Origin: Narcine bancroftii
Taxonomy: Eukaryota
NCBI RefSeq assembly: GCF_036971445.1
Contig: NC_091477.1
Location: forward strand, 113,737,716-113,772,000
Length of the DNA stretch: 34,285 nt
Direction: 5' to 3'
Shown here: positions 1 through 34,285 of the stretch, piece by piece
Layout of the letters: each line of letters opens with the position of its first letter
Position numbering within the stretch: the first letter of the stretch is position 1
Translations under genes and position numbers: made by a program
The notes under the pieces: generated by a model
Seen by the model: only the letters and a program-made list of their open reading frames with translations
The model's database searches: none
What the model was told of the DNA's origin: nothing

Positions 1-55
1 TGTGTTTGGCTTTTCCAATGTAGAAGAAGCCACATTGTGAACAACAAATACAATC
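1..55 (-). mobile_element. Penelope-like element GIY-YIG endonuclease fragment
   Basis: Minus strand translates to ..CICCSQCGFFYIGKAKH, matching the YCIxCxxCGLLYIGET motif of PLE endonucleases. Confidence 0.65.
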
Positions 56-149
56 CGTCCAATGGCTGCATCCTTCCTTCCTATTACTGACATTCTCATT
101 GTTCCACTCACTGTCCTCCTCCACTGTCTCTGCTACATGGACTAGTTTG

Positions 150-270
150 CTTTCTTTCTCTGTTCTGATGAAGGGCCTTCATCCTGAAATGTTTAGTGTT
201 TCTCTTTCCACAAATGCTGACTGGGGAGGAATGTGCAGCTGAGGCGCTGCTGTGACCCAGTGGAGCTGAA
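150..270 (+). mobile_element. Penelope-like pseudo-LTR fragment with minimal hammerhead-like core
   Basis: CTGATGA(165-171)-agggccttcatcct-GAAA(186-189), followed by the tttccacaaatgctgactgg tail shared with other copies in the window. Confidence 0.6.
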
Positions 271-607
271 CTCTGAGGTGGGTCACCGCCGACAGGAGGT
301 GGGAAGAGAAGAGTATTCATTAAAGCATAGACTCTTCGACGACACTTGTCAATCCATAGGTCCATAAGTGTGGCACGGAGGATCACTGGGGTTTCCCTCC
401 CCCCACCCCTTTGAGGATATCTTCCACCCTGCCCTCAGCATCTTTCAGCTCCTCCCATCGGGAAAGAGATACTGGAGGATCAGAGCTAGCACCACCAGGT
501 TGAGGAACAGCTTCATTCTATGGGCAGTGAGAATACTGAACAACCAAAGGAACTGCTCTCTCTAACCATCTGAGACACTCCTAATCATATTATTTATTTA
601 CTTGTTA

Positions 608-847
608 TGTGGTGAACCGCACCACTCCTTTCTCAAACCAGCATCCATAGTTGTGGGCCCCTGAAGGACCAGGAATTCTCGGTGTCTGGGGGGTGACAAA
701 GAAATCTGGGAGGTGCGTAACTTCAGAGGTCGGACGGTTGTGATAATAGTGCACCAAGTATAATTAGTTTAACTCCTGCAAAGATTCCAATAAATAGTTC
801 TGTTCGTTCAGCTCACAGACAACTTCTGTTGCGCTTTATTCACTGCA
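608..847 (+). mobile_element. Probable solo LTR (Gypsy) inserted in the LINE tail
   Basis: Termini TGTGGTGAA...TTCACTGCA, internal AATAAA; ends resemble the LTRs of the 21971-25075 element; absent from the second LINE copy; no clear TSD. Confidence 0.55.
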
Positions 848-893
848 TGTATATTGTTTGTCTGTATGTATGTATGATATGTATGATATGTAT

Positions 894-1149
894 GATAACG
901 CCTCAAACCGTGCATCTTGGCGCCTCACAGTTTGGCGGGCAGCAACCTCCTTTGAAGAAGACCGCAGAGCCCACCCCACTGACAAAAGGCAAAGGAGGAA
1001 AAACCCAACCCCAACCAACCAATATTCCGCTGCAACCGTGTCTGCCTGTCCCGCATCGGACTTGTCAGCCACAAATGAGCCTGCAGCTGACGTGGACTTT
1101 TTACCCCCTCCATAAATCTTCGTCTGTGAAGCCAAGCCAAAGAAAGAAA
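894..1149 (+). mobile_element. RTE-clade LINE 3' end
   Basis: ASNRASWRLTVWRAATSFEEDRR..KRQRRK, then CNRVCLSRIGLVSH zinc-finger remnant in another frame; aaga-repeat tail; flanks atgtatgata/atgtatgtta. Confidence 0.75.
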
Positions 1150-2489
1150 ATGTATGTTATGTTTGGTTGTGTGTCTGCATGTTTTGCGCTGAGGACCGGA
1201 GAACACTGTCAAGCTGTACTCGTGCAATCAGATGACAGTAAACTTGCCTTGACTTGAAAGTATATTAATGTAGACAGTACACTATTTCCACTACTGGGCC
1301 AATGTCAAAAGGTTGATTCAATTTCACAGTAAAGCCTTAAACAGGCTTTGATGAAGAGTTAGCGAATTCTATCTCATCAACAGAACAGAGGCATATCACA
1401 GCTTAATAACCTGTTAATTTTCATCTGATAATTTAATATGTTGTGTGGATCTGAATGTGCTGTGAAGAATTACATCCAGTGAAATCCCTGAAGCCTGTTA
1501 TCTGAATCTGCGATACGAGACAAAAAAACTCCATTAAGAACGATTACAATATCTGCAAGTTATAGGTGACAGAAGGGATAATCACAGCAGTAATTCAACT
1601 CTCTCACATTAGGTAATATTCCAGGTTTTGCCCTTGTGACTTGTAAGGTTATCTTCAACTCCTCATAATTGAGTGAAGTACCAAAAGGATGGCTAATGGG
1701 TTATAAAAAAATTAGGATTAATGGGGACCACATTGGTTTCTCCAATTAAAGCAACAACCTGTTGGAAAAACCATTAAGACACTGTCGATACTAAGGTGCA
1801 AATAATCACCATTAAAAGATTCCTTAATGGCGTCTTCATTGTGCTCCGTGAGGTGATTGATGTTCTAGGAATGCCTCCTGCTTCCCTTTGGTTTTACCTG
1901 TTGCCACTATTGAATGATTTGCCTTCTCTCTTACAGTGGTAATGACCTCTGTTCTTCTGGTTGCATTTAAATCACACCTCAAACCTGTCATTAGATGAAA
2001 CTCGATTGGTACCATCCAGGGTAATCATCTTTGAATAGGTTAATCTTTAAATTCCTTAGAAGCTAGTCATTGTTGTAAATGTGCAGGTGGCCAGGGGAAA
2101 AACAGGACATTTTAGTGATACCACTAAAGAGCCTTGACACTCGATGAGTGAGAAAGAAACAAATCAATGCAATGTTGTCAGCTGCAATTGAATAAAATTA
2201 ATTATTCCTTTTGACATTTTTGCATTCCACAAGTGATGGGTGTGGTAAAGAATCTGTGCCCCGTTTTTATATTTTATTTATATTTTCACACAAGCTTGTA
2301 ACAATATACATTGTTAGTTCCATAATTTGCAACTCGTATTCAAATTTACATATACTCCATTTTCATTATTGACTGTATACACAGGCTCGTGTCTTTTCCA
2401 GCACCCACCACATCTAATATAAGGCAGCTCATCCAGACTTAGACCAACGACGAATCTGTGCCCCCTTCACCATTAGATGGAAAAGACAT

Positions 2490-2686
2490 TGTAGTTCTGA
2501 TTTACACAGATGATAACATATTTCCCAGCATGCAATGTGTGTGGTTGGACAGAAACCGGAAGTGGTTTACCATGGGAGTTGCGGGCGTTGTCACTGGAAG
2601 TTGGTTGAAGCAGCTCAAGGAAAGTCAGTTAAGTGTTTAAACCCACGTAAAGTCGTTCTTCTTCAAAGACCAAGCATAGAGTAACA
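2490..2686 (+). repeat. 5' LTR
   Basis: TG...taACA; core cagaaac..gaagtggttt..gcgggcgttgtc.ctggaagt..gttgaagcagctcaaggaaa shared with 5859-6038; left boundary approximate. Confidence 0.75.
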
Positions 2687-2699
2687 TGGTGCCAGAAGT
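2687..2699 (+). promoter_or_regulatory. Primer binding site, tRNA-Leu-like
   Basis: TGGTGCCAGAAGT directly after the LTR-terminal CA; resembles the TGGTGTCAGAAGT Leu PBS. Confidence 0.75.
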
Positions 2700-2725
2700 T
2701 TTTGAGTGAGTAGGAGTTAGTAAGC

Positions 2726-3887
2726 ATGGATAAGCCAAGTCGTCCCACACCAATGCAGTTTACTGGCAATCTAGCTGATAATTGGAAATGTTTCAAACAG
2801 AGATTCAACATTTATTTAGAAGCTGGTGGAATGGGAGAGACTGATTGAAAACGAAAAGTGTCTATGTTTCTGCATGTGATGGGTGAAGATGCCTTGGATA
2901 TCTATAACAGTTTTCAAGTCGATGAGACAGCTTTCACACTGGACACTCTGATGACAAAATTTGAGGAGTGTTTTGTTCCAAGTGAAAACATTATGTTTGA
3001 GAGATTCAAGTTTTTCTCTTGTGACCAGAAGCAAGGTATAAGCTTTGACTAATACTTAGCCGAGCTTCACACACTGAGTAAGTCCTGTGAATTTGGAGAT
3101 TTGAAAAATTCACTTGTTAAACACAGAATAGTTTCCAGATAATGGAGCTGGAGAAAGACAGTTGCATGAAAAAGATTTGACTCTGGTAAAGGTTGTGAAT
3201 ATGTGTAGGATAGCAGAGAGCATACAACCAGAAGCTAAGGAGCTGCACAAGACAGAGACAACAGTTAAGGAGCTGCATAGATTAGACACAATAGGGCATG
3301 CAATGAAAACAGCTAAGCAGAGCTCCAGGAGTTTCCCAAAGCAACAACAAAGGAAAATAGTTAGCAAATACAGCAGGTGCGGAGGTAGATATATTCCAAA
3401 GATGTGTCCTGCCTGTGGAAAGCCCTGCTATAAATGTGGGAAGAAGAACCATTTTGGAAAGTGCTGCAAAGCAGGGGATACCAAGAGAAAGGTATACCCA
3501 GTGGATGAAGAAATGGAGTTCATCGTGGATTCACTACAAACTGCTGCTTGGATCATTCCAGTGATTGTGAATGAGACAGTAATTCCATTTAAGCTGGATA
3601 CCAGACCCCGGTGAATCTGTTATCTATGGATGATTACAAGACCCTCAGCATGAAGGGCAAGATTTATCCTGTGAAATTAAAAGAGACAGGCTACACTGGA
3701 GAGAATGTTCCAGTAAAGGGGGGCTGTACGGTGACTTTCAAACAGAAAGGAAGGCATCTAAAGTCACAGTTACTGATTGTAGAAAAGAGAATACAGCCGA
3801 TATTAGGTCTGTGAGCATGACCTAGTGAAAAGAGTTTTCATAATGGCTTCACAGACCGAAGATAAGCACACAACACTCAAGGACGGA
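2726..3887 (+). pseudogene. Decayed gag + aspartic protease
   Basis: MDKPSRPTPMQFTGNLADNWKCFKQRF.., zinc knuckle CYKCGKKNHFGKCC, protease FKLDT(GA-like, frameshifted)..VNLL..PILGL; several stops and frameshifts. Confidence 0.9.
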
Positions 3888-4210
3888 AGGATAACTACAC
3901 TGGAGGAACAATTCCTTAACGTACAGAGAGGATCCACTTTATTACACGACACGAATGAAAAACTGGAAAATGAGGTGGCAAATAAGGATGCCTTCTTTCA
4001 CCAGCTAGAAGACAAAAATAGACAGTTACAGGAACACCTGGAACTGGCTGAACAGAAACTGCAGCAAACAATGGAAGAAGCAGAAATGTTACCAGAAGTA
4101 GAAGCTGAACTTGCCCAGCGAATTGCCGCTCTGACAAAGGCCGAGGAGCAGCATAGGAGGACATTTGAGACAATAAGAGACTCAGTTTGAAGAAAAAAAA
4201 ATCAGTTGTA
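3888..4210 (+). pseudogene. PPFIA2: Captured liprin-alpha coiled-coil cDNA fragment 1
   Basis: [70 protein letters not shown] matches the liprin-alpha N-terminal coiled coil; paralogue assignment tentative. Confidence 0.85.
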
Positions 4211-4261
4211 ACTTTTCAAGTAAATGGGGTCCTTTTATTAACTTTTTTTCATAATCTATAA

Positions 4262-4626
4262 CAGTGGTTCTCAACCTTTTTCTCAATCCACATCCCACTT
4301 TAAGTATTCCCTATGCCATCGGTGCTTTGTGATTAGTAAGGGTTTCCTTAAGGTGGGATGTGGGCGGAAAGAAAAAGTTTGAAAACCTCTGTTTTAATAG
4401 TCCCTCATTAACTCGTTATGTGCACGGTTTCATAACTCCAAAGGAAATGCGCCCATGACAATTTTTCCTCGAGCAAAATATTTCAGTAACAATTGGGTCT
4501 AGAGCAGTGATTCTCAACCTTCCCTTCCCATTCACATACCAATCCCTTACAAATCACAGAGCAGCAATGGCATAGGGAATACTTGAAGTGGTCTGTGAGT
4601 GGAAAGAAAAAGGTTGAGAGCCACTG
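4262..4626. mobile_element. hAT-type MITE
   Basis: TIRs CAGTGGTTCTCAACCTTTTT / AAAAAGGTTGAGAGCCACTG; 8-bp TSD atctataa/atctaaaa. Confidence 0.9.
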
Positions 4627-4948
4627 ATCTAAAAGATCATTTAGATCTTGTCTTGAGTTTTTTTAAAAAAATGGTAATGAAACTGTTTTTACCAAATAAC
4701 TTTGGAAAAGAAGAGCATCGAATTTGTAGAATAGTATCAATTTATTTATTTTTAAAAAAAATCTTTTTCAATTATGTTATAACTGATTAAATGATTACTG
4801 GATTATTTCCTTATTTTTATTTGTTTGTTGTGATATCTAATTTATATGTAACAGATTTTCTTTTGTATATTTCATTTTTCATATTATCTTTTATATTTAG
4901 ATAAATATGGCCTAGGTTTTGCATTATTTTATTATTTTAAAAATTTAA

Positions 4949-5069
4949 TTGAAACAGAAGAACCAGGAACTGCAAAGGGCCCGACAGAGAGAGAAAATGA
5001 ATGACCGACTTCTAAAAGAAAGAATGGCTGCATTAGAGGATAAGAATACATCCGATACAAGAATCTGAA
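4949..5069 (+). pseudogene. PPFIA2: Captured liprin-alpha cDNA fragment 2
   Basis: KNQELQRARQREKMN-DRLL-KERMAALEDKNT, then IQESE after a frameshift; DRLL and IQESE recalled as alpha-2-like. Confidence 0.8.
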
Positions 5070-5070
5070 C

Positions 5071-5775
5071 CAACTTGATAAAGAATTGGAAAATGCAAAC
5101 CATTTTCTTTCAACTACAAAGCTTAAAGGAGCCACCAGAGGAACTGGCTGTTATGCGGCCAAGATTGTGGAAGCCTCGAGTGAAGCTCACAGAGTTGAAG
5201 CCCAAGATCAATTGCTATTGGCAAAACAGGAAAATAAGAGAGTGAATAAATATTTGGATTAAATTGTGAAAGAAGTGGAGATGAAAGCTTTGCTTCTGAA
5301 GCACCTGAGTGAAGAATATGAACAGATGCATAAATCTGTGGCAAATCTCTCAACTAAATTAGAAGATGCCATGAAGTAAATTTGCCATCTACAAAAATGT
5401 ACTGATGAAGTGAATAAGCTTCATTACTCAACAGGGAGAATCAGAGATACAAAATGTAAGTATCAGATCTTTCACAGCAGAATAGGGGGCTTTTGATGGA
5501 ACTAGAAGATACACGAGGAAATCATATTTTATGTGAAGATGAAGTTAGTTCTGCTGACATAAGCAGCTCCTCTGAAGTGATTTCTCAGCACCTGGTGACC
5601 TATCATAATGTTGAGAACTGCAAAAGCAAAATCAACAGCTATTGGTATCTGTTCGAGAGCTCGCTGATAAACAGGAACTTCACAGATTTCTGAACTTCAG
5701 CTGAATCTTGCAGATGCCCTAAATGAACTTGAACAACTTTGTGAAGCCAGAAGTTATCAGATGCAACTGGTGGAA
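5071..5775 (+). pseudogene. TPR: Captured nucleoprotein TPR cDNA fragment
   Basis: [73 protein letters not shown]....YQMQLV is collinear with the TPR N-terminal coiled coil; intronless, with stops and frameshifts. Confidence 0.9.
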
Positions 5776-5843
5776 AGAGACTGACCATGGAATGTAGATA
5801 CTTTGTTATGTAGACTTAGTATTGTGTTTGTATGGATTTTTTT

Positions 5844-5856
5844 AAAAGGGGAAAGA
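5844..5856 (+). promoter_or_regulatory. Polypurine tract
   Basis: aaaaggggaaaga just before the 3' LTR TG. Confidence 0.75.
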
Positions 5857-5858
5857 TA

Positions 5859-6038
5859 TGTTGTTATGTGTGTAAGTAAGAACTACATTTCTCAATATGC
5901 AATAAGCGCGTTTGGTCAGAAACTAGAAGTGGTTTTCGATGGGATTTGCGGGCGTTGTCCCTGGAAGTCAGTTGAAGCAGCTCAAGGAAAATGAAGTCAA
6001 ACCCACAGAAAGTCGTTCTTGAAAGAACAACCATAACA
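5859..6038 (+). repeat. 3' LTR
   Basis: TGTTG...taACA; homologous to 2490-2686. Confidence 0.8.
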
Positions 6039-6149
6039 ATAATTCTTTAGTAAAGTAATTGAATAAATATTAAATGGCATACATATTCAATGGGAGAATT
6101 TTCTTTACTTTGTTGGTGATGAGCATCCTCAATGGAATTAAACATGTAA

Positions 6150-6220
6150 TGGAGGGTCACTGACTGAAAATATTAACTGTTTTTCTTTCTACAGATGCTG
6201 CCTGACGTACTGAGTGTTTT
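6150..6220 (+). mobile_element. Penelope-like pLTR fragment
   Basis: gactgaaaatattaactg..acagatgctgcctgacgtactgagt resembles 19555-19620. Confidence 0.5.
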
Positions 6221-6239
6221 TATTTGAATATTTTTGCTT

Positions 6240-7720
6240 TTCAAAAAGGCACACGGATCCAAAACAATACAATCTTTCTTAGAGCCCTTCCCCCTCTCCC
6301 TTCCCTCCCATACCTTAATAGGACAAGGAAAAGATTATGTAAATTAAACAAACATAATAAACCAAAAATCTATAGAGTCACAGACTCTTAAAGGAACCAA
6401 ATATAAACCCAGAGTAACATAGAATGAAATGAAAAAGACATGAGAAAAAACAAGAACGCGTCATCTGCGGCACGACCTCCTCATTTATCTCAGTCGTTCC
6501 GCTATCAGTACGGATTTTTAACTCTTCTATTTAGAAGGGGTGTAACTGTATCTGCGTACCTATATGTTGCCGATGAGGCTGCCGCACCCTGAACGAATGT
6601 GTCCTATTTTCTCCTTAAATTGTATGTGATTTTCTCCAGGGGATTACAAATCTGCATTTCTGTATTCCATCGTGTAATGTTAAGTTGGGAGTCAGACTTC
6701 TTATACACTTCCTGGCTACCACCAAGGCGACCTTCACAAACTAAATTTGCTATCTGGACAGTTTAAAACTCGTATCCATAATGTTTCCCAGAGGTTCAAT
6801 TCTCGATCCTGTGGAAAATCCACCTTTGTAATTTTTTTCAGAATGTCCCTCAGGTCCTCCCAGAAGGATCTCACCTTTGTACACAGCAAGGTTGAATGGA
6901 TAAAGGTTCCAATTTCCATACCACATTGAAAACACATTTCTGAAATTTCTGTTTGGATTTATGTAATTTTTGTGGTGTGAGGTACAGTTGATGCAAGAAA
7001 TTATATTGCAGCAACCTGTACCTGGCATTAATGACAACTGTGGTGCTGTCCAGACACAGGTCTGACCGGCACCGCTTGTGAATTGTGCCCAAGTGCGATT
7101 CACACCTTTCCCTTGCCTTACTTAAGACCGGCTTTGGGCTCTCACTTTGGAATAGGAGATACATCATCAAAATAAACTTACACGTATTCCCCTTTTGAAT
7201 TAGAATCTCTGTGTCACTACACACGGTCAGGGCCATAGATGGCCCCAAATTATCCCTTAAGAAAGATCTTAACTGAAGATAGCAGAAGAAGATATTATTT
7301 GACAAATCATAATTCTTCCTCAGCTGTTCAAATGACATGAGGTGCCCCTGTTCATAATAATTCTTGATACATCTGATCCACTTCCAGCACCAGGTGTCCA
7401 GGATCTTATTATCCAGAGTCATAGCTGTTAATCTCTTCTGAGATGAGGGGAATTTAGCAGATCACACCACCTTTAGCCCGATGCATTGATTTATTTTTTG
7501 CCATGTCTGAATTACATGTTTTAATATGTTTTAATGTCTCCCTTGATATTAATTTGGTGCCCCACTATAATTCTGCTATCTTTTCTCCTACTGTGTGCGG
7601 TCCAATTTGGGCCCGGGGGGGATACCCCCCCTCACCTTGTAGAGAGAAGGGATAAACCTTGACTGGGCCACCCAATAATATCTTTTTTTTAAAGTCTAGT
7701 AATGTCAGTCCTCCCAATTC
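6240..7720 (-). mobile_element. L1-clade LINE, 5'-truncated (ORF2 C-terminus + 3'UTR)
   Basis: GGLTLLDF..YYWVAQ, FFCYLQLRSF, NARYRLLQYNFLHQLYLTP, CFQC..GTFIH....C...FW C-terminal zinc knuckle. Confidence 0.85.
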
Positions 7721-9099
7721 CATACTGAGTGCTTCCATCATTTTGTGCTTTTTTTCAGATTTTCAACATATACACATTTAGAAAAGCAATCTTAAAGCTG
7801 AAATCAGCTAGCTCAATGATTCATAATCTACATTCAAATGAGGCACACCTTAAACACTCTATTAGTTCATATAACCTTTTGGGTGCAAGGTTGTGTGTTG
7901 ATTAAAAAATGCTAAAAAATGTATTTATTCTTTGCATCTAGCTTTTAATTTTATCAACATTCAAGACATACTCTTTACTTAAGTACCAGTATTTAGAATG
8001 ACCCAACATTACAAACTCTGCAAGTGTTATTACTTGTATAATCTGCCTTTCTATAATTTTAGGCATTGAGGAAGTGTTTTCAACATCAACCTAAAATGGT
8101 TGCCTTAGAAACTAAGGATATAATTTGTAGTCCTGTGCATTTTCTACACACCTGGCAAAATAAAACTAGGCATTTCTGTGCTGTCTGCATGAAACAGCTG
8201 GAAAGTGTGGAGACAGAATTGCTCAAATGGAGCCTTTGGTTCTCGTTTGAACATTTGTCACTGCAATATTTTGAATTTTTAATACAAGTGCTTTCCAGCC
8301 TCACAGATGCTCACTGACCAGTTCCATGTCTTTGCGACTTCCTGCTTACTTTGGCAGATTTTCAGTAACCTTGCGAGGTTTGCTCTGAATGGTTATCTTT
8401 TGACCTGAGGCTCTAAATTAATAATTTGCAAAATGTGCACTGCCTAGAATGCTTGATCTTTATCTGCTCCCTGTTTCATGATCCAAATTCCTTTTGTTTT
8501 TGCATTTTGACTCTTTTTAAATCTCCTTTAAATCAAACAGGATAGAAATTGACTGAAACTTGTTGCTTTCCATTTGGGGATTAAATGCAAGGTTAAACGG
8601 CACTCACTGGTATGCGATGGGCTGAGCTCAACAGCCAAGTATCTGAAGTGAGGAAAGCATGAGGATGAAAGTGAGTGGGAAGTGGAAAGGACGAGTGGGT
8701 TAAGGTTTTCAGTGTGGATTATCTGTCGGTTTTGATGAAAGAGCACACACCTGAAATGCTACCTCATCTACTCTTCAGAGGTTTTTTGCTCTGTGAAGTG
8801 TTTCCAATATCTGTTTGGTTCTGAGTCAAATGAGGCTACATCGTTCTGAATGGATAACTGTACAGCAATTATAGGGAGAAGGTCTGGCACCTGACAAAGC
8901 ACCTGCCACATTAATATAGTGAAAGGGTTTCAGCAGAAATTGGTGTTTAATTGCAGTTATCCCAATGAAGGATAAGGTACTTTGTCAAAATGAGCAAATG
9001 ATTATGAAATGTCAGGCAGTAATATGAATGTATGGCGCAATAATAATTTAAGGGGATGAAGCTTGCATTTTCTTTGAGTACTTTGAAATCAAGGAGAGG

Positions 9100-9220
9100 A
9101 AAACAAAAGATCTGACGCGGAATGTAAAGGAAAAACACGTTGAAAAAACTGGGCCAGTTGAGGAACATCTGTGGAAAGAGAAACCAGCTGATGTTTCATT
9201 TCAAGGAGCCTTCTTCTGGA
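9100..9220 (-). mobile_element. Penelope-like pLTR fragment (degenerate)
   Basis: Minus strand cagaagaaggctccttgaaatgaaacatcagc..tttccacagatgttcct resembles the other pLTR copies. Confidence 0.45.
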
Positions 9221-9264
9221 GTGGGGTGGGGGGGGGGGTGTGGGGGAGGGGAGAGTGGAGTCAT

Positions 9265-9530
9265 TCCAGTTTGAGAGGCGGAAAGGTGGTTGAGGAGTGA
9301 GGTGAGATTTTTGAAAAAAAGAAGCACAGATAGTTTAAGACGGATCAAATGATCAGGGGCAAAAGTGCAGATGTAGATAAGGCATCTGACCCTTTGGCCT
9401 CTGTTTTCAGGGACTACCATATACTGTACTCCATGTCCCCGCTTTTCTGGGATTGGTTCTGTATCCAACCACTAGCTGATTCATAGTGGTGTTTGTACTG
9501 TAGTTTACCCATGGACCCAGTCCAGAGAAC
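9265..9530 (-). repeat. Unclassified interspersed repeat, copy 1
   Basis: Reverse complement aligns with 12315-12530 (ggactgggtccatgggtaaa..cccagaaaa..gtccctgaaaacag..ctcaaccac..ccgcctctcaaactg). Confidence 0.8.
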
Positions 9531-9704
9531 ATGTTATGAAAGGTTAAAAAATGGCAGGAGTCCAAAGAGTTAAAGGAATAGGATAGGAAAGAGTTGTAAG
9601 TGACACAGTTAGTCCAACACTATTGGTATTCGAGAGAAATGGATCATGAGCAAGTAACAGAGATTTAATTGGGCACAGCTATTGTGGGCCAAAGGAACTA
9701 TTCC

Positions 9705-9845
9705 ACCGCTATTACAGCCCCAGTGAACTGGGTTTGAATCTGCCACTGTCTAAGGAATTTGTGCTTTCTCCTCATGACCTCATGGGTTTCCTCTGGGTGC
9801 TCCAGTTTCGTCCTGCATTCTATAGGGTTGGTGGTTGATTGGCAA
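9705..9845 (+). mobile_element. HE1/V-SINE-like SINE
   Basis: ttacagcccc..gggtttgaatc (B box)..aaggaatttgtgctttctcc..tgggtttcctctgggtgctccagtttc. Confidence 0.75.
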
Positions 9846-10964
9846 CGTCCTTGTAAAAGTGAGACTCATCAACTACAGTCACTTGATATCAAGCTGCTTT
9901 AGAGCTACAGTATCATAACCGGTTCACTTCCAAGGTGTTAATCGGACCCTATCCTGATCAGTGGAGGGTACTGGCAGGATGGAGTGCTGGGTTGATTGGT
10001 CAGATGGTGATTACATTCTTACTTTCTTTTTAAAATATTTTCATTGAGTTTAACAAAAAACCCTTTACACAAGATATATGAATGATAACGTAAATCAAGT
10101 CATATCATATAAATATCACATATTAATTGTAAATTAGAAGCATTAACCATAATTATTACATGACTTTTCATTCAGGACATCAACTTCTAATAATTAAACA
10201 ATTAATTCATAACTCGTACTATATTCAAAAATAATATTGAATACAAAAATTATTCAAATAATACATGTAAAATTCCTGTAATATATTTTGTATTTCTCTG
10301 AAATGATCATGTTGTTCTGTGATATGATCTGCAATCTGTAGTTAAAATCCACCTTTAACATTCTGCCATTTTTGAAATCCAACCTTTTGATGAAATATAA
10401 TGAAAATATACCCCCCCCCCCCACCATCCTCAGAAACTAACATTTAATTGTTTTCACCTTATAAACACTTTATATTGTGGCTTCATTCAGTTGCATCAGC
10501 AGAAATTACATTCTTGTTTTGTAATTGCAAGGGCAGCTTCAGTCTCCCGAGGGGCATTTTTCCCTCTTCAGCTTTCACTGAGTTCAGCAAGGTGAAAGGA
10601 AAAAAGCTGTGACTGATATGTGGAGTGAGAGCACACGCAGGCTCAATGAAACTCTCTCTAACATCATGTTGATGCCTTGCATGACCAGCTACTTGCTTCC
10701 CTACCACTGCCAGTTTCCAACCCACCCCCAAGCCCCTCCAACCTTGTGAGCTGGAGTTCATCCACTAAATAAGCAGTGCATTTGCTATCAAAGTTTGAAA
10801 GGATTGTTTTGGCCTCAATTTGCCACTCGCAGGCACAATTTCTGCTGCTCTGAATTAGTTCCAAGCCATTAGAAGAAGTAATGAAAACCTTGTAATCACA
10901 CCTTTTAGCATCTTCCTTCTTCCTCAATGCAACTTCAGTGTGAACAAAGGCAGCGCAACAACTA

Positions 10965-11110
10965 TGGGGCGGCACAGTTAGAGTAATGCTCTTACAGCGC
11001 CAGTGTTCCAGGTTCGAATCTGGCGCTGTCTGTAAGGAGTTTGTATGTTCTCCCTGTGTCTGTGAGGGTTCCCTTCCACCCTTGTAATCGTACGGGTGGC
11101 CATTCCAAAA
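10965..11110 (+). mobile_element. HE1/V-SINE-like SINE
   Basis: ggggcggcacagttag..ggttcgaatc B box..ggagtttgtatgttctccctgtgtctg. Confidence 0.8.
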
Positions 11111-11130
11111 GGAGGACATGATCATAGGTT

Positions 11131-11131
<1 letters not shown>

Positions 11132-11194
<63 letters not shown>
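11132..11194. repeat. (CT)n microsatellite
   Basis: About 31 CT units. Confidence 0.97.
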
Positions 11195-11200
<6 letters not shown>

Positions 11201-11289
11201 AACTACATACACACCCACACAGTGAGTTTGCATTTGTTGTTGCAATACAGTTTAAATTTTATAAGAAAAATCATTTTCTTTAAACACAC

Positions 11290-11320
<31 letters not shown>

Positions 11321-11356
11321 CTATCTATCTATATATATATATATATATATATATAT
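11290..11356. repeat. Compound (TG)n-(TATC)n-(TA)n microsatellite
   Basis: Directly visible. Confidence 0.95.
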
Positions 11357-12314
11357 GACCATGTCCTCCTTTTTGGAAATGGCCACCCTAGTTGTGGGTC
11401 ATTTGGGTGGCATGGCTTTGTGCAGGAAGGGCCTGTTACTGTACTGTATGTATGTCTTGTCTAAATTCAAAACAGCTTGGGAAATAGATTGCTGGTTGAT
11501 TGGTGTCATTGGATGACCACTCACTTGTAGTGAATCCTATTTAAAAAAAAAAATCCCATTTGTTATAATTATCAATTTATTAAAAATATAGAAAAAAATT
11601 CCTCAGAGAGCAATGCACTAGAATCACAAATTTATTTTTGATTTTGATGGAATACAGGGCACATAATTCATGAAACATTATTACAGACTGGTGGAAAAAA
11701 ACATTTCAGTGATGAATGGGACAGAATGGAAATAATTTTCAGTTTTCATGGAGGGGGATGATGTAGTGAGACTATCATTTAGCGGCTAATGGAAAAGCTT
11801 CTCGTTGACTGTTGTTCTTTACACTGCAGAGGATGATTTGGATTTTATTGTAACGTCTGGCATTTTTTTTTCCACTGTAATCGAAATGTGCACTTTCTGT
11901 GGAACCGACATTATAAATGTCCTGCCAAAGGTCATGTGCAGATGGAAGGATTTTTCTGCCTCCAATCAAAACAGGTTGCGAGCATATTGCTGGTTCTTTG
12001 ATTAGGTCAGTGCCACGTAGTGAGGGGATTAGACAGTGGTGCTGTGATCGAACAAATCCTTCCAGAGGTACAGATTTGTAACTTAAAGGTGTTTTACAGC
12101 TTTAAGATTGTGATAGGACTGATGCGGAGCACTCTCCATTTTAACCCTGTGCTGACCTGGTTAAAGAGCTGGGAGCTGCAGAGCTGATATTCTTCAATTT
12201 CTGTCTTGATATTCTGTCCTGGTAAATGGCCAAAACTGGCAGCACTCTATGTGGAAATGAACCTGTTCATTAACACTTTGGACTCCAGCCATTTTTAACC
12301 TTTCATAATATATT

Positions 12315-12610
12315 ACTCCGGACTGGGTCCATGGGTAAATTGTGGTACAAACACTGCTATGAACCATCTGGAGGTAGGGTACAAAACCAGTCCCAGAAAA
12401 TGGGGCACAGAGTATGTGCTTGCTTGTGGTCCCTGAAAACAGGGACTCAGAGTCTAATGTCTTGTCTATCTGTGGTTTTAACAAAGTCTCATCTCACTTC
12501 TCAACCACTTTCCCGCCTCTCAAACTGTAAACCTGGTATGAACCATCTGATGGTTGGGTATAAAACCAGACCTAGAAAACATGGGCATGGAGTACGTATA
12601 TGGGACATGG
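12315..12610 (+). repeat. Unclassified interspersed repeat, copy 2 plus partial tandem unit
   Basis: Matches 9265-9530(-); tatgaaccatctg..gggta.aaaaccag..c.agaaaa repeats at ~12358 and ~12537. Confidence 0.8.
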
Positions 12611-13164
12611 AGTCCAAAGGGTTAAATGCAAGTCAGTGGATTGGACCAGGAAGGGAGACGCTAATTCTGACTCTACGTCTCAGTTGGACACACTAGATAT
12701 TGTCAACATCTTTTCCAAAAGTGTACTTTATTCATGAAGTATGATGTTCTCATTGTTCATTGCACCTTACGTACTTACAGGGTTTAAATTATGTAAATGG
12801 TAACACTTTTCAGTGCCAAACATTCCATTAAATATTTCAATGCAGGGCCCAGTCCCGCAATATTCATTACAGGGAGGATCATATCTACTGGCCTTCCCCG
12901 TGAAGGCTTTAACCCCTTTCACACTGGTACCTTGTCTTAGTAATTGGTAGCCAATCGACTGGAGGGTCCAGTGTGAAAGCTCCTTAATTGGCATGTAGGC
13001 GTCAAATCACCCTCAGGGATGATGCAACCTAAAAACAAGTGGTGGAGACTCTGGCCATGCATGTAGGGACTGGAGAGTGGTGGGGGGGGGGGGGGAGAGT
13101 GGGTGCAGGGGGGGTGAGTGTACTTCTCAACATTGGCCTGTTAAGGCTTGATGGCACTTCATCT

Positions 13165-13295
13165 TAGAACATAGAACCATAGAACAAGACAGCACAGGTC
13201 CTTCAGCCCACAGTGTTGTGCCAACAAATGGAAACCTAGTCCACAACAATCTAACTTTTCCCTACCTCACGCTCTTAACTTTGTATTTTTCCTAC
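13165..13295 (-). mobile_element. CR1-like LINE 3' tail
   Basis: (tagaacca)-type terminal repeats and acagcacaggtccttcagcccac; similar to 26692-26815. Confidence 0.6.
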
Positions 13296-13561
13296 AATTT
13301 TTTTTTTACAATTTACGTATTTTCTTGTCTTCACCAGATTCTGCTCGCTTTTCTGGAGTTGACATATTTCCCTCTGACTCTCACTTGTTTCCTGAACACC
13401 CTTGAGGATGAAGAACTTCTGTTTTTCTTGAATACTCCCCACTAATATAGGCTATTGGAACAAAATATTCTTGATCTGCATTGGAGAGCGGTTTCATGGC
13501 TTTCCAGCTTGTGTAATCCCCATTTTCTGCGATAAGCATTTTCAAGTTTGTGGTAAACCAC

Positions 13562-16500
13562 TGTTGTGCCATGATTGGCTACTGCTGGCTTGATCCTCCT
13601 CCTGAGACTAATCCTACCCATAGCCCCTTACATGTTCCCCTTTCTCTTTGCTTCGATTGGTCAATGAGGTTGATGGTTGTTCCATTCTTTAGTTAATAAA
13701 AGCCTGACAGTTTCACAATATCGGCCTTTTATGATTATTGATGATCCATCAATTTTATTAACTAAATTTTTAAAAAAAGCACGGAACAGTACCTGAAACC
13801 TAAGACATCAACCCCCGAGTTGCCAGACGCCACGAGCACGGTCGAACTTTGGCTATGCTGCTTTGACAGTTTCTTGCTGGTGGACAAGAACGCTATCACC
13901 ATGGATGCTAACTGACTGAGATGACTCCAGTCGCATGTTGGGCCCCAAATGTTCCTATTGATCAGCGATACCAATCAGCTATGGAGACCCTCAAGGCCCA
14001 AGCCCGGTATCGCAGGAAAGTTAATGAAGTCTATACCACAGCACCCTTCGGATCCTGTGTAGGGCATGACTGTAAGGCCAAGACAGCTGCCCAGAATGCA
14101 GAGGACCTCATCAGAGACATGTTATCTGGCTGGTATTTGCTCCAGGTACATACAGCAGTGGCTATTGGAACAAAATATTCTTGATCTGCAAAGGGCTGTT
14201 GAACTTATGGAGACTCTGGTGGTGTCCCTCCAGAACTCGGGTGACTTCTCTGCTGCTTGGTCGCTGCATGCACTGCTATCCTCAGACAGGGATTCATCCT
14301 GCCCCGTGAGTGACTGGCCGCCAACACCATCCCACCACGCTAATGATCTGACATCGGCCACCATTGCGCAAGATCTCTCGAAGTGATACTTTTGCAGGCA
14401 GGGTCAGCATCCAAGGAAATGCTGTCCTGCCAAGGATGCAGTGTGCTTCATGTGCCAGAAATGGGGACATTCAGCCAGAGTTTGCTAGTCAAAATCATCC
14501 GTGAGGTCTAGCATCTCACGTGCAGACAGTCGCCACTCTGGGCAGTGCAATCAGCACCATCTTCCCTGCCCTCCAGCGACACCATCTTCCTAGGCATATG
14601 ATACTTTGAGGGGTCGAGGCCGGTTGTCTTGGGGTCAAGGGCAGCCATCTCGAGTGCAGGAGCACCCATCAGACTCAGACAATGGATCCATACTGGCCTC
14701 CATCACTTTGAACCAGGAGGTCCTGCATGAACGTGAGGTCCATGATGGACATCCAGGTAAATGGGTGCAATATCAACTACTTATTCGATAGTGGGAGTAC
14801 AGAAAACTTTATCCACCTGATACCGCTAAATGACTGACCCTTAAAGTATGGCCCACTAAGCACAGGATATCACTTGTGCCCAAATCATACATGGCAGCCA
14901 TCCTAGGGTCCCGTGTAGTGAGCCCCACTGTTGGAGGTGTAGTGTACAAATGGTTCTGACTGCTTGTTATGCTTCAGCTCTATGGCCCCTTGCTTCTGGG
15001 GCTGGATTTCCAGTGCCATCTTCAGAAAGTCACTCTACGATTTGATGCCCACCCCCACCATCTACTGTGAACTGTTCCTAGATGGCCCCCTGCAGGTGAT
15101 GTGTGGTCACTTGACCCTCAAGGTCGGTTGTTCCCCCTCCCCCGTACTGTTTGCCAACTTCTCCTCTGAGTGCAAGCTGGTAGCCACCACGAGTAGATGG
15201 AACTGTGTGGTTGACAGGGCATTTGTTAAGGTGGAGGTTCAGCGCTTATTGGGTGAGGGCATCACCGAGGCCAGTAATAGACCTTGAAGGGCTAGGTGGT
15301 TGTGAAGAATGGGGATAAGAATAAAATGGTCATAGACTACAGCCAGACCATCAACTGGTATACACAGCTAGATGCTTACACCCTTCCCTGCATATCTGAT
15401 ATGGTCAACCAGATTGCACAATATCGGGCATTATCCACAATTGACCTGAAGTTGGCATATCACCAGTTCCTGATCTGCCCAGAGGAGTGCCAGTATATGG
15501 CATTCGAGGTGCATGGTTAACTTCCCTTTCGGCAGCACAAACAGGGTCTCCATCTTCCAGCAGGAGATGGACCGCATGGTGGACTGCTACGATCTACAGG
15601 CCACCTTCCCATATCTTGATAACATTACCATCTGCTGCCATGACTTGCAGGATCATGATGCGAACCTCGGCAAGTTCCTTCGGGCAGCAAAATGCATAAA
15701 TTTCACTTGTAACGAGGATAAGTGTGTGTTCCAGACAGCAAGGCGAGCCATATTTGGCTGCATGGTCAAGAATGGTGCCATTGGCCCCAATCCAGACCGC
15801 ATGCATAAGCTGATGGAGATACCCCTCCCACATACCCTCAAAGCACTAAAGAGATGCCTTGGGTTCTTCTCATACTACTCTCCCAATGGGTCCCCAACTA
15901 TGCAGACATAATTCACCCAATGGTCAAAGCTACCACGTTTCCCCTGTCAGCAGAAACCCAAGCAGCCTAAAACAGTGTCAAAGATGACATCGGCAAGGCA
16001 ACCACACCTTTCCTGGTGGAGAGTGATGCGTCTGGCTGCCACGCTCAATCAAGTGGGTGGACCTGTAACATTTTTCTCACTAACCCTCCAAGGCCCTGAA
16101 ATTCACCATTTCTCTGTCGAAAAGGAGGCCCAGGCCATCGTGGATGCTGTACGCCACTGGAGGCATCATCTTGCAGGGAAACAGTTCACCATCCTCACAG
16201 GTCAGTGAGTGGTAGCATTCATGTTTAATAATAAACAGAGGGGCATAATCAAGAAAGATAAGATCCTCAGGTGGATAATTGAGCTGTCCACTTATAACTA
16301 CGACATCCTCTACTGGCCCGGCAACTTAACAAGTCCTTGGTCGCTCTTTCCTGAGGAACTTGTGGTCATGTTCAAATGGACAGACTGCAGGCTCTCCACA
16401 ATGACCTTGGCCACATTGGTTTTTCCATTTTATAAATCTAGAAATATACCATACTTTGTTGCAGATGTCTGGACTGTGACTAAAATCTGTCCGGTCTGTG

Positions 16501-16786
16501 CTTAATGTAAACCCCAATTCTACCAGCCAGAAAAGCACATCTAATAAATGCAACCCGTCCAGTTGAATACCTCAGCACTAATTTCAAGGGATCCCTCACC
16601 TCCTCCATCTTCCTTACCATCATCAATGAATACTCCCATTTCCCCTTAACCATGTCATGCCTGGCTATGACCACGGCCACAGTTATTAAAGCCCTCTTGA
16701 ATGTTTTCACGCTCTTTGGGTACTCTAGCTCCATCCACAATGACCGTGGTACATCATTCATGAGTGATGAGTTGCGGCAGTACCTG
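13562..16786 (+). mobile_element. Decayed Gypsy LTR retrotransposon (5' LTR, gag, PR, RT, RNase H, partial IN), 3'-truncated
   Basis: LTR ~13562-13751; zinc-knuckle remnant ~14435-14485; LFDSGSTENFI; MVIDYSQTIN; FPYLDNITI; EKEAQAIV; IHNDRGTSFMS; ends at a SINE. Confidence 0.93.
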
Positions 16787-16975
16787 GGGCAGAACGTTCT
16801 AGGTGTTATAGCAACTTGGGTTCGAATCCAGCACAGTATGTTCTTCCCGTGTCCGCGTGGGTTTTCTCCGGGTGTTCTGGTTTCCTCCCACTTTTCAAAA
16901 TGTATAGGGGTTGTAGGTCAATTGGGTGTAATTGGGTGGCACGGGACAGATACAGTGCTGTATGTCTAAACAAAA
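16787..16975 (+). mobile_element. HE1/V-SINE-like SINE
   Basis: gggttcgaatcc B box, tatgttcttcccgtgtccgcgtgggttttctccgggtg, tail gtgctgtatgtctaaa. Confidence 0.8.
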
Positions 16976-17729
16976 GTTAAAACAGCTGCAAGGAGGTGAT
17001 CACTACCAGCCCCTTCATAATTGTGAAGTTCCCTCCCCCTCAGGTTAGAAGAATGGCAAGTATTGCCTGTGGACCACATTGATTCCCCATGGGACCACTA
17101 TTTCAACCACTGCTGCTGGTTGCTAAGGCCCCTGCAGAACAACCAGTTGGTCTGGATCTGGACGAGGTATCCCAAGGTTCCAACACATTGCACAATGCTT
17201 TACACGACATGCAGGTTACCCTACTGTCTTTAAACCCATTGTGTTGCCCATTATGGTTGTAATGTAACTTTACAACACTAAATTGAATGGCTCTGGCTAC
17301 TATATTCACCTGGCTTGCCTGATACAATTGTACTTGTGCCAGGTTGCTGTATGGGGCAGAGACGACTGACCTCCTCACGTTGGTTACAGCGCTCGCTCTC
17401 CTTGCAATATTGTCCCCTACTTGCAGTTTCTGTAGATAATTACACTACGGGAAGTTTCTATGTTCCACACCTGCATCATCCTGCATGGACCAGGTTTCCC
17501 AGGCCTTTGTCCAATTGCAAAGCTGGCAGACAGGTGAATGGTGACATTCCTTCCACCTGCTGTCCCTGCTGTTTCCTTGCCTTGATCCCAAGTAAATGAT
17601 TAATGTTGATAAGGTTTCTCGCTCTCTTGCCGTGTCGGGAAAGGAAATTTGGGATATCCCCGAGTTGAATGGCAGGAAACAGGGGTTGGGGGAAGGTGAG
17701 GGGGGCGTTAGATAAGTGGGGGAAGGGTA

Positions 17730-17949
17730 CAGTAAAACCCCCGGTAACTGGCACCTACAGGGGAATGGTAGATGCTAGATAAACGAGTTTCCTGGTTGCT
17801 TGAGACTGTACATTGTGTGAATGGAGAACTAACGGTGAGGTCCACCAATTTTAAACCCATACTTTTTACCCATTTATTTTCCATGACTTTTTTTGTTGGT
17901 TACTTGAGGTTGCGGGTCGCTTGAATGCTGGATAACAGGGATTTTACTA
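17730..17949. mobile_element. Tc1/mariner (Tigger/pogo-like) MITE
   Basis: ta|CAGTAAAACCCC...GGGATTTTACTA termini; family copies at 20830 and 32762. Confidence 0.8.
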
Positions 17950-19074
17950 TTCTCCTTTCCTGGGTGATCCCGTAGGCAGGAAGGTTCGGTGCTTTTGAAT
18001 CCATAGCAATCAACATTTTTTTTGTTGGGTGTTTAGAGGCATTCGCCTTTTCCCAGTACACTTCTTAACTTTCAATTCTATTGATCACTTGCACTCATTT
18101 CCCTCTCCTAATCTTTTGTCCCAAATCAACGGTGAGAGAATCTGAATTCCTGTTCTACATTTTTGGCTCTGGCCTACAGTAGGACGAGAACCTACAACCT
18201 TTTGAACTGGAAGTACTTGCAAGTTAGTGGACTCAAACAAAGGTCTCCCACCGATTGAAGTCCTTCGCCGATGAAAAAGCATTATACAGTTTGCTAGCAG
18301 CTGATGATGAAAAGGCATTGGGTTGGAACAGGAAGGCAGCAGATAGACAAGGAGACCTGGCCCAATTTGAAATCCTCCTCCTGTCTAAACTCCCCATGAA
18401 ACATTAACATTGAGCCCGGAGAGCCGACACAGCGAAGAAACAAAGAATCAATATGGAAGGAGTGAACACTGTGAGAAACATATTAAAGTCAGACACAAAT
18501 TTGTTTTCCAGTGCCTGAAGCCAGTTACCAAGTGAAAATTGCCAACCATGATTTACCTTTTCATTTGAAGTGGTTGTTGGGTGACTTGCATCACTGGGTT
18601 CTCAAAATATATTTTCTCTGATCGTCTGATTTACAAGCGGCACACAATCAAGTTGTGTCAGCAGCGTCGCTGTGTATGCTAATCTATAGCCACATTGTTA
18701 AGGTGATTTTAGAGAGAAATAAAAGCACATTATTAAACAAATTTATCTACCTAATGTTCAGTGTGTTCGTCAGAGACATCCTTCCTTGTCTTGGTCTGTC
18801 ATGATCCACCAGGACTTGTTCTGATTACAAATTCCACAAGACCAATGTTCTGCTCTCATGGATCAGTGTTTGTCAAACTTGATCTGACTGTCAACAGTTG
18901 CAATGAGCTCTGTCCTCTATCTCGTGTCGAAACGTGTGCAAGGGTGCACCAGTCCTCCAGTCCCCTTCTGAAAACGAGTAGCCGATTACAAATGGTGAAT
19001 TTACATTCACTGAGCCAGTCAGAGCCCTGTCCAAGGTGTTTTCAAGTAGGTTGAGTTCAAATTCCTCTGCACCG

Positions 19075-19665
19075 GAAATGCTGGGCACAGACTGGAGGAT
19101 CGCTTTGTTGAGCAACGCTGCTCCGTCTACCTCGATATTGTGGATCTTTCAGTGGCTGCCCCCATTTCAATTTCCCGTCCCATTCGCTTGCTGACGTGTC
19201 TGTCCATAGCCTCATGCACTGCCAGGCTGAGACCACCTGCAGATTGGAGGAACAACACCTCATCTTCCACCGAGGTACCCTCCAACCAGATGGCATTAAC
19301 ATTCTCCAGTTTCTGTTTAACCCCCCCCCTTTTCTTCCCCATTTCCTTTCAGCTAGTTCTCTCTCTCTTTCACTCACTCTCTCTTCCCTTTCCAACTGTT
19401 CCTTTTCACAGAGCATAAATCTTTTCTTATCATATCCTATTGATATATTTTGTCTGGATTCCTCTATCTCCCATTCTTCCACCTTTCACTCCTACTCTTT
19501 AATTCAGACACCTGCCTGCCCTTTGCTTATACTTTGATGAAGGGCTCAAGCCCAAAATGTCAGTAATATATCTTTACCTCCTGTGGATGCTATGTGACCT
19601 ACTGAGTTCCTCCAGCATTTCTGTGTCTTTATTAAAATCACAGCACTTGCAGACTTTTGTGTTTC
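19075..19665 (+). mobile_element. Penelope-like element 3' end (GIY-YIG C-terminus + pLTR)
   Basis: RLEDRFVEQ..DLSVA..HFN..H..MSVHSLMHCQAETTCRLEEQHLIFHRGTLQPDGINI; pyrimidine-rich spacer; TTGATGAAGGGC-TCAA-GCCCAAAATGTC at 19534-19561. Confidence 0.9.
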
Positions 19666-20829
19666 CCCAAGGTAAAACCAGGTTGCATGTGCATTGCTTC
19701 TTTACAATTTATTATATCTGATTAACAAGCCATTGGAAGAAATGTTGGTTAGTGGATGTTCGGGAATTTATTGGTGGAAGAAGTTTAGAAATCCAGGGGC
19801 AATGTCTAGGTTTTTGAAGGTGGGACAACAGATTACAGGAATGCACGAAGGTTAGAATCTGGAGAGAAGCACCAGGAAGACAATGGGGTGAGGACGAGCT
19901 TTCAAGGAAAGATGAAATTATTTTGCTCAAGCCATCCTTAGATCTGGTGCCAAAGCTTGTCAGAGCACACGGGGTTAATAAGTGAGCCGAATGGATTGGG
20001 ACAACTGAATTTCAGAGAACATTCATTTGAAGCATGGTACACCAGCCAGGAAACCATAGGAATAATCGGATCTGGGGTTGATGAAGGCAGAGGTGAACAG
20101 TGGCAGGCTGAGTGGCAAGAAGGATATGGTGTCAGAAATTCAGCTTTGACTCCTATAATGTGCCAATGTTGTGAACAAATTGGTTCCAATCACGACAGCC
20201 TTTTGGGGAGGATGGATGTAATACTGATGAGGATTCAATGCCTCTCCATGGAAACTGCTTCAAATACATGCTTGAATGTGGCTCTAATATTGAAAGTCCA
20301 AAGGTTCTCAGGGTACTCGTCAAAAAAAGCTAGATAAAGAGATATTAGAACAGATATTAAATTCTTCAGTATTATACTATCACTTTGTATACATAGTGAT
20401 CTGAAGTTGTAGACATTTTAATGAAGGATATGTTCTATGTTCATCGATGCCTTTGAAAGCTGGGAATTCTGGTGTGTAAACAAGCAGTAAAATCATCCAC
20501 GCATTTAATCTTTGCTACTGATGACTTAGCAGCATAAGTCAATGTCATGGAGACCCGCATGAGCAATTTATCTATCTGTGACCTCCGGTTGCATAATTCA
20601 GCCAAAAAACCACTACCTAACAGAAATTTGTAAGGGCCACATTAATGTCATCTCCCAGTAAAATTTCAACACCCATTTCTGTTCACTGTTTGGTTTCAAA
20701 TTTGAGACTTGGAAATCTCTTTCCCCTAACATTTTATATGAGACACCACCTTTTGAGAAGAGGGTCTATAAGGGATGACTTTTTTAGACACACATTGCTT
20801 TTGTCACTTAAGAATGCTCAATTTAAATA

Positions 20830-21020
20830 CAGTAAAACTCCAGCATCCGAAATTCAATCAATTAGCAAAATAAATAGGTAAAAGAATACTGAAGTTTAAA
20901 ATTGGCGCACCTCACCATTAGTTCACTAATCCATTCACCACAGAATCTCAAGCAACTGGAAAATTCACTTATCCAGCATCTACCAAACCCCATCGGTCCT
21001 GAATACCAGAAGTTTTATTG
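20830..21020. mobile_element. Tigger-like MITE (opposite orientation to 17730)
   Basis: ta|CAGTAAAACT...AGTTTTATTG|ta; TA TSD. Confidence 0.8.
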
Positions 21021-21970
21021 TAATAGGCTGAATGCATCTGCTGCAGATGGATGATTATAAATCCATTGGTTGTTAATGTTCATATCCCGATTGGCCTCAA
21101 GGATTATGGGAATCTATGTCATAATCGTGATCTGAACCCCAACTGTCAACTGCACCTTTGTCTGACCCACTAAGATCCACCAGCGGCTTGTTTCTTTGCT
21201 CCATATTCCAAAATCTGCAGGATGTTGCACTCTTTGCATTGACTCCTGTAATGTCTCCACCAACAGATGGGCTTGTATCTCTCGACCTTCACTTCATGAT
21301 GCTGCCAGAAGGCTTTTAGAACTTACAGTTATTGTCACCCGTCTTGGATATTTCCAAACTGGTGTCACATCTGTCTCTTCGGTCTCATGGCACCGCAAAG
21401 AGCAGATTTGTACCTGGTGCCAATTCTGTCGAAAACAATAAAAAAACCCCACAGATTATTTGTCTTGACTTCATTGTTACTTGTAGGGGTTTTCTGCGTT
21501 ACAACGGTGACTGCACTTCAATTGGCTGAAAAAAACATTTTTTTGGCTGTGCTGTGTCTTAGGTCATCCATTTAAAGATGTTTTCTTTTATCTAGTTTCA
21601 GAGAACAATTCCCACGACTCTTTTTCTATGGTGTGGGCGGGCATGAAACCAAATAGCTCAAACTGACAAGCAAGTCTATCCTCCAAATTAAGCTGTGATA
21701 ATAACCATCCAAAGGACATGCAAGCATTAATATTTCAGTGTAGATTGGCTTGTTTATTTCATTTAGTTAAAGCAAGACAGCTTTTCTGGGTTGAAAGCTG
21801 GTGGGTTTCTTTGTCAGTTAAAGGATGTTCATTTTAATTAATAATTTGAATGCATGTGCTGTAGGTGGATAATTGCAGCTTCGTTACTTGTGAATGTTTA
21901 TTTCCTGCTCGCTCTTTACACACGTAACTAGGTCGCAAGGAGACTATTGCTTAATCAATTTAGGTGTCTG

Positions 21971-22164
21971 TGTAGTGTGAATAAAAGCTCTCACGAATGG
22001 AAGGAGAACATGCTCTTTTATTAGCTTATAACTGAAGGTAGGGTCTTACAGTGGTCTTCAGAAGGACTCAGGGTTTAGGCAGGAAACCAGAGTTATATAT
22101 GGGTAGATGGGGGCGGAGCCGACCATCAGTATAACACACCACCAGTCAATCTCAGTTCACTGCA
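21971..22164 (-). repeat. 3' LTR
   Basis: TGCAGTGAAC...CACACTACA; direct repeat of 24884-25075. Confidence 0.93.
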
Positions 22165-24883
22165 TTCACCACTTCCTGCAGAATTTAGGGTCTGTGGATG
22201 AAGACAGAAAACATCGATTCAGAAAAAAAATTCAAAAAATATACAGTTATTTACAAATTTAATTAATCTGGGGGTCTGGAGATCCTAGTGGAGCGCCTAA
22301 GCATCAGAGGGCCTTGGGCTCCTTGGGTCTCCTGGTCCCCTTGTGAGGGAGAAGTGGCGGGCAGGGTCGATGGTGGAGGAGGGATGCACTTTCCTCCCAA
22401 ACTGGATTCCCTAAGGCCCTGAATGGGAGTGGCAAGAATGAGCTCCATGGCTCGTAGGGCACTTGAGGCAATAGACCCTCTGTTCTGGTGGGTGCCAGGT
22501 CCCTGGTGGAGATGGTGTCCTCCCTGCCATCTAGGTACTCCACATAGGCATATGTGGGATTGGCATGGAGCAGTTTCACCCTTTCCACCAGGGGGTAGGT
22601 CTTGCTTCTCCTCGTGTGCTTCCTGAGAAGGACTGGACCAGGAGTGGTGAGCCAGATTGGGAATGTAGTTCCCAATGCCAACCTTGTCTCGAAATTGAAG
22701 AGGAGCTCGTGTGGAGTAGTGTTGGTCACTACATAGTAGTGACCGGATGGAATGGAGTGCCATAGAAAGAACTTCCTGCCAGCGTAAGTCTGGAAGGTTT
22801 CTTGACTTGAGGGCCAGTTTGACAGCCTTCCAGACCATGATGTTTTCCTTTTCAACCTGCCCATTCCCCTGGGGTTGTATCTAGCAGTCCCACTGGATGT
22901 GACACCCCTTGCCAGCAGATACTTACGTAACTCTTCACTCATAAAAGATGAGCCCTGGTCACTATGTATATAGCCAGGATACCTGAACAGGGATAAAATG
23001 GAATCTAAGGCCTTTATGACTGATGAAGTGGATGGGTCTGGACATGGGATGGTGAACAGGAAGGAGAGTACTCATCAATGACAGAGAGGAAGAAACTGTT
23101 CCCGTTCATGGAGGGGAAAGGTCCCTTAAAATCAACACTGAGCCATTTGAAGGGCCTGAATGACTTAAGCAGGTGTGCCTTTGCGGGGCGGCAGAAATGT
23201 GGCTTACACTCCGTGCAGACCTGGCAGGACTTGGTCATTTCCCCAACATCTTCCATGGAGTTGGGCCTTGAGAAAATGAGCCATGCAGGTAATCCCTGGA
23301 TGGTAGAGCTCATTATGCAGAGACCACAGGTGACCAGTGTGTGCAGAGGCACAGCTTCTTCTGGATAAGGCAGCTGGAGGGTCATTAAGGGCTCCTGACT
23401 GATAGGTAATGTCATAATTGTAGGTGGAGAGCTCGATCCTCCACCTAGCAATTTTGTCATTTTTGATTTTGCCCCTCTTGACGTCATTGAACATAAATGC
23501 GACAGAGCGCTGGTCAGTGAGGAGCATACATTTCCTTCCAGCCAGGTCGTGCTTCCAGTGCCTCACGGCTTCTACAATGGCTTGAGCTTCCTTTTGCGTG
23601 GCCTTGCAATGTCTGAGGGGAAAAAAATGCAACCGGCCTGCCCGCCTGATTAAGGGTAGTGGCCAGGGCCACGTCTGAAGCGTCGCTTTCTACCCGGAAA
23701 GGTACATTCTTGTCCACCGTGAGCATAGCGGCTTTCGCAATGTAGTTTTGGAGGTAGTTAAAAGCCATTTGGGCTTCGTCCAAGAGGGGAAAAGAAGTGG
23801 CTTTTAAGAGAGGTCGAACCTTATCAGTGTATTGAGGGATCCGTTGGGCGTAATATGAGAAAAACCCCAGGCATCTCCTCAAAGCCTTCATGGTCCTGGG
23901 AACAGGAAGCTCCAACAGGGGGCGCATCGTATCAGGGTCAGGGCCAATGAAACCATTCTCCACCACGTAGCCAAGGATAGCCAGACATTTAGTTCTGAAC
24001 ACACACTTGTTAGAGTTATAAGTGAGGTTCAGGGGTTTCACTGCATGGAGAAATCTCTGAAGGTTGGCGTCATGGTCCTCCAGGGTATGGCCACAGAGTG
24101 TGGGTAGGGGAAGTTAGCCTTCAACCCATACTCATCAACCATTCTGTCCATCTGCCACTGGAAGATAGAAACCCCGTTAGTAATACTGAAAGGGACCCTC
24201 TGGAATTGATAGAGATGACTTTTAGCCTTAAATGTCATCTAAGGATGGTCCTCGGAATGGATTGGCAGCTGGTGATAAGCAGCTTTCGAATAGACCTGAT
24301 ACTGCGCAATATCATTCACCATGTCTGCAATTCGAGGAAGGGGGGAAGCATCCAGAAGTGTGCACCAATTAATACTTTGGCTATAGTCAATTACTAGCCA
24401 GGACTTGTTTTCCCCTTTTATCACCACCTCTTGTGCTCTCCACTGGCTAGTGCTAGGTTCAATGATACCTTCATTGAGTAGACGTTGTGTCTCAGACTTT
24501 ATGAAGTCTCGATCTGCTGTGTTGTACCTCCTGCTGTACAGATCCAGCAGGTAATCATCGATGGTCTCTCCTGGCTGTTGGCGACGTAGAGCAAGTCTGT
24601 GCCTCACTAAGATCTTGTTTTGCGACTTCAGGTGCCAAGCCTTCAAAGCCTCAATGGCAGCGTCATATGTAGTGCGGTCCCTGATGACTGCGTACCCTTT
24701 CGTTCCTACCCTGGGAATGAGTGTGAACCTCCTGAGTTCATCAGTGTGGAAGAGGTCTCTCGTCACTTTCAGGTAGGCCTGGAAGCCAGTACGTGAACTC
24801 CTCAGCCACTTTGGGGGACAGAAGGTCTATTAGCAGCGTACCTGGCTTGAGCAGTGCTTTCATCGGGAATAAGCTAATAAAAT

Positions 24884-25075
24884 TGTAGTGTGAATAAAAG
24901 CTCTCATGACTGGAAGGAGAACATAGGCTTTTATTAGCTTATAACTGAGGGTAGGGTCTTACAGTGGTCTTCAGAGGGGATCAGGGTTTAGGCAGGACCA
25001 GGGTTATATATGGGTAGATGGGGGCGGAGCCTGCCATCAGTATAGCACACCACTAGTGAATCTCAGTTCAGTGCA
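24884..25075 (-). repeat. 5' LTR
   Basis: TGCACTGAAC...CACACTACA on the minus strand, with TATATAA and AATAAA. Confidence 0.93.
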
Positions 25076-25604
25076 GTGTGCTGGCTGGGAAATCCGCTGA
25101 GATTCTTCAGGCAGACCCCAACAGCAACTTTGCCTAACCCTTATCAATCTGTCATAGGCCTGCTTTCCCCTGCCTCCAACTAAGATGACGATGACTCATG
25201 TTAAATGCTGAGGAGTTGGGGGGGGCGGGGCGGTGTGCAGGGGGAAGAGAGGAGAAAGAGATTTCAGGTCTGAAACCACATTGTGGAGAGCGCCAGATGT
25301 AGCAAACCTACTCATTCGCGCAGAGGATTTGGCTAACCTCTGAAATTCTGCGACCAGGTTGAATTGTACCATGTTGAGATAAATTAATCAAAGGAACAAA
25401 AAAAAAGGTTTGTTGTAAGATTATACAAACAAAAGGGCAGAGAAGTTTATTGAGTTTTGGTAACCTTTGCAAGCTTTTAATATCACTTGATGGCTACCTA
25501 AAGCTCTACAGTCTAGCTTTCTCTCTGTAACTGTGCTTAATGCCAGCCCAGGAACTTCTGCTCACCACTGCATAACACTTTCTGGATCAATTCAGTCGAA
25601 AGAG

Positions 25605-25772
25605 GCAGGTGCTGGAATCTGAGGCAACAAGGAACTCAGCAGGTCAAGCAGTAGGATAAAAAGCAATGTTAATGACTGGGGCTGGACATTTGATGCCAAT
25701 GTTTCAGTCTGGATGAAAGGATCCCAGCCCAAAACATTGATCGCTCTGGCCCGCTGACTTCCTCGAGCAGGT
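25605..25772. mobile_element. Inverted pair of Penelope-like pLTR fragments
   Basis: gcaggtgctggaatctg..ggaactcagcaggtca (minus pLTR), then ggatgaaagg..cccaaaacattga..ccgctgacttcctc (plus pLTR). Confidence 0.55.
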
Positions 25773-26404
25773 TATCAGCAACAAGATTGCTGGCCACGGA
25801 ACAACAACTGGCACGGATAGGAATCTGAAGCAGTGAGGGGAAAAATTAATAAGGACTCTCCTCCATCTGCCCTACTCCACCAGTTTTAACCACGAAGACT
25901 GGAAGGTCGCGGGAGAAGCACAGTAGTGGTTAAGTTTGTTGCTCAGCCTTCCTCCCCATGTCTCAAGGTGAAGCAGCTAAAGAGTCTATTGATCCACATG
26001 GCAGTGACATAGGCTGTAATAGGTATCTCTTGGTTAATAAGATACCACTCTCCTCATTGATTTTCTTTGCAAAAGGTACTGCAGTCCTGCAGGAACCCCT
26101 GTGAAAAATGATTATTTATTCTGGATTTAGCCATGATTTCTCAAGCAGTGCCCTGAAATTAAAGATTTATGGCAAATTCCATCATTCTGTGTGCATGCCA
26201 TTGCCGCAGCATTTCTGTGTATGGATGTGAGATGGATCTTAATCCAGTATTCCAGTGGGATGACTGAGCACATAAGTAAAATGATTGGGAAGGTGGTAGC
26301 AACATATTAAATACTGTAAATTGAAATTTCTACTGAATAATTCCAAATGTCTCAGCAAATTACTAGAGAAATCCAACAATGCCATATGGAAATGGAAGCT
26401 CTTC

Positions 26405-26975
26405 GTCACAAAGCTGTATAGCAAGGAAACAGGCCATTCAGCCCAACTTCTCCTTGCTAACCAAGTTGCCTACATTCTGCCTATCTTTCTGAACTTAATC
26501 ACGTACTTGTCTAAATGTATTTTTAACATTGTAATGTACCCATTGCTGCCTCTCCCTCTGCAGCCTGTTCCCACTCTCCTCTGTGGGGAAATAGTTGCCG
26601 CTCAGGTCGCCTTTAAGTTGTTCACTTCTCGCCTTGAATCTGTGCCCTCTTGTTTTACTCCCCTGGGTAAATAACTATGACCATTCGCCTTGTAGAACAC
26701 TGAACGCTACAGCAGTATGCGGTCCTTTCAGCCCACGATGTTTTGGCAATCTATGAAAACCTACTCCGCAATAATCTAATTTTTCCTGACCTCACTCTCG
26801 TAACCCTCTGTTTTTTTTTCTTATCTATGAACTTGAATGATGTTTTCATGATTTTAGGTAGCTCTACAAGGTGATCACTCAATCACTTGTGCTCCAAGGA
26901 GCAAAATCCCAGCCTGTCCTATTTCTCCTTATAATTCAAGCCATCTAGTCGCAGTAAAATCCTTGTCAGTGCTTG
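26405..26975 (-). mobile_element. CR1-like LINE 3' fragment with a second CR1 tail nested at ~26692-26815
   Basis: gcaaggaaacaggccattcagccc tail; ctccaaggagcaaaatcccagcctgtcc..tctccttata RT C-terminal region. Confidence 0.7.
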
Positions 26976-27012
26976 ACTCATACCCTTGAATCACAATTTT
27001 TGAAATAATATT

Positions 27013-27660
27013 TTGTTCAATGAGCACAGTGCAAGGACAAGGCCTTCTGCACTCCAAATTAAACTAAGACTCTTTGGCCTGCATGCGATCCATATCCCTC
27101 CATTCTCTGAAGTCCATCTAAAAGCCTCAAATGTTCCTATTGTAACTGTTTCTACCATTAGTCCTGGCAGCATATTCCATGCTCTCTCTGTGTAAACAAC
27201 TTGCCCCACACTTCCTTTAAGCTGCCCCTTTTGAATCTTAAACACATCTCCTTTGGTGTTTGACAATTACACCCTGGCACAAAGATTCTGATTGTTTACC
27301 TATTCCATGCCTCTCGTCATCATGTACACTTCTATCAGGTCTCCCCTCAGCGTCCAATGCTCCAGAGAAAACAACCCAAGTTTGTCAAACCTTTTCTCAT
27401 CACTCGGACTCACTAATCTTTATCTGTAGGCTTTCATACACTTTCACATCCTTTCTGGACTGGGGCAACCTGCTCTGCACATAAGTGTGGCCGAACCAAT
27501 GTTTTCCATAGCTGTGGCACGACTTCCTTCCTCCTGTCCTCAGCGCCCTTCCCAATTAAAGGAAGCATGCCACCCATCTCTTCACTAGTTTATCTACTTG
27601 TGTGGACACGTTCAGGAACTTGAAACCCCAAATCCTCCTTCACACGAATATTGTTCAGGG
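27013..27660 (-). mobile_element. CR1-like LINE 3' fragment
   Basis: SNTKGDVFKIQKGQLKGSV..TERAWNMLPGLMVE resembles the CR1 TRGH..FFTQRVV..WN.LP motif; upstream LGLFSLE..LRGDLIEVY. Confidence 0.85.
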
Positions 27661-27796
27661 TCTTTGATTCGAATTAGTTATTGTCATGTGTACTAATATA
27701 CAGTGAAGAGCTTCGTTTTGCATTCTATACAGGCAATTTCTAAAAAGGCTCCAGTTCCAGTATTTTGGATCCCCTAAAGAATTCAGAATTCACAGA

Positions 27797-28030
27797 GCAG
27801 CACAGTTAGCGCTTGGCGCAACACTGTTACAGAGCCAGCGACTGGCATTCGAACCTGGCGCTGTCAGTAAGGAGTTTGTACGTTCTCCCCATGTCTGCGT
27901 GGGTTTCCTCTGGGTGCTCCAGTTTCCTCCCTCTGTTCAAAATGTGTACTGGGGTTGTAGATCAATTGGGTGTAATTGGGCAGCAAGTGGTTGTGCACTG
28001 AAAGGGCCTGTTATAGTGATGTATGCCTTT
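27797..28030 (+). mobile_element. HE1/V-SINE-like SINE
   Basis: gcagcacagttagcg..ttcgaacc..ggagtttgtacgttctccccatgtctgcgtgggtttcctctgggtgctccagtttcctccc. Confidence 0.85.
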
Positions 28031-28884
28031 TTTTTAAAAATGTAATGCGATTAGTCATGATAATGGAAACATTTAACTTCATTTAATATGAGTATTAACA
28101 TAAGCATAATATGCAATTAAATTTTAAAATTTAAATTAAAAAAACTGTATGGCTCTTCCTTACATTTGACCTTCCAAAGTTCAATAGTACTCACACTTGC
28201 TCAGATTAAAATCCAATCTGCTATATTGACAGGAACAGCAATGAAATCAGTTCTTATTACCATATAATGAGGCTGTAATGTTGAGGGAGTTGCTGAAATG
28301 CTCTCTTTCTACGTGAATAATCTAACCGCTGGGGAAAGCCACTGCCTTGGAATGTGGTGCAATACACAAGAGCGCTGAAGCCTTTTTATAGTGAAGAAAT
28401 AAGTGGGTGTGAAGGTGGATATTCTCCGCTCTTACATCGCTAAACTTACTTTCAGCACGCGGACTCCGATCCATCCTGAGGCTTCAGTCAGAGATGGAGC
28501 GCAGTTGCTCCACCTCATCCGTAAATGCTGCAAGCGGCTGTAAAGGAGTGGGCTGATGACATTTAAAAACCCCGTATACGCGCATGGCAGGTACATTCAT
28601 ATCAGCGGTCCTAGAATTGCTTGCACACATCTCAACCGTCGTTCTTAGCTGCTCTTCAGTTTTCTGGTTATAGGCCGCTTTCTCTCTTGGCACGTATATG
28701 TGACGCCATGTTGACAGGCGGCGCTAAGGCACCAGCCGCCCTGCTTCCCTCAGCTCTGGAGGACGCCACCCGGCGCCGCTCTCTACGAAAGCAGTGCTGG
28801 AACAGTCTTTTAGGCCTTCTTCATAAAAAGGTAAGTCCACTTTTTTTCCCTAATTGAGTCGGCCTCAATGCGGCATCGCTCCAT

Positions 28885-28965
28885 AAAAACAGTTATGCTG
28901 GAGACACTCAGCAGGTCATGCAGCATCTATGGGAAGCAAAAGGTAACCAACTTTTTGAGTCTGAC
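28885..28965 (-). mobile_element. Penelope-like pLTR fragment
   Basis: atgctggagacactcagcaggtcatgcagcatctatgg is the reverse complement of the 19580-19620 tail. Confidence 0.7.
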
Positions 28966-29193
28966 TACTTGCTGACTATTACATAAGATGAGAAGCGACA
29001 CCCTAGCTGAGAAATCATTTGTTTGAGCGTGAATCTGCAATAACATAGTCACTGTTATCACTTCGACCAGCTTTCACTTAACTTAGATCAAATGCTCATG
29101 ACACCACACCATTGTGGCTCTTCATCCTTTTCTTTGTTAGACAATGATAATAGTTTATTAATGTACAATACTGTATACGCTATACAATGTACA

Positions 29194-29482
29194 TGTTATG
29201 ATGCAGCAAGCAAACACAAAACACGAGGAAAGACTACTACAGGCTTTAACCGACTTAAACTCTGTACCCACGAGTTGTAATATCCACATGTGCCCGACTG
29301 TCCTCTGCTGGATCCATGTGTCTAACTGACCCGGGAGGGGCCGGCTCGAGTCTAAATACAGGTTGGTGATTGACAGCCAGCCAGGTGGGGCCAGTCTCCA
29401 GGTTGCCTTCCTGCAGGTTCTGTGGTTGCCCCCTGCAGTAGGCTGGTGGGAGAGCGGCCAGTGTTGTGGTTGTATCACCGCA
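29194..29482 (-). mobile_element. Possible solo LTR
   Basis: TG...CA termini, GC-rich body, tatttaga and ttaaagcc signals in LTR-like order on the minus strand; no TSD found. Confidence 0.4.
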
Positions 29483-32454
29483 CGTGTGCACCAAAATTCT
29501 TGCTGTAAACAGGTACTTTATGTTTAAAAAAAAAACAACTAAAATTGGCTACTTAATATAAGTAAAATTAATTAATACAAAATAAGGTAATACATATTCA
29601 TAGTTATCCTTGTGCAAAAATAGGTGACTTTTAAATCGTGCAGAAAAATGGTGTCCCGAGTGGTTCTGCTGTGTAATGGCAGCACTCCCACTGGTGCAGA
29701 TCAAGGAGATTGCAGATGGAGGAATCAAGAGCAAAGAACAAAGCTTCTCCAGCTCTTCTGTGAATTTCAAACTTCTGAGCAGTAACTTTGGCGGGGGGGG
29801 TGGGGGGAACTATCCCAACTTGAAGCATCGATAATATTCCCCCCCCCTTCCCCCCTCCCCCCCCCCCCCCACACCAGCAGATGCTGGATGGGATGCTGGA
29901 GATTGGCTTGTGGGACTGGGTTTCATGAGGGTGCCATTGGTGAGCAGGGCCTTGGGAACTGATGGCTTCTTAATCACACCAGGAGCTTGGAGCCAGGGTC
30001 CGAGGAGGGTGACTTGGAAACTTTGAGCTGAACTTCACCGGTGGCATGTGCGGCAAAGGAGCCACGGGAGTGCCGGGGGTGGCAGGATTCATGGAGACTC
30101 TGTTTCTGAAGGAACCTCTCCTTGGCTTCTCTTTCTCATCTTGATAGTGGAGGTGGACGAGATGTGCCTCTTTGTCTATCTTTACAGGGCAAAATGAAAA
30201 CAAATATTTTGTGTTTTGTGGCTATGACAATAAGAGAATCCTGAATTTTTGATGTATGCAGTCAAAGGTAACAATTAATTTAAATGTTGGCATTTTGAAC
30301 AAAATGATACATTTTTGTTCAATTTGAAATACACCGGATTGATGTATAACAGACCTTCATGTATGTGAAGAAAAATCATTTCATTTGAGAGATCTAAAAT
30401 TGATGGGGGATGGCAGGAAGTTAGTGAGATACATGACCAGTATGGAGCAATGTTACAAAACCTTGCTAAAAGGCACGAGTTTCATGCAATTACACTTGAA
30501 GTACAGTGAGGCAGACTTGTGTTTGGAATAGCAAACTCTTGTGTATGAGAAAGATTGTCTCCAGGAACTAACCTGACATAGAAAATAGATAATATTTGTC
30601 ATATGTCAGAAAGCATAGAGGCCAAACTTAACGCTATCCGTCAGTCAACAAGGCCAAAGGTGAGAGTAGATGTAAACCCCAGGAAATGTCTGTGGACAGC
30701 ACAGAAAGCTTGAATCAGGGCCCTGGAAACTTATGGATGTGACAGCTTTAGAACTGCAGGAGGAAGAATGAGTTCCCAAAGAGGACATTGTATCCTCCTT
30801 TTGGTAAAAGGCACAAGGAGTCAGAAACTCTGTTTTCCCTCCCCCACCCTCACACAATCACCCACACACGTGACTGACAGTCCGAACAATTAATGGGATA
30901 CTAGGAAGAATTTGTTGTCAATGCGATCAATGACTTGAATGATGACAAGCGTGTTGCACTTAGAGGCAGGAAGCTAACTGAAATTTGAAAAAGTGTTGTT
31001 CCATTTCATTTATACAGGAAAAACAATCCAAAATGTTAACGTTTTGAGGGAATAACATTTAAGTAATGATTACTGATTTTGGTGGAGCATGTCTTTTTCA
31101 GCACAGTGAATATAAATTGAATGGTAAACTTGTGAATAGCGTGGCTTTTAGGTTTCGGCTGAGTGAAAAGACAGGTTAGAGAATGGATAGTATCACGAAA
31201 TAGTAAATAATGCTGCATAACTAATAATGTGCCATCTACAGAAAGGCATCAACTGGGTCATGACTAATGCATGTAATAACTATCAACCAGTCACCAAGCA
31301 ATACTTAACATAGAAATATACTCGAGTGTCTAGTGATGGACTTGGGCAACTTGAAGGCCAATATTAAAGAAAGTTCGATAAAATAATAGATCTGGTGTAA
31401 CATGTTTCTCCTTCCCCACCCTCACTCCATTGGCCAGTGCTCCAATGAACTAAGATGAAAATGCTGGATTGTCTGGTCCGCTACCATGACTGGTTCCAAT
31501 AATAACATCAATGCCTTAGATTAGTTCAATGGTGGTGATATCTATTAACCTAAGATATGGGAAAAAGAGGAGGCTAATCTGCTCCTTGTGGCTGCTCCAG
31601 TGGTTGAGTAGTTCGTGGCCGATGTGACTTTCCTGCACTAACCCTTTATAGGGACAGAACATATAAGAAGGATGAATCATGGCATAAATGTTTAGGTTCC
31701 CTGATACTTGGCCCAAACAGTTACAAGAGAGCCCTGCCATTGTTATATGATGCCAATGGTTTCATAATTCTAGATGTTCAAACTGTTTTGGCTTCAACGA
31801 ACAAACCTGCTTTGACTGTGATTACTTCTGAATGTTACCAACTCAAATGATTAACTTTAAGAAAAGCTGTTGAAACCTGGAAAGCCTGAGGTCACTGTAC
31901 GGGTGGTTAAAATCAACAGTCATTACATATGATACATCTTGTGCTGGTCAATAGTTCTTGCAGGAAAATGCGGACTAAGGCTATGCCTAAGCTAATTAAA
32001 ACATGCTCAGTAATTAACTTTGATTGATTAAACAGGGCTAAAATCCTGGTCATAATTAATATAATTAAGTGAAGTGAATACTCTCGAGTACTCCTTTTCC
32101 CAGCATGCACTTGACATCTATACATTTAGTTCAGAATAACAAATAAAAAAGGAAACAGATATTTGGGGAAATACTCAGACAGCTTGAGATTGAGATTTAA
32201 AGCCCATAGCAAGTTTTTGTGTATCTCTGAATCATTCATTCATTTTACATTTTGAATATTTGTTAATCCATGTAACAAAGTGACACAGAAATCTATGTGT
32301 TTGAAGCTGTACCAGTCTCCGCATTCTCGACTTCCACTGCTTTCTTTGCTCCCAGCGCTTCAAGGTGAGAACTTGCCATCAGCTGTTCAGGACGAATGGG
32401 AATGCCAATAGATCTAGTGGTGACCGTTCCAGCAGGCCCTGGGAACAGATGGTC

Positions 32455-32980
32455 AGACCCCACTCTCAGTATCTTTAGGCTGCTCCCATCGGGAAAGTGA
32501 TACAGGAGTATCTGAGGCTGAGGAACATCTTCTTCCCATGGGTAGTGAGAATGCTGAACGACCTTTCTGAGCTGCTCACACTAACCATCCAGGACTCGTA
32601 TTACAAAACATTTCTAATTTATTTATTTGGATATATAAATACTTGTCCTGCATGTGTATTGTTTGTCAGTAAATGTGTTGTGTCTGGTTATGTGTGCAGG
32701 TTTTGTACCAAGGACCGGAGAACGCTGTTTCTTTAGGTTGTACTTGTGCAATCAGATGATACAGTAATCCTCCTGGTATCTAGCTCCTATGGGGATTGGT
32801 AGATGCCAGAGAATTTCCGGTTGCTTGAGATTGCATGTTGCGTGGATTAGCCAACTAATGGTGAGGGGTGCCAATTTTAAACTTCCCTATTTTGTAACCG
32901 ATTTATTTTGCATGATTTTTTTTTTCGCTGGTTGCTTGAATTCCGGATAACAAAGGTTTTACTATAATCAACTTGTCTTG
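32455..32980 (+). mobile_element. Rex/Babar-type LINE 3' fragment
   Basis: ctgctcccatcgggaaag..RLRNIFFPWVVRMLN..ggaccggagaac..gtgcaatcagatga; homologous to 420-1257. Confidence 0.85.
32762..32964. mobile_element. Tigger-like MITE inserted in the LINE tail
   Basis: ta|CAGTAA...TTTTACTA|ta; body matches 17730-17949. Confidence 0.8.
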
Positions 32981-33583
32981 CAATCTACCCGCTGCTCAAA
33001 TATGAATCTGCTAAAACTTGGCTTTGGGTGAATACATTGGATTTACCTGGTGAATGTCACACCACACTTTAATTCAGTTTAATTCCCAATCCAAATGACA
33101 CAGGACTTTGTTCTAAGTACTCTCTCAGACAACTAATGCATGTAATTCTTGCAGTCTTAATGATCGGCGCTGACCCTGCAGTTCAATACTCGATGTGGTT
33201 TAATGGATTCATCCCTGAGAACAGAGCCAGGGTTGCAGTTGTATAGCTTATGTCCATTAATTTCAGTGAGGCTGCAACACCATTTTTACATTGGCTGGTC
33301 ATTGTGACACAGCCTCTCTCTTTCCCTACCCCTCTGTCTCCCTTCCTCCAGTTCTCCACCCCTTGCTGAGTTCAAATACTGTCCTGGGCAAGTTGCTGTC
33401 TGGGTAGCAGGCAGATAGTCCTGCTCACATTGTGACCAGGATTGTGGGACTGTCCTGCACAAATTAATGGAGTGGAATCTTCTCTGGTTTTGGAAAAAGG
33501 CAGAGTCGAGAAGTGACGTCCACGAACGACATCTGCTACCGATGGTTCCTTGCACCAATGTGAAGCTTGAACACTGGGAAAAG

Positions 33584-33588
<5 letters not shown>

Positions 33589-33636
<48 letters not shown>

Positions 33637-33657
33637 TCTCTTTCTCTCTCTCTCTCT
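33589..33657. repeat. (CT)n microsatellite, imperfect
   Basis: Directly visible. Confidence 0.95.
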
Positions 33658-34285
33658 ATCCAAACATTTCCAGAATCTTGACAATATTCTGATGAGCTCT
33701 TATTTGGGCAGAGAGACTTTTGTTACAGCAGACGAAGTTATCTAATGCAGGTCGATATGGTGGAATGATAAAGTCTTTATCAGAAACATTACCAACACAG
33801 CCATTCAAATCAGTGATGTAAACAATACATCTGTACCAGTAAAGCTAAGTTACCTTCACCACAACTTCATATTTATCCTCACTGTAGGAAATTATCTGCG
33901 ATCTAGTCTTCAAGAGTTGGGTCATCTACAAATCACTAGGAATTTCAGAGGATTTTTTTTTGCAAATGTTTTATGTCATGTTGATGTCTTGCATGCATGT
34001 GCCTGCTTTACATATAAATGCCCCATCCTTCCCAAGATTAATTGGATTGGTGTGACGTTGTAGGTTATCATGTCAGATTAGACTCCAGGTGGCCATTTAT
34101 TTTATCTCCAGCAGGATGGAAGCACAGTGAACTGGAGTTGTCACAGTAGAATCATTTAAAATCTCTCCGAGAAACTATCGGCTGTCCGTTGTCCTCCACG
34201 TCAGAAATAAGTGACAGGTGAAAGTGGCAATGAATGGAAAGGTGTTCTCATCAGGCAGGTGGTTGAAGGGAGATGCAGTAATGTT

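Follow-up and report, generated by a model that had tools for sequence, protein, structure and literature searches.

A dispersed Gypsy family in Narcine bancroftii carries spliced liprin-alpha-2 and TPR sequences in place of pol

Acutely transforming retroviruses have a defective genome in which host mRNA is joined in frame with gag (gag-onc), and they need a helper. In animal LTR-mediated retrocopies, the internal ORFs of an element are replaced by partial mRNA, and the sequence matches at the switch points have a median length of 6 bp. The accessible part of that study also describes chimeras of two genes joined at three switch points, retrocopies that went through more rounds as non-autonomous elements, and re-amplified cases at few insertion sites, with nine fly retrocopies at 18 sites (Tan 2016, PMC5131818). 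In maize, the LTR element Bs1 contains sequences from several host genes, together making up a chimeric ORF, which is reported in the accessible text to be transcribed and translated (PMC13317346). As far as these portions of the two sources go, the capture mechanism is already published. The animal cases published so far are mostly single or few copies.

The window analysed here is the whole stretch of 34,285 nt from N. bancroftii (NC_091477.1, positions 113,737,716 to 113,772,000). It harbors a single, decayed member of a dispersed Gypsy family with the arrangement LTR-PBS-gag-PR-[liprin-alpha-2 aa 311-491]-[TPR aa 352-607]-PPT-LTR, and all element features given below lie on the + strand. 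The 5' LTR (2490..2686), whose first 32 nt (2490-2521) are inverted in place in this copy, is followed by a PBS (2687..2699) complementary in 12 of 13 nt to the 3' end of a tRNA-Leu(CAA)-like gene; in other copies the match extends over 14 to 18 nt. This gene, at locus L171, was identified by eye, and ARAGORN, run on three loci, returned a tRNA call for none of them. The gag region (2726..3520) starts at 2726, includes a CCHC-type knuckle (3426-3464) and matches PNMA weakly (E 0.0015). It is disrupted by stops and frameshifts, and the active-site motif (3597-3605) of the adjoining aspartic protease is degenerate. The protease and the PR-RT linker (3521..3886) are common to pol-bearing copies as far as 3886. 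No RT, RNase H, or integrase was found between 3886 and 5770. Beyond the inserts follow the last pol codons and the 3' untranslated region (5776..5843), again common to pol-bearing copies, with a stop codon in the TPR frame (5782-5784) just past the last joint, then the PPT (5844..5856) and the 3' LTR (5857..6038), which begins with TA in this copy. A global alignment of both LTRs gave 146 matches and 32 mismatches, and the sequences on either side of the window's own copy (GACAT vs. ATAAT) form no target-site duplication. The order LTR-PBS-gag-protease-liprin-TPR-PPT-LTR without RT, RNase H, and integrase thus agrees with the original prediction, except that the AT-rich spacer and the MITE listed there are not parts of the family.

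Both are later insertions confined to the window's copy. The spacer (4200..4957, no strand assigned) is a separate dispersed repeat with 226 candidates, of which all 40 that were scored match, and it is absent from the other family copies. Nested within it lies a MITE (4262..4626, no strand assigned), presumably of the hAT/Charlie type, bounded by terminal inverted repeats and flanked by an 8-bp target duplication (4254-4261, 4627-4634); the corresponding site without the MITE is present in locus L223. A retained liprin intron was considered for the spacer and ruled out, as the spacer sits within exon C, fits no host intron border, and is dispersed. The two liprin pieces are a single capture, split by the AT-rich insertion and shortened by copy-specific deletions. 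Part 1 (3879..4199) corresponds to host exons A-C, starting at aa 311 of P0002, and part 2 (4958..5085), which carries the deletions, to exons C-E, ending at aa 491. The TPR cDNA (5080..5775) comprises six host exons and corresponds to aa 352-607 of P0121, the whale-shark TPR.

The liprin insert matched the Pfam family LIP-1 (E 6.5e-36) and the human liprin-alpha-2 chain 8z22_C (E 9.7e-23), and its best full-length matches were without exception liprin-alpha-2 of cartilaginous fishes. The TPR insert matched PF25785 (E 1.4e-8), and the TPR piece of one sister copy showed 75% identity to whale-shark TPR. These matches verify the proposed derivation from liprin-alpha and TPR. Compared with the host genes, 283 of 323 nt were identical in liprin part 1 and 641 of 703 nt in the TPR insert. 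Host PPFIA2 (G000:C23) and host TPR (G000:C11) contain introns, which are missing from the inserts across five liprin and six TPR exons, removed at the host exon borders. The inserts are thus of cDNA origin, as proposed, and, like LTR-mediated retrocopies, they consist of spliced mRNA sequence that replaces part of the element's ORFs, with pol gone from joint 1 to joint 3. No protein combining liprin with TPR domains occurred in the best 120 of 305 matches from public data (lengths 205-655 aa).

All three joints coincide with short sequences shared by the two donors, in keeping with LTR-mediated retrocopies (P 0.0002-0.004). Joint 1 (3879..3886), where the element passes into liprin, falls on an 8-nt match, ATGGAAGA, which is decayed in the window's copy (chance P 0.0002), joint 2 (5080..5085), where liprin passes into TPR, on the 6-nt match AAGGAA (P 0.0036), and joint 3 (5770..5775), where TPR passes into the end of pol, on the 6-nt match GTGGAA (P 0.0021). 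Since all of them lie on donor matches of 6-8 nt, reverse transcriptase likely switched templates at these positions, as the original prediction had supposed. On the liprin side, the match at joint 2 bridges the exon E|F splice junction and exists in spliced RNA only. Splicing could also have produced joint 2, with the donor of liprin exon E used together with a cryptic AG inside TPR; the sequence fits both readings. As an alternative, two processed pseudogenes made by LINEs would have inserted into an LTR element already dead, or the assembly would be chimeric; this has a negligible probability, even though no target duplication flanks the window's copy and there is an A-run near 4191-4201. 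This A-run is the border of the later AT-rich insertion. The inserts are internal coding pieces without the 3' UTR and intact 3' end of processed pseudogenes; they substitute for pol instead of interrupting it, and neither poly(A) nor a duplication was found around either of them, although independent retrocopies would be expected to show these marks. Dozens of dispersed copies have these joints in common, with an identical liprin-TPR join in 41 copies examined, and joints shared by independent loci already refute this explanation.

The TPR piece is carried by at least 113 loci (121 matches minus seven of the TMED type and one host exon), and the genome holds 337 candidates for liprin plus TPR DNA. 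The element, whose copy number had been left conditional, is thus multicopy and has passed through further rounds of retroposition. The family has 5-bp target duplications: 4 or 5 of 5 bases matched in 7 of 13 elements, compared with 3 of 156 in the control. In the family, the LTRs (TG...CA), the PBS, and the PPT are intact, so that all cis signals are indeed retained. The median LTR divergence was 0.168 for 20 chimeric copies and 0.163 for four pol-type copies, and the tree of copies is star-like with end branches of about 0.1. Omega-like ratios amounted to 1.05 for liprin, 1.02 for TPR, and 1.01 for gag-PR: the copies decayed neutrally. A 99-nt liprin deletion occurs in 26 of 51 classed copies. 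This group is set apart by the deletion joint alone; linkage was seen in 15 of the 2485 column pairs, and 13 of these were adjacent CpG-type pairs. Neither an intact nor a domesticated copy was present among 100 places and 15 further loci examined, and the longest natural stop-free element frames span 236 and 221 aa. No RNA record was listed for the stretch with a TMED11-like gene model.

Pol-bearing relatives share the LTR, gag, and PR with the chimeric family and are of the same age, and one of them (L103) shows the Gypsy order PR-RT-RNase H-integrase. The postulated non-autonomous Gypsy family is thereby substantiated. None of 20 pol-bearing copies examined was intact. The best 40 matches had given the impression that chimeric copies are commoner than pol-type copies, which an exact pattern scan did not uphold (56 pol-type vs. 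30 chimeric joints). Gag-PR relatives include a piranha protein (48%) and a K02A2.6-like protein (34%). K02A2.6-like Ty3/Gypsy elements, presumably of the Mag type, resemble the present family in the PR-RT-RH-INT order of its partner, the tRNA-Leu PBS, and the 5-bp target duplication. They differ in that liprin or TPR occurred in none of 159 relatives checked.

We consider it highly probable that this Gypsy family, present at more than 100 loci with spliced liprin-alpha-2 and TPR sequences where RT, RNase H, and integrase would lie, arose by template switching and spread by means of enzymes of pol-bearing relatives. Host mRNA would have been co-packaged in the particle of the element, and reverse transcriptase would have jumped between templates at the 6-8 nt matches. 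A rare gag-TPR sibling family of three copies, with a longer TPR piece (aa 294 to about 900), and one recombinant copy suggest that TPR was captured before liprin. They back the predicted sequential capture of two mRNAs, the order itself being deduced from these four copies; the TPR tail would then have been shortened at joint 3. Capture presumably took place shortly ahead of a single burst, in which the enzymes of pol-bearing relatives likely mobilised the non-autonomous copies.

At the commonest spacing, joints 1 and 2 leave the reading frame intact, and natural stop-free frames run across joint 1, in support of the predicted Gag-PR-coiled-coil frame. The column-wise commonest codon is never a stop across 407, 180, and 212 codons. 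Upstream of TPR codon 572, the shared rearrangements, namely joints 1 and 2 and the 99-nt liprin deletion, keep the frame, as do an 84-nt deletion and a liprin-TPR shortcut (two copies each). In the gag-TPR sibling, the 5' joint, the internal deletion, and the 3' joint are all in frame. By comparison, only 39 of 140 private indels at least 10 nt long preserve the frame. The joint chance of this bias is about 0.01, calculated post hoc, and the bias exceeds the expectation for a purely passive passenger. We propose that the benefit of the kept frame lay in cis, through RNA stability or packaging linked to translation, and not in a useful cargo protein. The in-frame state of joint 2 was dismissed as proof of selection, as composition alone yields in-frame matches in 62% of cases when liprin is paired with TPR, and in 43% when gag-PR is paired with either of the two.

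A pore-docking role of the fusion is possible from its sequence. The pore-binding domain of human TPR spans aa 357-606, with an essential part at 450-606 (bioRxiv 10.64898/2026.10.08.757499), and nearly coincides with the captured piece (whale-shark aa 352-607; the numbering offset is +1 at the N-terminus and probably +2 further on). The fusion might accordingly have been selected, with a Gag-PR-liprin stalk and the TPR pore domain tethering particles or cDNA to the nuclear basket and aiding integration of the family, perhaps also of its helper. The longer sibling piece likewise contains the domain, yeast Ty1 and Tf1 need basket or FG nucleoporins (PMC5909446), and the in-frame rearrangements and stop-free commonest codons described above would fit. 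We nevertheless regard such selection as unlikely, and equally that the element took a docking domain, trimmed to its borders and set on a liprin coiled-coil stalk, as an adaptation and not by accident; template switching would remain the origin in either case. Purifying selection was not seen (omega about 1), and with only about one non-CpG amino-acid change the element lineage offers little material for a test. In 15 of 19 undeleted copies, the length of an A-run near TPR codon 573 departs from that of the host, whereas at three other A-runs 82-86% are unchanged, and a 19-nt deletion nearby occurs in 16 of 49 copies. The last 35 TPR codons are therefore frame-shifted in most copies, which puts the end of the essential region out of frame. 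Furthermore, composition alone makes in-frame matches frequent, pol-type joints are more numerous than chimeric ones, and the domain match is post hoc. TPR is essential in mouse and abundant in germ cells (PMC7618654), and this abundance would suffice to explain capture. The same properties would suit camouflage at the RNA level, by which a host-like cassette would blunt silencing by piRNAs, since small RNAs directed at it would strike the essential host TPR mRNA as well. Some 1.3 kb of the 2.7 kb that make up the element then barely differed from host mRNA: column-wise differences from today's host amount to 11/546 and 27/768. Camouflage is nonetheless very improbable, as LTR, gag, and PR would still be available as targets and the frame keeping would be left unexplained. 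A protein decoy for SPOCD1 was ruled out, because the SPOCD1-binding part of TPR (aa 775-877; PMC7618654) is missing from the piece of the main family.

Within the accessible part of Tan 2016, the family resembles the retrocopies described in its partial mRNA in place of ORFs, short switch-point matches, three-switch chimera, and re-amplification; it differs from the few-site cases as a cartilaginous-fish two-gene chimera at 113 or more loci, with sub-families and helper recombinants. With maize Bs1, as far as its text is accessible, it shares a cargo from more than one host gene inside an LTR element, but Bs1 is reported to be transcribed and translated, whereas the liprin-TPR copies examined are all broken and their cargo derives from two animal coiled-coil proteins. 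A defective genome, an in-frame fusion of host mRNA to gag, and helper dependence recall acutely transforming retroviruses. The copies examined differ from these in having no env, infection step, or demonstrated cargo effect. Between the pol end and the PPT there is no room for env, and omega of about 1 gives no sign of a selected cargo; membership among transducing retroviruses was rejected.

No published report of the liprin-TPR family was found among the openly accessible papers searched. New are the amplification, in a vertebrate, of a two-gene chimera past 100 copies, frame-preserving internal rearrangements that copies share, and a TPR piece nearly matching a mapped pore-binding domain. 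One vertebrate genome thereby displays the full path of LTR gene capture, with the helper, captures 1 and 2, trimming, and recombinants all represented alongside a burst past 100 copies. This makes it testable whether amplified cargos are passengers from abundant germline mRNA or chosen, and the TPR-domain match and the in-frame bias yield specific predictions on cargo choice. If pore docking were true, host-gene capture would serve a retrotransposon as an adaptation. Family copies also confuse gene annotation; one TMED11-like gene model starts inside such a copy.

The window copy carries a protease, a gag with a CCHC-type knuckle and, by sequence inspection, both PBS and PPT. As the original prediction had stated, it is decayed: the gag is broken, and alignment of the LTRs (2490-2686 and 5857-6038) gave 146 matches and 32 mismatches. 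Its inserts were identified as liprin-alpha-2 (Pfam E value 6.5e-36; structure match PDB 8z22_C) and TPR (Pfam E value 1.4e-8). We located the host genes in the Narcine bancroftii genome, PPFIA2 on contig C23 and TPR on C11, and read their exon borders. The host liprin exons are 87-100% identical to protein P0002 (labelled Narcine bancroftii), and the window pieces share 283/323 and 115/125 (liprin) and 641/703 (TPR) nucleotides with the host genes. Throughout the family, the liprin insert spans aa 311-491 (five host exons) and the TPR insert aa 352-607 (six host exons), both without introns. With introns gone across five and six exons, both inserts are captured host cDNAs, as predicted. A further locus (L096, C1:208402250-208402800) holds rearranged TPR fragments on both strands (aa 196-251, 220-249, and 1229-1298) with no match to the Gypsy element; it appears to be a separate TPR retrocopy.

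The AT-rich spacer (4200-4957) with its MITE, originally regarded as a component of the element, was rejected as such. In other copies, 4199 adjoins 4958 directly. The AT-rich sequence belongs to a repeat of its own, and the MITE is nested within that repeat; another locus, L223, has the same 8-bp site without the MITE. The spacer of the window copy is a secondary insertion. No 5-bp target duplication was found around this copy. The first 32 nt of its 5' LTR (2490-2521) are inverted in place, and a short inverted repeat of the LTR itself borders the inversion. Elsewhere in the window, a motif at 6190-6220 resembles the tail of a SINE common in elasmobranchs, and two overlapping stop-free frames of 255 and 205 codons (22266-23071, minus strand) look by eye like integrase sequence from an LTR element unrelated to this family.

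Three DNA searches of the host genome gave 636, 582, and 337 candidates (40 scored in each), the two larger counts taking in sequence common to pol-bearing copies. Of 121 matches in a protein search, 113 are the TPR piece outside the host gene. An exact pattern over the protease-liprin joint occurred at 86 sites (control, 1), hand-classed as 30 chimeric and 56 pol-type. Multiple copies, posed only conditionally in the original prediction, are thus established. As 13 of the 52 chimeric copies examined carry the pattern, the 30 sites correspond to ~120 copies with this joint, a low estimate because the examined copies are the best preserved. Among 100 distinct places, 68 contained liprin, 20 the pol start, 6 TPR only, and 6 other content. 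Full chimeric copies measure ~2.5-2.9 kb, and target duplications with 4-5 of 5 matching bases flank 7 of the 13 elements with both ends found (control, 3/156 mismatched pairs).

Pol-type copies have the LTR, gag, and protease in common with the chimeric copies, followed by RT, RNase H, and integrase; they are the probable helpers of the predicted non-autonomous element. Median LTR-pair differences were 0.168 (20 chimeric) and 0.163 (4 pol-type). A gag-protease tree of 53 copies was star-like (rough bootstrap), the two types being partly clustered (5 changes vs 11 in shuffles) and not separate. The PBS complements a tRNA-Leu(CAA)-like gene, read by eye, that has an intron; the match extends over 14 nt in most copies and reaches 18 nt in a few (L132, L095). 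The gag-protease sequence has named relatives in a piranha protein and in one that is K02A2.6-like. Three pol-type copies (L101, L107, L108) have one large integrase deletion in common and may represent a second non-autonomous sub-family.

Short donor matches lie at all three joints, as expected for template-switch capture: ATGGAAGA is present in both liprin mRNA and pol-type copies (joint 1), AAGGAA is common to liprin, where it spans the exon E|F splice, and TPR (joint 2), and GTGGAA is common to TPR and the pol end (joint 3). Equal matches at random position pairs have P values of 0.0002, 0.0036, and 0.0021, respectively. The liprin-TPR join is identical in 41 copies. Modal spacing is in frame at joint 1 in 29/40 and at joint 2 in 20/34 copies, and a stop follows joint 3 within three codons in 25/36 chimeric versus 0/4 pol-type copies.

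In a rare sibling form (L095, L147, L155), gag passes straight into TPR at aa 294 through an 8-nt match, with no protease or liprin between them. Its TPR reaches ~aa 900 with an in-frame deletion common to its copies, and the 3' end, kept in L095 and L147, has its pol-end joint at another 6-nt match. L187 combines the gag-protease-liprin front of the main family with the sibling's long TPR tail. The simplest path would be that TPR was captured first, liprin was added second, and joint 3 then shortened the TPR tail. Alternatively, TPR may have been captured twice, independently. The sibling and L187 fit the predicted sequential capture of two mRNAs, the order itself being an inference. The single recombinants L097, L128, L109, and L113 have different junctions of pol with either liprin or TPR. 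L128 (C5:26157507-26161465) runs from RT/RNase H-integrase directly into liprin-TPR-LTR, apparently a helper-type front with the cargo at its 3' end. RNase H-liprin, RT-TPR, gag-liprin, and protease-TPR joins occur in L097, L109, L113, L034, and L175 (single recombinants or deletions), and L175 has a natural stop-free frame of 236 codons across protease end and TPR.

The copies differ from the commonest letter per column by 6.9-8.3% outside CpG and have decayed neutrally, with omega-like ratios of 1.05 (liprin), 1.02 (TPR), and 1.01 (gag-protease). Against today's host, the commonest letters differ at 10 synonymous sites and 1 other for liprin and at 17 synonymous and 10 other sites for TPR; outgroup proteins place ~1 non-CpG amino-acid change in the element lineage. 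Host synonymous change since capture (10/115 and 17/168 sites) amounts to nearly as much as the decay of the copies, which suggests that capture shortly preceded the burst. The commonest codon is never a stop (407, 180, and 212 codon columns), and rearrangements common to several copies preserve the frame where they lie upstream of TPR codon 572, among them a 99-nt deletion in 26/51 classed copies; of private indels of at least 10 nt, only 39/140 are in frame. By composition, 62% of liprin-TPR and 43% of gag-protease-cargo matches are in frame, and a rough, post hoc product for six shared in-frame events is ~0.01. Near TPR codon 573, 19 nt are missing in 16/49 copies, the A-run has host length in 4/19 undeleted copies, and the frame is kept in only 10/49, which disfavours a full-length cargo.

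The main-family TPR piece (whale-shark aa 352-607) corresponds to human ~351-605, assuming an offset of +1 to +2 (+2 by inference). The accessible text of a preprint (10.64898/2026.10.08.757499) gives the human pore-binding domain as aa 357-606, with 450-606 essential. This border match, the tethering of TPR by Nup153 (PMC2770460, in part) and the need of yeast retrotransposons for basket or FG nucleoporins (PMC5909446, in part) support the idea that the piece docked the element at the nuclear pore, which we nevertheless consider improbable. A plainer reason for the capture would be abundance: the available portion of PMC7618654 describes far higher TPR levels in mouse germ cells than in neighbouring cells. 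The SPOCD1-binding region is absent from the main-family piece. The sibling's common deletion (L186, L187, L188; TPR aa ~772-857) removes most of the region defined in mouse (PMC7618654, in part), an overlap that is probably chance.

The capture mechanism is already known. The accessible part of Tan et al. 2016 (PMC5131818) describes every step: internal ORFs are replaced, switch points carry 6-bp matches, chimeras of two genes form, and further rounds follow. Maize Bs1 holds three genes in one element (PMC13317346, in part). Literature searches turned up no report of this Gypsy family or of TPR capture; Tan's supplements may list larger copy numbers. The overall reading as a non-autonomous, gene-transducing Gypsy family is supported, and it stands out by its copy number, visible step-wise history, and pore-domain match. 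One family copy (L174, L216, L221; C8:29133001-29138425) precedes a TMED11-like gene on the same strand, ending up ~1.9 kb ahead of that gene's first native exon. The first two exons of the public model of this gene (P0150) are the TPR piece and 3' LTR end of that copy, and may reflect either a real chimeric transcript or an annotation artefact.

Follow-up and report, generated by a model that had tools for sequence, protein, structure and literature searches.

The window, by which we mean the whole analysed stretch of 34,285 nt of Narcine bancroftii DNA, contains at positions 2490-6038 a decayed member of a non-autonomous Ty3/gypsy family (Table 1). The region that would carry RT, RNase H and integrase is replaced by a cargo of 540 nt of liprin-alpha-2 (five exons) and 765 nt of TPR (six exons), and the copy shares about 90% identity with the host sequences, as do all other copies, and has 14 frameshifting gaps. 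The primer-binding site presumably corresponds to the 3' end of tRNA-Leu, and no clear target-site duplication was found at the ends of the element. The gag region gives a weak Pfam match to PNMA, which is itself gag-derived (E = 0.0015, below the cut-off), and no Pfam match was obtained with the protease piece. Within the 763-nt insertion, a MITE-like inverted-repeat element is present at about 4262-4630; matches to it occur in host introns, including liprin introns, and it is extremely abundant in sequencing runs. Elsewhere in the window, open-frame translations and paired direct repeats indicate two more decayed Ty3/gypsy-like elements of a different family, at about 13400-17100 (plus strand) and 21970-25075 (minus strand), and an open frame at 6871-7461 (minus strand) may correspond to the end of a LINE ORF2.

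Table 1. Features of the chimeric element copy, in positions of the window.
Feature	Position	Strand	Remarks
5' LTR (TG...CA)	2490..2686	+	81% identity with 3' LTR over 176 aligned nt; repeat D4
Primer-binding site	2687..2699	+	Begins TGG and abuts the LTR; same position in other copies
Decayed gag with CCHC knuckle	2726..3545	+	From three-frame translation
Decayed protease region and protease/RT linker	3546..3878	+	83-86% identity to RT-type copies
Join 1, element to liprin-alpha-2	3879..3886	+	8-nt microhomology ATGGAAGA, eroded in this copy
Liprin-alpha-2 mRNA piece, part 1	3879..4194	+	Host exons 1-3 of the piece
Later insertion of 763 nt	4195..4957	.	Private; in the window copy only
Liprin-alpha-2 mRNA piece, part 2	4958..5082	+	Several deletions
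Join 2, liprin to TPR	5080..5085	+	6-nt microhomology AAGGAA, in frame
TPR mRNA piece	5083..5775	+	Six host exons, introns absent; frameshifted in this copy
Join 3, TPR to element	5770..5784	+	6-7 nt in common
Polypurine tract	5844..5856	+	From sequence; same position in other copies
3' LTR (TG...CA)	5859..6038	+	Pairs with 5' LTR

Many relatives of the element region are present in the genome, at about 80% identity, and of 30 loci obtained with the element side as query, 19 lead into RT and 11 into liprin. Using a junction pattern of 23 nt and allowing up to two mismatches, we identified at least 119 chimeric joins and at least 172 RT-type joins, both counts being lower bounds, and neither of two reversed-pattern controls gave a match. 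The chimeric joins are dispersed over many contigs, and 110 of the 119 aligned copies start at join 1. The RT-type copies match the window up to 3883 and resume from 5770, and matches to RVT_1, RT_RNaseH, Integrase_H2C2 and rve are found in them in Ty3/gypsy positional order, with the pieces taken from different copies and the rve match below the cut-off. Those RT-type copies that were examined are decayed. Among the family copies listed with both LTRs, 13 in number, the LTR pairs are 78-89% identical. In the genome searches the best candidates of each were scored, and recurrent markers among the copies do not define clean subfamilies. About 20 nt past join 3, five copies (L015, L024, L028, L058 and L166) have a differing sequence in common, which suggests either an insertion that they share or a subfamily in which the 3' segment is different, and two chimeric copies at G000:C1:73221495 and C1:73235901, which are 14.4 kb apart and have identical scores, are probably a recent tandem duplication.

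Four liprin-alpha genes of the host were identified from exon-sized matches, and the donor is the gene on G000:C23 (minus strand). The copies are about 79-95% identical per exon to this gene, compared with 67-91% for the three paralogues, where identities near 90% reflect few matches of 34-46 nt. The five donor exons translate to 180 of 180 amino acids of liprin-alpha-2 of N. bancroftii (P0002, residues 311-490). The TPR donor lies on G000:C11, with six of its exons in the captured piece, and it is identified both by a Pfam TPR match on a donor exon (PF25785, E = 1.4e-20) and by named TPR relatives. Introns are missing at four liprin and five TPR exon junctions, and the absence of all nine host introns indicates that both pieces come from spliced mRNA. 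Two of these junctions, at 4004/4005 and 4139/4140, are in the first part of the liprin piece, and the segment that the initial annotation of this DNA singled out as a pol-liprin fusion is thus not contained within a single genomic exon.

The sequences meeting at joins 1, 2 and 3 have 8, 6 and 6-7 nt in common, with random-junction probabilities of 0.0003, 0.003 and 0.001-0.003, respectively. At join 1, the 8 nt common to the RT-type copies and liprin encode MEE in both parents, and they are exact in 54 of 110 chimeric copies and in 9 of 19 RT-type copies. Join 1 sits 21 nt within a host exon and hence is not a splice site, and the shared 8 nt together with the spliced cargo support the proposal, made in the initial annotation, that host mRNA was captured by a microhomology-guided switch. 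Join 2 straddles a liprin exon-exon junction, and as the liprin piece stops exactly at an exon end and AG precedes the TPR side, it could alternatively have arisen by splicing of the liprin donor site to a cryptic acceptor in the TPR exon, within a longer chimeric RNA. We consider this improbable, as the match extends by 3 nt into the liprin exon that follows, which is expected of a switch on spliced mRNA and would be a 1-in-64 coincidence under splicing, and as that next exon, of which there is no extra genomic copy, occurs in none of the elements; nor does liprin intron sequence follow the exon at join 2 in any of the 119 aligned copies. A template switch is therefore the preferred reading for this join also. 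Join 3 is located just past the pol stop of the RT-type copies, and in 21 of 40 full-span copies the TPR frame has a stop two codons beyond it.

All three coding-to-coding joins (protease-liprin, liprin-TPR and gag-TPR) are in frame, for which chance is roughly 0.18. Words common to these coding sequences lie in the same codon phase in about 55% of cases for pol and cargo (at least 8 nt, few words) and in 61% for liprin and TPR (at least 6 nt), such that an in-frame join is unsurprising. Among RT-type copies, the commonest distance between a protease anchor and the join is 315 nt (7 of 17), which is in frame; in the chimeric copies the distance peaks at 313-315 nt (15 of 50), and from this agreement it is likely that the founder had one frame from the protease through both cargoes.

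The initial annotation reported a frame passing from element sequence into liprin and remaining stop-free for about 100 codons. Such a frame is indeed present, at 3807-4190 (127 amino acids); it is kept through the join at 3879, and residues 25-124 of its translation give a match to PF25526, the liprin-alpha coiled-coil family (E = 6.5e-36). The frame is shifted by the loss of 8 nt after 4147, such that about 90 codons of liprin are in frame and the last 13 are not. Upstream of join 1 the frame is open for 24 codons only, and stops and frameshifts cut it off from the protease and gag frames. The window copy has 103 open codons following join 1, compared with a median of 19 and a maximum of 154 across copies, and since runs of 100 or more occur in just 4 of 110 copies, that of the window represents the upper tail of decay. 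The placement of the join close to the start of RT is also borne out, and a piece shortly after the join in an RT-type copy aligns to Ty3 RT (4OL8, E = 2.6e-5). Ungapped extrapolation from this alignment would place join 1 about 30 residues into RT, and a protease/RT cleavage site was then probably kept; no PDB match was obtained with the first RT residues of RT-type copies. The initial annotation was thus correct as to the join, and overlooked the TPR cargo, the liprin sequence beyond the 763-nt insertion, and the family of more than 100 copies.

Three further elements of the same family contain TPR without liprin: L135 (C17:107.70 Mb), L136 (C17:95.86 Mb) and L137 (G000:C15:196.56 Mb). Their TPR piece is longer, with up to about 12 exons, and has joins of its own; two of the three keep an in-frame join at the gag end with 8 nt in common. 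These elements are the three additional genomic copies in which TPR sequence immediately outside join 2 is present. A bridging copy, L143 (G000:C22:72153000-72157500), combines join 1 and liprin with the long 3' end of TPR seen in the TPR-only elements. The TPR-only elements are probable precursors of the main family, and the simplest reading suggested by these arrangements is that capture occurred in two steps, with TPR first. L143 could instead be a later recombinant rather than an intermediate, and TPR could have been captured twice, separately. If capture did proceed step by step, then the TPR-only and bridging copies record the assembly.

We therefore envisage that an RT-bearing element would first have taken up a long piece of TPR mRNA, giving rise to the rare TPR-only elements, and that reverse transcriptase may then have switched among element RNA, TPR-bearing RNA and liprin-alpha-2 mRNA to generate the main family. 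Soon after the capture, the product, which kept LTRs, a primer site and a polypurine tract, would have relied on RT-bearing relatives for copying in trans. In the founder, a single open frame would have run through Gag, protease, 180 amino acids of liprin and 255 amino acids of TPR to a stop, and it was perhaps translated incidentally. Overall, it is very probable that RT, RNase H and integrase were exchanged for spliced liprin-alpha-2 and TPR sequence through what were likely microhomology-guided template switches, with the host pieces likely being passengers. Three other organisms have the element in many copies up to exactly the 8-mer, after which their contigs enter RT, and their cargo is at single-copy depth, whereas in a fourth the cargo is high-copy and one contig bridges join 1. 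As the capture is seen in some organisms and not in others, it is lineage-restricted and younger than the parent family.

To compare the cargo with the joined host exons, 9 of 119 copies were dropped for noisy alignments, leaving 110 (3 of 59 were dropped in a smaller set). The mean identity of the 110 copies is 89.8%. Frameshifting gaps number at least four in every one of the 72 full-span copies, with a median of nine; none has fewer than four, and there is no intact chimeric ORF among them. Per opportunity, the non-CpG ratio of nonsynonymous to synonymous changes in the 110 copies is 1.01 for transitions and 1.00 for transversions, so that dN/dS across copies, at 1.0, gives no sign of selection. 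Six sister pairs have 98 missense, 12 stop and 24 silent changes in common, and frameshifts are common to four of the six; the shared stops and frameshifts indicate that broken copies appear to have been copied onward, with the assignment of these pairs to retrotransposition as opposed to duplication depending on short flanks. The proposal in the initial annotation that a liprin product is translated, released by the protease and has a role finds no support, given the neutral decay, the re-copying of broken copies and the ease with which in-frame joins occur by chance. A fusion protein as the functional product is accordingly not supported, and nothing indicates that the protein is needed.

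Family-wide differences from the host were considered separately. All of the 24-25 family-wide substitutions are silent, and about 26 would be expected from change in the host lineage alone; we therefore rejected these all-silent differences as a mark of selection on the element. Among the sites listed for outgroup contigs, the family letter is apparently present at three of five that could be checked, with one ambiguous and one differing between outgroups, which is weak evidence. One further difference is aligned as a +1/-1 gap pair and so escaped the count of substitutions: relative to the captured copies, the host TPR (L086:7563-7670) differs by a compensated one-base insertion and deletion that alters three codons. 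The captured version of these codons is nearer to the TPR of whale shark and chimaera than is that of the host, and it is also present in two TPR-only copies. By this sequence comparison, the difference is likely a host-lineage change, with the family preserving the older allele.

Selection could nonetheless have favoured an open cargo frame during the active phase of the family, whether because a Gag-protease-coiled-coil polyprotein had some role in particles or simply because such a frame kept the RNA translated and stable, and have ended with the family's death. The three in-frame coding joins would fit with this, as would the fact that the founder frame ends a few bases at most from the native pol stop, and the lack of any family-wide missense substitution. 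The deletions are also suggestive, being in frame in 17 of 28 cases when common to at least two copies and in 77 of 210 when present in a single copy (Fisher p = 0.022, post hoc and uncorrected), and in 7 of 9 when common to at least three copies, including one of 99 nt in 17 copies. However, the commonest shared deletion is a 19-nt frameshift in 24 copies, although this is about 40 codons from the end, and of the single-copy deletions with at least 4 nt of microhomology, 13 of 27 already preserve the frame. Moreover, the sister pairs share stops and frameshifts at a neutral ratio (4.6, versus 4.3 for singletons), and 26 of 110 copies have a missense change within join 1. We thus regard such selection as unlikely, and are similarly doubtful that a 435-residue in-frame coiled coil, part synaptic scaffold and part nuclear basket, helped the element to spread almost as widely as its autonomous parent. 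Were the frame indeed selected, the coiled coil would be a particle component, or would keep the RNA translated to its normal stop.

A different possibility is that one copy was domesticated and continues to produce a fusion containing liprin or TPR, possibly the window copy itself through the ATG at 3843. The 103 open codons beyond join 1 could be taken in this way, as could short contigs identical to the window copy in a sequencing run that we guess to be RNA, and a public gene model (P0131) that joins the TPR piece of one copy to a TMED11-like gene. Set against these are the ordinary divergence and the frameshifting gaps of the window copy. In addition, no stop-free match across the liprin piece was found in the best 150 of 2128 candidates, and the longest open frame at a TPR-exon match, in the best 150 of 253, is 248 amino acids, compared with a cargo of 435 codons. 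Domestication is consequently very improbable. Among the contigs listed for the presumed-RNA runs, none bridges join 1, and the high depth over 5128-5750 in these runs is likely host TPR mRNA. In P0131, the start is formed by about 90 amino acids from the TPR piece of L203 (G000:C8:29136638-29136925, minus strand), from which a GT donor is spliced to TMED exons about 2.5 kb away; this splice may be either a true exonisation or an annotation artefact.

The family represents a clean vertebrate case of exons shuffled by an LTR retrotransposon, with the donors, the parent, every switch point and probable intermediates all still present in a single genome. As a control case, it further shows that a tidy in-frame fusion can arise and reach more than 100 copies without selection on its protein. 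The scattered liprin-like and TPR-like fragments can mislead gene annotation and read mapping, and P0131 already includes one.

In comparison with Ty3 of yeast, used here as the structural reference, the RT-type relatives are similar in having RT, RNase H and integrase in order, whereas the chimeric family lacks all three. Retroviruses transduce host genes as gag-onc fusions, and the ray family resembles these in that spliced host coding sequence is fused in frame behind gag in a helper-dependent element; it differs in that the captured protein shows no mark of selection and in that env was not observed in the family. Host-gene transduction by retroviruses is also mentioned in the sections of Tan et al. 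(2016; PMC5131818) drawn on here.

Those sections describe LTR-mediated retrocopies in which an internal ORF is partly replaced by a partial spliced mRNA, with a median microsimilarity of 6 bp at the switch points in flies, and some of these retrocopies are multi-parental and are re-mobilised as non-autonomous elements. The sequence features by which such retrocopies are recognised are present in the ray family, namely spliced mRNA, internal replacement between discontinuous parts of the element, both LTRs, microsimilarity, and dispersed copies with identical joins. As in the account given there, spliced mRNA from two genes replaces an internal ORF at short microhomologies and is re-mobilised. 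However, the re-mobilised fly cases, as presented in that text, are young and have few insertion sites, whereas the ray family has at least 119 copies that are about 10% diverged from the donor, and it keeps TPR-only relatives, unlike those cases. Cartilaginous fishes are not among the species named in the same sections.

Maize Bs1, according to the portions of PMC5131818 and PMC13317346 that deal with it, contains several host mRNA pieces, is present in 1-5 copies, and is regarded there as a new chimeric gene. The ray family is like Bs1, so described, in being an LTR element with several host mRNA pieces and with identical switch points across copies; it is unlike Bs1 in having more than 100 copies, all broken where examined, with neutral dN/dS and no intact or selected ORF. 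Literature searches on liprin and LTR capture, and on TPR, retrocopies and LTRs, returned no paper on the family, which may be catalogued in Repbase or Dfam. The mechanism of capture is thus already known, from the parts of Tan et al. (2016; PMC5131818) cited above and from maize Bs1, and what is unusual in the ray family is its copy number and the survival of its relatives.
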